A stretch of DNA of 49,168 nt, taken from IMG/VR virus record IMGVR_UViG_2565956718_000004; one strand, 5' to 3'. The translations under genes and the position numbers were made by a program. How positions within the stretch are numbered: position 1 is the first letter of the stretch; every line of letters starts with the position of its first letter. The notes beneath the pieces were generated by a model. It was given only the letters and a program-made list of their open reading frames with translations. It was not told the DNA's origin and made no database searches. The stretch is from a virus. Lineage: Duplodnaviria; Heunggongvirae; Uroviricota; Caudoviricetes. Positions 1-49,168 of the stretch are shown piece after piece.

Positions 1-117
1 CACCGTGTTCACCAGTACCGTGGTGCTGTTACGCTTTGCCTTCAGTTGAATAGTGCAGTTCTGTATTGGTTTTCCCGCACCATCTTTCAGCACACCTGAG
101 ATTTTTACTGCTGCCAT
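1..117 (-). CDS. stf: side tail fibre protein Stf, N-terminal fragment (gene continues past window start)
   Basis: Minus-strand ATG at 115-117; translation MAAVKISGVLKDGAGKPIQNCTIQLKAKRNSTTVLVNTV resembles the lambda Stf N-terminus from memory; open to the window edge. Confidence 0.6.
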   Translation of the reverse strand, partial: MAAVKISGVLKDGAGKPIQNCTIQLKAKRNSTTVLVNTV

Positions 118-128
118 ATCCACTCCAC

Positions 129-154
129 AAAAAAGCCCGCCTGAACCGGCGGGC
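129..154 (-). terminator. intrinsic terminator downstream of lom
   Basis: Hairpin GCCCGCC/GGCGGGC with 6-nt loop followed by a T6 run on the minus strand. Confidence 0.55.
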
Positions 155-181
155 TGTCATAACACTGTGTTACCTGGCTAA

Positions 182-781
182 TCAGAACTTATAACCGACA
201 CCCACGATGAAACCGTCAGTGCGCCAGTCGCCACTGCCGGAGCCTTCATAAGCAATATCAATGGCCACGGATTCGGTCGGGTTAAACTGCACGCCAGCTC
301 CCCACGCCAGAGACGTGTTGCTGTGGCGATCGTCATCACTTCCGGTCAGCACATCGTGCGTTTTCCCCTTGTTGTCAGTTACGCGGAGATAATCCCCGGA
401 GAACGTCGAAACACGGCTGTAAGCCACACCTGCCATCGCATAAGCACTGAACCATTCATTCACGCGTACAGATGGCCCCGCCATCATGCTGAACCAGCGG
501 TTACGCACTGAATCTTCATGCCAGCGGGTATCGCTGTAATGCGTTTTTTGCTCATCTTTGGCATTGGCATAACTGAATGACGTCACCAGCCCCAGCGTGT
601 CCGTAAATTCATAACGGTATTTCACGTTAATGCCCTTCAGGTCATCACTGCCTGGCATATCAGTATGGGTCTGAAGATACCCGGCGCTTAGTGTGGACTG
701 ATGCTCTGCTGCGCTCGCTGGCGTACCAGCGGCAACCAGCCAGACTACTGCGGACAGAATAACAGCACATAATTTACGCAT
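182..781 (-). CDS. lom: outer membrane protein Lom (Ail/Lom/PagC family)
   Basis: 199-aa ORF with signal peptide and beta-barrel-like sequence ending GVGYKF; RBS GAGAGG; sits after J as in lambda. Confidence 0.9.
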   Translation of the reverse strand: MRKLCAVILSAVVWLVAAGTPASAAEHQSTLSAGYLQTHTDMPGSDDLKGINVKYRYEFTDTLGLVTSFSYANAKDEQKTHYSDTRWHEDSVRNRWFSMMAGPSVRVNEWFSAYAMAGVAYSRVSTFSGDYLRVTDNKGKTHDVLTGSDDDRHSNTSLAWGAGVQFNPTESVAIDIAYEGSGSGDWRTDGFIVGVGYKF

Positions 782-804
782 AATTACCTCTCGCTTTTCT
801 GCAA

Positions 805-829
805 TAAAAAAGGCACCATTTCTGGTGCC
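805..829 (-). terminator. intrinsic terminator between J and lom
   Basis: Minus-strand hairpin GGCACC-AGAAAT-GGTGCC followed by TTTTTTATT. Confidence 0.55.
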
Positions 830-848
830 CGTATCTGGGTTATAAAAT

Positions 849-3800
849 TCAGCTAATCGTGATGCCTGTAGTGGCTTTCTTCATCACCACAACCAGCAAA
901 TCGCTGATACTTGCTGTGGGATACCAGTCATTTACCAGCCATGCTGACACCGAAAACTCCAGCGTCATGTGACCGTGACCGGCAGGCATATCAATAACGC
1001 CACTGTAAATCAGCGTATTATCCAGCGCGGTACGGTTATAAATTTCAGCACCGTTTTTCCGCACTATCAGACGGCATGAGGAGTAAATATCAGTATGCTC
1101 TCTCTCATGCTTAGCGCCACTGAATGCCACAGCCGGAATAACAATTTGCCGGTCAAACGGCTGATCGTCATAAACCCTGACGGTAATGGTCCCTGATGGC
1201 CACCGCTCCGGTGCCCGGGAGTCACGGGGGAAAGCTTTGCCCACTGTTTTAACGAGATCGCCTTCAATCTGGTTCGCGGACAGTTTTCCCAGAACCCGGC
1301 AGTTCTCGTTAATCGTGACGTTGTTGAGCGTCCCGGAGTTCGCATTCACGTTACCGCTGATATCGGCATTTTTCGCCGTCAGCCGCCCGTCCGGTGTCAG
1401 GGAAAATGCCGGAGGATTACCGCCGCTGGTAATGGTGGGGGCCGTCAGGCGCTTCAGGAACACGTCGTTCATGAATATCTGGTTGCCCTGCGCCACAAAC
1501 ATCGGCGTTTCATTCCCGTTTGCCGGGTCAATAAACGCGATACGGTTAGCGGCAACCAGGAACTGGCTCAGTTTGCCTTCCTCCGTATCCTCCATGCTGA
1601 GGCCAAGCCCCGCGACATAATGTTTGCCGTCTTTGGTCTGCTCAATTTTGACGCCCCACATGGCATTCCATTTATCGTTGGCGTCCTTCCACTCTTTCGA
1701 AAACTCCTCCAGTTTGCTGGCGTTATCTTCCGTCAGCTCAAAGTTTTCCAGCAGTTCCTTGCCGAGATGCGTTTTATTGATCAACCCTTTATAAAAATTC
1801 AGATAACCTTCCGCATCATCGCTCGCCCGACCAACGGCCTCCACAAATGCCGATTTACCAACGGTGTTCACGCTGCGGATATAAAAGTAATAATCATAAC
1901 CCGGCTTAATATTGCTACTGGCGGCTATACAGTACAGCGCCGTACCAAGATAACGCGCGCTGGTTTCAACCTGCCTGATATCCGCAATCCGCTTTTCCGA
2001 GAACCAGAACTCAAACTGTACCGTCGGGTCATAAACGGCAAGATGCGGCGTGGCGGTTATCTGAAAATAGCCCGGCGTCAGCTCAATCCGCGACGGTGCT
2101 GCCGGTGCGGCAATCCGGAAGGTGGTGGTGGCAGGTTCACCCTGCTGGCCATAGCTGTTTATCGCCCGCACCGTCAGGGTGTATTCCCCGAGCGGCAGGC
2201 CGCTGAAACGGTGCTCCGTGTCTGCGGTGATGGCGGTGGTCACCAGTCTGGCATCCGTTCCCTTACCACTGGTCAGGCGCAGACTGAAGCGCACGCCCTT
2301 CACCACCCGCGGCGTGTCCCATTTAGCCTGCGCCAGATACTGGCCGTCAGCTGCGCTCACCTCCACCGTCAGGTGCTGTACTGCCGGTGGGATGACGCTG
2401 TTCAGGGAGCCTGACTGCGGCTCAAAGCGGGCACCGTTATCCACGATGGCTTCTTTTTCCGGTACGTGCTGCACCGCCGTGATGGCAAAGGTGCCGTCCG
2501 TGTTTTCCCGGATGGAGACACAGCGGAACAGGCGACGGCGCAGTGACGGCAGGGAGAGTCCCCACACCCCGTATGTCTCCACACCATCAGGCAGGGTACT
2601 GACCTGTATCCGGTCCGGCGCGGGGTGTTCGGTGATGTCCACACTCACTGGCTTACCGCTGCCGTTAATCAGGTTCACCGTGGCGGCACCGGTCTCCGGA
2701 AGTGTCACTTCACGGTCCAGCGTCAGGGTGCGGGTGGCAGCATCAATGGACAGGACACGTCCGCCGGTCAGGGTCCCGGCATAGTCGTTATCACAGATTT
2801 CAATGATGTCACCGGGTGTGTGCCGCAGCCCCTGAGACCCGAGCGTGAAATCCACCGTCTGCGTTTCCAGCAGTTCGGTCTTTATCACCCACAGTCCGGC
2901 ACGGTGGGCCTGACCGCGGCTGGTACAGCCGAACGCGTCCATCTTCAGCAGGTTGCGTCCGTAGCGCAGTATGGCTTCCGGGTCTTCCACCAGTTCCGTG
3001 GAGGTCTGCCAGCCGTTCTGCGGGTCGGTGTAATTCACCTCCACCGCCGTGTGCCGGTCCTTCAGGGCACTGAAGCTGTAGCGGAATCCCACGCCGTTAT
3101 CATCCACCACCACATCGCTGTTGGTGTACGGCCACACCACATCCGACGGGCGGTCCTGAACGAACGTCAGCGTCTGACCGTTCCATACCGGCATACAGCG
3201 CATCGCAGAGCAGAAATCACTGAGAACGTCCCACGCCTTACGCTGTTGTGCCAGGTACGCATTAAAGGTCATCCGCGGCTCGGTCCCCCCGAAACCATCC
3301 GGGACCGTCTGATCGCAGTACTGCCCGATGGCATACAGCGCCCACTTGTCCACATCCGCCGCCTCCAGACGTTTTCCCATGCCGTAGCGCGGGTGAGTCA
3401 GCATGTCCCACAGGCACCAGGCCGGGTTGTTGCTGTATGCCGGTTTCAGACTGCCGTCCCAGATACCACTGTACGTGCGTTTTTCCGGGTCATAGTTTGA
3501 CGGCACCTGGATGATACGACCGCGGATATGGTAGTTCACCGTCATCTGCTGGCCGCCGAACTGCTCCGCATCCACCTGCAGCCCCACAATGGCCGTGTTC
3601 GGGTAGCACTGTTTCACATCGATGATTTCGGTGTATGACGACCACAGCGTCTTATTCTGCAGCTGGTCCGTGGTGCTGTCCGCCGTCTCCCTGACCATCC
3701 GGATGTTAAAGGGCCGGGGAGGCAGATTATCCAGAATCACCGAGGCCAGGAACTGTGAGGTGGTCTTGCCGTTAATGGTGACGTCCTTTTCCGTCACCCA

Positions 3801-4238
3801 GCGGCCATTACGCTGTAACTGAATCAGAATCCGGACAGAGGAAGGATTACGGTCGCCCTTTGACGTGGTCTGCACCAGTGACTGCACCCCGAAGGTAACC
3901 CGCAGGCGGTCAATGTTCGCGGACGTAATGGTGCGCGTCACCGGTTTTGCCTTCGTCACTTCCACGCCCAGTCCGGTTTCAGCTCCGGAGGACTCAAAGC
4001 CTTCCGGTGGTGTCTGCTCCTGCTCCCCGGCGCGCCAGACCGCCGTCACACCGTGTATCACGGGATTGCCGTCCGTGTCCGTCAGTGGGGTTTTGTTCAC
4101 CAGAATACTCTGCAGTCCCTTCACCGGACCTTCTATCGGTCCCTCACCAATCGCATCAATCACACTCATCATCTGCGTGGATTTGAGATTATCCTTCGCC
4201 TCACGAGGCGTGTGTGCCTTACCGCCACCTTTTCCCAT
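849..4238 (-). CDS. J: central tail fibre / host specificity protein J
   Basis: 1129-aa ORF; N-terminus [22 protein letters not shown] and most of the length are lambda-J-like; C-terminal ~150 aa diverge. Confidence 0.95.
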
Positions 4239-4443
4239 ACAGCCTTCCCCTGAATAAATTAACCGCCACTTGCCATTCCGTACAGAAGTCGGATATCCTT
4301 CGCCCGAAAAGCATGAAACACATTTCTGCCATGCTAAAGAGAAACCCCGGTATCAGCAGATACCGGGGTTTTCTTTCATGCCCACCGATAATCCTGTTGG
4401 TTAAAACCGGTAATGGCATAAAAATTCTGAATATCTTCACATT

Positions 4444-4576
4444 TTCACACACTGACTGTGGCGCTTATAATTTCGCTGCGTTAGTGTTTTTTTGCCCGAG
4501 TAACAAAAACAACTCCTTAACATTGATCTTCATTTGTCTGTCCCCGCAGCTCCGCGATCACTGCGGGATTTTTTTA
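4444..4576 (+). ncRNA. candidate small RNA unit (promoter to terminator) in the I-J intergenic insert
   Basis: TTCACA (4444-4449), 16-bp spacer, perfect TATAAT (4466-4471), then hairpin CCCGCAG/CTGCGGG plus T8 at 4543-4576; no ATG-initiated ORF between them. Confidence 0.35.
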
Positions 4577-4580
4577 TGTT

Positions 4581-5261
4581 TTATCCCTGTCGCCCGATAA
4601 CCACGACCGTTCCGCCCCCGCCTTCATCACGGGTGCTGATGTCCTGGGATATACGGCGGGAGCCAACCAGCATTTCCCCGTAAGGCACCGGCATCGGGTT
4701 CCCCTGGGCAATCATGTTATCCAGCGAGGAAAAGTACGTGTTCTGTCTGCCGTTATCCGTTGCGCGGTAATCCGGTGTTTTTGCCTTCGGGGCCAGCATC
4801 TGGGCCACACCGCCCAGAATCATGCTGGCTCCAAGTGAAAACAGCATCGTGGTGGCAGAAAAACCACCGGCTGCCAGGGCTGAACCCCATAACGCCATTG
4901 ATGCCCCGGCAGTGAAGAAAGAGCCCACGATGGCTGCCGCCCCCAGCACAATCTGCAGTCCACCCTTTCCGGCCCCGGCCAGTCGCGGCACAATATGGAT
5001 GACCGTTCCCTCACCCAGCTGTTCGTGAAGACGGGCGTACACCGCCTCCGGTGCCGTGTCATAACCGGCAATACGTATCTGGTACCAGCCTTCGTTCATC
5101 TGACGGCGAAAGCCCGGCACCTGTAACGACAGCGCCCGGATGGCTTCCGCTGCCGTGTTCACATACAGGCTGAGGCGGCGGCCAAATCGTTGTAAATCCC
5201 CGTGAAGGCAGATGCGTGCCAGTGGCGGTGACGCCAGACAGAATGCGTTCGTCGTTGCCAT
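4581..5261 (-). CDS. I: tail assembly protein I
   Basis: 226-aa ORF; N-terminus MATTNAFCLASPPLARICLHGDLQRFGRR and hydrophobic C-terminal half match lambda I. Confidence 0.9.
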   Translation of the reverse strand: MATTNAFCLASPPLARICLHGDLQRFGRRLSLYVNTAAEAIRALSLQVPGFRRQMNEGWYQIRIAGYDTAPEAVYARLHEQLGEGTVIHIVPRLAGAGKGGLQIVLGAAAIVGSFFTAGASMALWGSALAAGGFSATTMLFSLGASMILGGVAQMLAPKAKTPDYRATDNGRQNTYFSSLDNMIAQGNPMPVPYGEMLVGSRRISQDISTRDEGGGGTVVVIGRQG

Positions 5262-5902
5262 TTTTCGGAATACCTCTCCCGTTTACTCAGTTGTTCAGGC
5301 AGATGGTGAAGCAGCTCACCGTTGCCGCAGTAAATGGCGGCATGGTTCGGTACCGAAGCACCAAAGCAGCACAGCAGAATATCGCCCGCCTGTGCAGAGG
5401 ACAGGGGCACCCGGTAAAAGCCGGTGACCGCCATATTGTCCAGGTACAGGTTCTGGCCGTTGCGCCACCAGTCATCCTCGCGATGAAAATCCGGCATATC
5501 AATTCCCGCCAGATGGTATGCATCCCGGAACAGCGTGTAACAGTCCGTCACCCCGTGCTCAAAGCGCCGTCCTGTCAGATGTGGCACACAGCGGAATTTA
5601 TGAATTTCCCCCCGGCAGACCAGCCACCAGGGCAGTGCGCTTTTTATCTGCAGCCGCCGGTCAGCCTCGCTCAGCCAGGGCAGCTCACCGGGATGACTGT
5701 GGACCAGTGCCACAATCTCCCCCTGCATCTCTGCCCGCAGCCAGTCTTCCGGTGCGATACGAAAATACGCCTCCGGCTCTGCGGAAATATTCACACAAGG
5801 GATATACCGCTCCCCCTCCGGCGTGCTTATCACGAAGCCGCACGACTCCGCAGGCGCACACCGCCGGGCATGCGCCAGAATCGCTGATTCAGTCTGTGTC
5901 AT
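5159..5902 (-). CDS. K: tail tip assembly protein K (JAMM/MPN-like HSHP motif plus NlpC/P60-like Cys/His)
   Basis: Start set at internal MTQTESAIL directly after the L stop; longer track ORF is a run-on; 3' end overlaps I by ~100 nt, so boundaries are uncertain. Confidence 0.75.
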   Translation of the reverse strand: MTQTESAILAHARRCAPAESCGFVISTPEGERYIPCVNISAEPEAYFRIAPEDWLRAEMQGEIVALVHSHPGELPWLSEADRRLQIKSALPWWLVCRGEIHKFRCVPHLTGRRFEHGVTDCYTLFRDAYHLAGIDMPDFHREDDWWRNGQNLYLDNMAVTGFYRVPLSSAQAGDILLCCFGASVPNHAAIYCGNGELLHHLPEQLSKRERYSEKWQRRTHSVWRHRHWHASAFTGIYNDLAAASACM

Positions 5903-5912
5903 AAACCGGGAT

Positions 5913-6611
5913 TTACTGCGAAAGTTTATTAATGGAAAGGAAACCGCCAAAATTGCCGACATTCCTGCGCAGTTCACACCCGCGCATGCACTTGCTGCAT
6001 CTGTCCTTACGGATATCCGTGGTGGGTTTATCGAACTCATCCGCCACAGCCCCGCCCGTGTAACCACACTCATCAGAGCGGTAGGTCCACATACAGGTGT
6101 TCGCCAGCATGATACGACCGGGAAACTGCGCTCCGTCCGTCTCGGTCGGTGTGGCCAGCACAAACGAGGCCGTCATGGCTGTCAGCTGCGACATCTGCTC
6201 CACCACCCAGCGGTCGCTCAGCTCCTGCTCCGGGTCCGCTTCCGGATTGCCCGCCACAAAATTCACCGCATCCAGAAAACGGGCATACACCCGGCGGCGG
6301 ACCACCGTGGCCCCCACCAGACTCTGCAGGTCTTCCGCCATCCCGGTGACAAGGCCGAACAGATTGGACACCGTCAGCGACGGTCTGGCACTGCTGCCTT
6401 TCCCGTTCATTTCAAAGCCGCTGCCATCAATCGGGTACGCCTCATACTTACGCCCCTGCCAGGTGACCGGCTCCCCTTTTTCATTCAGCTCATTACAGAA
6501 AAAATACCGCTCACCGCCCTGTACCGTCAGGTCGATTTCCCAGAGTACCACCCGCGGTGACTGCTCTGATTTAACCGACTCGTTCAGACTTTCTTCGTGA
6601 ATATCCTGCAT
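5913..6611 (-). CDS. L: minor tail protein L
   Basis: 232-aa ORF with a C-terminal Cys cluster typical of lambda L; position between M and K. Confidence 0.9.
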   Translation of the reverse strand: MQDIHEESLNESVKSEQSPRVVLWEIDLTVQGGERYFFCNELNEKGEPVTWQGRKYEAYPIDGSGFEMNGKGSSARPSLTVSNLFGLVTGMAEDLQSLVGATVVRRRVYARFLDAVNFVAGNPEADPEQELSDRWVVEQMSQLTAMTASFVLATPTETDGAQFPGRIMLANTCMWTYRSDECGYTGGAVADEFDKPTTDIRKDRCSKCMRGCELRRNVGNFGGFLSINKLSQ

Positions 6612-6952
6612 CAGTTCACCACCTGCTCAATCGTACAACTGAAATCACTGTACCTGGCGTTATCTGTGACGCTCCACTCCCGGCATACCACCCTCACCGT
6701 CCGGTTATGTTTCGGCGGTCGCCACAAAAAGGCACGGTAACCACCATGCCACGATAAAAACTCTTCCAGCCATCGCCGGGTCGCCTCATCCGTCACCCGG
6801 AACACCGCCTGAAACGTCTTCAGTCGGGCATTAAGTCCCGTCGGGCGGCGCTGTTCATAACCGTCACCAAACCGTACCCTCGCCACCGACGGTTTCTCAC
6901 TCACCTGCATCCCTTCACGCGGGACCAGATGCAGCGTTTTTATCTCAGCCAC
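6611..6952 (-). CDS. M: minor tail protein M
   Basis: 113-aa ORF immediately downstream of the tape measure gene, overlapping start/stop as in lambda. Confidence 0.85.
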   Translation of the reverse strand: MAEIKTLHLVPREGMQVSEKPSVARVRFGDGYEQRRPTGLNARLKTFQAVFRVTDEATRRWLEEFLSWHGGYRAFLWRPPKHNRTVRVVCREWSVTDNARYSDFSCTIEQVVN

Positions 6953-9900
6953 TCAGCATTCCTCCGTCACGTCGCATGGACAGCATCACCGCCTGCACCC
7001 GCTGGTCAATCAGTTGCACAAGGCTGCCCGCAGCTTCCGGCCCTATCTGGCCATTAGTCCCGTCATTCTGAATGGCGATATGGTAGACCGGGGAATACAC
7101 CAGACCTGCACTGCCGTTCATACTGCCCACCGCTCGCACACCCAGCGAGCCATCCGCCGCCCGGGTCAGGGGCATAATGGCTTCAGGACCGGCCTCCCCC
7201 ATCAGTCCCGCCCCTTTTGCAAAGGCAAAGTACGTGGGCGTATCCACAATACTGTTGCTGTACGCACTCAGGTTTGCCGAGGTATACACCCCGCCTTTTG
7301 CATTGGCCACCGCACCGCCCAGCCAGCTACCAATACTGCCGATAAATCCTCCCGCTCCGGACATACTGTTTGCCGCCGTCTTGATCCCGTTGACAATCGC
7401 GGCATTCATAAGAACTTTTGATATTTCCTGCAGCACTGATGAGGCCCAGCTGCGCCATTCCACTTTATTTCCGTTCAGCATCTCCGTGATGTTATTCACC
7501 ATCCCTGAGATACCCTCCGTCGCCAGCTGTGCTGCCTGTGAGGCGTAATCGGACGCATTATCCACCCAGTTACTGAATCCCTCCTGCAGCCCTTTCTGCC
7601 AGTCCGCACGCTGCACATCCGATTCGGCATAAAAGGCTTCCTGCTCTTTCAGACGTTCACTCAGATACTGCGCGTTCTGTGCCAGAGCCTGTCTGTAAAA
7701 ATCCTCACTGATATCCCCGGTCTGATACTGAGACTGAAGGTCCGCATCCTTCTGGCGGAAACTGTCGCGGATCTGCTGCAACTCCCGCATGCGTTCACGG
7801 AGCCGCTCTCCCTGCCCGTACCCCAGCAGTTCCGCTTCATTTGATGCACGCGCAGCCACATTATCATTCTTCAGGGTCTCTTCCCGGGACCGCAACTGCT
7901 CCCGGATTTTTTGCTGGTCAATCAGGGCCGCATTGCGCAGCAGTTCCTGCTTCTGCATCTCCGTCAGGGTTTTCAGTTCGCCCTGCGCAGTCTGGTATTT
8001 CAGCTTCGCCAGCTCTGTATTCTGCCCCGCAAGTGCCAATTGCTCTTTCTGCTGCTTCAGCAGCCGGGAAAAACTGTCTTCCGCTTTTTCCGTCTCTGAT
8101 TTTCCACCCCGGGATTTGGGTTTATTCGCCTCGTTATTGCGCCAGGCTTCCAGGGCATTACTGATATAACGTTGTCTCGCCTCCTGATACGGTTCACCCA
8201 CAAAACCGAGGTCATCCGCCGCATACCCCAGTCGGACACGCTCTTTTTCTTCCCCTTTCAGTCTGGACAGGGCCAGCTCACGCTCTGTTTTTGTCAGGGC
8301 ACTCTGCTGTTTATCATCCAGAGTGGCCTGTGGCAGCCGTAACGGCACATTCACCAGTCCCTGCCGCTGCTGAAGCAGTTCATTACCCAGCCCCAGCAGA
8401 CGGTTGAATTCCGTATGCTGACCGTTCATAACCAGCATGGACTGGTACACCTTATTCTGCTCTGCCGCCTGCTGACGAATTAACGCCACACGACGGTCTT
8501 CCAGCCCGGCAAGCACATCCTGAATGGACTGCGCTTTTTCCTGCATCTGTGCCAGACGGGACTGCTCAACGGCAAGCTGCTCTGTTGCCTGAGAAAGCCC
8601 TTCCGTCACGGTCTTCACCGATGTCAGATGGTTTATCATGAATCCGTCACCGGTTGTCCAGCCAGGGTTAGCCAGAACATACTGATATCCAGCGATTTTT
8701 TCCTGCAGGGATTTCACCCGGCTGGCCTGTTCATCAATCAGCCGGTTCTGCTCTGCCAGCGCCGCCCGTGTTCGTCCTTCATTATCTGAGGCTTCAGGCA
8801 AAGACATTGACGGCGTTTTATGCGCGATTTCATCTATCGTCAGTGCATACTGGCGCGCTGACTCCCTGGCCTGCTCCTGATTCTGGTACAGCGTATACCA
8901 TGCTGCTGCCCCCAGCATCACCAGTCCGGGTACGCCACCAACCAGTCCCAACGCACCAGTCATCAGACGTGAGCCCACCGCCGTTGTACTGTTCAGCGCA
9001 TTCTGGGCTGCGGTTCTGGCAGCAATATTTCTGTTCAGGCGTTCCTGTGTGGCCGCCAGACGGGCTTCTGCAGCAATCTGCATCTCCGTCCCGCGGGCTG
9101 CCGCCACAGCCTGCTGTGCACGGTACACGGCTGCCCTTGCCCGCGCCGTGGCAATCTGCGTCCCCCTGAGCTGTGCTTCCGCCAGTGCCACTTCATTACG
9201 TGCTGCCGTCACAAGTCCTGCCGTGACAGACACCGCTCCGGAGGCCATATTGCCAAAGTACCGGGCAACCCCGACGGCAACCAGCGCCCCCGCGGCTGTT
9301 GCCACATTATCAATATTACCGGCAACACCGTTCAGCACGCCGGAGAGCGTTTTCGTCGCTCCGCTGGCTTCATTCGCGCCACCCACCCAGGCCATAAAGG
9401 CGTTTTCCACCTTTGTGATCCCGTCAGAGACCGTTTCCGGCATGGCGGCATATTCATCACGCAATACCCCCAGCTGGCTGATTAACGCAGGAACGACTTT
9501 ATCCGCCGTCAGTTTGCCGTCGTCCGCCATCGCCTTAAGGTCTTTACGGGCCACGCCCATACCCGCAGCCAGTGCACGTACGATCCGGTCTCCGCTTTCA
9601 TTGACCGAATTAAATTCCTCACCGCGTAACACACCCTGTGCCAGCGCCTGGCTGAACTGGGTGATCACCGAGCCCGCCTCTGCCGTACTGGCACCGGAGA
9701 TTTTCAGCCCCGTGGAAATGGCCTCCGTCACCTTCAGCACATCATCAGCACTGTAACCATATTCACGCATTGAGGCTGCCGAGCGGGCAAACAGGGCCGC
9801 ATTATCTGAAAATGCCGTGCCCGTCCGCTGGCTGATATCCATCAGCACTTTCTGTGATGACGAAAATTCATCGGATGACTGCGACGCCTGTTTCAGTCGG

Positions 9901-10187
9901 GCATTCACGGAACTCCATTCATCGGCCAGAGAAATCAGGTGTCCGGTGGCAAAGGCACCTGCAAATGCCCCCGCCGTTCCGGCAGCTGAAGCGCGGATTT
10001 CCGTCAACTGGCTGTTCAGCTCAGCCAGGGCGCGTCGCTGCTCCCGGGCGACTGCGGCAGCCTGACGCCCGCCATTCTGCAGGGTCCGGTAATATTCACT
10101 GCCCATGCGGGAAGCCCGCTGGATCTCCGACTGGAATGACTGCGAATTTGCCGAAATTTTGATAATCAGTTCACGTAACGTCGCCAT
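6945..10187 (-). CDS. H: tail tape measure protein
   Basis: 1080-aa ORF, Ala/Gln-rich and coiled-coil-like, lying between G/T and M. Confidence 0.9.
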   Translation of the reverse strand: MATLRELIIKISANSQSFQSEIQRASRMGSEYYRTLQNGGRQAAAVAREQRRALAELNSQLTEIRASAAGTAGAFAGAFATGHLISLADEWSSVNARLKQASQSSDEFSSSQKVLMDISQRTGTAFSDNAALFARSAASMREYGYSADDVLKVTEAISTGLKISGASTAEAGSVITQFSQALAQGVLRGEEFNSVNESGDRIVRALAAGMGVARKDLKAMADDGKLTADKVVPALISQLGVLRDEYAAMPETVSDGITKVENAFMAWVGGANEASGATKTLSGVLNGVAGNIDNVATAAGALVAVGVARYFGNMASGAVSVTAGLVTAARNEVALAEAQLRGTQIATARARAAVYRAQQAVAAARGTEMQIAAEARLAATQERLNRNIAARTAAQNALNSTTAVGSRLMTGALGLVGGVPGLVMLGAAAWYTLYQNQEQARESARQYALTIDEIAHKTPSMSLPEASDNEGRTRAALAEQNRLIDEQASRVKSLQEKIAGYQYVLANPGWTTGDGFMINHLTSVKTVTEGLSQATEQLAVEQSRLAQMQEKAQSIQDVLAGLEDRRVALIRQQAAEQNKVYQSMLVMNGQHTEFNRLLGLGNELLQQRQGLVNVPLRLPQATLDDKQQSALTKTERELALSRLKGEEKERVRLGYAADDLGFVGEPYQEARQRYISNALEAWRNNEANKPKSRGGKSETEKAEDSFSRLLKQQKEQLALAGQNTELAKLKYQTAQGELKTLTEMQKQELLRNAALIDQQKIREQLRSREETLKNDNVAARASNEAELLGYGQGERLRERMRELQQIRDSFRQKDADLQSQYQTGDISEDFYRQALAQNAQYLSERLKEQEAFYAESDVQRADWQKGLQEGFSNWVDNASDYASQAAQLATEGISGMVNNITEMLNGNKVEWRSWASSVLQEISKVLMNAAIVNGIKTAANSMSGAGGFIGSIGSWLGGAVANAKGGVYTSANLSAYSNSIVDTPTYFAFAKGAGLMGEAGPEAIMPLTRAADGSLGVRAVGSMNGSAGLVYSPVYHIAIQNDGTNGQIGPEAAGSLVQLIDQRVQAVMLSMRRDGGMLSG

Positions 10188-10234
10188 TCACCTTTCTCCG
10201 GGCGTAAAAAAACCGCCTCAGCGGTTCTCATCAT

Positions 10235-10914
10235 TCATGACTGTGCTGCAAAGCTCAGCGCGTCTTCCAGCGCCGCAAACGGATCCACCTCCGGCTTATC
10301 CTCATCCTCGCCCCAGCAGAGCATGGCGTCCTTCAGTGCAACATTCATCCCCTGTGCCCCAAAAACCGCTTTCACGATCTGTGCATTACGGATATCCCCG
10401 CGCTCATCACCCAGCGGGGATACCCTGTCGAACTCCATCCACATCATCGCCTCGCTCACACTCAGGCTGTGCCGCAGTTCGGATAAGGTGCGCCCCAGAC
10501 GGAGCGCAAGTCGCATCAGAAAGCGAATTTCCGGGCGGGCTACTTTTTTCTGGCCGACTCTGCATCAGCGATCAGTTCCAGTGCCTGACGCAGCAACCGG
10601 GCATGTACCGGACCATAGACGGCCAGCACCTGCTCACGGTCGTCCGGAGCGAACACCCGCTGCAGATCCGTATCACACAGGACATCGCAGAACAGCGTCA
10701 CATCCGCTTCCAGGTTACGGCGGGTTTTCGCCACCACCGACAGGGTATCGTCATCCTCTCCATCACCATTGAGCACTTCCTGCCACAGATACCAGGCCTC
10801 TGCCGAAGGCTCCCGCAGCACCACGCTGACATTACCCCATTCCGGCACCTTCACCGTTTTATGACGAAACCCTGACAGTCTGGCCAGCGCCAGCGTTTTC
10901 AGATCCTTTTTCAT
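10235..10914 (-). CDS. T: tail assembly chaperone G-T fusion made by programmed -1 frameshift
   Basis: Minus-strand heptamer A_AAA_AAG (plus coords 10543-10549) is the last two codons of G; the -1 frame continues as ...KKVARPEIRFLMRLALRLG... to the stop at 10235. Confidence 0.7.
10540..10914 (-). CDS. G: tail assembly chaperone G
   Basis: Start at internal MKKDLKTL; ends ...ESARKK-stop directly after the slippery heptamer. Confidence 0.8.
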   Translation of the reverse strand: MKKDLKTLALARLSGFRHKTVKVPEWGNVSVVLREPSAEAWYLWQEVLNGDGEDDDTLSVVAKTRRNLEADVTLFCDVLCDTDLQRVFAPDDREQVLAVYGPVHARLLRQALELIADAESARKK

Positions 10915-10928
10915 GATGACCCATCCCC

Positions 10929-11645
10929 TTATCCGGCGGCTGCGCTCACTGTCACGGTGCATTCAACAGACGTCACACTCTGTGCTTTCTCTGCCGAATC
11001 GGTCACCACGCAGGTATATTTCCCCGCATCAGCGGACTGCGCACCTGGCTTACTGAAGGTGTCTGTCGTCTGCCCGTCAACCGGCTGACCATCCTTCTTC
11101 CAGGCGTATTTATACGGCGGCGTTCCCCCGTTGGCACTGACTGACATTGTCAGCAGCGCACCTGTATTCACGGTAAGTGTTTTATCCAGATTTTTCACAA
11201 ACGCCAGCGGTACCACAAAGGACACCGGTTTGCCTTTCATACGCAGTGAAAACGTTGCTGCCACCACGCCGTTGGTACCGGATGACCAGGTGTGCTGACG
11301 CACTTCCGCCAGGAACTTAAAGCCCTTACCGGACGGAAACAGCACCTTAAACGCATACAACGCGTCATTGTCATAGGCATCACGCAGGGCGTTCTGGGCC
11401 TGATTCAGATAAAAATTACCCGACATGGAAATCTCAGACGACGCCCCCAGACCGTTGATGTTCTCCTGCTCGGTGGAGCAGAGCGTGGTCACATCAATAT
11501 CCTGTTTCTGACCGGCGGTGAACTGGACTTCCTTGATGGTGCAATCCAGGCGCAGATATTCCGCCTTATCCATAGTTTCAGCAGTCGCCGGGGCAGATGA
11601 AATCATCACCTGCGTCAGCTGTGAGCGTTCATACAAAGCAGACAT
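10929..11645 (-). CDS. V: major tail protein V with C-terminal Ig-like domain
   Basis: Start at MSALYERSQ with RBS AGGAGG; C-terminal ~90 aa look Ig-like; position between U and G. Confidence 0.85.
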   Translation of the reverse strand: MSALYERSQLTQVMISSAPATAETMDKAEYLRLDCTIKEVQFTAGQKQDIDVTTLCSTEQENINGLGASSEISMSGNFYLNQAQNALRDAYDNDALYAFKVLFPSGKGFKFLAEVRQHTWSSGTNGVVAATFSLRMKGKPVSFVVPLAFVKNLDKTLTVNTGALLTMSVSANGGTPPYKYAWKKDGQPVDGQTTDTFSKPGAQSADAGKYTCVVTDSAEKAQSVTSVECTVTVSAAAG

Positions 11646-11709
11646 TCTGCCTCCTGATAATAAAAAACCCGCACGCGGCGGGGTATGGTTTTGTAGAAAA
11701 AAGAAAAAG

Positions 11710-12054
11710 TCACACCGTGACCTGAAACTCCAGGGTTGCACGGTAACAGCGGTTTTCCGGAATATAGTCCTGCATTTCACTGACGGATCCCGGGGCCAGC
11801 AGCATTATGGCTTCACGGGCGTCCTGACGTATCTGACGCGCCTGCGTCACAGTCCCGGCATAAACGTCTATCTGCACCGACACTGAGGACTCCGCCTGCC
11901 CGCCCATCACGTCCGCTGACACCGATGAAATCAGGCTGAAAACCACCCACGGAAGCGCCACCGACGGCCTGCCATCCAGCAGGGGGACCACATACGGGTA
12001 CACCTGCCCGCCGGCAAGATGCGCCAGATGAGGATACAAATCCGCCTCCGTCAT
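11710..12054 (-). CDS. U: tail terminator protein U
   Basis: 114-aa ORF directly upstream of V, lambda-U-like size and position. Confidence 0.8.
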   Translation of the reverse strand: MTEADLYPHLAHLAGGQVYPYVVPLLDGRPSVALPWVVFSLISSVSADVMGGQAESSVSVQIDVYAGTVTQARQIRQDAREAIMLLAPGSVSEMQDYIPENRCYRATLEFQVTV

Positions 12055-12497
12055 CGTCTCAGTACCTCATCAATGGCCCGGTTCATCCGCGCAATCGCCA
12101 CCTGAGCTGCCTGTTCACTGCGCACATCAAACGCCGGGCGCACAAACGGGTGCGGTGGCATATTCACAGTCCCCATTTCCACAAACCGCCAGTAGAAAGC
12201 ATTGCGCGGGTTATCCGCCTTCATAGTGTTATCGCTGTTACCGGTGTCCGGATTAACACCACGGATATGGACACCGGATTCCATCCCGCCATCGCGGGAG
12301 CGCCGGGAAAGGATCACCACATTGCGGCGCAGTTTTCCCCTGCGTACCGGTGCCCGTGACACCACTTCTTCTTTCAGCACATTCGCACCCGCACGGGTTG
12401 CCTCACGCAGCACCCGGTTATTTTCCGCACCACTCAGAAGCTGCAAATCGCGGCTGATGTCCTCCAGCCCCGAAAAATCCAGCAGGGTTTCGATCAT
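12051..12497 (-). CDS. tail completion / head-tail joining protein (HK97 gp10-like)
   Basis: 148-aa ORF in conserved position between adaptor and U; overlapping stop-start. Confidence 0.65.
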   Translation of the reverse strand: MIETLLDFSGLEDISRDLQLLSGAENNRVLREATRAGANVLKEEVVSRAPVRRGKLRRNVVILSRRSRDGGMESGVHIRGVNPDTGNSDNTMKADNPRNAFYWRFVEMGTVNMPPHPFVRPAFDVRSEQAAQVAIARMNRAIDEVLRR

Positions 12498-12844
12498 TTT
12501 TCCCCTCCCAGCCGACAGAGAATTTCCAGACGCCCGCCGGTCGCATCCGGCACGGGCAGCCCGACAACGTTCAGGATCCGGTCACGCCATGGACCACTCA
12601 GCACATGAAGTCGTGACGCTGCCGTGATTTCCCGACCGGACTGACCGCGCACCCAGATGCGGATTTCCGCCTGCGCCATTTCCGCACCGGACTGCATCCG
12701 CTCCCGGCTGCTCCTGCCACGGATATCCGCATGAATTTTCCCGCATGACACCCATTCTTCCGTCATTTCTCCGGCAGCGTTACGGGTTAACACCGGATTC
12801 AGAACACTTATCATCTGTGTCAGACGACCTGCAGATATTGCCAT
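12494..12844 (-). CDS. head-tail adaptor (head closure) protein
   Basis: 116-aa ORF in conserved head-tail connector position. Confidence 0.65.
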   Translation of the reverse strand: MAISAGRLTQMISVLNPVLTRNAAGEMTEEWVSCGKIHADIRGRSSRERMQSGAEMAQAEIRIWVRGQSGREITAASRLHVLSGPWRDRILNVVGLPVPDATGGRLEILCRLGGEK

Positions 12845-12853
12845 TCCCCCTCC

Positions 12854-13180
12854 TCATAACACCGTCGGACAACGCAAATCGTAAATCAGCACGGAAACAG
12901 AAAACGGCAGCTCCCCCTGAAGCAGTTCTTCCCGCTCCGCAAGATCCGGATTCCGGTACAGCATCCCGGTCAGTCGCATGGCAGCCCCCTTCATCCGGGT
13001 TAATGCCTCGCCCGGGATCAGTTCACCGTCCTCACGGATCACTTTATCCCGGCTGCCCTGAATGTAGGCCAGCAGCACGGCGGTAGCCTGACGAACCTTG
13101 TCCATCAGCATGTCATCATCCGCGTCATGGTCGACACGCAGATGTGCCTTGATCTCTTCCAGTGTCAGTAATGCCGTCAT
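12854..13180 (-). CDS. head-tail connector protein (gp6-like)
   Basis: 108-aa acidic protein immediately downstream of the portal gene. Confidence 0.6.
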   Translation of the reverse strand: MTALLTLEEIKAHLRVDHDADDDMLMDKVRQATAVLLAYIQGSRDKVIREDGELIPGEALTRMKGAAMRLTGMLYRNPDLAEREELLQGELPFSVSVLIYDLRCPTVL

Positions 13181-15438
13181 TTTCCGCCTCCTGCATCCCG
13201 CCCACGTTTTGCAGCCAGGGTCCAGGCTGATGAATGAGCTTCTCCGGGTTTATCTTCGGTCATACTGTTGCAGTGCCACAGCGAGCCCCCCCACGTCACC
13301 GTATCGCCGGGGTGGTAGGTTTCACCGGCTCTGAACACACCGCGGTAGAGCATCACCGGCAGGGAAAATGTTTTTTCCGTACGCTGGCCACTGCTCTGCC
13401 GGACCACCACAGAGAACAACCGCTCACCCGTCATGCTGACGTCAATATCCGCCACCCCGTCAACCAGGCATTCCCATCCCCGCATCCCGTGCGTTTTTTC
13501 ATACGCCCGCCAGAGTCCGCCCTGGTGTGTGGCATACGTGCCCCGGGGAAAGGATTTTTGATCGTCAATGGCGGGGAGTATTTCCAGAGCCGTGGCATCA
13601 CGCCCGTCCTGCGGAGCCGGCAGGGCACTCACCGCATCCAGAACCGCCTTCTGCAGAACATCCGGATCGTAGTCACGACCATCACGCGGAACATGAATAT
13701 GGCTTACAGCCTCCTTCACCATCTGTTCAAGCATCGGACGCACATCATCCGGGGTGAGACTTTTACCGTCCGCCGGCTGCGGAATATTTGCGACCGCATC
13801 ATTCACCGCCTGCTGCAGTACATCCGGATCATAATCACGACCATCACGCGGTACCGGAATGGCCCCCACAGCGTCATCCACCATCGCCTGCAGAACCGGA
13901 CGCACCTCATCCACCGTCACATGCTTCTGTAATACCGCCGACAGGGAAGTCAGTTTCTCTTCAAACGCTTGTGCCTGCGAGGCCATCTTCCCCTCAAATG
14001 TGCGCTGTAAATCCGCCAGCACTGTGGAGAATTCTTCTCCCAGTGCACGAATAATGGACAGTTCCCGTTCCGTCATTTTCTCAGTATCCCCCCTGAACAT
14101 CGCTTTCACCGCATCATGCTCTGTTTCACTGATTGCCTTATTACCGTCAGATGCGCCGTCAGGCAGCTGTGATGAAACTGTTTTCCCGGCAGACGAGAAC
14201 GGATCCTCACGGGCATCACGACGGGACAGCGCCTCCAGACTGTAGTTCTGCTGCTGAAGATACAGTGCATCACCGCCGGCCAGGGGCGGCAGGTTCTCCC
14301 GTTTACGGGCCTCATTGGGCGTGAGAAGCGTATTTTTCACCGCATCCCCCAGCGTTTTCATGCGCCGCTCACTGTCCATTCTCAGCAGCGTGGTGACATC
14401 AAATTCTGTACTCTCGTTTTCCCCCGTTTCCAGCGCCTCATCCAGTAACAGTTCAATGGACTCAATCAGCGTCTGCAGGCACTGGGAATAATACTGCTGC
14501 TCCAGCGCCTCCACGTTGTCACTGGAAGGCGGTTGTCCCACGCCAATCTTGTAGGCCGGGACACGGAACACCGAACAGACAATTTCAGCGGTCATCTTCA
14601 GTTGTTCCACCGTCTGCGCATCCACAGGTGAAAACGTCGTGGGGTTGTATTTTGCCCCGTTGCTCAGAATGGCCGTTTTCCCCGCATTTTCGCCTGTATA
14701 CCCGCTGTCCCAGTTGCTCTTCAGTTTTTTCGCATTTTCTTCCGTAATACTGCCGGGGATCTCAATCACCCCGGACGGCCTGCCACCATTTCTGAAAAAA
14801 GACGTCGAATTTTCCTGAATATGATGCCCCTGCGTGGCCGCCAGCCCGGCGGCATACACCGGCGGCAATCCTATAAGCGGATGAAAAAAACAGTTAAACC
14901 GGTCGTGGATCACTTCCCGGGCAGGCACCGTCACCGCCTCCGTGATCCCGCAGTTCCGGTCCGGCGTGATGCGGTAGAACACCTCGCCGTCATCCGCCAC
15001 CAGAGGTTCAACCCGGCTCCAGTCCAGAATACGCAGTTCTTTGATCTGCCCCCGGGCATTACGGATTTTCAGCACCACCGTATTGCCGTGACGCAGTTTG
15101 GCGTTCAGCCACAGTTCAAAAAACTGGATGCGGTTCTGCTGGGCGTTGGGACGACGACAGAGGCGGGCAATATCCCCCCGGCGCGTTTCCCTGCGTATCC
15201 CATGCGCATCCGTCTGCATAAGACGCAGCCGCATTTTGGCGATATCCTGGGATATCAGCGAAATACATGCAAACACCGCATGAAAGGAGAGGACGGCTTC
15301 AGGATCGGCTTTCACGCCCTGCTGCCAGGCGCCGGAAAAGGGCTCAGCCACCGCCTGAAACAGGCTGGTCCAGCCCGCCTCTCTTACGTCACGTCCTGAT
15401 TTCTGGTTTTTTCGGGTTCGCCGTAAAAGGTTCCACAT
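13177..15438 (-). CDS. portal protein (HK97 family) with long C-terminal extension containing tandem peptide repeats
   Basis: 753-aa ORF; N-terminal ~430 aa portal-like; C-terminal region carries three ~35-aa repeats (VPRDGRDYDPDVLQ[QK]AV.DAV). Confidence 0.85.
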   Translation of the reverse strand: MWNLLRRTRKNQKSGRDVREAGWTSLFQAVAEPFSGAWQQGVKADPEAVLSFHAVFACISLISQDIAKMRLRLMQTDAHGIRRETRRGDIARLCRRPNAQQNRIQFFELWLNAKLRHGNTVVLKIRNARGQIKELRILDWSRVEPLVADDGEVFYRITPDRNCGITEAVTVPAREVIHDRFNCFFHPLIGLPPVYAAGLAATQGHHIQENSTSFFRNGGRPSGVIEIPGSITEENAKKLKSNWDSGYTGENAGKTAILSNGAKYNPTTFSPVDAQTVEQLKMTAEIVCSVFRVPAYKIGVGQPPSSDNVEALEQQYYSQCLQTLIESIELLLDEALETGENESTEFDVTTLLRMDSERRMKTLGDAVKNTLLTPNEARKRENLPPLAGGDALYLQQQNYSLEALSRRDAREDPFSSAGKTVSSQLPDGASDGNKAISETEHDAVKAMFRGDTEKMTERELSIIRALGEEFSTVLADLQRTFEGKMASQAQAFEEKLTSLSAVLQKHVTVDEVRPVLQAMVDDAVGAIPVPRDGRDYDPDVLQQAVNDAVANIPQPADGKSLTPDDVRPMLEQMVKEAVSHIHVPRDGRDYDPDVLQKAVLDAVSALPAPQDGRDATALEILPAIDDQKSFPRGTYATHQGGLWRAYEKTHGMRGWECLVDGVADIDVSMTGERLFSVVVRQSSGQRTEKTFSLPVMLYRGVFRAGETYHPGDTVTWGGSLWHCNSMTEDKPGEAHSSAWTLAAKRGRDAGGGK

Positions 15439-15605
15439 TCGCCATGCTCCGCATCACGTTTCTTTTTCTGACCTGCCGGACGTCGCACCGTGATGTACTC
15501 CGCCTTTCCCAGGCGAACCAGCACCTCCGCACACGGCTGTGCCACATCACGGATATCCCCGGCCCGGGCATCATGCGTGCCCTGCAGATATCGGATCTTT
15601 GCCAT
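15384..15605 (-). CDS. hypothetical small protein between capsid and portal genes
   Basis: 73-aa ORF; ATG sits just after a GC hairpin with the AAGGAGG ~30 nt upstream; overlaps the portal start by 55 nt. Confidence 0.25.
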   Translation of the reverse strand: MAKIRYLQGTHDARAGDIRDVAQPCAEVLVRLGKAEYITVRRPAGQKKKRDAEHGECGTFYGEPEKTRNQDVT

Positions 15606-15649
15606 AACCTGTTACGGGAGGCGCACGCCTCCCGTCCTCCTTATCAGAC

Positions 15650-17587
15650 TCAGCCGCCGGACGCACTGCCGTAGTTCACTCCGGTGATCACCGCCACCGC
15701 CGCGGTACGGCGACGACGCCAGTTGATCCAGCGCTCCGCACGGATGGCCACGCTGCCTGTCTGGAACATGGAAACCAGCTCCACCGGGGACGGCGTGGTA
15801 CTGTCGCCGCCCGGCTCAGACTGCATTTCCAGTGATGCCTCGCGGGACATATCCACTGCCACGCCGCCGTCATCCGCCAGATAAATATCCGGGGCATTCA
15901 CCAGCACCAGCTGGTCACCCACGTACTGGGAGACAATCACCGGCAGCCCCTGGAAGGAGCCACCCAGCAGGGTCATGTCCGGGTATTCCTTCTGACCCAG
16001 CGCATTTTTACGCATGGACAGTGCCAGGGCATTGGTGCTGGACATCAGCCAGACCGCACCGGTGGGCTGCAGGTTTGCTGCCACAAACTGTCCAAACGCA
16101 GCCTCTGCATCCGCATCCGGGTTACCGGTTGATGCCGTGCCCTTCACATCATGGGTGATGGACGCCGGGGAGACATCTGCCACTGCGGCTTTTTTCGGGT
16201 CCACAAAGTCTGTATCCAGACGCGCCACCACCGCTTCCGCCAGCGCATTACGGACCAGTGCATCAGCAGCCGGACTGGAAAAACGGATCAATTCTTCCGT
16301 CAGTACCGCAATGGCCGACACCTTCGCATGACTGAAGGTGATGGATTCAAAATCAAACTTCGTCAGGGGTTTTGCCTTACCCTCACCCACCCAGCCGGCA
16401 GCACCGCCGGACACCTGGGCGTGCACACGGATATTGAACGGCACCTGACGAAGTGCAGGGATCCCGCCCTGACCAAATCGCCCGATAATGGTCTGCGGAC
16501 GCAGGTAATCAATAAAGTCCTGTGCGTATTCCTGATATTCAGACAGGCTGCCTGCCCACTGCGGATCCGTGGTGGTCCCCGCGCCCACTGCCGATTTCAG
16601 GACATGATGCAGACGACTGTCATCCGGATACTGACGACGGGCCACTTCCAGGGCTTCAGATCGGACGCCTTTAGCCGCAGCCAGCGATTTGGCAAAGCGG
16701 GCGAAGCCAATCCCCTTATCCAGTTTCTGCTCCACACGGATCACCGGCGCAGAAGCCACCGCGGCCACATTCCCGTTACCGGCCTGTTTCACCGGCTGCG
16801 CCGTGGCGGCCTTACCGGCTTCCAGTTCACGCAGGCGCTTCAGGTGCGCATCCACCTGACGGATTTCCGCTGCGGTGTTGTCGTAATGCTCTTCCTCCTC
16901 CACATCCAGCGTGCGCCCTTCCTCTGCGGCTTTGGTCATGACCTCCTCAAGGGAGGCTGCCAGCGCTGCACGCTTGTTTTCAAAACTTTTAATCTGTTCG
17001 CCAATATTCATTATGGTCTTTTCCTTATGAAAAACGGTTGTTGACTGTGCCGCAGCGCCGGCAGAAGATGCGATTTTCACCACCGGTTTCCGGTTGCCGG
17101 ACGCGGCAGAAAACGGGCGGTCGTAAGATTTAATGGTCCGGATGGTGCATTCCGCATTCGCGGGCACGGTGACGGCAGACACCTCCATCAGTTCCCAGCG
17201 CAGAAAATGCAGTCCGCCTCCGTCCAGAAAGGTGTATTCATGGGGACGGAAGCCCACGGACAGCCCCCTGACCAGCCCGGTCTTAATGGCCGCCCAGACC
17301 TCATCCAGCCGGGCAGCCAGTTGCGACGGCATATCCGGTACGGGCTTCACCAGTGTTGCCGTGATTTCCAGCCCTTCGCTGACCCGGCGCACCGTACACT
17401 GCCCCACCGGGCGGGAATGGTCATGCTGCCAGAGAAACGGGATCGCACTGCCAAACTCCGCGCCCTCCGGCTCCAGGATGTCACCATCCCGATCCGGAGA
17501 AGGCGTTGACGCAATCCCGGTGATCACTCGTTCATCCTCACTGAAGGATTTCACCGTCAGCAGGGAACAGGCCCGTTTAAGAGTCAC
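15650..17587 (-). CDS. prohead protease - scaffold - major capsid protein fusion (HK97-like)
   Basis: 645-aa ORF; N-terminal ~170 aa prohead-protease-like, central charged coiled-coil, C-terminal ~350 aa HK97-fold capsid-like. Confidence 0.85.
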   Translation of the reverse strand: MTLKRACSLLTVKSFSEDERVITGIASTPSPDRDGDILEPEGAEFGSAIPFLWQHDHSRPVGQCTVRRVSEGLEITATLVKPVPDMPSQLAARLDEVWAAIKTGLVRGLSVGFRPHEYTFLDGGGLHFLRWELMEVSAVTVPANAECTIRTIKSYDRPFSAASGNRKPVVKIASSAGAAAQSTTVFHKEKTIMNIGEQIKSFENKRAALAASLEEVMTKAAEEGRTLDVEEEEHYDNTAAEIRQVDAHLKRLRELEAGKAATAQPVKQAGNGNVAAVASAPVIRVEQKLDKGIGFARFAKSLAAAKGVRSEALEVARRQYPDDSRLHHVLKSAVGAGTTTDPQWAGSLSEYQEYAQDFIDYLRPQTIIGRFGQGGIPALRQVPFNIRVHAQVSGGAAGWVGEGKAKPLTKFDFESITFSHAKVSAIAVLTEELIRFSSPAADALVRNALAEAVVARLDTDFVDPKKAAVADVSPASITHDVKGTASTGNPDADAEAAFGQFVAANLQPTGAVWLMSSTNALALSMRKNALGQKEYPDMTLLGGSFQGLPVIVSQYVGDQLVLVNAPDIYLADDGGVAVDMSREASLEMQSEPGGDSTTPSPVELVSMFQTGSVAIRAERWINWRRRRTAAVAVITGVNYGSASGG

Positions 17588-17650
17588 ATCAGCCTCCTGA
17601 AAATAAAAAAACCGCCGGAGCGGTTCGTGATGGTTACAGTGTGAACAGGG

Positions 17651-19312
17651 TTATATGAAAAAAACCGCATATTCTTTCTTTTTCGGTTCCGGGTTAAGGG
17701 ACATCAGGGAGACCGCATTGAACAGCGCCATCAGCGGGTCAATTTTTCCCCGTCCACTGGCCTGTTTGGTGATAAGAATGGCGTTACCTTTAGGCTCCAC
17801 CCGGGCATTGCCGACACACCAGGCCATCAGGGGCTGGTCACCATGCACCAGCACCCCTTCAGCCAGTTTGCGCTCGGTGGTTTTAATGGCCCCGCCCAGT
17901 TTCCAGCCCTGGCTTATCCCCACCACAATTCCGTCGGGGATCCCGGCTTCCGCCAGTGAATCCAGAATCTGCCCCACCCCTGACGGGTCAATACCGATAT
18001 GGTCCAGTAACTCAGCCTCATGAATGCGACGCACATATTCCGCCACTTCCGCCGTGTCATCCCCGACACGCCGGACAATGGTCATATCTCCACAGGCAAC
18101 AAGATCCTGAAACCGGGACGCCTCGCTCTTCCGTCGGACCACCGCGGTTTCATGCGCCCAGGCATGGCCCCAGCCCAGCCATTCGCGGGTCTCCCGGTCA
18201 CGCCCAATCACATACATCCCCAGCAGATCATCCAGCCCTCCGCCGTCAATCCCCACCGTCACCACATCAGCACGACGCAGGATATCGTCCAGGCTGATAC
18301 AACGGCCCTGCTCTTCCCAGAAATCAGCCCCCGCCCAGCGGTCAGAGCGCAGGGCAAGACCAATTTCCACATTGGCGTGTTTTGACATGAACCCCCGGAA
18401 TGTCTCTTCACCGGCTTCCCGGGCTTTACGGTACTCCCGGTACAGAAAGGCCTCATCCACTGAATAGCCGAGATTAGGATTGACCATGGCGAGGTTTTCC
18501 ATCAGCAGGTGAGCCCCGCTTTCCACCATTTCAGGAGGGTGTTCAAATATCACCGGCAGAAAGTGCGGATCATGAATTTTGCCGTCGCGCACATCCCGGG
18601 CGTACTGCAGTTTCTGTCTGAACACCCCGGCGGGCGGTTCATTCGACTGGGTGGTCGTATACACCACAAACCCTTCCGGGCGGGAGGCAAGGCCGCCTAT
18701 GGCTTCACGTAACATGTCCTCCGCCTTGCACTGCTTGCCAAACAGCCACAACTCATCAATCAGCGTACCCACGGACTTGATACCGGACACCGTATTCGGA
18801 TCGGCTGCCACCACCTTCAGGGTGGTGTCTGTCACCCGGTGGGTGATGGTCCGGATATGGGTCTGTACCTGGCAGAGATCATCCAGATCATCGTCACGTC
18901 GTACCATATCCCGGGCAGGGTTGAAGGCGTTGGCCGCCACCTCCACAGTCGGGGCCAGAATCGTGTAACCCGCCGCCTGCCGCCAGTTCAGTAACAGTGC
19001 AGTCATCATGATCCCCGCGGCCAGCGTGGACTTCGAGTTTTTCTTGGGGATAAGGATAAAAACTTCCTTGATATGGCGTACACCGGTCTGCGCATCGTAG
19101 GAGCCAAACAGGGCCGCCACCAGGTCAAACACCCACGGTGCACAGGACTCCCCGAACGTAGGGCTACCAGGTGCATCCACAATCCGCAGTTGTTTAAAAA
19201 TCGCCAGGGCATGTGCGGCCTCGTCCGGATAAATCGGATCCGGAATAATCGACAGCCCCTTTTTCAGGCGCTCTGCCCAGTCCGGGCAGGCTGTGCTCCA
19301 TACAGGTATCAT
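17651..19312 (-). CDS. terminase large subunit
   Basis: 553-aa ORF with ATPase and nuclease-like halves; position after terS. Confidence 0.9.
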   Translation of the reverse strand: MIPVWSTACPDWAERLKKGLSIIPDPIYPDEAAHALAIFKQLRIVDAPGSPTFGESCAPWVFDLVAALFGSYDAQTGVRHIKEVFILIPKKNSKSTLAAGIMMTALLLNWRQAAGYTILAPTVEVAANAFNPARDMVRRDDDLDDLCQVQTHIRTITHRVTDTTLKVVAADPNTVSGIKSVGTLIDELWLFGKQCKAEDMLREAIGGLASRPEGFVVYTTTQSNEPPAGVFRQKLQYARDVRDGKIHDPHFLPVIFEHPPEMVESGAHLLMENLAMVNPNLGYSVDEAFLYREYRKAREAGEETFRGFMSKHANVEIGLALRSDRWAGADFWEEQGRCISLDDILRRADVVTVGIDGGGLDDLLGMYVIGRDRETREWLGWGHAWAHETAVVRRKSEASRFQDLVACGDMTIVRRVGDDTAEVAEYVRRIHEAELLDHIGIDPSGVGQILDSLAEAGIPDGIVVGISQGWKLGGAIKTTERKLAEGVLVHGDQPLMAWCVGNARVEPKGNAILITKQASGRGKIDPLMALFNAVSLMSLNPEPKKKEYAVFFI

Positions 19313-19872
19313 CCGTTGCCCTCATTATCGTTATTCACCACCAGTCGGGGTGGCGGTGGCACCGCAAAACGGTTAGCCGCTTTTTTCGCGGCATCACCTT
19401 TTGCCGATTTTTTCCCGGTATCCCCTTTTTTATGGTGCGTGAACTGCGCCAGACGCCAGGCCGCATCCAGTGCCAGTTTCGGATCAATGCAGAGGTTTTC
19501 CACCAGGATCCGCCCCATGGCTTTCACCGGATCGGGAAGACCATCCTCCATATATTCAATACCAGGAGACATCACCGCGGACGGTGGCATCTCCGGATTG
19601 TTTTCGTCCGGCTGTGGTATTGCAGCCGCCTCACGGCGACGGGGTTTATCCTCCTGCTCTGATTTTTTCTGCCGGTAAACAGGAACCTCATCCACCTCCA
19701 CCGTCTCGCATTGTTTACGGGCTATAAACGCAAGCACCTCCGGATCTTTTGCCAGCTGCGAGCCTTTAACCCTGGCGGTCTTCGCCGAATAACCGGCGGC
19801 AATGGCTGACGCTGTTTTGTTTTTCCCGGACATGAGCGCCAGCGCAAATTTTCGTTTTTGCGTTGTCAGCAC
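19309..19872 (-). CDS. terminase small subunit
   Basis: 187-aa ORF with N-terminal HTH-like segment, overlapping the terL start; alternative (GTG) start. Confidence 0.75.
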   Translation of the reverse strand: MLTTQKRKFALALMSGKNKTASAIAAGYSAKTARVKGSQLAKDPEVLAFIARKQCETVEVDEVPVYRQKKSEQEDKPRRREAAAIPQPDENNPEMPPSAVMSPGIEYMEDGLPDPVKAMGRILVENLCIDPKLALDAAWRLAQFTHHKKGDTGKKSAKGDAAKKAANRFAVPPPPRLVVNNDNEGNG

Positions 19873-19919
19873 AGCCTCCTCCCGGGTCCAGAACGCACTC
19901 AGCCGGGTATGGTTCAGCC

Positions 19920-20080
19920 CATTTTTCCCGGCGTCTCATGCCGCAAATGTTAACTGCTGCCTGGTTAACATTTGCTGAAAAAGCCTGTTAACATTTTTTC
20001 CGCACAACAAACTGAATAATAAAGATAAAAACCGCAAAAATGCCCGGGCAGCCAGTTAACATGTTAACTGCCCTGAAACG
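19920..20080. other. putative cos / terminase recognition region with clustered GTTAAC palindromes
   Basis: Five GTTAAC cores within 150 bp, including the perfect 18-bp palindrome CAGTTAACATGTTAACTG; lies between the HNH and terS genes. Confidence 0.45.
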
Positions 20081-20161
20081 GGAATTTTTTCTCTGCGTGA
20101 GAGGGGGCGCGGTGTCCAAAGCGATCGTTTTTTACGCCGGATGATACCCCCCCGGGTTGGG

Positions 20162-20527
20162 TTACAGTCCGATGATGTCGTCCTCTCTGCCACTACCTCC
20201 GGACACCTCCGGCAGCGTCGGGTCCGGCATACCACTCGCCGCTTCACGAGCAGACTTTTGTCGATGGCATTCGGCACAGAGCGTCCAAAGATTCGTCTCC
20301 TCATTACCACCACCGAACTGAAGTGCAATTCGGTGATCGAGTTCACTGTCACAGAGGTCAACCACACGACCACAGATACAGCACTGCCCGGCGTCCCTCA
20401 GCCAGATATGACGCTTGAGGGAAACACGTGCACTGCCACTGACACGACGCTGCTCCCCCTTCAGAATATTCACCCGTCGGGTATTCAGTGTTTTGATTCT
20501 GCTCTGGAGTGTACGAAGCTCAGCCAT
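20162..20527 (-). CDS. HNH endonuclease
   Basis: 121-aa ORF with CxxC...H..H...CxxCH zinc-finger/HNH motifs, adjacent to the terminase genes. Confidence 0.85.
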   Translation of the reverse strand: MAELRTLQSRIKTLNTRRVNILKGEQRRVSGSARVSLKRHIWLRDAGQCCICGRVVDLCDSELDHRIALQFGGGNEETNLWTLCAECHRQKSAREAASGMPDPTLPEVSGGSGREDDIIGL

Positions 20528-20568
20528 GTAAAATCCCCGTCATATGGCAATCAGTAAAGGAAATAAAT

Positions 20569-20769
20569 ATGTCATCGAAAAACCGGACCCGCAGAACCAC
20601 AACCCGCAATATCCGTTTCCCCAATCACATAATTGAACAGATCAACATCGCCCTTGAGCATAAAGGGTCCGGTAACTTTTCAGCGTGGGTTATTGAAGCC
20701 TGCAGGAGAAGGCTGGCAACAGATGCAACGCATCTGCGCCCGGCCAGCATGACAAATAACGAGAAATGA
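20569..20769 (+). CDS. ribbon-helix-helix (Arc/CopG-like) DNA-binding protein
   Basis: 66-aa ORF from ATG at 20569 with RBS AAAGG; basic N-terminal strand then helices. Confidence 0.5.
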   Translation: MSSKNRTRRTTTRNIRFPNHIIEQINIALEHKGSGNFSAWVIEACRRRLATDATHLRPASMTNNEK

Positions 20770-20967
20770 ACGTTCGGTTTCTTCCACCATCGCACCGGAC
20801 AGGCGACTATGAGGGGACAACGCCGCGCTCCGTTAACGCGGTAAACCCCGGTGTGTATCGTTTTTGATTATCCCCGCACACTCGCGCAGAGGAGTCTCCC
20901 TGTCGGGCTGCGGTCTCTGTTAATGCAGGAATACGGCGACAATACCGCGCATGGATAATAAGGTCGC

Positions 20968-21192
20968 TCAACACACTGGTTGTAATGCAGCGGATACCAT
21001 GCGGCATTTAGCGGCATTCATCGTACACTCCACGGTTAGCTCTTCATTCGTGGCATTCACCTGAAAGGTCCGGGAGTGTAATTGCGTACATTTACCACTG
21101 AACGAACCTTCAACAAGAACACGACCACGCTGCAAAATACGGAACGGAATTGTTCCCTGAAAAGGTTCTACGGTTACCCGTAATTTCTTCAT
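20968..21192 (-). CDS. hypothetical protein translationally coupled to Rz
   Basis: 74-aa ORF; its ATG overlaps the Rz stop (ATGA) and is preceded by RBS GGAGGA. Confidence 0.5.
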
Positions 21193-21683
21193 GTATCCTC
21201 CGGATAATAAAAAGCCAGCTTAGTGCACTGAGTGCGGATATATTCCTGCGCCCCTTCCAGCTGCTTCTGCATTGTCATCAACCGTTCTCTGAGGATGAAA
21301 TAATCCCGTTCAGCGGTGTCTGCCAGTCGGGGGCCGGTTGCATTATCCACGCCGGAGGTGCCGGTGGCTTCACGCACGGTACCGGAGCAGGTGGCGTTGA
21401 TCCGCAGGCGCTTACGACCAGCGGCAACATCAGCACGCAGAGTTTCATTTTCAGCTCTCGCATCGGCTAATTCCCTCGAGTATCTGGCATCAAGTTCAGC
21501 GACATCACGCTGGCGTATCTGCATATCAGTAATTGTCGCGTTCGCCAGTTTCAGCTCACTGACTTTTTTATCGCGCTGCGCTTTGTAGGTGATGGCGTTA
21601 TCGCGGTAATGATTCAGCCCCAGACTAAGCACACCACAGGCTACCAGCAGGACAATAATCACCACACACAGAACACGGTTCAT
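21189..21683 (-). CDS. Rz: i-spanin Rz
   Basis: Start at [10 protein letters not shown]; N-terminal TM then coiled-coil ([15 protein letters not shown]...) matching lambda Rz. Confidence 0.9.
21278..21463 (-). CDS. Rz1: o-spanin Rz1 lipoprotein (embedded in Rz, +1 frame)
   Basis: 61-aa ORF with lipobox LVVSAC and proline-rich [25 protein letters not shown] matching lambda Rz1. Confidence 0.8.
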
Positions 21684-21901
21684 ATCACCACCAACGGATT
21701 GCCCAGACCAGAACAGCAATGGCCACAATACGAATGGCAAATGCCATTGCCCGAATAAGTTCAGCACTCATCTTTTTAAAGTTCACGATTTCAGCGCAAT
21801 GACCAGTTTTGCCAGCCCATACAGCATCGGAGACACAGCAATACCAACAGCCACCCACTTAATAGCAAAAGCCAGCGCTCTGCTGATGTCATCAGTCACT
21901 G

Positions 21902-22033
21902 TCACCCCAGCAGCCCCGACGAAGACAACATCACCCAGGCGAGGGACAGAAAAAGAGCAACCAGCATTAGTGAAAATGAAATACCGACAATCACACACAG
22001 GACCTTTGCCGGCGTTATGAGTTTGTCTGACAT
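21902..22033 (-). CDS. small hydrophobic membrane peptide (43 aa)
   Basis: ATG at 22033-22031 with RBS AAGGGG 6 nt upstream; MSDKLITPAKVLCVIVGISFSLMLVALFLSLAWVMLSSSGLLG; below the track's 60-aa cutoff. Confidence 0.4.
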   Translation of the reverse strand: MSDKLITPAKVLCVIVGISFSLMLVALFLSLAWVMLSSSGLLG

Positions 22034-22202
22034 AGCTACCCCTTAATTGCCACAATTAACTGGGATACTACCCATAAAAAAGGGATGCTCCAGACCAGCA
22101 AAAATTTCCAGTTTGGTAATTGACTAATCATGAGTCGCAACTCCCTAATCAGTTTGCTAAAATCAATCAAGGCAGCCTCCCATAGCTTACTGCCATAAAA
22201 AC

Positions 22203-22240
22203 AAAACCCCGCTTGCTGCCAACAAACGGGGTTTTTACTT
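22203..22240. terminator. hairpin terminator between endolysin and the small ORF block
   Basis: AAACCCCG / CGGGGTTT stem with 15-nt loop, T-runs on both strands. Confidence 0.45.
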
Positions 22241-22325
22241 TTATTCACTTACATTTTGCCAGTTCGCAGGATTTCGTGTTATCCGTCCGCCTTGGCCAAC
22301 GTCATTTATTAGCAAAATATTCTGC

Positions 22326-22859
22326 TTATCTGTCGATTCCCCAGCACGCCAGCGCGCTCTCCTGGTCACGACGGGATACCTGACCGTAACAGTTATTTGA
22401 GCGAATACGGCAGTCCCTGCCACCGTCCTTAATCCACCAGCGAATCGCCTCACACGCTCCCCTGCGATCACCTGCATTAATTCGTTTATAAAACGTCGAC
22501 GGAAAACACTTACCGGGGCCAATGTTGTACGGACAGAATGACGCGATCCCCGCTTTCTGGGGTTCACTCAATGGCACTCTGATGTTTTTCTCCACCCATG
22601 CCAGCGCCTTATCACGCTCAATGGCGTTAACCCGGTCGCATTTTTCCTTCGACAACTTCATGCCCGGAACGACAGGTTTGCCATCCACCAGGATGGCACC
22701 GCGGCAGATGGTCCAGATACCCGCGCCATCACGGTATGCCGTGGTGTGGTTACCTTCCTTTTCATCCAGAAACTGGTCGAGAATGTCAGGCGCAGGCGCA
22801 CCAGCGGCAATCAGCGCCAGAACGGCAGCCGACAGGCCGTATCTGATTTTTGCGTTCAT
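22326..22859 (-). CDS. R: SAR endolysin (lysozyme, phage-21 R-like)
   Basis: 177-aa ORF; N-terminal signal-anchor-release segment MNAKIRYGLSAAVLALIAAGA then lysozyme-like catalytic region. Confidence 0.9.
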   Translation of the reverse strand: MNAKIRYGLSAAVLALIAAGAPAPDILDQFLDEKEGNHTTAYRDGAGIWTICRGAILVDGKPVVPGMKLSKEKCDRVNAIERDKALAWVEKNIRVPLSEPQKAGIASFCPYNIGPGKCFPSTFYKRINAGDRRGACEAIRWWIKDGGRDCRIRSNNCYGQVSRRDQESALACWGIDR

Positions 22860-22964
22860 GGATATTTATCAGGATTTATCGGTTTCTGAGCCCTGGATAT
22901 GTTTATCAGTTCCAGCCTGTTGCCTCAGGCTGCTAACAGGTCAATACAATCATGAGGATTATTT

Positions 22965-23237
22965 ATGGACAATAACACCATTTCTCTACAGGAGTTGCTC
23001 GACAGCATTTCCAGGCTTCGGGAAGACGTGAATACCCTTACCGTCGCCTTCTCATATCTGGCATTCTCAATTCCAAGGGAACAGATGCAATCAACGCTGG
23101 CATCAATCCAGTTTGAATCATGCAATCCCAAATGGTCTCAGGAACAACAAGACTCTTTCAGGCGGCTTGCTGTATTACTGGATGAAAAATATGCTGGTAA
23201 AATTACCATTTCGGCGGACTCTTCAGAGAACCAGTAA
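22965..23237 (+). CDS. hypothetical protein (plus-strand ORF inside the lysis cassette)
   Basis: 90-aa ORF with RBS GAGGA 6 nt upstream; 3' end overlaps the convergent 114-aa gene by 35 nt. Confidence 0.4.
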   Translation: MDNNTISLQELLDSISRLREDVNTLTVAFSYLAFSIPREQMQSTLASIQFESCNPKWSQEQQDSFRRLAVLLDEKYAGKITISADSSENQ

Positions 23238-23547
23238 TTATTCCCGGTAGTTTTCCTCTGTAGGTTATCAACACATCCTGCGCCTCTAAAATTACGGGGC
23301 GCTTTTCCGGCGACTGCTCATCCCCTTCACATAACCCGGCAGCAACATCCAGGAAGACCTGTCTGATGCTCCTTCTGGCTGCTGCCTCATAAAACTCCAG
23401 CGCGGCACCTTCAACACGGTCCAGCGAGATGTCCAGGTCAAAAATTTCACCGTCAAAGCGTTTTTTGTCCCGTAACGCTAAAGTTACCGTAACTTTATTC
23501 TCAAAATTGCGGATCCCTTTCACAATCAGTTCATAGTTTTGAGTCAT
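23203..23547 (-). CDS. hypothetical protein inserted between holin and endolysin
   Basis: 114-aa ORF starting 5 nt after the holin stop with RBS GGAGAG. Confidence 0.55.
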   Translation of the reverse strand: MTQNYELIVKGIRNFENKVTVTLALRDKKRFDGEIFDLDISLDRVEGAALEFYEAAARRSIRQVFLDVAAGLCEGDEQSPEKRPVILEAQDVLITYRGKLPGIITGSLKSPPKW

Positions 23548-23551
23548 TGAA

Positions 23552-23767
23552 TTACTCTCCCCGTGCCGCCTTACGACGGTCCTCTCTGATTTTGAAATAC
23601 AGGTTAGTCAGATATGTCAGCAGCCCAAACAGCAGACTCCCCAGCACGCCTATTGCCGCCCACTGAGACGGGGAAACCCTGTCCAGCAACTGCAGGAACC
23701 AGTAGCCCGTTCCCACCGCTGACGTGGTGTATGACACACCTGTTGTGATTTTTTCCATCTGGTACAT
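23552..23767 (-). CDS. S: pinholin S (phage 21 S21-like)
   Basis: 71-aa product from [10 protein letters not shown] (two Met starts 3 codons apart, as in S21); C-terminus ...[22 protein letters not shown] matches S21 from memory. Confidence 0.85.
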
Positions 23768-23917
23768 ACCCCGTCTCCCGTTATCCGGAAGCTGACAACA
23801 ATAAAAAAAGCCACCAGTTAAGTACTGATGGCTCTGATAACTCATGCAGGCATCTCAGACGACCCACTGACACTACCGGTGAGTTTAACGATACCTTCCA
23901 TTTGACTGGCTCACTTT

Positions 23918-25789
23918 TTATGATGATGCCGGTGCATTTATCTCCAGCACCAGGCTGCCGATATCGACGCCATACGCTGCATTTTTGGTAATATCCGTCA
24001 GCGTCAGCGCATTCAGCCCCAGTGTCAGACTGTCTTTTATGACCTGGAATGCCGGGCCAGCCACTCCATTCAGTTTCGGAGTAACCGTGGCACTGCCGGC
24101 GGTGAACACCAGCTCCAGCGTCTGCCAGTCGTTACTGTAATTCCCGAACTCGCCCAACTTTGTGTTTCCGGCTTTCTTGTGATGCATCAGATTCAGTTTG
24201 CCGTCTGTGGTCTGGGTGAAGAACGACATCAGGAACGGGTTACCAGTCCCGGTCATCGCCACGACGTCAGGTAACGCTACATCGGTATACAGATAAATTC
24301 CCAGACCGAACTGGTTGTTGGTCAGTGCGCCTGACAGTCGAAACTTACAGCTCAGTCTGCCACCCCGTGTCAGCAGGGAGACTGCGTCATCCACCGGATG
24401 CATCAGGGACCAGGTTTTATTGCTCTGCTTGGTAACCTTAAACACACCATCTTCCAGCGCAACACTGCCGCCGGTGATGGTCCAGCCCTGCGCAGCAGCC
24501 TCTCCGGCTGTCGGCAGCAGGGAGACTGTACGAACGGATGTGTCACCATCAGACGGCCCCGATGGCGTGTCGCCGCCGGGCGAGGGTTTAATCTCCGGTG
24601 CGGTACCGCTGATGAAGGCGCTGGTTCGACCAACTGCGTTCAGAATAGCGGTTGCCAGGCGATCCGAAATAATGCCCCTGCGCGCCCATGAACTGAAATG
24701 TGTCGGACGATTTGACGATACCCAATTACCATTACTACGGGATTGCGCGCCGTAATAACCTGCATCAGCAATATCCGGGTCTTCTGCCGGTAAGTTGGTG
24801 GGCGTGTTGTTGCCGTTACCGTCGGTCATGAACGGCACAAAGAAAACGTTGTCGCTCTCCCTGTTTTTGTACGCGCCGTAGACGGAGTCATACTGTGTGC
24901 CGTATGTGTTTTTCCAGTAATACGTCGTGTCGCCACAAATCCACGGTACAACTGCAGCACTGCCGCCATGGCACTGCGCGTTAAATCCGGAAAGGTCAGT
25001 ACGGAACTGCTTCAGCATGGCCGTGAACAGGTCCGGTTGCTGTGCGTAGGTGGCAGCGCTCATGTCAAATTCGCCCTGCATCCAGCACACCGCCAGCAAC
25101 ACATTTTTCGGGTTCTTCTGTAATGCCGCTTTGGTGCGTGCGATCAGGTCCTGATATAACGGTTTACCCACACCCCAGCGTGCCGAATCCTGGCTGGCCC
25201 CCGTGTCCGCACTGAATGTCCCCTCCGCGCCCTGGGTGAATGCCGAACCACCACGACAGCATGGTACCAGCAGGATCCCCGCGTTATTCGGGATATACGG
25301 AAGCAGTTTTTTGGCAATATGTAAGCCCTGGCCGACACAGCCGTACTGCCCTTTGCTCAGGTCTGCCTTCGGATGATTCAGTGCGCTCATATCCTGAACA
25401 TCATGCAGGCAGTGGTCTGCCGGAATGATGTCGTTAAATGCGCATGCTTTACCACCGGGAGTCACTGTGTTGCGACGGGCCAGTTGCTTAATGCGTGGGT
25501 GGGGCGCATCGTAAGAATCCGGAAGCGGAAGCCCTTCACCGTAAGCCATGGCATTGGATTGCCCGGCCAGTACGATGACGTAGTACCACTCCGGCTCAGT
25601 TGCACCACTGACGACCACATCACCTTCTGCTGCAATCGCCTGCATCAGGGTATAAGGGGTTATGGCCACCGGACTACCAAACGGCTGCCAGCCCTCTTTC
25701 AGTTTATGTGTCAGCTTTTCCGCAAGATCTGACGGCGACGCCGCCCTGACAACATCATAGTGTTTAAATGCCATGGTTCTTTCCACCAT
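23918..25789 (-). CDS. prophage sialate O-acetylesterase (NanS-p-like; DUF1737 N-domain, SGNH esterase core, C-terminal lectin-like domain)
   Basis: 623-aa ORF; N-terminus MAFKHYDVVRAASPSDLAEKL...; GQSN esterase motif; upstream of the holin as in Stx-type prophages. Confidence 0.75.
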   Translation of the reverse strand: MVERTMAFKHYDVVRAASPSDLAEKLTHKLKEGWQPFGSPVAITPYTLMQAIAAEGDVVVSGATEPEWYYVIVLAGQSNAMAYGEGLPLPDSYDAPHPRIKQLARRNTVTPGGKACAFNDIIPADHCLHDVQDMSALNHPKADLSKGQYGCVGQGLHIAKKLLPYIPNNAGILLVPCCRGGSAFTQGAEGTFSADTGASQDSARWGVGKPLYQDLIARTKAALQKNPKNVLLAVCWMQGEFDMSAATYAQQPDLFTAMLKQFRTDLSGFNAQCHGGSAAVVPWICGDTTYYWKNTYGTQYDSVYGAYKNRESDNVFFVPFMTDGNGNNTPTNLPAEDPDIADAGYYGAQSRSNGNWVSSNRPTHFSSWARRGIISDRLATAILNAVGRTSAFISGTAPEIKPSPGGDTPSGPSDGDTSVRTVSLLPTAGEAAAQGWTITGGSVALEDGVFKVTKQSNKTWSLMHPVDDAVSLLTRGGRLSCKFRLSGALTNNQFGLGIYLYTDVALPDVVAMTGTGNPFLMSFFTQTTDGKLNLMHHKKAGNTKLGEFGNYSNDWQTLELVFTAGSATVTPKLNGVAGPAFQVIKDSLTLGLNALTLTDITKNAAYGVDIGSLVLEINAPASS

Positions 25790-26034
25790 CTGAAAAATGA
25801 TTCTTTAAAATACCTGACATGTAATACAGAAAAAACACAAAACCATACCTTAAATAAAAACCTCATCATCAAGCAGATATGCATGGATAAACTACAAGAC
25901 GAGATATAAACCACCCTGCATTTAAATAAACAATAAACAACATCAGAAAAATAATTCTGCTCTATGGTTTACAATCAAAAATATCATTTATACTTTTCAG
26001 AACATCACCAGCAAGGCATAAACAAGGAAACTAA

Positions 26035-26370
26035 ATGAAGTGGATTGTGATTGATACAGTTATCCAGCCATCATGCGGAATATCTTTTTCAGTCATATGG
26101 AGTAAAATAAAATTAATAATCTGGTATCAATCGGATGCTTTCTTACCTCCTGAAAGTATATTTACACTGACTCACACAGGCATCATGCTCAATAACAAAG
26201 TGCTACCTGTAACCATTTACAACGTAGTACCATTCAATAAAACATTATGGAATTTAATCAAAAACAGCCAGGAATGCCCTACAAATACAGATAACGTATT
26301 GAATGAATGCTTTAATAACCGTTGCACTCTGCAAATATGTCCTTATGGGCTAAAACAACAAAGTCCATAA
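26035..26370 (+). CDS. hypothetical Cys-containing protein in an AT-rich block (moron candidate)
   Basis: 111-aa ORF with RBS AAGGA 7 nt upstream; low GC relative to flanks; opposite strand to the late operon. Confidence 0.4.
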
Positions 26371-26395
26371 GCAGTTTACTCACATCTGACAAAAT

Positions 26396-26615
26396 CAATA
26401 TAAACAGCCCCTCCGGAGAGGGGCTGGAGAGTGGCGCTATGTGCCATTGCATGGTGCCGGGTGCCTCCCGGTGAATTCAGTACCAGCACCTGAATCCGCG
26501 ATTATCCCATATACCTACTCGCTGATTACCCCTCCGCACAGGGGGATTCACCATGCGAAATTTTTTAACAAACTTCCCGCCGGCCAGACAATAATCGCCA
26601 GCCTGAATTATGAGC
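26396..26615. repeat. structured repeat unit, copy 1 (candidate ncRNA element)
   Basis: Starts with hairpin AGCCCCTC-CGGA-GAGGGGCT; shares conserved blocks with copy 2 while paired stems flank unrelated loops. Confidence 0.6.
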
Positions 26616-26868
26616 AACGTGGCATTTTACGGGAAAACTGTTTTCTGCAGTAAAAAGGCCCGCCGGAGCGAGCCTGGAAGGATAGCGGTCATGTGATGCC
26701 GGTTTCCCGGTAACTCAGCATCGGTATCTGAGTCAACGTTTTCTCTACTGGGTCATTTCCGATACGTTCCGCCTTCCGGCAGACTTTCATCACGTCAGAA
26801 AATATAGCACCCTGAGTAACAGGACAGTACTCAGAATTCAGGAAACTGTGACACATCCTGCACAGAAA

Positions 26869-27083
26869 AGCCCCTCCGGAGAGGGGCTGAAGTATAGCCT
26901 AATTTCTGTCTGTCGCATGGTGCCAGGGGCCTCCCGGTAAATTCAGCCTGTCTACTGAATTTGCATGTTCTCTGGATCATACACTTTGCCAGATGCCCCG
27001 CCGCTGAGGGGGATTCACCATGCGATGTAATTTTTAACAAATTCTCCGGCAGCCAGACAATCATCAAGCTGTGGAATTGTGAG
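26869..27083. repeat. structured repeat unit, copy 2 (candidate ncRNA element)
   Basis: Same block structure as copy 1; on the minus strand the 5' hairpin is followed by TTTTCTGTG, i.e. terminator-like. Confidence 0.6.
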
Positions 27084-27254
27084 GTATTTAAAAATTTCAA
27101 CGGGTAACTGATACCCTGCTAATCGCCTGATGCTTTCTTTTTCAGCAACGGGAAAGCAACAACCACACACCCGCCACCAAAACACCATCAGACAGCACCG
27201 ACATTATCCGGCTGCTGAAGTCCACCATCACCACCAGAAACAACAGGAGTGCAA

Positions 27255-27303
27255 CCACAGCTGCTTAGAAGGCAATTGCTCTGTCCGGCTGAGCTAACAA
27301 CGC
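27255..27303 (-). pseudogene. truncated tRNA-Arg(UCU)-like gene (5' half only)
   Basis: Acceptor 5' strand, D-arm GCTC-AGCCGGACA-GAGC and anticodon arm with loop CTTCTAA are present; no T-arm or 3' acceptor strand follows. Confidence 0.4.
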
Positions 27304-27316
27304 ATGATGCAGATAA

Positions 27317-27393
27317 TGGACCGCCATCGGGGACTTGAACCCCGCGCAGCCAGCTTCGAAGGCTGGCGCTCTATCCCGATGAGCTAATGGCGG
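27317..27393 (-). tRNA. tRNA-Arg (anticodon UCG)
   Basis: 77-nt cloverleaf ending CCA: acceptor CCGCCAT/ATGGCGG, D-arm GCTC..GAGC, anticodon stem CCAGC/GCTGG with loop CTTCGAA, T-arm CGGGG-TTCAAGT-CCCCG. Confidence 0.8.
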
Positions 27394-27400
27394 TATGTGA

Positions 27401-27476
27401 TGGTGGCCCTTGCTGGATTTGAACCAGCGACCTGGCGATTATGAGTCGCTCGCTCTCACCACTGAGCTAAAGGGCC
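27401..27476 (-). tRNA. tRNA-Ile2 (anticodon CAU, lysidine type; ileX/ileZ-like)
   Basis: 76-nt sequence GGCCCTTTAGCTCAGTGGTGAGAGCGAGCGACTCATAATCGCCAGGTCGCTGGTTCAAATCCAGCAAGGGCCACCA, close to E. coli ileX. Confidence 0.85.
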
Positions 27477-27525
27477 GGAAGCAGAATAATAATGGTGCGT
27501 AATTAATTCTGCAATCTCATCCGTT

Positions 27526-28575
27526 TCAAACGATTAAATCCTGAACTTCCCTGACTGTCTGCTCAAAACGTCCGGTCTCCTGTTCAACGCCAATCGCACG
27601 ACGCCCGAGCGCCAGTGCAGCTTTTACCGTTGAACCTGAGCCCATAAAAAAATCTGCAACCAGGTCACCCGGACGACTGCTTGCGCTGATTATCTGCTGC
27701 AGCATTTCTGCCGGTTTTTCGCACGGATGTTTCCCGGGATAGAACTGCACCGGTTTATGTGTCCACACATCCGTGTACGGCACCTGCGCCGTCACACCAA
27801 AATACCGCCGCAGATGCTTATATTCACTCTGCAGCTCCACATACTGCCGGTTCAGTGACGTATACGTATCCACCAGCTGGTGGTGGGGCTTTTCCAGTTC
27901 ACCGCGCTGATGTTTCTCTTCTGCCACCCGGGCAAACAGCGACTGTAATTTCAGATAATCGCTTTCGTTCGGTAGCTGCCACTGACTGGCACTGAACCAG
28001 TGCGACACCATGTTTTTCTTTCCTGTGGCATCTGCAATCTGTTTTGCCGTTATCCCCAGGGCCGCGCGCGCATCACGAAAGTAAGAAATCAGCGGGGCCA
28101 TCACATGCTGTTTCAGTGCACTGCCCTTCGCCGCATACCCGGCATCTTTCGGACGATACGGCCCCTGATAATGTTCCGCGAACAGAATGCGCTCTGTGGC
28201 GGGGAAATACGCCCGCAGGCTTTCCTTGTTGCATCCGTTCCAGCGTCCGGACGGCTTCGCCCAGATAATATGGTTCAGCACACAGAAGCGTTCACGCATC
28301 ATGATTTCGATATCAGATGCCAGGCGATGACCACAGAACAGGTAAAGACTTCCGACAGGTTTCAGCACCCGCCAGAACTGCGCCAGACACTGGTCCAGCC
28401 ACTTCAGGTAATCATCGTCGCCCTTCCACTGGTTATCCCAGCCCTCAGGCTTCACTTTAAAGTACGGCGGGTCCGTGACTATCAGGTCAACAGAATTTTC
28501 GGGTAACGACCGGATAAATTCCAGGCAGTCGGCGTTGATTAACTCACAACTGGATATTTTTACAGTATTAAGCAT
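27526..28575 (-). CDS. DNA methyltransferase (amino-MTase; VTDPPY motif)
   Basis: 349-aa ORF with motif IV DPPY near the N-terminus and a C-terminal SAM-binding FxGxG-like segment (FFMGSGST). Confidence 0.8.
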   Translation of the reverse strand: MLNTVKISSCELINADCLEFIRSLPENSVDLIVTDPPYFKVKPEGWDNQWKGDDDYLKWLDQCLAQFWRVLKPVGSLYLFCGHRLASDIEIMMRERFCVLNHIIWAKPSGRWNGCNKESLRAYFPATERILFAEHYQGPYRPKDAGYAAKGSALKQHVMAPLISYFRDARAALGITAKQIADATGKKNMVSHWFSASQWQLPNESDYLKLQSLFARVAEEKHQRGELEKPHHQLVDTYTSLNRQYVELQSEYKHLRRYFGVTAQVPYTDVWTHKPVQFYPGKHPCEKPAEMLQQIISASSRPGDLVADFFMGSGSTVKAALALGRRAIGVEQETGRFEQTVREVQDLIV

Positions 28576-28715
28576 GGATCATTAAGCCTGTCTCTGATAG
28601 GCTCATTCTGCTTTTGCGCAAAGCAGTGGGCCTGAGGTTTGCTTGTGAACCCAACGCATGAGCAGATGGCTGGTGGGTGCCCCTAACACCCACCAGCCGC
28701 CCATTTACCACAAAT

Positions 28716-28739
28716 AAAAAAGCCTTCACTGCGGAAGGC
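28716..28739 (-). terminator. intrinsic terminator after the small HTH gene
   Basis: Minus-strand hairpin GCCTTC-CGCAGT-GAAGGC followed by TTTTTTATTTG; overlaps the gene's stop codon. Confidence 0.55.
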
Positions 28740-28923
28740 GTCTGTAACAACCGAACTGATAGTCTGCCAGACCCGCCATAACCAGCTGGGTCAGTATTAA
28801 CTGGCAGCGTTCGCGTGAAAGGTAAGTATTCTGCGCTATCTCCCCGACTGTCGCCGGTTCGGTAACGCTTAATTCATTAAACACCACTCTGGCGGTTTCT
28901 GTCATATCCTGCTGTTTTAGCAT
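28726..28923 (-). CDS. small winged-helix-like DNA-binding protein
   Basis: 65-aa ORF from MLKQQDMTE with RBS AAGGGA; lies between two terminators. Confidence 0.45.
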   Translation of the reverse strand: MLKQQDMTETARVVFNELSVTEPATVGEIAQNTYLSRERCQLILTQLVMAGLADYQFGCYRRLPQ

Positions 28924-29044
28924 GTCTTTTTCCCTTTTCCGGTTAACGTGACACACCAATAACTCTTGTCGAAAAAGCCAGCAAGCTGAAAGACAGGTAT
29001 TCACCGCCACCAGCGCGTTTACTGTACTGACGCGATTTCAGTCA

Positions 29045-29068
29045 TAAAAAACCCGCCAGGCGGCGGGG
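29045..29068 (-). terminator. tR'-like intrinsic terminator downstream of Q
   Basis: Minus-strand hairpin CCCGCC-GCCT-GGCGGG followed by T6. Confidence 0.6.
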
Positions 29069-29116
29069 TGTAAAAAATCTTCTAACGTCAGGCATAAAAC
29101 GCCCATCGTTAGAGCA

Positions 29117-29144
29117 AATTTACCACAGATTCGGGAAAAATCAA
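29117..29144 (-). promoter_or_regulatory. candidate late promoter (pR'-like)
   Basis: Minus-strand TTGATT, 16-bp spacer, TAAATT immediately after the Q stop, ~50 nt upstream of the tR'-like hairpin. Confidence 0.35.
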
Positions 29145-29149
29145 CAACA

Positions 29150-29971
29150 CTATCGCGTTACCCTCTTTAACTGCCGCTCCGCCCATGCCTCTTCAATGTC
29201 AAACCGAACCACCAACGTATCGTAAAAGCGTTTCACTGATTTTTTCCACGTATCAAGCGTGATAGCACTCGTCACTTTGCATATGGCATTAAATGCCTCC
29301 GTTGATGGTAGTCTTTCACAGCCACGACCACCACAACGCTGGCAGTCTCTGATAACAGGCATACCACGTTTTACCGACTCTTCACGATGAATGGCGACAC
29401 CACGCCCACGGCAATCCTTACAGGCGGTGGAAATCTCCCCCTTCCCTTTACATTCAGGACAAGACACTTTCACCACCTCCCGATTTTTTTTCCATTCTTC
29501 CCAGTAAGACGGATACACACCTTTCGTACACTTTGCCCATACCGGCGGCTTACCATCCGGATACTGGACCTTGTTTGTAAAAACTACGCTTTCAATAAAT
29601 TTTTCCCCATAGCAACAAGGGCACTGCTTTTTACTCGCTGCGCTGCGGGCATAATCCTCAAAAGCGTACGAAGCCATAATGCGCATCACTACCGGTTTTA
29701 TTTCTGCCGGGAGTTTTCTTAACGCCGCCACGCGATCACACCGACTGAGTGCATATTCTGTCAGCAATTCTGTTGCCCGCTCTCTGTCATTCATACTAAT
29801 GCCCATTTTCCCAAGGAACGCAGAAAACCCCATCTCAGCCCGATTCTGTGTCATGCCCTGCGCGGCCATCACATCAGTGATACTCAGCGCATCTTTCGAC
29901 GTTGAGGCCGATGCATCAGTCAGGCCGGGGGATTTTGGGGAGTAGTATTTCGGTAAATCTTCCAGTTTCAT
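29150..29971 (-). CDS. antitermination protein Q-like, with DnaJ-type CxxCxGxG zinc-finger repeats
   Basis: 273-aa ORF after rusA; CPECKGKGE, CKDCRGRGV, CQRCGGRGC repeats; followed by the promoter/terminator unit. Confidence 0.55.
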   Translation of the reverse strand: MKLEDLPKYYSPKSPGLTDASASTSKDALSITDVMAAQGMTQNRAEMGFSAFLGKMGISMNDRERATELLTEYALSRCDRVAALRKLPAEIKPVVMRIMASYAFEDYARSAASKKQCPCCYGEKFIESVVFTNKVQYPDGKPPVWAKCTKGVYPSYWEEWKKNREVVKVSCPECKGKGEISTACKDCRGRGVAIHREESVKRGMPVIRDCQRCGGRGCERLPSTEAFNAICKVTSAITLDTWKKSVKRFYDTLVVRFDIEEAWAERQLKRVTR

Positions 29972-30348
29972 TTTTTGACCTGCTCTTCATGCATTATGGG
30001 GTAAATCTTCACCCCCAGACGTCCACCAGATACTGGCTGACCACGAACGATATTGATTTCATCAAACTGCTCATCGTCCATTAGCAACCCCGCATGCGTC
30101 AGCGCATCCAGCGGCGCTTTCAGAATATTGTCCAGGTCACGGCGGCGCTTATCCGGTGGTTCTGCAATAATTTTTATTGCCAACCTTCCGGACAGGCTTA
30201 ATTTCAGCCGCTGCTGGCGAACAATAAGCGCCACTGCCCGGCGATAACGCTCCCCGGCTTTTGATACAAAATATGTGCTGCCACGACGACGCCAGTAAGT
30301 GTTCACCGTTGGCGGGTAAGGCAAAACAAATTCTATGCGTTCAGTCAT
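29968..30348 (-). CDS. rusA: crossover junction endodeoxyribonuclease RusA
   Basis: 126-aa ORF; MTERIEFVLPYPPTVNTYW... with RRRDLDN motif typical of RusA. Confidence 0.9.
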   Translation of the reverse strand: MTERIEFVLPYPPTVNTYWRRRGSTYFVSKAGERYRRAVALIVRQQRLKLSLSGRLAIKIIAEPPDKRRRDLDNILKAPLDALTHAGLLMDDEQFDEINIVRGQPVSGGRLGVKIYPIMHEEQVKK

Positions 30349-31404
30349 TTATGCTTTCCACTTCAGAACACCCGAATTTCTCGCGTGCATTAAAAAACGA
30401 ATCAGCAACAACAGCTGGCTGCCGTGTTTTTCTTCATAATCTTTTACCCCGGCGTGTAGTTCGCTATGGCATTTACGGCACAGCGGAATAACAAACAAAT
30501 CATCAGCCTTTGTTCCCATCCCTCCCAGTCCATGACCAATGATGTGATGCGGATCATCTGCCTGATTGCCACACGTCATGCATTTCTGCGTTTTTACCCA
30601 GCGCGTGTATACAGGCATCTCTTCCCGTTGTGATTTCTGGCGCTGGAGATACTGAGCCGGTGACTCGGGATCAACGGCAATGCTGACCACCGTCTTTTCC
30701 TGTGGCGGGTTTTGCTGGTGGGCGTGAGGCAGCGGCGCAAGATTTTTTGTGCGCTGCTTCAGTATGCTGGTGGCGGTCTGCTCTCCCGGTACGATGTCGC
30801 TTTCACGGTACATTGAGCGGATTTTTTCCGCACGCAACCCCAGCGAACGACGTAATACCGCTTCCGGTAGCGCGTCCGCCACCTGATTGCGGACCGCCCA
30901 CCAGGATAATTCAGCCAGCGATAATTCCCGTTCCTGCGAGCCATTCATTGCATGGCGTATGACGTCAATCATCCATGCAGACAGGTTTTGGTGAGCAAGT
31001 TGCCCGAGTGATTCGGATGTCTGGTCGCGCAGCTGGTTGTCGCAGTGCCAGCACAACACCATTGCGCCGGTACCATAACGGTGAATGACGGTTTCACTGT
31101 GGTGATAATCACCGTGTGGCCACTGGCAGGATTTAACATGGCGCAGTAACCAGTCAGACAATGCGCCAGCGCCACCAGCAGCACGAATCACTCGTTCGTC
31201 GCTGAAAAATGGCAGTAATGATTTATCCTCCGCCAGCGGCTGGCGAACGGCAGGAACGACCCCGGACGGCAGATTACGCATGCTTTTCGGTTCCGGCTCC
31301 ACCAGTACCCGGGTATTGTGGAATACCGGCATGGATTCACGGCCCGGCTTAACGATCACCAGCCCGAGTTCCGGTACCAGAACAGGTCGAAGTAATACCC
31401 GCAC
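30349..31404 (-). CDS. DUF968-family phage protein (YdfU-like) with C-terminal HNH-like zinc-binding motif
   Basis: 351-aa ORF; C-terminal CMTCGN...HHIIGHGLGGMGTKADD...CRKCH; position upstream of rusA/Q as in Qin-like prophages. Confidence 0.65.
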   Translation of the reverse strand: MRVLLRPVLVPELGLVIVKPGRESMPVFHNTRVLVEPEPKSMRNLPSGVVPAVRQPLAEDKSLLPFFSDERVIRAAGGAGALSDWLLRHVKSCQWPHGDYHHSETVIHRYGTGAMVLCWHCDNQLRDQTSESLGQLAHQNLSAWMIDVIRHAMNGSQERELSLAELSWWAVRNQVADALPEAVLRRSLGLRAEKIRSMYRESDIVPGEQTATSILKQRTKNLAPLPHAHQQNPPQEKTVVSIAVDPESPAQYLQRQKSQREEMPVYTRWVKTQKCMTCGNQADDPHHIIGHGLGGMGTKADDLFVIPLCRKCHSELHAGVKDYEEKHGSQLLLLIRFLMHARNSGVLKWKA

Positions 31405-31405
31405 G

Positions 31406-31684
31406 TTACCTCCAGATGCGTTGCTGGAATGTGCGGGACGGACGCGGTGGTCGTTCGGAGTAAGGAAGCCTGACGGAGATTATCCAGTGACGATAATCGA
31501 GGCTGAGGGCTTTCTTAATCTCGTATCCGTGTCTGCGGTAGCACTGAATTAGCCACTCGGCCTGTTCTTCAGTGCATGGGGGATGCTGGAACCAGTCAGA
31601 TTTGAAAGTGCGGGAACGCCGCCCGTGCCTGCTGGCAGGGGCGGCAGAGTTATCCGAATTGTAAAATTTGGTATCGTGCGCCAT
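31406..31684 (-). CDS. hypothetical protein
   Basis: 92-aa product from internal MAHDTKFYN; weak RBS; upstream part of the track ORF looks non-coding. Confidence 0.4.
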   Translation of the reverse strand: MAHDTKFYNSDNSAAPASRHGRRSRTFKSDWFQHPPCTEEQAEWLIQCYRRHGYEIKKALSLDYRHWIISVRLPYSERPPRPSRTFQQRIWR

Positions 31685-31851
31685 CTGTTTTCTCTGCTGG
31701 CGCAGCAGGTGCCAGTTGTTCAGGCTGACGGATGGATTGTAAACCAGAACGACCAGAAAAAACAAAACCCGCCGAAGCGGGTTAAGTGCGGGTGCGTTGA
31801 GGATGCCTGACACATCAGCGGTGGCGAGGGATTTCTCCCCCGCCGGGTCTC

Positions 31852-32007
31852 TTACTCCTCAGGTTCGTAAGCTGTGAAGACAGCGACCTCCGTCTGGCCG
31901 GTTCGGATTCGTACCTCGCAGAGGTCTTTCCTCGTTACCAGTGCCGTCACTATGACGGTTAAACAGATGACGATCAGGGCGATTAACATCGCCTTTTGCT
32001 GCTTCAT
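31852..32007 (-). CDS. hok: Hok/Gef family type I toxin
   Basis: 51-aa MKQQKAMLIALIVICLTVIVTALVTRKDLCEVRIRTGQTEVAVFTAYEPEE, the classic Hok sequence pattern. Confidence 0.85.
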   Translation of the reverse strand: MKQQKAMLIALIVICLTVIVTALVTRKDLCEVRIRTGQTEVAVFTAYEPEE

Positions 32008-32160
32008 AGCCTGCTTCTCCTTGACCTTTCGGTCCGTAAGAGGCTAATCTCTATGTGTCGCATAGATATGGCCTCAGATTAATGTTAAGCGTCTTGCAGG
32101 ACGCGTAATGTTAACTGGGGCTTTTCTCTATCTGCCTTTTGGTGTTCATGCCTGAGACAG
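32008..32160. other. hok mRNA leader / expected mok-sok regulatory region
   Basis: Structured region immediately upstream of hok where hok/sok loci carry the overlapping mok frame and antisense Sok RNA; exact sok ends not resolved. Confidence 0.4.
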
Positions 32161-32265
32161 ATAGCCTCAAGCACCCGCAGTCATTCTACTTAACTAAGAT
32201 TTCCCCGCAAACCGTTTTTGTCCGGCACAGTAAATATCCAACTAAACCAATGGCGTTCGCTGTAT

Positions 32266-32445
32266 TTACCGCCAGTATTCAATGCACATGACCGCCATGA
32301 ACACCCCTAAAAAAAGGGCATTTATATATCCAAATATTAATATCAAAACATCAACTTTTTCCATATACCTTGCTGTGAAGATGATGGGCATACATGATAC
32401 GAACAACCAGAACGCAACAAACAAAAACTGCAATGCGTTTTTCAT
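32266..32445 (-). CDS. small hydrophobic membrane protein (59 aa)
   Basis: Perfect RBS AGGAGG 7 nt upstream of ATG; MKNALQFLFVAFWLFVSCMPIIF...; AT-rich context. Confidence 0.5.
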   Translation of the reverse strand: MKNALQFLFVAFWLFVSCMPIIFTARYMEKVDVLILIFGYINALFLGVFMAVMCIEYWR

Positions 32446-32674
32446 TATTCCTCCTACAATCAATGTGCAATTACATTTAAACACACCTCAATTTGGCCGG
32501 ACATATAAATATCTAAACCAGAAAAAATCACTTACATAGCGTTACAAACTCTTTAGTCTAAATATTCATCGTAAAACATTCCCCATACTTATCAGCCCGT
32601 TCTGCGCCAGGTAGCTCATTGCCTTATCTGGGAATCTGTAATCAGGTTTCCGGATGCTGGTGGATTTTCGCGTT

Positions 32675-32932
32675 TTAGTTGTTCATAAAAGTGCACAGCT
32701 TTAACCAGTTCTTCTGATGTAACCGGGACTGGCGGGGCAGTGAATAAGGCCTGAATTTCATAGTTCGGCCTGTCGTTACAATCCTCTTTTTTCGGTACAT
32801 ATTTCCAGTCACCAGACCACTACTTCCCCTGAAAGTCCGTAACGCCTTTTTTTTCACGTAGCGATATCGCCATGCCACTGTTTTTGCTTGCCCCGCCGTT
32901 TCATGCCCTTCCTGATAATTAACCTCGCTCAT
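32675..32932 (-). pseudogene. Ead/Ea22-like gene remnant with disrupted reading frame
   Basis: Starts MSEVNYQEG like the conserved Ead/Ea22 start; protein-like sequence continues only in the -1 frame after an in-frame TAG; A-rich homopolymers. Confidence 0.3.
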
Positions 32933-33105
32933 TCATCGCCCCACTCATCACAATATGCTTCGACCGGAGTTTTTCCTGCTTCATAATCATCACGCCATGC
33001 TTCAGCATCAGCAGCACTGCCACCACGTAACTCTGCATAGTCCATTAACAGTTCATGCCATGCTTCAAAACTGACGTTGTATTTAGTTGAACCAAAATCA
33101 GCCAT
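32929..33105 (-). CDS. hypothetical protein (58 aa)
   Basis: ATG overlaps the stop of the upstream 60-aa gene (ATGGCTGA); RBS GAGGAAG. Confidence 0.45.
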   Translation of the reverse strand: MADFGSTKYNVSFEAWHELLMDYAELRGGSAADAEAWRDDYEAGKTPVEAYCDEWGDE

Positions 33106-33280
33106 TTTGCTCTTCCTCTTCGTCTTTTATTTCGTGATATGAGTAATTGCAGTAGTTAAAGAAAATATCTTTTGCTTCGTCATGTATTTCATCAGGCGTC
33201 GCATCATCATCCACTTCGAATTCATCCTCGAAATCTCCACCGGCTATTCCCGTTTCAATAATTATTTTAAACTTTCGCAT
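33098..33280 (-). CDS. hypothetical acidic protein (60 aa)
   Basis: 60-aa ORF rich in D/E, coupled to the downstream 58-aa gene. Confidence 0.45.
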   Translation of the reverse strand: MRKFKIIIETGIAGGDFEDEFEVDDDATPDEIHDEAKDIFFNYCNYSYHEIKDEEEEQNG

Positions 33281-33373
33281 TTAACTACCGCCCTTTCGGG
33301 CGGCCTCCTGATGTTCTGAGGGTGCAGAAATCCCTCCGGTTAAGGATTAAATTTTTAACAGAGCTAAATTTAA

Positions 33374-33730
33374 TTATTCAGTTCTGGATTTTGTCGCCCT
33401 GCGTATCCGCGCTTTCGCGTTACGCTCAATCTGAATTAGCTTTTCTATATTTTTTCGCCTTTCCTGTTCCTCCTGGCGCAATAGCCTTACATCATCTGCC
33501 AGTCTGGTTTCTCTTTTCGCCACAGAGAGCATCCAGTCAAATGGTTCCACAACTGCACCGCAGATTTTACAGCGGACCTGACGCTCTTTTTCGTCAACCC
33601 GGACAGAGGCGTGATGACAATATGGTCTTTCCGATGGCTCATAAAGAAAATTAACCTGATTACGAGGGTCATCCTCTTTTACCGGAAATAAAACGATATT
33701 ACTTAACTCATCCTCTGGTTTTATTTCCAT
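33374..33730 (-). CDS. zinc-ribbon protein of unknown function
   Basis: 118-aa product from MEIKPEDEL with RBS AGGAGAGGAG; CHH...CKIC motif; C-terminal basic coiled-coil. Confidence 0.55.
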   Translation of the reverse strand: MEIKPEDELSNIVLFPVKEDDPRNQVNFLYEPSERPYCHHASVRVDEKERQVRCKICGAVVEPFDWMLSVAKRETRLADDVRLLRQEEQERRKNIEKLIQIERNAKARIRRATKSRTE

Positions 33731-33851
33731 GCTCCTCTCCTTTGATGCGAATGCCAGCGGTAATTGAAGCCTGATAGCTAATTTCACTCACAGTACCGCC
33801 TCCTGAAAATTTAATGAACAATTCAATACGTTCTTTGGTAATAGTGGTCAT
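33708..33851 (-). CDS. small mosaic ORF (47 aa)
   Basis: RBS AAGGAG; MTTITKERIELFIKFSGGGTV-SEISYQA-SITAGIRIKGEEHGNKTRG joins segments resembling the ends of neighbouring genes. Confidence 0.35.
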   Translation of the reverse strand: MTTITKERIELFIKFSGGGTVSEISYQASITAGIRIKGEEHGNKTRG

Positions 33852-33861
33852 GTGTTACTCC

Positions 33862-34125
33862 TTAACCCGCAGTGCTTTCAACTGATGAGGGGAACAAAAT
33901 CTTTTCATCAAACCCTGCATTCATATCATGAACAGCAACACACCAATCCATCGACGAACGATTATCAAGAGCCTCCATGATTTCATCCATGCGGCGCAGG
34001 TCATACAGGTAAATGCTTTTATCGCCAATGGTGTAAAAACCAATTTTTTTCGGTGATGGGCAGCGATCAAGAACGTCCTGTAATTCGTTCAACCATGCCC
34101 GTTCTTTTTTTGTTAAAGTTGCCAT
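33862..34125 (-). CDS. hypothetical protein (87 aa)
   Basis: Start at MATLTKKERAWL with RBS AGGAGAG. Confidence 0.55.
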   Translation of the reverse strand: MATLTKKERAWLNELQDVLDRCPSPKKIGFYTIGDKSIYLYDLRRMDEIMEALDNRSSMDWCVAVHDMNAGFDEKILFPSSVESTAG

Positions 34126-34126
34126 A

Positions 34127-34534
34127 TCACTCTCCTTTCCCATGAAGCATAGCGGCGCGGCAGGCGTTCCATATTTCGGCAGCAATATCGCGCTCGCTAT
34201 CGGTTAATTTGTACGTGGAAACATAGCCAGAGAGCATTTCTACGTTTTCCGGAGTTGCTTCTTCCGGCACTATCGGCGCTGGAGGGGCGGCAAATAGATA
34301 TCCGCCAAAGTCAGGAAGCTCTCCAATGGCCTGTACGAACTTTTGTTTGCCTACGTCAACTCCTAATGGGTAATGAGCTATAATCTTTGCCACCGGCTCT
34401 GCTTCCAGCGATACCAGTGCAATTCGTGCCAGTTCTTCCGCTTCTTCTGCTGGCAGTACAACGTTGCTACCCGGTCCGTATGTTTCGCGCCACTGCTTGA
34501 TTGTCAGCAGTCGCCCTTTGGTAATAGTGATCAT
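34127..34534 (-). CDS. hypothetical protein (135 aa)
   Basis: 135-aa ORF tightly packed in the operon; MITITKGRLLTIKQW... Confidence 0.55.
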   Translation of the reverse strand: MITITKGRLLTIKQWRETYGPGSNVVLPAEEAEELARIALVSLEAEPVAKIIAHYPLGVDVGKQKFVQAIGELPDFGGYLFAAPPAPIVPEEATPENVEMLSGYVSTYKLTDSERDIAAEIWNACRAAMLHGKGE

Positions 34535-35046
34535 GCCGCGTTTCCTTCTTTCTTATTAACAATCACACCGTCATATATTTCATTAAGGTGCCCTCTCAAC
34601 TCCATGCGCCTTAATGCAGATAACATGTAATCGCATTCAACCTGCTTATTCCCAGTAAATGGCTTATCGTCAGGATTACCCCAACAGCAATTACCCCTGG
34701 GCCATCCATGTACTTTCCGTACTCTTCCGTTAACAACGTGAAGTAATCCCCAGCCGGGAGGTAAATCCTCAACTGAAATAATTTCCGGCTCACTAATAAA
34801 GAATCGCCAGTCGCCCATGCCAAGTGAGGGATTTTTACGGAAACGCTTTTTTCTATCTGCCAACAAGTCAGCACGAGAACACTTCGCCTCTATCAGGCAT
34901 GATGCTGAATTTCTGAATCCCATAGCATCTGGCTGTTCTCCGGTACTGGTTACAGCAACAAAGCGGTCATGAAAGCAAACCTTGAACCCGTTGCGCTTAA
35001 GGAACTTGTACGCAATCTGACAGAGTTCGCGGTGTGTTAACGCCAT
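34531..35046 (-). CDS. hypothetical protein, possible PD-(D/E)xK-type nuclease
   Basis: 171-aa ORF; segment EQPDAMGF...CLIEAKCSR resembles a D...E.K nuclease motif (inference only). Confidence 0.45.
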   Translation of the reverse strand: MALTHRELCQIAYKFLKRNGFKVCFHDRFVAVTSTGEQPDAMGFRNSASCLIEAKCSRADLLADRKKRFRKNPSLGMGDWRFFISEPEIISVEDLPPGWGLLHVVNGRVRKVHGWPRGNCCWGNPDDKPFTGNKQVECDYMLSALRRMELRGHLNEIYDGVIVNKKEGNAA

Positions 35047-35047
35047 A

Positions 35048-35797
35048 TCACTCTCCTTTGATGCGAATGCCAGCGGCGCGGATTGCAGCGATGACTTCAG
35101 AAACTTTGTATGCCATTACCGTTTGGTAATCATCGTGAAAATCTGTTCGATGAAGCATGCTGCTACGTTCCGGGAGCGATATTTCCCGAGCATCCAGTTC
35201 CTTAACGCGTTCCTCCAGTTCGTAGACCCTGCATTGTTCTCTATCATCAATCAGATATAACCCAAGACATTCGCTTTCTACCCAACCGCCAAAATCATGA
35301 TCGTAACGCTCACATGAAAACTCACCGTCACCGTCCTTTGTTGGAATGGTGTAACTATCTAATGGGCCACCATATGTCGGCACATTCCCCAATGTTGGAT
35401 GCTCAATCCACATGAAAAATGCACGTCCGGTTATTGGGCAAATATCTGGCCGCCATTGGTTACGAACAGCCTTGGTTTCGGATAATTCTTCAGCGTGTTG
35501 TTTTACTTCCTCAAGCTCAACTCTCAGCTTCCCTACCGTTAGCGCAATATCCTCGTTCTCCTGGTCGCGGCGTTTGATGTATTGCTGGTTCCTTTCCCGT
35601 TCATCCAGTAGTGCCAGCACGGTTTCTGGTCCGGTCAGAAATTTGAAGGCATTGAGCGCATCAATATCCACACCGTAATCTTTAAGTTCCTGTTCACTTA
35701 ACAAATCATCATCAGTTGGCAACATTAACAGGCGTTCCATTGCTGGAATTGCACGTTCTGCTGCCTCACGCAGTGCCTGGTAATTAATTTCGCTCAC
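35048..35797 (-). CDS. Ead/Ea22-like protein
   Basis: 249-aa ORF from GTG with RBS AAGGAGG; N-terminus (M)SEINYQALREAAERA is the Ead/Ea22 pattern; acidic coiled-coil. Confidence 0.6.
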   Translation of the reverse strand: MSEINYQALREAAERAIPAMERLLMLPTDDDLLSEQELKDYGVDIDALNAFKFLTGPETVLALLDERERNQQYIKRRDQENEDIALTVGKLRVELEEVKQHAEELSETKAVRNQWRPDICPITGRAFFMWIEHPTLGNVPTYGGPLDSYTIPTKDGDGEFSCERYDHDFGGWVESECLGLYLIDDREQCRVYELEERVKELDAREISLPERSSMLHRTDFHDDYQTVMAYKVSEVIAAIRAAGIRIKGE

Positions 35798-36237
35798 TGG
35801 TTGCCTCCTTTGCGAAGCTCTGCGGCTAAATACTCCAACGCCATTACCGGGACGCCAACAAGCACAGTTCCTTTAAACTTCTTATGCAGGTGCTCGATAG
35901 CTGTATCCACGCCCTGCGCCCGTACTTCAGCCAGGAAAGCATCGGTGGCCGGAGTTTCAGGAATCCGTCTCCTCATCAGTTCTATTGCATGATTGAACCC
36001 GAAATCTTCAGCAAGAGATACGTCATCCATATTGTCATTGTCGTCCTCAATATCCCGTGGTTCTGGAATTGCAGACTTTATTACCGCATTCTCCGCCGCC
36101 AGCGCCGCGCACTTGGCCTCAAGAGCGGCAACCACTTCCTGATGGTCTTTGTACTTAACGTATGAGCCGGAGATGTCATCACCTTCGGTGTTTAGCCATG
36201 CGTCATTGCAATTCACTGCGTAGGTTCTGATGCTCAT
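35794..36237 (-). CDS. hypothetical protein (147 aa)
   Basis: Start at MSIRTYAVNCNDAW with RBS GGGAGAG. Confidence 0.5.
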   Translation of the reverse strand: MSIRTYAVNCNDAWLNTEGDDISGSYVKYKDHQEVVAALEAKCAALAAENAVIKSAIPEPRDIEDDNDNMDDVSLAEDFGFNHAIELMRRRIPETPATDAFLAEVRAQGVDTAIEHLHKKFKGTVLVGVPVMALEYLAAELRKGGNQ

Positions 36238-36419
36238 GTTGATGCTCTCCCGCCCCTGACAGACGCCAGGCCAGTCAATAAAGTATCCGCACAATGCCTA
36301 CCCTCAGACGTGCGCGCAGGATAAATGCCGTTATGACCCGGCAAAATATATGCTACCCATTCATCTTGCGTTGCCTGTTCCGCCGCCTCGCGCAGTGCCT
36401 GATAGTCAATCTTGCTCAC
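36234..36419 (-). CDS. Ead/Ea22-like N-terminal fragment ORF (61 aa)
   Basis: GTG start with RBS AAGGAGG; first 16 aa (M)SKIDYQALREAAEQA Ead-like, remainder unrelated and overlapping the next gene. Confidence 0.3.
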   Translation of the reverse strand: MSKIDYQALREAAEQATQDEWVAYILPGHNGIYPARTSEGRHCADTLLTGLASVRGGRAST

Positions 36420-36900
36420 TGGTCGCCTCCTTCATAAAAATAATCCAGTGGGTCTTGTCACCCTTTCCTGTTCGTTGACCGATAACAGGCTTTCTGTCGG
36501 TCAGTGCCAATATCTGGCGAACAGGTATTTGCGTTTCATTCCATTTAAAAATCAGAACGCTGTATGGCCGCAACACACGAAAGGCTTCTTTAAATCCCTG
36601 CCGCAAATCATCACGCCAGGTATCTTTATTCAGCCGTCCATATTTCTTTCCCATCCAGGCGTTATCACCAACACGCTCAAGATGCGGAGGGTCGAATACA
36701 ACAACCGGAAACGATGCGTCTGCAAATGGTAATGCACGAAAATCTGCTATCAGGTCAGGGCTAATTATCAGTCTTCGTCCATCACATAATGTGTGCTCTT
36801 CCTTTCTGATATCGCTAAATATCGCCCGGTCGTCATTCTTATCGAACCAGAACATGCGGCTGCCACAGCACATATCAAGAATGGTTGCCGGTGCACTCAC
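36406..36900 (-). CDS. small DNA methyltransferase (DPPH motif)
   Basis: 164-aa ORF; ILDMCCGS (SAM-binding-like) and VVFDPPH (motif IV-like); GTG start with RBS AGGAGG. Confidence 0.6.
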   Translation of the reverse strand: MSAPATILDMCCGSRMFWFDKNDDRAIFSDIRKEEHTLCDGRRLIISPDLIADFRALPFADASFPVVVFDPPHLERVGDNAWMGKKYGRLNKDTWRDDLRQGFKEAFRVLRPYSVLIFKWNETQIPVRQILALTDRKPVIGQRTGKGDKTHWIIFMKEATSEQD

Positions 36901-37319
36901 TGCGCTACCTCCTGAAAATTACCCTGATAAAACGACAATATGCGCTGCATAACTTCGCTCTTCCGGCACTCGCGACAGATTATGTTCTGACGCCTGTCGT
37001 AGCGGCGTATTTCGCCGTCTGGTAATAGCCAGATAAGGTCCGGATCAACCACAGATGGTTTCTTCAGCTTTGCCCTTGAGAGTTTTTTGCGGGCGTTTTG
37101 CCAGTCCTTGCGCGCCTGCTCAGACGGGAATACTCCGTAACCGGAATTGTAAACATCACCACTGGCGGCCAGCTCCATGCATAAACGACCGACAGACGCA
37201 TGACTGACACCAATTTCATCCGATAACTGCCGAATCGTGCCTCGTCCGTTAAGGCGTACGAATTCCACGATCAGCCCTTTAATTTTTTCCCGCTCTTCTT
37301 GTGTAAAAACTTTTGCCAC
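36897..37319 (-). CDS. winged-helix DNA-binding protein
   Basis: 140-aa ORF; HTH-like IRQLSDEIGVSHASVGRLCMEL; C-terminal CxxC. Confidence 0.5.
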   Translation of the reverse strand: MAKVFTQEEREKIKGLIVEFVRLNGRGTIRQLSDEIGVSHASVGRLCMELAASGDVYNSGYGVFPSEQARKDWQNARKKLSRAKLKKPSVVDPDLIWLLPDGEIRRYDRRQNIICRECRKSEVMQRILSFYQGNFQEVAQ

Positions 37320-37423
37320 AAGCCCTCCTGAAAATTACCTCATGACCAGAAATTAACATATTAGACGTCAACTAGTTTTGCCGACTCGCGCCAACTATAC
37401 TGGCCGCACCCTTCAGTGCGACA

Positions 37424-38179
37424 TCAAGTCGCGCTTGTTACTGCCTTCGCTGTCTTTTTCCTGTAGCTTTCACCTTTCAGTTCGAACATATATCCGTGAT
37501 GGATCAGCCGGTCTGCCGCCGCCACCGCCATAGTCTCATCCACGAAGATGCTGCCCCACATGCTGAACGGATGGTTACTGGTTATCACCAGGCTCCCACG
37601 TTCATAGCGATGCGCTATTAACTCGAACAGTACTCCCGTTTCGGCGCTGTCGCGTTTGACATAGCCAAGATCATCCACCACTATCACCCGGTAGCGATCC
37701 AGTTTCAGTAGCAGCTCATTCAGTTTCAACTGCGCTCTGGCTTTACGTAGTTCCTGCAACAACTCTCCTGCGCTGTAGAACCGGGCCCGGTAGCCCTGGC
37801 CTACTACGCCATCCACGATCGCTGCCGCCAGATGGCTTTTCCCCAACCCGCTGGCTCCGAACAGCAGAACGTTTTCTCCTGCATCAACCCAGTCTGTCGT
37901 TTCACAGAGTTGCCGGAACTGAGCTCCATTCAGTTCCGGCACCTGACTGAAGTCGTATTCGCTTAGCGTTTTGGCAACTGGCAACCGGGCCTCCTTTTTA
38001 TAACGACGCAGTTTTTCACTCTCGCGCCACAGGAGTTCTTCATTGCATAGCGTCAGAAGATAGCGCGATGGTGTCCAGCCTTCTGCCAGTGCTCGTTTTT
38101 CCAGAGCGTGCCATTCAGCTCCAACTCGTGTCAGGCGTAGTTTACGCAGGCTGCGTTCAAGGTGATGGATATTGCTCAC
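37424..38179 (-). CDS. istB: IS21-family helper ATPase IstB
   Basis: 251-aa ORF with Walker A GASGLGKSH and Walker B VVDDLG; overlaps the istA stop. Confidence 0.9.
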   Translation of the reverse strand: MSNIHHLERSLRKLRLTRVGAEWHALEKRALAEGWTPSRYLLTLCNEELLWRESEKLRRYKKEARLPVAKTLSEYDFSQVPELNGAQFRQLCETTDWVDAGENVLLFGASGLGKSHLAAAIVDGVVGQGYRARFYSAGELLQELRKARAQLKLNELLLKLDRYRVIVVDDLGYVKRDSAETGVLFELIAHRYERGSLVITSNHPFSMWGSIFVDETMAVAAADRLIHHGYMFELKGESYRKKTAKAVTSAT

Positions 38180-39675
38180 TGCGAACCTCCCTTGCCACGC
38201 AGTAGTTGCTCATAACTGCTCAGGTTATGCTGTTTCACATTGACTACCGGCAACGCCTTTTCCTTTATACCCAGGAAGCGCATCAGCCGGTGCAGATCCA
38301 CGTTTCCCGGGGTATTCAGCATCTGCTCCATACCTTTTGCCACGACTGAGATATCGTCGTATCCTGCAGCCAGTTTCAGAGCATGTACCATCAGCCTGCC
38401 TGCCATGTCGGGTTCCAGATGATTACATAAGCGACGCCACAGCCTCCGCCATTCATCGTCTGGCAGGATGTCATTTCTCAGCGTTGCATGGCAGAACGCA
38501 CCGGGCTTTTTTGCCAGACTGTCGATCACATGTCGGAAGTCGATACGACGGGCCCGCGTCTTCCCTTTTTCTGGTCTGACACGTGGGCAGCTCATGACCT
38601 CGCTGCTGCCAACGTAACAGCTCAGACGATCGTCCCATAACCGGACCCGTAACAGTTGACCTACAAGCCGGGAAGGTACGCTGTAGACGACGTGCTTCAC
38701 ATTGATGGTACTGCTGCGGCTAACCCTCACAGTCAGCTCATCATAGTCAGCACTGCGACGAAGCGGCAGCGGTTTCAGATGAAGACGTTCTTCCTTGACC
38801 AGATCCTGATTGTTACGGTTGTGCCGCATAACCTGCTGAGTGATGAAGGCCTGATATTCTTCTATGGTGCTGAAGTCGTTACTGCCCCGCAGTATCAGCG
38901 CCTGACAGATACGCCTTTTCAGATGTCCGTGGGCACTTTCAACCGAGCCATTTTCGTGGCCCCGACCGGCATTATTGTGTACGCCCTGCATTCCGTAGTG
39001 CTGACAGAGAGCAGCATAACGCTCAGTCAGCTCGCGGCGTCCATCTTCGCCCTGTTGTTTCCATGCTGCCCTCAGGCTGTCCGTTTTATGTTCTACCGGC
39101 ACTCCGCCCAGTTGTCCGAGGGCTTCCTGCAGACCTTCAGCCAGAGCAGAGAAGCTCTCACCACCCAGCACAACCCGCATCCAGCTCCAGTGGCTCCATT
39201 CCAGACGGAAGTGATACAACTTATGCGCCAACAACTTACCGGCGATGGTGACAACTACACCTTTCAGTTCAGTAAAGTCCGACAGACCTCGCAGACCGGG
39301 CTGATGTCGCTGGCGGAACATGACCTCCTGCTCTGCACCATACTGTAGCTTCCATTCGCGGACCCGCCGTTGCATTGTTCTTCGAAGGCTGTTGGGGTAC
39401 TGGCCGGGATATTTATCCTGTAGCATCTCCAGCAGAGTTGTTGGTGTCAGAGCCGGCCTCTCTTTCAACAGAGGAACAAGCATGCTGTCCCACACAGCTT
39501 CCAGAGGATCTTTGCGTGTGCGCCAGTGCCGAACACTGTTTTTTGCCCACTCTCCTTTTTCGATCCGACGACCAGAACGGACTGAGATACCAGCCTTCAT
39601 GGCCGAGATATGCTGAGTTATACCTTTCTTACGCTGAGTCATATAGTAACTGACCTGAGAAGTATTGAGCGTCAC
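38176..39675 (-). CDS. istA: IS21-family transposase IstA
   Basis: 499-aa ORF; N-terminal HTH and DDE/rve-like core (HENGSVESAHG). Confidence 0.85.
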   Translation of the reverse strand: MTLNTSQVSYYMTQRKKGITQHISAMKAGISVRSGRRIEKGEWAKNSVRHWRTRKDPLEAVWDSMLVPLLKERPALTPTTLLEMLQDKYPGQYPNSLRRTMQRRVREWKLQYGAEQEVMFRQRHQPGLRGLSDFTELKGVVVTIAGKLLAHKLYHFRLEWSHWSWMRVVLGGESFSALAEGLQEALGQLGGVPVEHKTDSLRAAWKQQGEDGRRELTERYAALCQHYGMQGVHNNAGRGHENGSVESAHGHLKRRICQALILRGSNDFSTIEEYQAFITQQVMRHNRNNQDLVKEERLHLKPLPLRRSADYDELTVRVSRSSTINVKHVVYSVPSRLVGQLLRVRLWDDRLSCYVGSSEVMSCPRVRPEKGKTRARRIDFRHVIDSLAKKPGAFCHATLRNDILPDDEWRRLWRRLCNHLEPDMAGRLMVHALKLAAGYDDISVVAKGMEQMLNTPGNVDLHRLMRFLGIKEKALPVVNVKQHNLSSYEQLLRGKGGSQ

Positions 39676-39775
39676 GCCATTTCCTGTTGGATCATGTAAA
39701 TGACACTCAGGTTACAAAACCGGCCAGAATAATCGGCGCCAGGCGGACTGAGTTATTGTCGTCTCATATTAACAC

Positions 39776-40753
39776 TTACCCCCTGAAGCCCGGCGGAATT
39801 TCAGTGTCCGGTTCAGAAATGTGATTCACGCAACGCTGCGCAGGCGAACGCCCCAGGCGGATAACCAGTTCATCCCATTTTTCCCGGAGTTTTGCCGGAC
39901 TCATGATGTTTTTTACCCAGAACGAATCCCGCTGGAGACGCCCAAACATTTCACAAATTTGTCTGTGAGTTCTGCCATCCAGCATCCGCATTGTGCGAAC
40001 GTCATTGGCCCATGCTGTCCAGTTGGGTTCTTTCGGTCTAGTGATCTCGCCATCATAGCTGGCCGCCTGCTCGTAAAGACTCACGATTCGTCCCCAGATC
40101 CACTGTGCGCACACCAAATCTTCCTGACTTCCCCACTGGCGTTTTTTCGCACTGAACACAACCGCGTCAGGGTGTCGGGTTAAAAAATCCTGTTCAGCCG
40201 TCTGCGGGTCCGGTTGCGAAGCGTCCGGACAAGAAGATCTTTTATCTGACGGATCAGGTTTTAATACTGACGGATCGGGGTCAATCATCGGCCCCCTAAT
40301 CGGCAGTTTTTTATCAACAGTTGATCCATCAAAATTTGACGGGTCAACCGTTGAGGGGTCAATATTTGACGGGTCAACTGTTAACGGGTCATTTTTTGCC
40401 GGGCTAATTTTTCTTTTCGGTTTATATGACTCACGCGCCGCCGCCGCAGCTGCTTCGAGTTTTTCCACATTAAGCCGATAGATATTGCTTACATTACGCC
40501 CACCGACCTTACGCTCTTCCTTCGTCAGCCAGCCCTCTTTCGCCAGTTCTGCAATAGCCGATTTCACTGTGGATTCACTTCTTGCACCGATCTGACGCCG
40601 GATAGTTTCAATGGCAGGCCATGACACGCCCTCGTCATTGCTGTAGTCTGCAAGACGGGCCATAACCGCCACCCTGGATAAGATCATGCCGGTGAAGGCG
40701 CACCCTTCCCAGACAAGACCATGAAGCTTGCTGCTCATAAAACCCCCGAACAC
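39776..40753 (-). CDS. replication initiator protein (O-like / YdaU-like) containing ori iterons
   Basis: 325-aa ORF; N-terminal HTH replication-protein-like region; central DPSNIDPSTVDPSNFDGSTVD repeats encoded by the iterons. Confidence 0.7.
   Translation of the reverse strand: MFGGFMSSKLHGLVWEGCAFTGMILSRVAVMARLADYSNDEGVSWPAIETIRRQIGARSESTVKSAIAELAKEGWLTKEERKVGGRNVSNIYRLNVEKLEAAAAAARESYKPKRKISPAKNDPLTVDPSNIDPSTVDPSNFDGSTVDKKLPIRGPMIDPDPSVLKPDPSDKRSSCPDASQPDPQTAEQDFLTRHPDAVVFSAKKRQWGSQEDLVCAQWIWGRIVSLYEQAASYDGEITRPKEPNWTAWANDVRTMRMLDGRTHRQICEMFGRLQRDSFWVKNIMSPAKLREKWDELVIRLGRSPAQRCVNHISEPDTEIPPGFRG
40240..40420. repeat. putative origin of replication: iterons plus AT-rich tract
   Basis: Direct repeats GACGGGTCAAC / GAGGGGTCAAT / GACGGGTCAAC / AACGGGTCATT and TGACGGATC copies, followed by an AT-rich tract beginning ATTTTTTGCC. 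Confidence 0.6.
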
Positions 40754-40760
40754 CGTGCTT

Positions 40761-41186
40761 TTAGTGCATCACCACAGCATTCCCTGCCGGGCCGCCGCGA
40801 TTCATCTGGTCATACAAAACAACCGCTGACGCAACAAAATCATCGACATCCTTCACCAGCCGATCCCTCCGTTCGACGATCTCACGGTAATATTCAGAAC
40901 TGTGGCTGCGCATACGGGCCACCAGCAAAGGCGGCATCGCCTTTTCGATCGCCGGTAACAGAGCCTGCATTTTTTCAACAGCATCAGGGGTGTCTTTATC
41001 CAGCCAACGGAAAATTTTCTGGGTATTACGGGCCAGGGCTTCCGGATGGCTGTCGTCATACAGTTCCGGGAACGTCATTCCCAGCTCGAAATACGCTTTG
41101 GTAATTTTCGCAGCCGGCACTTTTTCGCCGTCCGGATGCGCCCAGACATTCATCGCCATGCGGATGTGTTCATGCTTGATTTTCAT
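40761..41186 (-). CDS. YdaT-like (CII-like) regulatory protein
   Basis: 141-aa ORF beginning MKIKHEHI, directly downstream of the cro-like gene, as in Rac-type immunity regions (from memory). Confidence 0.55.
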   Translation of the reverse strand: MKIKHEHIRMAMNVWAHPDGEKVPAAKITKAYFELGMTFPELYDDSHPEALARNTQKIFRWLDKDTPDAVEKMQALLPAIEKAMPPLLVARMRSHSSEYYREIVERRDRLVKDVDDFVASAVVLYDQMNRGGPAGNAVVMH

Positions 41187-41451
41187 GAATCAAGCTCCTA
41201 GAAAGTGGTTGTGTTAACGTTTTGGTATCTTCCAGCTCGGGCCAAATATTCATCCAATCAAAAGGCCTTAGTTGCTGACGTGTAACTTCACCATTACTGG
41301 CTCGCTCAATAAGGACACATAACGATGCCCCTAACACTTGACCTTTACTCAATGCCTTTCTTAGATAACCGATGCTGGTACCACACTCGCATGCAAACAT
41401 ACGCTGTTCATCTGACGAAAGAGAATTGAGAAATATTCTTAATTCTTCCAT
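41170..41451 (-). CDS. Cro/YdaS-like HTH regulator
   Basis: 93-aa ORF divergent from the repressor; HTH-like CGTSIGYLRKALSKG. Confidence 0.6.
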   Translation of the reverse strand: MEELRIFLNSLSSDEQRMFACECGTSIGYLRKALSKGQVLGASLCVLIERASNGEVTRQQLRPFDWMNIWPELEDTKTLTQPLSRSLIHENQA

Positions 41452-41551
41452 AGCTACTCCTTAGTAAACACAGCAAAGAATACCCACAGGTAAACAAAAG
41501 TCAATACCCACAGGTTGTTTACCTTGCGGTAATCGCATCTATTATTTACCT
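41452..41551. promoter_or_regulatory. divergent promoter/operator region between cro-like and repressor genes
   Basis: Two copies of TACCCACAGGT and the inverted repeat AGGTAAACA...TGTTTACCT; related palindromes TACCCATGGGTA / TACCTATGGGTA downstream of the repressor gene near 42015-42050. Confidence 0.55.
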
Positions 41552-41971
41552 ATGGACAAATATGAATTTAGACGACAGCAACTCATCAAAATTCGTGATG
41601 AGAAATGCGATGGTAAAGCGGTTAACGTGGCCAGAAAGATCGGGCGCGAGCCTTCTTATGTATCAAGAATGTTGTACCCAGAGGGGAAAAAGGGAAAAAA
41701 ACGGATCGCTGATGATATGGTGGAGATTATCGAAGAGTCCTTTGGGTTACCCCGGGGATGGATGGATGGTATCGTTTCATCATCAACGAACACAGCCTCC
41801 AGTTATGAAACAAGGGTTCTAACGCCACGACAACGTATTTTTTTAGATCTCTTAGACGAACTGCCAGAAAGTGAAGCGGATAAATTATTAAAAACTCTTG
41901 AAGAGAAAAAACAGTATTACAATATGATCTACGAAGAAATCCGTAAAAAGAAAGCACAAAACGCATCATAG
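41552..41971 (+). CDS. prophage repressor (HTH, RacR-like; no peptidase domain evident)
   Basis: 139-aa ORF divergent from cro-like gene; HTH AVNVARKIGREPSYVSRML. Confidence 0.6.
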   Translation: MDKYEFRRQQLIKIRDEKCDGKAVNVARKIGREPSYVSRMLYPEGKKGKKRIADDMVEIIEESFGLPRGWMDGIVSSSTNTASSYETRVLTPRQRIFLDLLDELPESEADKLLKTLEEKKQYYNMIYEEIRKKKAQNAS

Positions 41972-42236
41972 CTCACCAAACAACTAGTCACCAGTTAAGA
42001 CACCGCAAAAATTTACCCATGGGTATTTACTTTTTAAATACCTATGGGTATCCTTCTTTTCATACCAACCCACCCCGCCCCACAGAACGCCAGGCAATAC
42101 TTCGAGTTACCCGGCAGTGGTCAGGGGTTAAGTAGCCAGCCCGAGGCGTATGAACATGACGGCGGGAACACTTTATATAACAGCGCAGCAGTTTTTTAGT
42201 TCCGCTACCCCGGCGTTAAGGGGAAATGAGGTCAGC

Positions 42237-42392
42237 ATGGATACTATCGATCTTGGCAACAGCGAATCTCTGGTATGTGGCGTGTTCCCCAACCAGGACG
42301 GTACGTTCACCGCAATGACGTATACCAAAAGCAAAACGTTTAAAACCGAAAATGGTGCCCGTCGCTGGCTGGAAAGAAACTCAGGTGAGTGA
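42237..42392 (+). CDS. small early protein (51 aa; YdaF-like by recollection)
   Basis: Start at MDTIDLGNSE with RBS GAGGT. Confidence 0.45.
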   Translation: MDTIDLGNSESLVCGVFPNQDGTFTAMTYTKSKTFKTENGARRWLERNSGE

Positions 42393-42393
42393 T

Positions 42394-42522
42394 ATGGATT
42401 TTGACACAATCATGGAAAAGGCTTACGAAGAATACTTCGAAGGCCTTGCCGAAGGCGAAGAAGCTCACAGCTTCAACGAATTTAAACAGGTGCTTTCCAG
42501 TTCGGCAAAATCTAACGGCTGA
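42394..42522 (+). CDS. small acidic early protein (42 aa; YdaG-like by recollection)
   Basis: ATG one nt after the upstream stop; MDFDTIMEKAYEEYFEGLAEGEEAHSFNEFKQ... Confidence 0.4.
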   Translation: MDFDTIMEKAYEEYFEGLAEGEEAHSFNEFKQVLSSSAKSNG

Positions 42523-42551
42523 TAAGCGAAACAGCACCGCGAGGAATCAGT

Positions 42552-42770
42552 ATGCAGAAACGAGAACCCGTCATCATCGCGCCAGACTATACCGATGATG
42601 AACTTTATGAGTGGATGCGCCAGAAAATTAATGCAGCGCAGGATCTGAAATGGGCCAATGAAGCCAGGACTAAGCAGGCTGAAAATCTGTCCGCTCTGGA
42701 GCAGGATATCACCAGGCTGGAAAAAGCAGCGGCATTAAGCATTGCCAGAATGGTTACATACCCACGTTAA
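42552..42770 (+). CDS. hypothetical protein (72 aa)
   Basis: 72-aa ORF with RBS GAGGAA. Confidence 0.45.
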   Translation: MQKREPVIIAPDYTDDELYEWMRQKINAAQDLKWANEARTKQAENLSALEQDITRLEKAAALSIARMVTYPR

Positions 42771-42792
42771 TAGCTAACCAACGAGGCTAATA

Positions 42793-43113
42793 ATGGAATT
42801 TAAAGATTTACCAATGCCATTCCAGGAAATGGCAGCGAATATAGTTCGTTCCCAACTGGCGACTCTTGACCTGAGTACCGTAGAAAAAGAAACCATCGAT
42901 ACTATATCCGGTAACGTGCGTCGTGCCTTTATCGGTCTGTACGAAGAGAAGCAGCTCTCTGATAACCAGGATTTACATGAAAAATACTTCCTGGATCTAA
43001 TGGACATCATTGATAAGGGGTTTGGCTTGTTAATGAAAAAGAAAGGGATTCGAATAGAACCCCTTGAAAATTACTTTGCAACAAAAAGCATTAATTCTTT
43101 TGATTCAAAATAA
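42793..43113 (+). CDS. hypothetical protein (106 aa)
   Basis: 106-aa ORF with RBS GAGG; 3' end overlaps the convergent 91-aa gene. Confidence 0.45.
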   Translation: MEFKDLPMPFQEMAANIVRSQLATLDLSTVEKETIDTISGNVRRAFIGLYEEKQLSDNQDLHEKYFLDLMDIIDKGFGLLMKKKGIRIEPLENYFATKSINSFDSK

Positions 43114-43366
43114 GAGAATTAATTACAGACTTAACATGCTCTTTCTCATGATTGAAGCTCTCATGATTGAAAGTGCCGGGTTGAAGCGAGTCGATATAAT
43201 CAACAAGACTCTGTCGTACGACTTCATTTTTATCCATAACAGATGCAAGAAATGAAATTGCTAAAAGAGTTATATCACTACGCGCCGCAGCATGCTGCAA
43301 TGCTTTATCAAAATTATTAATCTGGCGTATCAGGGAGTTAATGATTTCATCATTTTCAGTCGACAT
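43091..43366 (-). CDS. hypothetical protein (91 aa)
   Basis: Start at MSTENDEIIN with RBS AGGAGG 7 nt upstream; upstream part of the track ORF rejected. Confidence 0.5.
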   Translation of the reverse strand: MSTENDEIINSLIRQINNFDKALQHAAARSDITLLAISFLASVMDKNEVVRQSLVDYIDSLQPGTFNHESFNHEKEHVKSVINSLILNQKN

Positions 43367-44239
43367 TTCACCCTCCTGAGGGTTGGTGATTAAGGAGTTC
43401 TCCACGGGTGAGGTGGAGTGCGTGCGCCGGACACGGGTGAGCATCCGGCACTGACAGTTTACTGAAAGGATATTTCCCTGAAAAGTCAGACCATAACGCG
43501 AAAGCGCTCGGTGAGGTAGCTGGTTCATAGATAGCCTGTCGTTAAATTTTCGTCGACCGTGCGCTTCCGGTTGTGGCAATCCGCGAAATGGCGCGGCGGT
43601 AAGTATGGCGGGGTTATTCCTTCCCCCGTTGAGGACACCGGGTTGTCAGGTTGACCATACGCTTAAGTGACAACTCCGCTGCAACGCCCTCTGTTATCAA
43701 TTTTCTGGTGACTTTTGGCGGTATCAGTTCTACTCCGTGACTGCTCTGCCGCCCTTTTTAAAGTGAATTTTGTGATGCGGTGAATGCGGCTCAGCGCACG
43801 CGGAACAGTTAAAACAAGCGGTCTTTTACGGGCGTAACGGGAATGCTCTGTATCCGACGTTAATTGTTAACTGGTTAACGTCACCTGGAGGCACCAGGCA
43901 CCGCATCAACAAAGTTCACTTCGGTGATGAAAGGTAGAGAAAATGTTGAATGTAGCTATTGAAAACCAGAACGGGTGGAATTATAGTGCACCTGCACCTC
44001 ATAAAACGGGTGCCGGGCGTGGAAACCCGAAATCATTCACGGCGCATAACCGCGCTCAGGCGGTTTTTTTATGCGTTAAGCACAGCCACATTCGCATTAT
44101 GGTGGGGCGTGCAGGGCAGCCGCAAGGCTGGCCGGGTTCCGTGATGACCGGTATTTCCACCCCTGTACGTCTCACCACCCTTATGGTCGTGGAAAACCTC
44201 GGTGGTGAGTTAATCAAATTCATCGCGGAGGCTGCCATC

Positions 44240-44797
44240 ATGGCTACTATCCTTACCCTTTCTCACCCTGACGTAACCATCGAAAATGGTCGCGCTGTCA
44301 CTACGTCTGTTGCGATCGCCGAGTTCTTTGGCAAACGCCACGAACGAGTGTTGGATAAAATTCGCAATCTGGACTGTTCAGCAAAATTCACTGAGCACAA
44401 TTTTGTGTCAAGCGAATACACCGACTCAACCGGGCGCAAACTCCCAATGTACCAAATCACCAAAAACGGCTTCGTTTTCCTGGTGATGGGCTTCACTGGC
44501 AAAAAAGCCGCTGCATTTAAAGAGGCATACATTGCTGAGTTCGACCGCATGGAAGCAGAACTGCGCCAGAATAACGCCCCGTCTCCCGACAAAATGATTC
44601 ACGGGGACGGACGCACCCTGGTTATCCGTCTCGACGAACACGGCAATATCAAATTCACTGAAACCGTTCCTGACGACGCAATGGTCTGCACCCTGGATAC
44701 CTTCCGGTTTTATCTGGAGAAACAAGGATGGACTCTTGTAAACCGGAGCGCAATTAAAAATATGACTGTGGAGCAATTGCTAAAAATTCATTGTTGA
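44240..44797 (+). CDS. Rha-family phage regulatory protein
   Basis: Start at MATILTLSHPDV with RBS GGAGG; N-terminal Rha-domain pattern (RAVTTSVAIAEFFGKRHERVLDKIRNL ... MYQITKNGFVFLVMGFTG). Confidence 0.7.
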   Translation: MATILTLSHPDVTIENGRAVTTSVAIAEFFGKRHERVLDKIRNLDCSAKFTEHNFVSSEYTDSTGRKLPMYQITKNGFVFLVMGFTGKKAAAFKEAYIAEFDRMEAELRQNNAPSPDKMIHGDGRTLVIRLDEHGNIKFTETVPDDAMVCTLDTFRFYLEKQGWTLVNRSAIKNMTVEQLLKIHC

Positions 44798-44807
44798 GGA
44801 CGCGATA

Positions 44808-44996
44808 ATGGAAACGTCACTACCAAACGTTAATACGTCTGACGGGTGCTTTAATATTGGTGTTCTGCTCAGTAACAGGGATTTCACCGAGGATGCAATC
44901 AATATGAGAAAATATGAACCCTACCTGCTGAATGACAATTCCATACTCTCCAGAATTGCCCTTCTTAAACTCGGTATTTTCGGAGAGTGGCGATGA
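44808..44996 (+). CDS. hypothetical protein (62 aa)
   Basis: 62-aa ORF with RBS GAGGA. Confidence 0.35.
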   Translation: METSLPNVNTSDGCFNIGVLLSNRDFTEDAINMRKYEPYLLNDNSILSRIALLKLGIFGEWR

Positions 44997-45196
44997 ACAC
45001 ATTATTCGTACTCATTTTGACTGTACATCTCAATACTGGTGAGTCGCTTGATGCAATCACCGGCATGTACAACTCAATGAAAGAATGCATGGCTGCCGCA
45101 GCGGAACAGAAAATTCCCGGCAACTGTTATCCGGTCGATAAAGTTATTCACATGGACAATAACGAAATCCCGGCAGGATTAAAAACAGCGCCGTAA
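44987..45196 (+). CDS. hypothetical small hydrophobic protein (69 aa)
   Basis: Overlaps the upstream stop; N-terminal hydrophobic segment. Confidence 0.4.
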   Translation: MAMNTLFVLILTVHLNTGESLDAITGMYNSMKECMAAAAEQKIPGNCYPVDKVIHMDNNEIPAGLKTAP

Positions 45197-45275
45197 TTAA
45201 TATCCAGTTTCATTTTTATATGCCAGCAATGGCAGGGATTTGTTCACCCTTAAATCTGTAATGAGGTAAAACAAA

Positions 45276-47747
45276 ATGAGTAAAGTCTTTATTTGCGCCG
45301 CCATTCCGGACGAACAGGCAATAAAGGAAGAAGGTGCCGTCGCTGTAGCCACTGCCATTGAAGCCGGTGATGAACGTCGCGCCCGCGCAAAATTTCACTG
45401 GCAATTCCTGGAACATTATCCGGCTGCTCAGGACTGCGCTTATAAATTTCTTGTCTGCGAGGATAAACCCGGTATACCCCGCCCTGCCCTAGATTCCTGG
45501 GATGCTGAATATATGCAGGAAAACCGCTGGGATGAGGCGTCTGCTTCCTTTGTCCCGGTTGAGACTGAATCAGATCCGATGAACGTCACTTTTGACAAGC
45601 TGGCCCCTGAAGTACAGAACGCTGTCATGGTTAAGTTCGACACATGTGAAAACATCACCGTTGATATGGTGATTAGCGCGCAGGAATTGTTGCAGGAAGA
45701 CATGGCAACATTCGACGGACATATCGTTGAAGCGTTGATGAAAATGCCAGAAGTTAACGCCATGTATCCGGAGCTTAAGCTGCATGCCATCGGGTGGGTT
45801 AAGCATAAATGTAAGCCTGGTGCCAAATGGCCCGAAATTCAGGCAGAGATGCGCATCTGGAAAAAACGTCGCGAAGGTGAACGCAAGGAAGCCGGAAAAT
45901 ACACGTCTGTTGTTGATCTCGCCCGCGCCAGAGCCAATCAACAGCACACTGAAAATTCAACAGGAAAAATCAACCCGGTCATTGCTGCCATTCATCGCGA
46001 ATACAAGCAGACATGGAAAACACTGGATGACGAACTGGCCTACGCTCTCTGGCCTGGTGATGTGGATGCCGGAAACATTGACGGCAGCATCCATCGCTGG
46101 GCAAAAAATGAAGTTATCGACAACGACCGCGAAGACTGGAAGCGTATCTCGGCATCAATGCGCAAACAGCCTGATGCCCTTCGCTACGACCGCCAGACTA
46201 TTTTTGGCCTTGTCCGTGAACGTCCGATCGACATTCACAAAGACCCTGTGGCACTGAACAAATACATTACTGAATACCTGACTACAAAGGGCGTGTTTGA
46301 AGATGAAGGAACAAATCAGAGCGCAACTGATACTCTCTCGTCGCCAGTACCAGAAACTGATGCAGTGGAAACGGCAATTCCGGACAACGAAAAAACCGAA
46401 TGCAAAGTGGAAGTCGAACCATCTGTAGAACGTGAGGGGCCGTTCTACTTCCTCTTCACCGACAAGGATGGCGAAAAATACGGTCGCGCAAACAAACTTT
46501 CTGGTCTGGATAAGGCGCTGTCTGCTGGGGCTACTGAAATCACGAAAGAAGAATATTTCGCCCGCAAAAACGGTACATACTCAGGTTCACAACAAAATAC
46601 TGGTGCATCTGACACGACCGCACAACCAGGGTCAGTAAAAGTTACCGCTGACGAAGTAAACAAAATTATGCAGGCAGCCAATATCAGCCAGCCTGACGCC
46701 GATGAACTGCTTGCAGTATCACGTGGTGAATTTGTTGAAGGGATTAGCGACCCGAATGATCCGAAATGGGTTAAGGGGAACCAGACCCGCGATTCTGTGA
46801 ACCAGAACCAGCAAGAAACGGAACAGAACGACCAGAAAGCGGAACAAAACAGCCCAAATGCGTTACAAAACGAGCCAGAAACGAAACAGCCTGAATCAGT
46901 GGCGCAACAGGAAGTGGAAAAAGTCTGCACCGCCTGCGGTCAGACCGGCGGCGGCAACTGCCCTGATTGTGGCGCGGTAATGGGCGACGCAACATACCAG
47001 GAAACATTCGATGAAGAGTATCAGCCTGAAGTTCAGGAAGATGATCCGGAGGAAATGGAAGGCGCTGAACATCCACACAAGGAGAACACTGGCGGCAATC
47101 AGCATCACGATAGCGATAATGAAACTGGCGAGACGGCAGATCACTCAATTAAGGTGAACGGTCATCAAGAAATCACATCCACCAGCAGGACGTGTGACCA
47201 TCTAATGATCGACCTTGAAACCATGGGAAAAAATCCTGATGCCCCGATCATCTCAATAGGTGCAATATTTTTCGATCCGCAAACCGGAGATATGGGACCG
47301 GAATTTAGTAAGACTATCGATCTGGAAACTGCTGGCGGAGTCATTGATCGGGACACCATTAAATGGTGGCTTAAGCAATCACGCGAAGCGCAATCTGCCA
47401 TTATGACCGATGAAATCCCGTTAGATGATGCACTGTTACAATTGCGGGAATTTATCGACGAAAACTCCGGTGAATTTTTTGTTCAGGTTTGGGGAAATGG
47501 AGCCAACTTCGACAACACGATTTTGCGCCGTTCATACGAACGGCAGGGGATCCCCTGCCCGTGGCGTTACTACAACGATCGCGATGTACGCACAATCGTT
47601 GAGCTGGGGAAAGCCATAGACTTCGATGCCAGAACGGCTATTCCATTCGAAGGTGAGCGCCATAATGCACTTGATGACGCCCGTTACCAGGCAAAATACG
47701 TTTCAGCTATCTGGCAAAAACTGATCCCAAATCAGGCTGATTTTTAA
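45276..47747 (+). CDS. large exonuclease-like protein (acidic linker, Zn ribbon, C-terminal DEDDh-type 3'-5' exonuclease-like domain)
   Basis: 823-aa ORF; C-terminal MIDLETMG ... HNALDDARYQ pattern; CTACGQTGGGNCPDCG zinc ribbon; occupies the recE-like position next to xis/int. Confidence 0.65.
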   Translation: MSKVFICAAIPDEQAIKEEGAVAVATAIEAGDERRARAKFHWQFLEHYPAAQDCAYKFLVCEDKPGIPRPALDSWDAEYMQENRWDEASASFVPVETESDPMNVTFDKLAPEVQNAVMVKFDTCENITVDMVISAQELLQEDMATFDGHIVEALMKMPEVNAMYPELKLHAIGWVKHKCKPGAKWPEIQAEMRIWKKRREGERKEAGKYTSVVDLARARANQQHTENSTGKINPVIAAIHREYKQTWKTLDDELAYALWPGDVDAGNIDGSIHRWAKNEVIDNDREDWKRISASMRKQPDALRYDRQTIFGLVRERPIDIHKDPVALNKYITEYLTTKGVFEDEGTNQSATDTLSSPVPETDAVETAIPDNEKTECKVEVEPSVEREGPFYFLFTDKDGEKYGRANKLSGLDKALSAGATEITKEEYFARKNGTYSGSQQNTGASDTTAQPGSVKVTADEVNKIMQAANISQPDADELLAVSRGEFVEGISDPNDPKWVKGNQTRDSVNQNQQETEQNDQKAEQNSPNALQNEPETKQPESVAQQEVEKVCTACGQTGGGNCPDCGAVMGDATYQETFDEEYQPEVQEDDPEEMEGAEHPHKENTGGNQHHDSDNETGETADHSIKVNGHQEITSTSRTCDHLMIDLETMGKNPDAPIISIGAIFFDPQTGDMGPEFSKTIDLETAGGVIDRDTIKWWLKQSREAQSAIMTDEIPLDDALLQLREFIDENSGEFFVQVWGNGANFDNTILRRSYERQGIPCPWRYYNDRDVRTIVELGKAIDFDARTAIPFEGERHNALDDARYQAKYVSAIWQKLIPNQADF

Positions 47748-47811
47748 TGTTCAACCCCGGTCGTTGCCCACCAGCTATAGTGGCGGCGACCATGATTAGC
47801 GAACGACGCTC

Positions 47812-48060
47812 ATGGCAAGACTTATTTTGCTCACTGAGTGGGCAAAAGAGGAATTCAGTGAACCGGTCCCTACTCCGAGTACGTTAAGTAAATACGCTAA
47901 AGCCGGAATGATATTTCCTCTCCCCAAAAAAGTTGGAAGACGCTGGCGAGTGGATCCGCAAGCTCGCTTTGTCGGAATGGTAAACAAGCCGGAGGTGATC
48001 GCCACAGATCACCCTGCTTTGAAGAGGATACTGGAAGATGGCGCGCCCGCGAAAATATAA
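47812..48060 (+). CDS. xis: excisionase-like protein
   Basis: 82-aa basic protein immediately upstream of and overlapping the integrase start. Confidence 0.65.
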   Translation: MARLILLTEWAKEEFSEPVPTPSTLSKYAKAGMIFPLPKKVGRRWRVDPQARFVGMVNKPEVIATDHPALKRILEDGAPAKI

Positions 48061-49168
48061 AACCGATGTTCCGGGATTATCTCCGTATTTTGACAAAAGA
48101 AATAACAAAGTTTACTGGCGTTACAGGCATCCCATAACAGGCAAAAATCACGGTCTCGGCAGTATTGACCAGAAACTGGCAGAAACTATTGCAGCAGAAG
48201 CGAACAGCCGTCTTGCCCGGCAGCAAATGGAACAAATGCTCAGTCTGCAGGAGAAAATTATTAGTGATACCGGCGGTTCATCAACCGTTACCATTTTTCT
48301 GAATAATTACAGAAAAATTCAACAGGAAAGATATGAAAACGGCGAGATCAAACTCAACACGCTGAAACAGAAAGCGGCCCCTCTCAGGGTATTTGATGAA
48401 CGTTTTGGCACCAGACCGTTAGATGCCATAACCGTAAAAGATGTGGTATCAGTACTGGAAGAGTACAAGGCCAGAGGACATAACAGAATGGGACAAATTT
48501 TCAGGAAAGTACTGATCGATGTTTTCCGGGAAGCTCAGCAAACGGGCGATGTCCCGCCAGGCTTTAACCCTGCAGAATCGGCAAAAAAACCGCAGGTGCG
48601 GATATCAAGACAGCGACTGACTTTTGATGAGTGGATGATGATTTATAACGCAGCGGAAAAGAATGGTTACTTTTTACAGCGCGGTATGCTGCTGGCACTG
48701 ATGACAGGCCAGCGCCTTTCAGATATTTGCAAAATGCAATTTTCGGATATCCGGGATGGTTATCTTCATGTCGAACAGCAAAAAACAGGAACCCGGATTG
48801 CCATCCCTCTGGCTCTGCGTTGCGATAAATTAAATCTCACCCTGGATGATGTAGTGTCATCCTGCCGCGATTGCGTTCTTAGTCCGTGGCTATTGCACCA
48901 CCATCACGCGAAAGGGACAGCTAAGCGCGGCGGGATGGTTAAGCCAGCAACATTAACCGTTGCATTTAAAAAAGCCCGGGATTCTGTGGATTACAACTGG
49001 CGTGCTAATGGCACCCCACCCTCTTTCCATGAGCAGAGATCTTTATCAGAGCGATTGTTCAGAGAGCAGGGGGTTGATACCAAAATTTTGCTAGGCCATT
49101 CGAATCAAAAAATGACCGATATTTACAACGACGCACGCGGTAAGGAATGGAAAAAACTGGTCATTTGA
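48038..49168 (+). CDS. int: tyrosine integrase
   Basis: 376-aa ORF; C-terminal catalytic pattern LLGHSNQKMTDIYNDAR (His...Tyr); stop at the last three bases of the window. Confidence 0.9.
   Translation: MARPRKYKTDVPGLSPYFDKRNNKVYWRYRHPITGKNHGLGSIDQKLAETIAAEANSRLARQQMEQMLSLQEKIISDTGGSSTVTIFLNNYRKIQQERYENGEIKLNTLKQKAAPLRVFDERFGTRPLDAITVKDVVSVLEEYKARGHNRMGQIFRKVLIDVFREAQQTGDVPPGFNPAESAKKPQVRISRQRLTFDEWMMIYNAAEKNGYFLQRGMLLALMTGQRLSDICKMQFSDIRDGYLHVEQQKTGTRIAIPLALRCDKLNLTLDDVVSSCRDCVLSPWLLHHHHAKGTAKRGGMVKPATLTVAFKKARDSVDYNWRANGTPPSFHEQRSLSERLFREQGVDTKILLGHSNQKMTDIYNDARGKEWKKLVI

Follow-up and report, generated by a model that had tools for sequence, protein, structure and literature searches.

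Short conserved junction sequences and gene decay in the nin-like region of a defective lambdoid Escherichia coli prophage

The modular theory of lambdoid phages is reportedly due to Susskind and Botstein, and Clark et al., writing on phage HK620 in 2001, are said to have listed seven boundary sequences. According to the sections of two papers that treat them, lambdoid boundary sequences are tens of bp long, conserved between otherwise unrelated modules of the early ('metabolic') region, situated at module edges and coincident with homology breakpoints, and were proposed to be foci of homologous recombination; both papers cite the HK620 study as source (Clark et al., 2001; PMC2327257, PMC3029335). 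Phage recombinases can recombine short or diverged homologies, and for Rad52-like enzymes mosaic recombinants between phages and defective prophages were demonstrated experimentally (Martinsohn et al., 2008; De Paepe et al., 2014; PMC2327257, PMC3945230). In some events of such relaxed recombination, one side is homologous and the other illegitimate (PMC2327257). Ead/Ea22 proteins have a conserved N-terminal part, a coiled coil and a variable C-terminal domain with a common K/RGE end (PMC7093339).

The region analyzed here belongs to a stretch of 49,168 nt (the window, to which all coordinates refer) and extends, in a defective E. coli prophage of the Qin/Rac type, from the replication genes to RusA/Q, a position that bears out its original designation as nin-like. 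All genes of the region, and its features described below, are on the minus strand. We consider it probable, at roughly 75%, that this defective lambdoid prophage has here a tightly packed accessory (nin-like) section of its early-right operon, in which genes act as cassettes connected through short, conserved sequences at their junctions. As such, the region is a clear but ordinary case of the known lambdoid 'boundary sequence' mosaicism combined with ordinary gene decay.

Exact repeats at gene junctions

Ten exact direct repeats of at least 12 nt were observed in the region compared to 0.92 expected; the maximum in 200 Markov-1 simulations was 4 repeats, with a longest repeat of 17, and every one of the six longest exact repeats lies at a gene junction. 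The shared strings of 16–60 nt constitute three junction elements, linkers A, B and C. At each junction, a gene's final codons and a Shine-Dalgarno site are combined with a stop and a start that overlap or adjoin, often followed by the opening codons of the next gene. All sequence items of the original prediction were recovered, with slightly corrected coordinates.

Linker A (about 60 nt) combines a Shine-Dalgarno site with an Ead start: ..LRKGGNQ and a stop overlapping GTG are followed by MS(E/K)I(N/D)YQALREAAE. As predicted, this segment heads the 249-aa gene (GTG at 35797; MSEINYQALREAAERA) and the 61-aa ORF (GTG at 36419; MSKIDYQALREAAEQA), with 82% identity over 62 nt between 35749–35810 and 36371–36432. 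Copy 1 extends over 35749–35819 (GCTTCGCAAAGGAGGCAACCA-GTGAGCGAAATTAATTACCAGGCACTGCGTGAGGC), and copy 2 (36371–36432; AAGGAGG-N6-GTGAGCAAGATTGACTATCAGGCACTGCGCGAGGCGGC) comprises the end of the upstream gene and the first ~16 Ead codons. Two degenerate copies that had been proposed are borderline when taken alone. The copy at 32884–32945 (MSEVNYQ..., 65% over 62 nt) gains credit from intact relatives of its ORF, which begin with MSEINYQ, and the copy at 33769–33791 inside the 47-aa ORF (VSEISYQA, 83% and 78% identity to the two Ead starts over 23 nt) is a genuine ORF start after DUF977 in 36 loci. The gene headed by linker A copy 1, Ead/Ea22-like gene B (35048–35797), is intact with 249 aa (Pfam PF13935, E=3.1e-29; RefSeq WP_001289900.1).

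Linker B has the form ..GIRIKGE-TGA-N-ATG, a stop followed by ATG, and its 21-nt core is lambda's own ea22/ea8.5 junction. Copy 1 (35042–35081; CCGCGCCGCTGGCATTCGCATCAAAGGAGAG-TGA-T-ATGGC) encodes ..RAAGIRIKGE, a stop and the start of the 171-aa gene, and holds both a 26-mer and an 18-mer (35042–35059). The 26-mer, with an expected count of 0 in shuffles, indeed occurs exactly at 33735–33760 and at a second site, which is 35051–35076 rather than 35053 as first given. Copy 2 contains the Shine-Dalgarno site and the start of a 118-aa zinc-ribbon-like gene (33374–33730; weak match to Pfam Zn_Ribbon_TF, E=1.6e-4, below the curated cut-off; annotated as hypothetical protein), which is the commonest downstream partner of the 26-mer. 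The degenerate copy 3 (34121–34160; CCGCGCCGCTATGCTTCATGGGAAAGGAGAG-TGA-T-ATGGC; ..AAMLHGKGE, stop, start of an 87-aa gene) is 78% identical to 35042–35081 over 40 nt, including the exact 18-mer. The KGE ending is carried by non-Ead proteins as well and is explained as the ribosome-binding site of the next gene. The 171-aa gene (34531–35046) is intact and widely conserved in phages: by tblastn, 254 phage records cover at least 80% of the protein, among them those of a Pseudomonas phage (60% identical over 94% of the 171 aa) and a Vibrio phage (52% over 92%).

Linker C, GGTAATTTTCAGGAGG, flanks the DUF977 gene (36897–37319, 140 aa; Pfam PF06163, E=2.7e-31), a cassette between two 16-mer copies that is also annotated as DUF977 in an identical prophage. 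Copy 3 (37324–37339) is situated in the spacer preceding DUF977, 5 nt ahead of its start codon, and is an exact 16-mer repeat of 36908–36923. Copy 2 (36894–36923) comprises the last DUF977 codons, a Shine-Dalgarno site and GTGAGTG, the start of a 164-aa methyltransferase cassette (36406–36900; annotated as class I SAM-dependent methyltransferase, with weak, below-threshold Pfam matches). In many viral contigs, DUF977 is likewise bracketed by this pair at a distance of ~416 nt. The string ATTTTCAGGAGG was predicted to precede three genes. It has exact minus-strand copies at 33799–33810, 36908–36919 and 37324–37335, of which the latter two extend to the identical 16-mer flanking DUF977, but the first precedes an internal GTG of the 47-aa ORF instead of an annotated gene.

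Linker contexts and clustering of homology breakpoints

Linker contexts were surveyed in ~300 viral contigs. In other phages the shared strings link many unrelated genes, in agreement with their interpretation as junction or 'boundary' sequences: 22 upstream and 10 downstream classes flank linker A in 48 combinations, 8 and 19 sequence classes (those joined by copy 1) flank linker B in 35, and 7 and 12 classes flank linker C in 14. Outside each linker, pairwise identity drops to the random level of ~25% within 10–20 nt.

The shared strings might be conserved only for translation, by way of Shine-Dalgarno sites and stop/start coupling, and as Ead N- and C-terminal motifs, in which case they would be convergent or selected and unrelated to recombination. 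Every linker has an AGGAG-type site and overlapping or adjacent stop and start codons, a fourth exact copy of ATTTTCAGGAGG (17593–17604) is no more than the Shine-Dalgarno site in front of the major capsid gene, the Ead N-terminus falls within the Pfam Ead_Ea22 domain, and the linker RNAs are no more structured than shuffles (z −0.4 to +1.3), as for open ribosome sites. We nevertheless regard conservation for translation alone as unlikely. Identity spans 26–62 nt, far past a Shine-Dalgarno site, and high-identity blocks shared between phages begin and end in linker elements. Loci chosen without regard to linker B show almost no variation in GGCATTCGCATCAAAGGAGAG-TGA-(T/G)-ATG, even at synonymous sites of its G, I, R and I codons, while the preceding residues vary. 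Such near-invariance of synonymous positions upstream of the site, before unrelated genes, argues for shared descent of the DNA and against convergence. Roles in translation and recombination are moreover compatible, and a coupling function would explain why recombinants survive at these places; linker conservation could be partly functional, as translation signals, rather than the cause or result of recombination.

Homology breakpoints concentrate at the linkers, as anticipated. In total, 224 of the 275 ends (81%) of long high-identity alignments (≥300 nt, ≥95% identity), corresponding to 57 of 85 distinct positions, fall into 11 short elements covering 13.9% of the region, a clustering that is partly circular, because, under any mechanism, alignments end at the edges of an element that is more widely conserved among genomes than the sequence around it, and that derives from viral loci retrieved via linker searches and phylogenetically non-independent. 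Two of the 11 elements were defined from the breakpoints themselves; the nine derived from within-window repeats contain 184 of the 275 ends in ~10% of the region. Of 65 end clusters, 24 are no more than 40 nt away from a start codon (19.6% expected, p=9e-4). The largest cluster is at linker C copy 2 (131 ends at 36894–36926), and further ends gather at linker C copy 3 (38 at 37318–37342), linker A copy 1 (42 at 35809–35832) and copy 2 (28 at 36431–36434), and linker B copy 1 (55 at 35036–35086) and copy 3 (44 at 34129–34143). The two closest differing relatives switch sequence exactly at the Ead-start linker copies. L313 is 99.8% identical up to 36430, has its crossover point in linker A copy 2 and is unrelated until 36894, with an unrelated 267-nt gene in place of the methyltransferase cassette; in L002, the patch of differences is bounded by linker A copy 1, the element that bounds the 74/137-nt patch of divergence from the O104:H4 prophage.

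The mosaicism is partly intragenic rather than at gene boundaries, at two sites that are the elements defined from breakpoints. In the 135-aa gene (34127–34534), the SLEAEP hinge (34388–34440) connects an N-terminal module (MITITKGRLL..ELARIALV) with a C-terminal one. It collects 43 ends at 34388–34403, and in the pool it is combined with no fewer than 8 N-terminal and 15 C-terminal modules. The N-terminal module of the 135-aa gene also opens a 432-aa P7 protein and, in Ss-VASD, a 309-aa DUF551 protein, and a block 97.6% identical to P7 extends from the hinge to the coiled-coil island of Ead B, ending at 35617. This conserved island (35493–35629; ...LALLDERERNQQYIKRRDQENEDIALTVGKLRVELEE) shows 98 ends at 35493–35514 and 94 at 35594–35629.

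Nature of the short ORFs

The short ORFs had been taken for several nested deletion products, a view that is not supported; the 47-aa ORF alone is a recombination scar. The 61-aa ORF was rejected as a deletion product; it is the N-terminal part of a single Ead_Ea22 gene, gene A (35794–36419), which a 2-bp TG insertion splits into the 61-aa (36234–36419) and a 147-aa ORF (35794–36237), matching Pfam Ead_Ea22 positions 1–45 and 48–138, respectively. The extra TG (+2 frameshift) lies within 36290–36293 and is seen as a 2-nt insertion in the alignment with an intact 228-aa allele. Gene A is frameshifted in 10 loci and intact in 6; carriers of the 228-aa allele are the O104:H4 prophage and 5 viral contigs. 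The ORF starting at 32932 (32616–32932; Ead-like start MSEVNYQ) was likewise discarded as a deletion product. It is a pseudogene, which RefSeq labels 'frameshifted; internal stop': an A8 run (32847–32854) carries a +1 frameshift, and there is a TAG in frame at 32820–32822. Both positions were read from the sequence, and intact relatives of the pseudogene have 119 aa (L018, L314) or 151 aa (L051).

The 47-aa ORF (33708–33851), by comparison, is a true composite, as proposed. It consists of the first ~14 codons of a MTTITKERIELFIKN-type gene (33811–33851), linker C copy 1 as a remnant of the DUF977 3' end (33799–33810) and a 27-codon 'mini-Ead' (33708–33791) that includes the 26-mer. Its N-terminus does resemble that of the 135-aa gene (19 of 20 nt between 33833–33852 and 34516–34535), and its C-terminus AGIRIKGE is common to the 249-aa protein. 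Pairwise alignment showed that the ORF matches L018 exactly as far as TTCATTAAA and L003 exactly from AATTTTCAGG on, with a 2-nt overlap, and 60 alignment ends fall at 33806–33812. A join at a linker was rejected for this ORF: in the one scar join in the window that was traced to both parents, only 2 nt are common to both, and the join is therefore illegitimate. The mini-Ead lies directly between DUF977 and the zinc-ribbon gene in 36 loci, and full-length Ead genes occupy its position in L314, L211 and L075; judged by inspection of the sequences, the underlying deletion appears to share only ~2 nt.

It is highly improbable that the 47-aa ORF or its 27-codon core is a functional small protein instead of a scar, even though the start codon, Shine-Dalgarno site and open frame are kept in 47 mini-ORF copies, RefSeq annotates a protein (WP_000207966.1) and the chimeric form recurs, its upstream junction sequence being found 11 times among the 26-mer contexts. 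The ORF has no family match, its parts map to three unrelated parents, its 11 alleles show 7 nonsynonymous and 3 synonymous changes, with one allele lacking a stop codon, and its 3' part is required in any case to provide the zinc-ribbon gene with a ribosome site and start.

Joins sharing about 2 nt also fit random illegitimate recombination with subsequent selection for genes that remain intact (Hendrix model), according to which linkers would be leftovers of ancestry at gene edges and not preferred crossovers. Further irregular Ead truncations and frameshifts in relatives, the permutation of gene blocks between relatives and the location of about a fifth of the high-identity ends outside any conserved element point in the same direction. 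As an account of the whole region we find this model improbable, since random joins would not recreate the same 16–60-nt strings between dozens of gene pairs, and recent exchanges (97–99.8% identical flanks) end within linkers.

Proposed mechanism and comparison with known systems

Returning to cassettes joined by linkers, the same 16–60 nt adjoin unrelated genes in many phages and would thereby offer patches of homology. Co-resident phages or prophages may cross over at these patches and exchange whole genes with translation unbroken, and the SLEAEP hinge and the coiled-coil island could play the same role for protein domains. Ordinary gene decay and illegitimate recombination are superimposed: TG slippage splits one Ead gene, an A-run frameshift and a stop codon disrupt another gene, a join at 2-nt microhomology gave rise to the 47-aa ORF, and an older deletion cut an Ead gene down to the 27-codon remnant. 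The repeats, their location at junctions, their many combinations of flanks, the clustering of breakpoints and what each short ORF is are shown by the sequences, whereas it is inferred that homologous recombination at the linkers caused the exchanges, and likewise by which recombinase.

The pattern of homology on one side and illegitimate joining on the other, known from Rad52-like relaxed recombination, fits the 47-aa scar. In contrast to the experimental work on these enzymes, our analysis is based on sequence comparison, and no gene for such a single-strand-annealing recombinase was found in the early-left region of this prophage, whose content is limited to xis, int and an 823-aa Rv2179c-like exonuclease. 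Both the 249-aa protein and the one split into 61 and 147 aa belong to the Ead/Ea22 family of P22, lambda and Stx phages (PF13935), and the published layout matches. Whereas the Ead genes of lambda and Stx phages are located in the exo-xis region of the leftward operon, those described here belong to the nin-like region of the rightward operon and are present as two tandem copies plus a 27-codon remnant. Compared to lambdoid boundary sequences, the linkers are the same type of element, with the same position at module edges and the same coincidence with breakpoints. They differ in their single-gene resolution, in being translational junctions of stop, Shine-Dalgarno site, start and first codons, and in that some elements are intragenic and lie at domain hinges.

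Genomic setting and linkers at gene junctions

All genes between 32.6 and 37.4 kb lie on the minus strand, and the stretch 32400–37358 is 99.98% identical to a prophage present in several E. coli chromosomes, e.g. Ecol_316. There, the gene order begins with a cro-like regulator, YdaT, an HTH replication gene, DUF977 and a SAM methyltransferase, continues with three entries annotated as ead/Ea22-like and several small hypothetical genes, and ends with DUF7167, a pseudogene, hokD/sok, DUF968, RusA and the Q antiterminator. Because this order runs from the replication gene to RusA and Q, the label "nin-like" in the original prediction is correct by position. The prophage in the window is defective. 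The IS21-family element ISEc10 (37359–39768; istB 37424–38179, istA 38176–39675), with a TGTTAAT duplication on either side, lies in the 40-nt spacer that separates the HTH replication gene from DUF977, and with this insertion in front of DUF977, transcription from the early promoter probably no longer reaches the nin-like genes. In Ecol_316, whose prophage is otherwise identical, ISEc10 is found in the portal gene instead, which is intact in the window. A scan for promoter- and terminator-like sites inside the region gave no excess and fewer sites than in shuffled sequences, which is consistent with a single operon. The region's only real intergenic gap (33280–33401) separates the Zn-ribbon gene from DUF7167 and contains a GC-rich hairpin, GCCGCCCGAAAGGGCGG, adjoining a Shine-Dalgarno site. 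Just downstream of the region are the hokD toxin gene (51 aa) and the sok antisense RNA (31852–32176; Rfam RF01794, 106.7 bits), and sok (32005–32176) was the sole match in an Rfam scan of 30–40 kb.

Ten exact direct repeats of at least 12 nt were found in the region, compared to 0.92 expected from simulations, and the six longest are all located at stop/start junctions. A 26-mer occurs in two exact copies (33735–33760 and 35051–35076, the latter originally placed at 35053), with 0 copies expected from shuffles. Shuffles and simulations together rule out a chance origin of the repeats. As predicted, ATTTTCAGGAGG is present in three exact copies on the minus strand (33799–33810, 36908–36919 and 37324–37335), and those at 36908 and 37324 lengthen to an identical 16-mer, GGTAATTTTCAGGAGG, that brackets DUF977. 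A fourth exact copy (17593–17604) follows a terminator-like hairpin and T-run and precedes the GTG of the major capsid gene (coordinates mapped to an annotated relative), showing that the 12-mer by itself can turn up simply as a ribosome-binding site. The predicted repetition of the Ead start segment was likewise recovered: 35749–35810, at the start of Ead B (the intact 249-aa gene, 35048–35797), and 36371–36432, at the start of Ead A (a gene split into 61-aa and 147-aa ORFs, 35794–36419), are 82% identical over 62 nt, and weaker copies are present at 32884–32945 and 33769–33791. The start of the 47-aa ORF matches that of the 135-aa gene at 19/20 nt, and AGIRIKGE is common to the 47-aa ORF and the 249-aa protein, both as originally described.

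In gene sense, the shared strings are translational junctions. Linker A, (GCCGCCCAGCTTCG)CAAAGGAGGCAACCA-GTGAGCRARATTRAYTAYCAGGCACTGCGTGAGGCGGCAGA, extends from the end of the upstream gene (...LRKGGNQ), whose stop overlaps with GTG, through the first ~16 codons of Ead. Linker B, (CGCGCC)GCTGGCATTCGCATCAAAGGAGAG-TGA-N-ATG, encodes ...AAGIRIKGE, the stop and the start of the next gene; AAAGGAGAG acts as Shine-Dalgarno site. Linker C consists of the last DUF977 codons and a Shine-Dalgarno site. When IMG/VR was scanned for each linker string and the flanking 160 nt were clustered into sequence classes, linker A joined 22 upstream and 10 downstream classes in 48 combinations, linker B 8 and 19 classes in 35 combinations, and linker C 7 and 12 classes in 14 combinations, a few of the linker C matches being chance. 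Between representatives of different classes, pairwise identity falls to ~25% within 10–20 nt outside each linker. The proteins ending in linker B are Ead proteins with differing C-terminal domains as well as non-Ead proteins. In loci retrieved otherwise than via linker B, GGCATTCGCATCAAAGGAGAG-TGA-(T/G)-ATG is almost invariant; since this invariance takes in synonymous positions, while the residues before them vary, linker B is conserved at the DNA level. Its 21-nt core is the ea22/ea8.5 junction of phage lambda itself. A statement in PMC7093339 holds that all Ea22 proteins terminate in K/RGE; this motif is the ribosome-binding site of the downstream gene, rather than a protein feature.

The linker B core also matched many very short, often low-coverage genome contigs from unrelated taxa (Streptococcus, Prevotella, Streptomyces, Bacillus and others). 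Of these, one contig (1002 bp) was tested and proved to be 100% phage lambda, ea22-ea8.5 region, which points to contamination of public assemblies with lambda DNA. The taxonomic spread of linker B in species genomes is uninformative.

Homology breakpoints and the role of the linkers

The stretch 32400–37358 was aligned to 306 viral loci, and alignment ends were kept unless they coincided with locus ends. No more than 40 nt from a start codon were 24 of the 65 end clusters, compared to 19.6% expected (p=9e-4), and these contain 53% of all 969 ends. In alignments of at least 300 nt and at least 95% identity, 224 of 275 ends (81%; 57 of 85 distinct positions) fell into eleven short conserved elements that together make up 13.9% of the region, and 184 of 275 into nine elements (~10% of the region) set beforehand from repeats within the window; we count this clustering as supportive only, because there is some circularity in the test and the loci are biased and not independent of each other.

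Individual cases are clearer. Viral locus L313 is 99.8% identical up to 36430, inside the second copy of linker A, beyond which the methyltransferase is replaced by a different gene and DUF977 has diverged. In the O104:H4 prophage, a differing patch (74/137 nt) ends at the first copy of linker A. The plasmid-prophage P7 shares a 1.2-kb block (34389–35617) at 97.6% identity, comprising Ead B from the coiled coil on, the 171-aa gene and the N-terminal module of the 135-aa gene (upf88.3, upf89.0 and upf89.5 in P7). The edges of this block are two conserved intragenic segments, the Ead coiled-coil island and the hinge of the 135-aa protein family, ...ARIALASLEAEP(V/I), which connects N-terminal modules of at least 8 kinds with C-terminal modules of at least 15 kinds. 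Shuffling therefore acts on protein domains as well as genes, and the P7 block indicates that cassettes pass between phages of the lambdoid and the P1 type. In Stx phages, the cassettes of the P7 block are found near the left end of the records, beside Ead genes; Ead/Ea22 genes of lambda and Stx phages belong to the exo-xis region. Another cluster of breakpoints (33280–33288, 33326–33340 and 33374–33401) lies in the intergenic gap. A 14-nt sequence at 32639–32652 is present once in the window and twice, 57 nt apart, in one viral locus, an indel of 57 bp between direct repeats, close to the 3' end of the pseudogene.

If the linker strings were conserved purely for translation, this would account for what they contain, and they resemble open ribosome sites in that six predicted folds were no more stable than shuffles (z –0.4 to +1.3). 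Conservation for translation alone fails to explain the length of the linkers, the synonymous invariance and the pattern of breakpoints. As the linkers also look like open ribosome sites, a dual role in translation and recombination is likely. The fold z-scores rule out an RNA structure in linker A from GCCGCC..GGCGGC and CAGTG..CACTG, and a known structured RNA element was rejected, as the linkers had no Rfam match within 30–40 kb and no fold beyond shuffles. Integron-type gene cassettes with attC sites do not fit either: the linkers are direct repeats without inverted repeats or hairpins, and there is no IntI, the sole integrase being the lambda-type prophage Int from 48038 onward.

Fragmented and doubtful reading frames

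Several short ORFs had been interpreted as nested deletion products. The 249-aa protein matches PF13935 (Ead_Ea22) with E=3.1e-29, while the two ORFs of Ead A cover profile positions 1–45 (61 aa, 36234–36419; E=3.6e-14) and 48–138 (147 aa; E=1.1e-9). Alignment with an intact 228-aa allele revealed a 2-nt TG insertion (TGTG vs TG, within 36290–36293), so the 61-aa ORF results from slippage instead of deletion. Ten loci, from different prophage backgrounds, carry the frameshift allele, and six the intact one. The 61-aa frame of the frameshift allele ends in ATGA, which overlaps the start codon (ATG) of the second, 147-aa frame; coupled translation of the two halves is therefore still possible. 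The disruption described for the ORF at 32932 is real, but this ORF is a pseudogene and not a deletion product: an A8 run has gained one A, and a TAG lies in frame, in agreement with the RefSeq note. Its intact relatives have 119–151 aa, begin with MSEINYQEGHE... and terminate in ...IGIKGE.

The 47-aa ORF, which does not match the PF13935 profile, is a real recombination scar with parts identical to two different sources: 66 nt are identical to the start of a MTTITKERIELFIKN-type gene, and from AATTTTCAGGAGG on it is identical to a DUF977-end/mini-Ead/Zn-ribbon arrangement, only AA at the join being common to both parents. Mini-Ead, an Ead remnant of 27 codons (33708–33791; MSEISYQ-ASITAGIRIKGE...), has DUF977 and the Zn-ribbon gene as its immediate neighbours in 36 loci, and full-length Ead genes take this position in other loci. 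Comparison with full-length Ead B suggests that the internal join of mini-Ead also shares only ~2 nt. A functional mini-protein (47-aa or 27-aa ORF) was rejected: the mini-Ead alleles display no sign of purifying selection (7 nonsynonymous against 3 synonymous changes, and a stop lost in one allele) and thus give no hint of a selected peptide. These comparisons show that the short annotated 61-aa and 47-aa ORFs are fragments, not genes. For the 171-aa and 135-aa ORFs (34127–35046), the PGAP/RefSeq annotation is limited to fragments, which are labelled as "frameshifted" or "incomplete" pseudogenes. Both frames are open and both look intact, and in 254 phage records, those of a Pseudomonas and a Vibrio phage among them, most of the 171-aa protein is conserved; the flags look like annotation artefacts.

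A proposed boundary-sequence model of the mosaicism

From the sequence comparisons, the mosaicism is best read in terms of the established boundary sequence model. Junction sequences common to unrelated cassettes would supply the homology for crossovers between co-resident phages and prophages, and as the linkers are translational junctions, none of the genes would lose expression in a recombinant. Overlaid on this linker-based exchange are illegitimate joins and point decay, which fits the view, expressed in PMC2327257, that homologous and illegitimate processes both contribute to mosaicism. No annealing recombinase was found in the early-left region of the prophage; the large "exonuclease" there, which xis and int follow, is Rv2179c-like and has 823 aa. 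We regard it as very unlikely that linkers A and B serve as a slot dedicated to the exchange of Ead-type effector domains, with mini-Ead, in which A is joined directly to B, as an "empty slot" capturing any Ead cassette by two short homologous crossovers. Such a slot would work like polymorphic toxin loci, which swap C-terminal domains and orphan modules, and prophages would thereby rapidly diversify a host-directed protein.

Boundary-sequence mosaicism is already known, and passages in PMC2327257 and PMC3029335 cite Clark et al. 2001 for it; our results leave the current understanding of phage mosaicism unchanged. They provide a clean example, at base resolution, of accessory-gene shuffling in lambda-like prophages, in which a gene that is swapped in would bring a functional ribosome site with it, because the probable exchange points are translational junctions. 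As with lambdoid boundary sequences, breakpoints coincide with the linkers (81% of ends in 14% of the region, in a partly circular test, and the cases of L313, the O104:H4 prophage (L002) and P7), and linkers A, B and C are conserved between unrelated flanks. They are likewise located at gene or module edges, and two further elements are intragenic, at domain boundaries. The phenomenon is thus a known one, and these linkers, with their identity with translational junctions, are a well-resolved further example of it.

Follow-up and report, generated by a model that had tools for sequence, protein, structure and literature searches.

A clean ISEc10 insertion beside the initiator of a prophage replication module without a detectable helicase-loader gene

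The ISEc10 element and the phage genes around it

The window, by which we mean the whole analyzed stretch of 49,168 nucleotides, carries an intact ISEc10, an insertion sequence (IS) of the IS21 family, on the minus strand (37359..39768; 2410 bp; 99.7–100% identity to annotated copies). Positions 37300-39800 matched hundreds of E. coli ISEc10 copies at 99.7–100% identity, and annotated copies, among them H6-H8 and H11-H16, are 100% identical to the element in the window. Six independent copies, each with different flanks, have the core TATTAGACG...CGTCTCATA in common, and their comparison placed the ends at 37359 (TATTAGACG...) and 39768 (...CGTCTCATA). The element encodes the istA transposase of 499 aa (38176..39675, minus strand; NCBIfam NF033546 transpos_IS21, E=3.4e-67, 227 bits against a cutoff of 160) and the istB AAA+ helper ATPase of 251 aa (37424..38179, minus strand; NCBIfam NF038214 IS21_help_AAA, E=1.8e-79, 266.7 bits against a cutoff of 200), the two reading frames overlapping by 4 nt at the end of istA. 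The terminal inverted repeats lie at the istB-proximal end (37359..37406) and at the istA-proximal end (39721..39768), each trimmed to the IS end from a repeat (I1; 37358-37406 and 39721-39769) whose arms are 49 nt long and 71% complementary. At the two ends, stretches of ~93 nt and ~104 nt are untranslated. The element has the features by which the IS21 family and ISEc10 are recognized, namely the istA and istB pair, the inverted repeats, a target-site duplication and near-identity to ISEc10; compared with ISEc10 copies elsewhere, it has the same genes, the same repeats and whole-element identity, and differs in its insertion site alone. An earlier note, made from the DNA sequence, had reported istA and istB with terminal inverted repeats at 37353-39772. 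The genes and repeats are real, and the NCBIfam profiles and nucleotide matches identify them as ISEc10; the range given there spans ISEc10 plus most of the target-site duplication.

The replication initiator is intact and encodes an O-like protein of 320 aa from its ATG (39776..40738, minus strand; PHROG 391 'replication initiation O-like', E=4.4e-115, full length; Pfam HTH_36). An alternative GTG start at 40753 would extend the reading frame to 39776-40753 and the protein to 325 aa; PGAP uses the ATG. The reading frame confirms the stop codon at 39776-39778 that the earlier note had read. In the AlphaFold2 prediction, a winged helix at the N-terminus is joined by a disordered linker to a helical C-terminal domain, and the chain ends in a disordered tail. 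Within the gene lies an iteron-like array (40314..40403; direct repeat family D1 with an inverted repeat, I1) with palindromic units of the type TTGACGGGTCAAC every 15 bp, five or more in number. The array encodes the disordered, DPS-rich linker of the initiator (pLDDT <50 for residues 108-177) and is the likely origin.

The first phage gene past ISEc10 encodes a DUF977 protein of 140 aa (36897..37319, minus strand; YdaW-like, 'Ren-like'; Pfam PF06163, E=2.7e-31; PHROG 142), its ribosome-binding site is intact, and it is the 140-aa protein that the earlier note had listed as the next gene. Among the delayed-early genes that lie beyond ISEc10 is a Q-like antiterminator (29150-29971). A consensus scan gave a candidate pR-like promoter upstream of the cro-like gene (41477..41504, minus strand), called from its consensus match of 9/12; the operon in which ISEc10 now lies would be transcribed from it. 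The direction of transcription of ISEc10 is that of the phage early-right operon.

The insertion site and its IS-free relatives

ISEc10 lies in a 40-bp spacer that extends from the initiator stop codon to the ribosome-binding site of DUF977, and it begins 2 bp beyond that stop codon and 39 bp ahead of the DUF977 start. The hexamer TTAACA flanks it on the left (37353..37358) and on the right (39769..39774), both copies being assigned from the empty-site comparison and from the IS ends of the six copies. The empty site in two IS-free loci (L001 and L002) reads ...CCAGAAATTAACACTTACC... (...ATTAACAC...), with TTAACA once, where the window reads TTAACA-IS-TTAACA. Target-site duplications of the IS21 family are 4-8 bp long. 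The other ISEc10 copies have duplications of 6-8 bp in four of five cases and none in the fifth (L010). The alignment that the earlier note had called for is in this way complete, with ends at 37359 and 39768 and TTAACA as the duplicated target.

An IS-free site with the same gene order and without a loader is present in 14 complete E. coli genomes, where it reads YdaS-like, YdaT-like, initiator, 40-bp spacer, DUF977 and methyltransferase. IS-free twins of the window are found in EcPNK004 and in Ecol_316, and the prophage of the latter adjoins ompW. Positions 16400-37358 of the window are 99.995% identical to it (20.9 kb) and positions 39768-49168 are 99.989% identical (9.4 kb), and the two alignment blocks overlap by the duplicated bases alone. 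The PGAP annotation of the 42 kb around this empty site lists no loader. The annotation of the Ecol_316 prophage includes several small pseudogenes. Neither the 5,426 complete E. coli genomes, none of which has both IS/prophage junctions, nor the GTDB species representative genomes, which gave no exact match, contain the interrupted arrangement of the window. ISEc10 transposed here recently, in a simple insertion with a 6-bp duplication; this duplication is clean, and therefore nothing was deleted by the insertion and no phage DNA was lost. ISEc10 left the initiator gene intact, along with the iteron array inside that gene and DUF977.

These comparisons bear on the suspicion in the earlier note that the IS had replaced or disrupted a helicase loader in the interval from the initiator to DUF977 and had made the prophage replication-defective. 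The idea has a basis in relatives, as the order of identical initiator, DnaC/YdaV-like loader, DUF1627 and DUF977 is found in 55 of 80 IMG/VR loci, and also in 1,276 complete E. coli genomes. Against it stand the perfect duplication of 6 bp, the 99.99%-identical IS-free prophage with the same 40-bp spacer and no loader, and the presence of that spacer in the phages mEp460_ev081 and HannyBb. We regard a loader destroyed by ISEc10 as extremely unlikely. The 14 IS-free genomes and the Ecol_316 twin refute it, and they are what the earlier note had named as decisive, an intact relative with the same gene order minus the IS and with no loader. Precise excision that takes a further 1.5 kb along, which would make these sites secondary, is not known for IS21-family elements. 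The suspected gene loss did not happen and the flagged feature matters little. The insertion itself is ordinary: a common IS between two genes of a common prophage.

Any effects of ISEc10 on the phage would be indirect. The element places 2.4 kb of a foreign transcription unit between pR and the initiator on one side and every delayed-early gene, the Q-like antiterminator among them, on the other; therefore polarity is possible. It would also add 2.4 kb to the DNA for packaging. In its strong form, polarity on the early-right operon from DUF977 through the Q-like antiterminator would block late expression. The position of ISEc10 within the operon and its untranslated end stretches are consistent with this, and the classical IS insertions in the cII-O-P region of lambda (r14, r32) are polar and count for it. 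However, ISEc10 is co-oriented with the operon, a scan across it found no more terminator-like sites than in shuffled sequence, and antiterminated phage transcription often reads through. On balance we consider a polar block somewhat unlikely. The 99.99%-identical empty site makes the pair a clean, dated case for the study of IS polarity inside a phage early operon.

A loader-less module and the DnaT-like tail of its initiator

A tblastn search of the window with three lambda-P-like proteins, DnaC and two YdaV-like loaders found no P-like or DnaC-like loader except IstB, which bears out the earlier note on the lack of a phage loader gene. IstB is itself a DnaC-family AAA+ ATPase, and a role as surrogate helicase loader for the phage could be imagined from its weak NCBIfam matches to DnaC (E=1.4e-4) and DnaI (E=7.5e-5) and from its position, which coincides with the YdaV-like slot of the relatives. 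Yet it aligns to residues 103-191 of DnaC alone (22% identity over ~90 residues, E=0.003). The DnaB-binding region of DnaC precedes these residues, and that part does not align with IstB. The IS is, moreover, 100% identical to ISEc10 at unrelated sites, and therefore no adaptation of IstB is seen; the phage module of the relatives presumably works without any such gene. We rejected IstB as a surrogate loader, an unadapted IS copy with partial and weak similarity to DnaC having next to no chance of that role, and the suggestion in the earlier note that an IstB-like function is irrelevant is supported by the same facts.

Of the 5,426 complete E. coli genomes, 1,909 have the junction of initiator and DUF977 without a loader. 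The prophage has it in common with two phages of complete genome sequence, HannyBb and mEp460_ev081, with the same 40-nt spacer, and no P-type or DnaC-type loader was found in either whole genome, whether by annotation or by tblastn. Both phages are presumably viable, having been deposited as complete phage genomes. Loaders of the P type and the DnaC type were searched by sequence, and helicases were judged from annotation, which lists none in this prophage, in HannyBb or in mEp460_ev081. The conjecture that the loader lies elsewhere is therefore wrong for the phage, as none is detectable in the window or in these two genomes. What the prophage has is an initiator-only module, in which the initiator gene contains the predicted origin and no phage loader or helicase was detected. 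Of a lambda-type module, the initiator and the predicted in-gene iterons are present, and the loader directly downstream is absent from both the window and the IS-free twin. Loader-less phage modules were reportedly called 'initiator-solo' by Weigel and Seitz in 2006; an open-literature search did not find the term.

In the 55 IMG/VR loci with a loader, the DnaC/YdaV-like gene follows the identical initiator allele 6 nt on, and the 1,276 complete E. coli genomes have this same sister arrangement. Thus, the expectation that a loader belongs right after the initiator is half correct; it can sit there, but the loader-less junction is at least as common, in fact commoner (1,909 versus 1,276 genomes). 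As the initiators are 100% identical in both arrangements, an indel or exchange of 1.5 kb separates the two forms, one of which derived from the other.

The last 21 codons of the initiator (AQRCVNHISEPDTEIPPGFRG; 39779..39841, minus strand) encode a DnaT-like C-terminal tail, detected by BLASTP and phmmer. With BLASTP, 14 of 20 positions (70%) are identical to residues 160-179 of E. coli DnaT (E=1e-7), and phmmer against the PDB matched 2ru8, 6aep and 9zbt_D. In both proteins the segment is the extreme C-terminus, and the DnaT pattern ...SEPDxxIPPGFRG is present in the initiator. AlphaFold2 predicts the ~20 residues to be disordered. BLASTP and phmmer aligned the last 20-21 residues alone and found no similarity to DnaT outside them, and a profile of the C-terminal domain, run against PDB sequences, matched DnaT in the tail only.

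The tails of the relatives, one genome per species, sort with the gene downstream. Among 51 Enterobacterales initiators with a GFR tail, a P-like gene follows in none and a DnaC-like gene in one, such that 50 are without an adjacent loader of either kind (P-like and DnaC-like references, ≤3 kb downstream), and initiators with W..W..L or GVLP tails have an overlapping P-like gene downstream in 11 of 11, in a correlation that counts loci of shared ancestry and is confounded by it. The first gene downstream in 20 sampled GFR-tail loci encodes a methyltransferase, PerC, DUF1627, ANT or a ParB-HTH protein.

The loader-less layout might still be a defect of older date, the DnaC-like and DUF1627 genes having been deleted in a cryptic prophage that is passively replicated with the chromosome. 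The sister form with its 100%-identical initiator, which makes the difference one 1.5-kb indel or exchange, would fit such a history, as would the small pseudogenes annotated in the Ecol_316 prophage. Nonetheless, the loader-less junction outnumbers the loader-containing one, the initiator reading frame and iterons are intact, and 50 of the 51 GFR-tail initiators lack an adjacent loader. Complete phage genomes in which no other loader was found have the junction as well, next to initiator alleles that have diverged to 86% nucleotide identity. A recent deletion was rejected because the same 40-nt junction recurs with these diverged initiators, and an older one strikes us as improbable. Judged from these genome comparisons, the absence of a loader predates ISEc10 and is native to this replication module.

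We therefore favor, with a probability of about 85%, a recent and clean ISEc10 insertion into a natively loader-less module with a host-loaded initiator, on which the IS has indirect effects at most. The winged-helix domain of the initiator would bind the iterons in its own gene, and host DnaB would be brought in through the host loading machinery rather than by a P protein of the phage. Contact would most likely be made by the disordered C-terminal tail, a copy of the last 20 residues of DnaT. The tail is probably compatible with DnaC-type loaders, because the identical initiator precedes a DnaC/YdaV-like gene in the 55 loci, and we infer that it recruits the helicase-loading machinery of the host. 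It could instead target PriA or bind single-stranded DNA, and not DnaC or DnaB, because in the 2026 preprimosome structure the C-terminal domain of DnaT docks on PriA and the recruitment of DnaB/DnaC is stated as unresolved (PMC13377028).

Tentatively, and with odds that we place below even, the tail (...SEPDTEIPPGFRG) may be a portable docking peptide, common to host DnaT and a large group of prophage initiators from enterobacteria, that sets the helicase-delivery route of an origin. GFRG-tailed initiators would then take the host DnaC/DnaB route, or PriA, with no need of a phage loader, and W..W..L-tailed initiators would require lambda P. DopC, an O-like protein with a DnaT_C domain that is partnered with a P-like protein (PMC5509034), counts against such a rule. 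We found no paper that states a function for the DnaT tail and no literature match for the PPGFRG/GFRG motif. If the reading is true, phage proteins point to the element that passes the preprimosome from DnaT to DnaB/DnaC, and the dnaT-dnaC operon may have descended from a prophage module of an initiator plus a DnaC-like protein. The system offers a route to the role of the conserved DnaT tail, listed as unresolved in PMC13377028, and the same initiator, which thousands of genomes carry either with a DnaC-like loader or without one, gives a handle on how loader-less lambdoid phages capture the host helicase.

Comparison with known replication systems

The module resembles the O/P system of lambda in its early-right order (cro-like, cII-like, initiator) and in its initiator, which has an N-terminal DNA-binding domain, a C-terminal partner domain and iterons in the linker-coding part. 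It differs in having no P gene and in a DnaT-like tail, unlike the tails of the P-paired relatives. With the Rac prophage of E. coli K-12 (ydaS-ydaT-ydaU-ydaV-ydaW) it shares YdaS-like and YdaT-like genes upstream and DUF977 (YdaW-like) downstream. Rac, however, has the DUF1376 initiator YdaU and the DnaC-like ATPase YdaV, whereas the O-like initiator of the window is of the HTH_36 type and no ATPase accompanies it.

Host DnaT has no winged-helix origin-binding domain, whereas the N-terminus of the window initiator is an HTH_36 winged helix; conversely, the N-terminal oligomerization and PriB-binding domain of DnaT was not detected in the initiator by BLASTP or phmmer. DopC likewise joins an O-like HTH_36 N-terminus to a DnaT_C C-terminus (Brezellec et al. 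2017, PMC5509034). The DopC/DopE system differs in that DopC is encoded on the chromosome, lacks iterons and has a P-like protein as its partner.

Among phages, mEp460_ev081 (LR597641) and HannyBb (PP925841) have the cII-like gene, the O-like initiator ('Primosomal protein I'), the same 40-nt spacer and DUF977; they carry other N-terminal alleles of the initiator, of which the 3' 470 nt alone are ~86% identical, and no IS. The sister module (IMG/VR locus L034; strain 4/1-1) has the same upstream genes and an initiator that is 100% identical, tail included. It differs by an extra 1.5 kb, which encodes a 248-aa DnaC-like ATPase and a 249-aa DUF1627-like protein. Its order, a tailed protein and then a DnaC-type ATPase, mirrors the dnaT-dnaC pair of the host, and the sister and loader-less forms part exactly at the initiator stop codon.

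The ISEc10 insertion and its empty site

The IS21-family element reported at 37353-39780 by the earlier note is borne out by its genes, ends and identity. The transposase gene istA (38176-39675, minus strand, 499 aa) and the helper-ATPase gene istB (37424-38179, minus strand, 251 aa) are both in the ORF list and score above NCBIfam curated cutoffs. They overlap, and lie between the 325-aa ORF of the replication initiator (minus strand, stop at 39776-39778; 320 aa from the ATG chosen by PGAP) and the 140-aa ORF of the DUF977 gene (36897-37319, minus strand). Hundreds of ISEc10-annotated copies in E. coli match the 2.5-kb stretch at 99.7-100% identity, and 49-nt inverted repeats lie at its ends. 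Alignment of the termini of six independent copies fixed the invariant element as 2410 bp, from TATTAGACG... (37359) to ...CGTCTCATA (39768), and the target duplication TTAACA stands on both flanks (37353-37358 and 39769-39774). Direct duplications of 6-8 bp flank four of five other ISEc10 copies (L009, on plasmid pE400634_87, and loci L010-L013), among them GTTTACT, TTATATTG, GACAAAC and TACACG. The fifth copy, that of NCTC86 (L010), has none, which suggests a rearrangement at that site.

We searched complete E. coli genomes with the two flanks joined, and the uninterrupted site was found in 14 of them. The sequence ...CCAGAAATTAACACTTACC... is single in these genomes and is split by the IS in the window, with TTAACA on either side. 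Their annotated gene order is a YdaS-like transcriptional regulator, a YdaT-family protein, a 320-aa HTH-domain protein, DUF977 after a spacer of 40 nt, a methyltransferase and Ead/Ea22; it includes no ATPase or P-like gene. The IS-free twin of the window prophage, next to ompW in E. coli strain Ecol_316, aligns in one block of 20,959 bp (99.995% identity) and another of 9,401 bp (99.989%) that meet at the duplicated bases. The insertion was therefore recent and simple. The earlier note had suggested that the IS replaced or disrupted a helicase-loader gene, a reading that an intact relative with the same order and no loader would contradict. The empty-site genomes are such relatives and, together with the clean duplication, they refute it: ISEc10 transposed into an intergenic site and removed nothing, leaving the initiator, its iterons and DUF977 intact. 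This IS/prophage junction occurs in no complete E. coli genome and in no GTDB species representative.

The IS is co-oriented with the early-right operon. Upstream of it lie a pR-like promoter candidate, the cro-like and cII-like genes and the initiator; DUF977 and all later genes, RusA and the Q-like antiterminator among them, lie beyond it. Terminator-like sites within the IS are not in excess over shuffled expectation; the element may be polar on the downstream early genes. We also considered IstB as a surrogate loader and rejected it: with a sequence identical to ISEc10 copies at other sites, the IS shows no adaptation, and the likeness of IstB to DnaC is confined to DnaC residues 103-191.

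Absence of the loader as a natural variant

Searches by tblastn with three lambda-P-like proteins, E. coli DnaC, Rac YdaV and a prophage YdaV-like protein returned IstB as the sole match across the window, in agreement with the earlier note that no phage loader is present there. The same queries had no match in the 42-kb Ecol_316 region, for which the PGAP annotation lists no loader or helicase. Of the 80 loci recovered by an IMG/VR scan (L026-L105), with initiators 89-100% identical to that of the window, 55 have the initiator followed by DnaC/YdaV-like, DUF1627-like and DUF977 genes, and 22 have DUF977 at a distance of 44 nt from the initiator, as in the twin. In one of the former (L034, 4970-6487) the gene of a DnaC/YdaV-like ATPase of 248 aa starts 6 nt after a 100%-identical initiator, and that of a DUF1627-like protein of 249 aa comes next. 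The two forms part exactly at the initiator stop codon. Of 5,426 complete E. coli genomes, 1,276 carry the initiator/DnaC-like junction and 1,909 carry the initiator/DUF977 one. The loader-less junction, with the same 40-nt spacer, recurs in Escherichia phages mEp460_ev081, HannyBb and vB_EcoS-640R1, in which the initiator N-terminus has diverged; in the complete HannyBb and mEp460_ev081 genomes, neither annotation nor sequence search shows a loader of P or DnaC type. A loader can thus occupy this site, as the earlier note supposed and as the DnaC-like gene of the sister form does, but the premise that one belongs there is only half right. The replication module of the window is natively without a loader, an established natural variant and not damage.

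The 16-nt sequence CCTCCTGAAAATTACC (reverse complement GGTAATTTTCAGGAGG, which holds the ribosome-binding site) is repeated exactly at 36908-36923 and 37324-37339, just upstream of the methyltransferase and DUF977 start codons. Possibly it serves mosaic exchange as a conserved linker at module boundaries.

The initiator and its DnaT-like tail

Over its full length the initiator ORF hits PHROG 391 (replication initiation O-like; E=4.4e-115), and part of it, residues 201-307, hits families annotated as DnaD-like helicase loader and as replisome organizer as well. Pfam finds HTH_36 only. AlphaFold2 predicts a winged-helix domain (residues 1-105), a disordered, DPS-rich linker (108-177), a helical domain (178-297; pLDDT mostly 90-97 when this block is folded alone) and a disordered C-terminal tail. 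The linker is coded by an iteron-like array at 40314-40403, in the middle of the gene, in which palindromic units of the TTGACGGGTCAAC type recur every 15 bp, five or more in all; this array is the probable origin.

The last 20-21 residues are the sole part that aligns to DnaT (phmmer against PDB sequences; BLASTP against K-12 DnaT). This tail, AQRCVNHISEPDTEIPPGFRG (coded at 39779-39841, minus strand), is identical to the extreme C-terminus of DnaT at 14 of 20 positions (E=1e-7). The C-termini of 120 family representatives fall into discrete types: ...GFRG, GFRS or GFRT; ...W-N-[ST]-x-E-x-W-x-x-[TV]-L; ...NLDF...GVLP; and others. Different types are homologous until the folded domain ends, at about residue 296-300, and not beyond. 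The family member P0071 has a different C-terminal domain (FELVWQEYPLRAG...), yet an identical 22-residue DnaT-like tail. The tail thus behaves as a portable module, and the P0071 sequence suggests that it moves independently of the C-terminal domain.

Tail type goes with the downstream gene. The W..W..L or GVLP tails of Salmonella, Erwinia and Morganella are each followed by an overlapping Phage_lambda_P gene, and the GFR-type tails of E. coli, Klebsiella, Pantoea and Citrobacter in no case by a loader. In an extended survey with one genome per species (loci within L106-L185), a P-like gene lies downstream at all 11 W..W..L or GVLP loci, none of which has a DnaC-like gene, and at 0 of 51 GFR-type loci; the 13 AWxxIWQQ-type loci have neither gene. 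The sole GFR-type locus with an adjacent loader (L134, 3935-5608, Enterobacter mori) has a DnaC-like gene 3 nt past a PPGFRG-tailed initiator that is apparently frameshifted into 205-aa and 134-aa pieces. By Pfam, the first downstream ORF at 20 GFR-tail loci encodes a methyltransferase, PerC, DUF1627, ANT or ParB-HTH protein, and at 0 of 20 a loader or helicase. As far as our literature search showed, this rule of tail and partner is new.

Tails of the ...AWxGIWQQAAEQ... class (L122, L124-L128, L130, L132, L162, L168, L169 and L178) come from Providencia, Proteus, Yersinia and Buttiauxella, with no adjacent P- or DnaC-like gene; by eye, the downstream ORFs at ten loci look mostly like DNA methyltransferases, one with a PAPS-reductase-like fusion. 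At L176, from an uncultured Serratia sp. MAG, the tail has an internal IPEGF motif, a DnaC-like gene comes next, and the end, ...DDDFI, recalls the C-terminal tip of SSB, DDDIPF.

A candidate helicase contact and known systems

We propose that the initiator would bind the iterons of its own gene and recruit the host helicase via host factors. The DnaT-like tail would be the best candidate contact: it is disordered, sits at the very end of the protein and behaves as a portable unit, it and P exclude each other, and DnaC-type loaders accompany it in the sister module and in host dnaT-dnaC. In the 2026 preprimosome structures, the C-terminal domain of DnaT docks PriA through a hydrophobic interface, and the authors state that the mode of DnaB/DnaC recruitment remains unknown (PMC13377028). 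This makes PriA a serious rival to DnaC/DnaB as partner of the tail.

The feature is an already-known element within an already-known kind of module. The iterons within the initiator gene repeat the arrangement of lambda, whose origin lies inside gene O. The Rac prophage of K-12 carries another cassette between ydaT and ydaW, namely ydaU (DUF1376) and ydaV (a DnaC-like ATPase). Brezellec et al. 2017 (PMC5509034) described DopC, in which an O-like N-terminal HTH_36 part is joined to a C-terminal DnaT_C part, and also describe DnaC as phage-derived; this architecture thus has a precedent and is not new.
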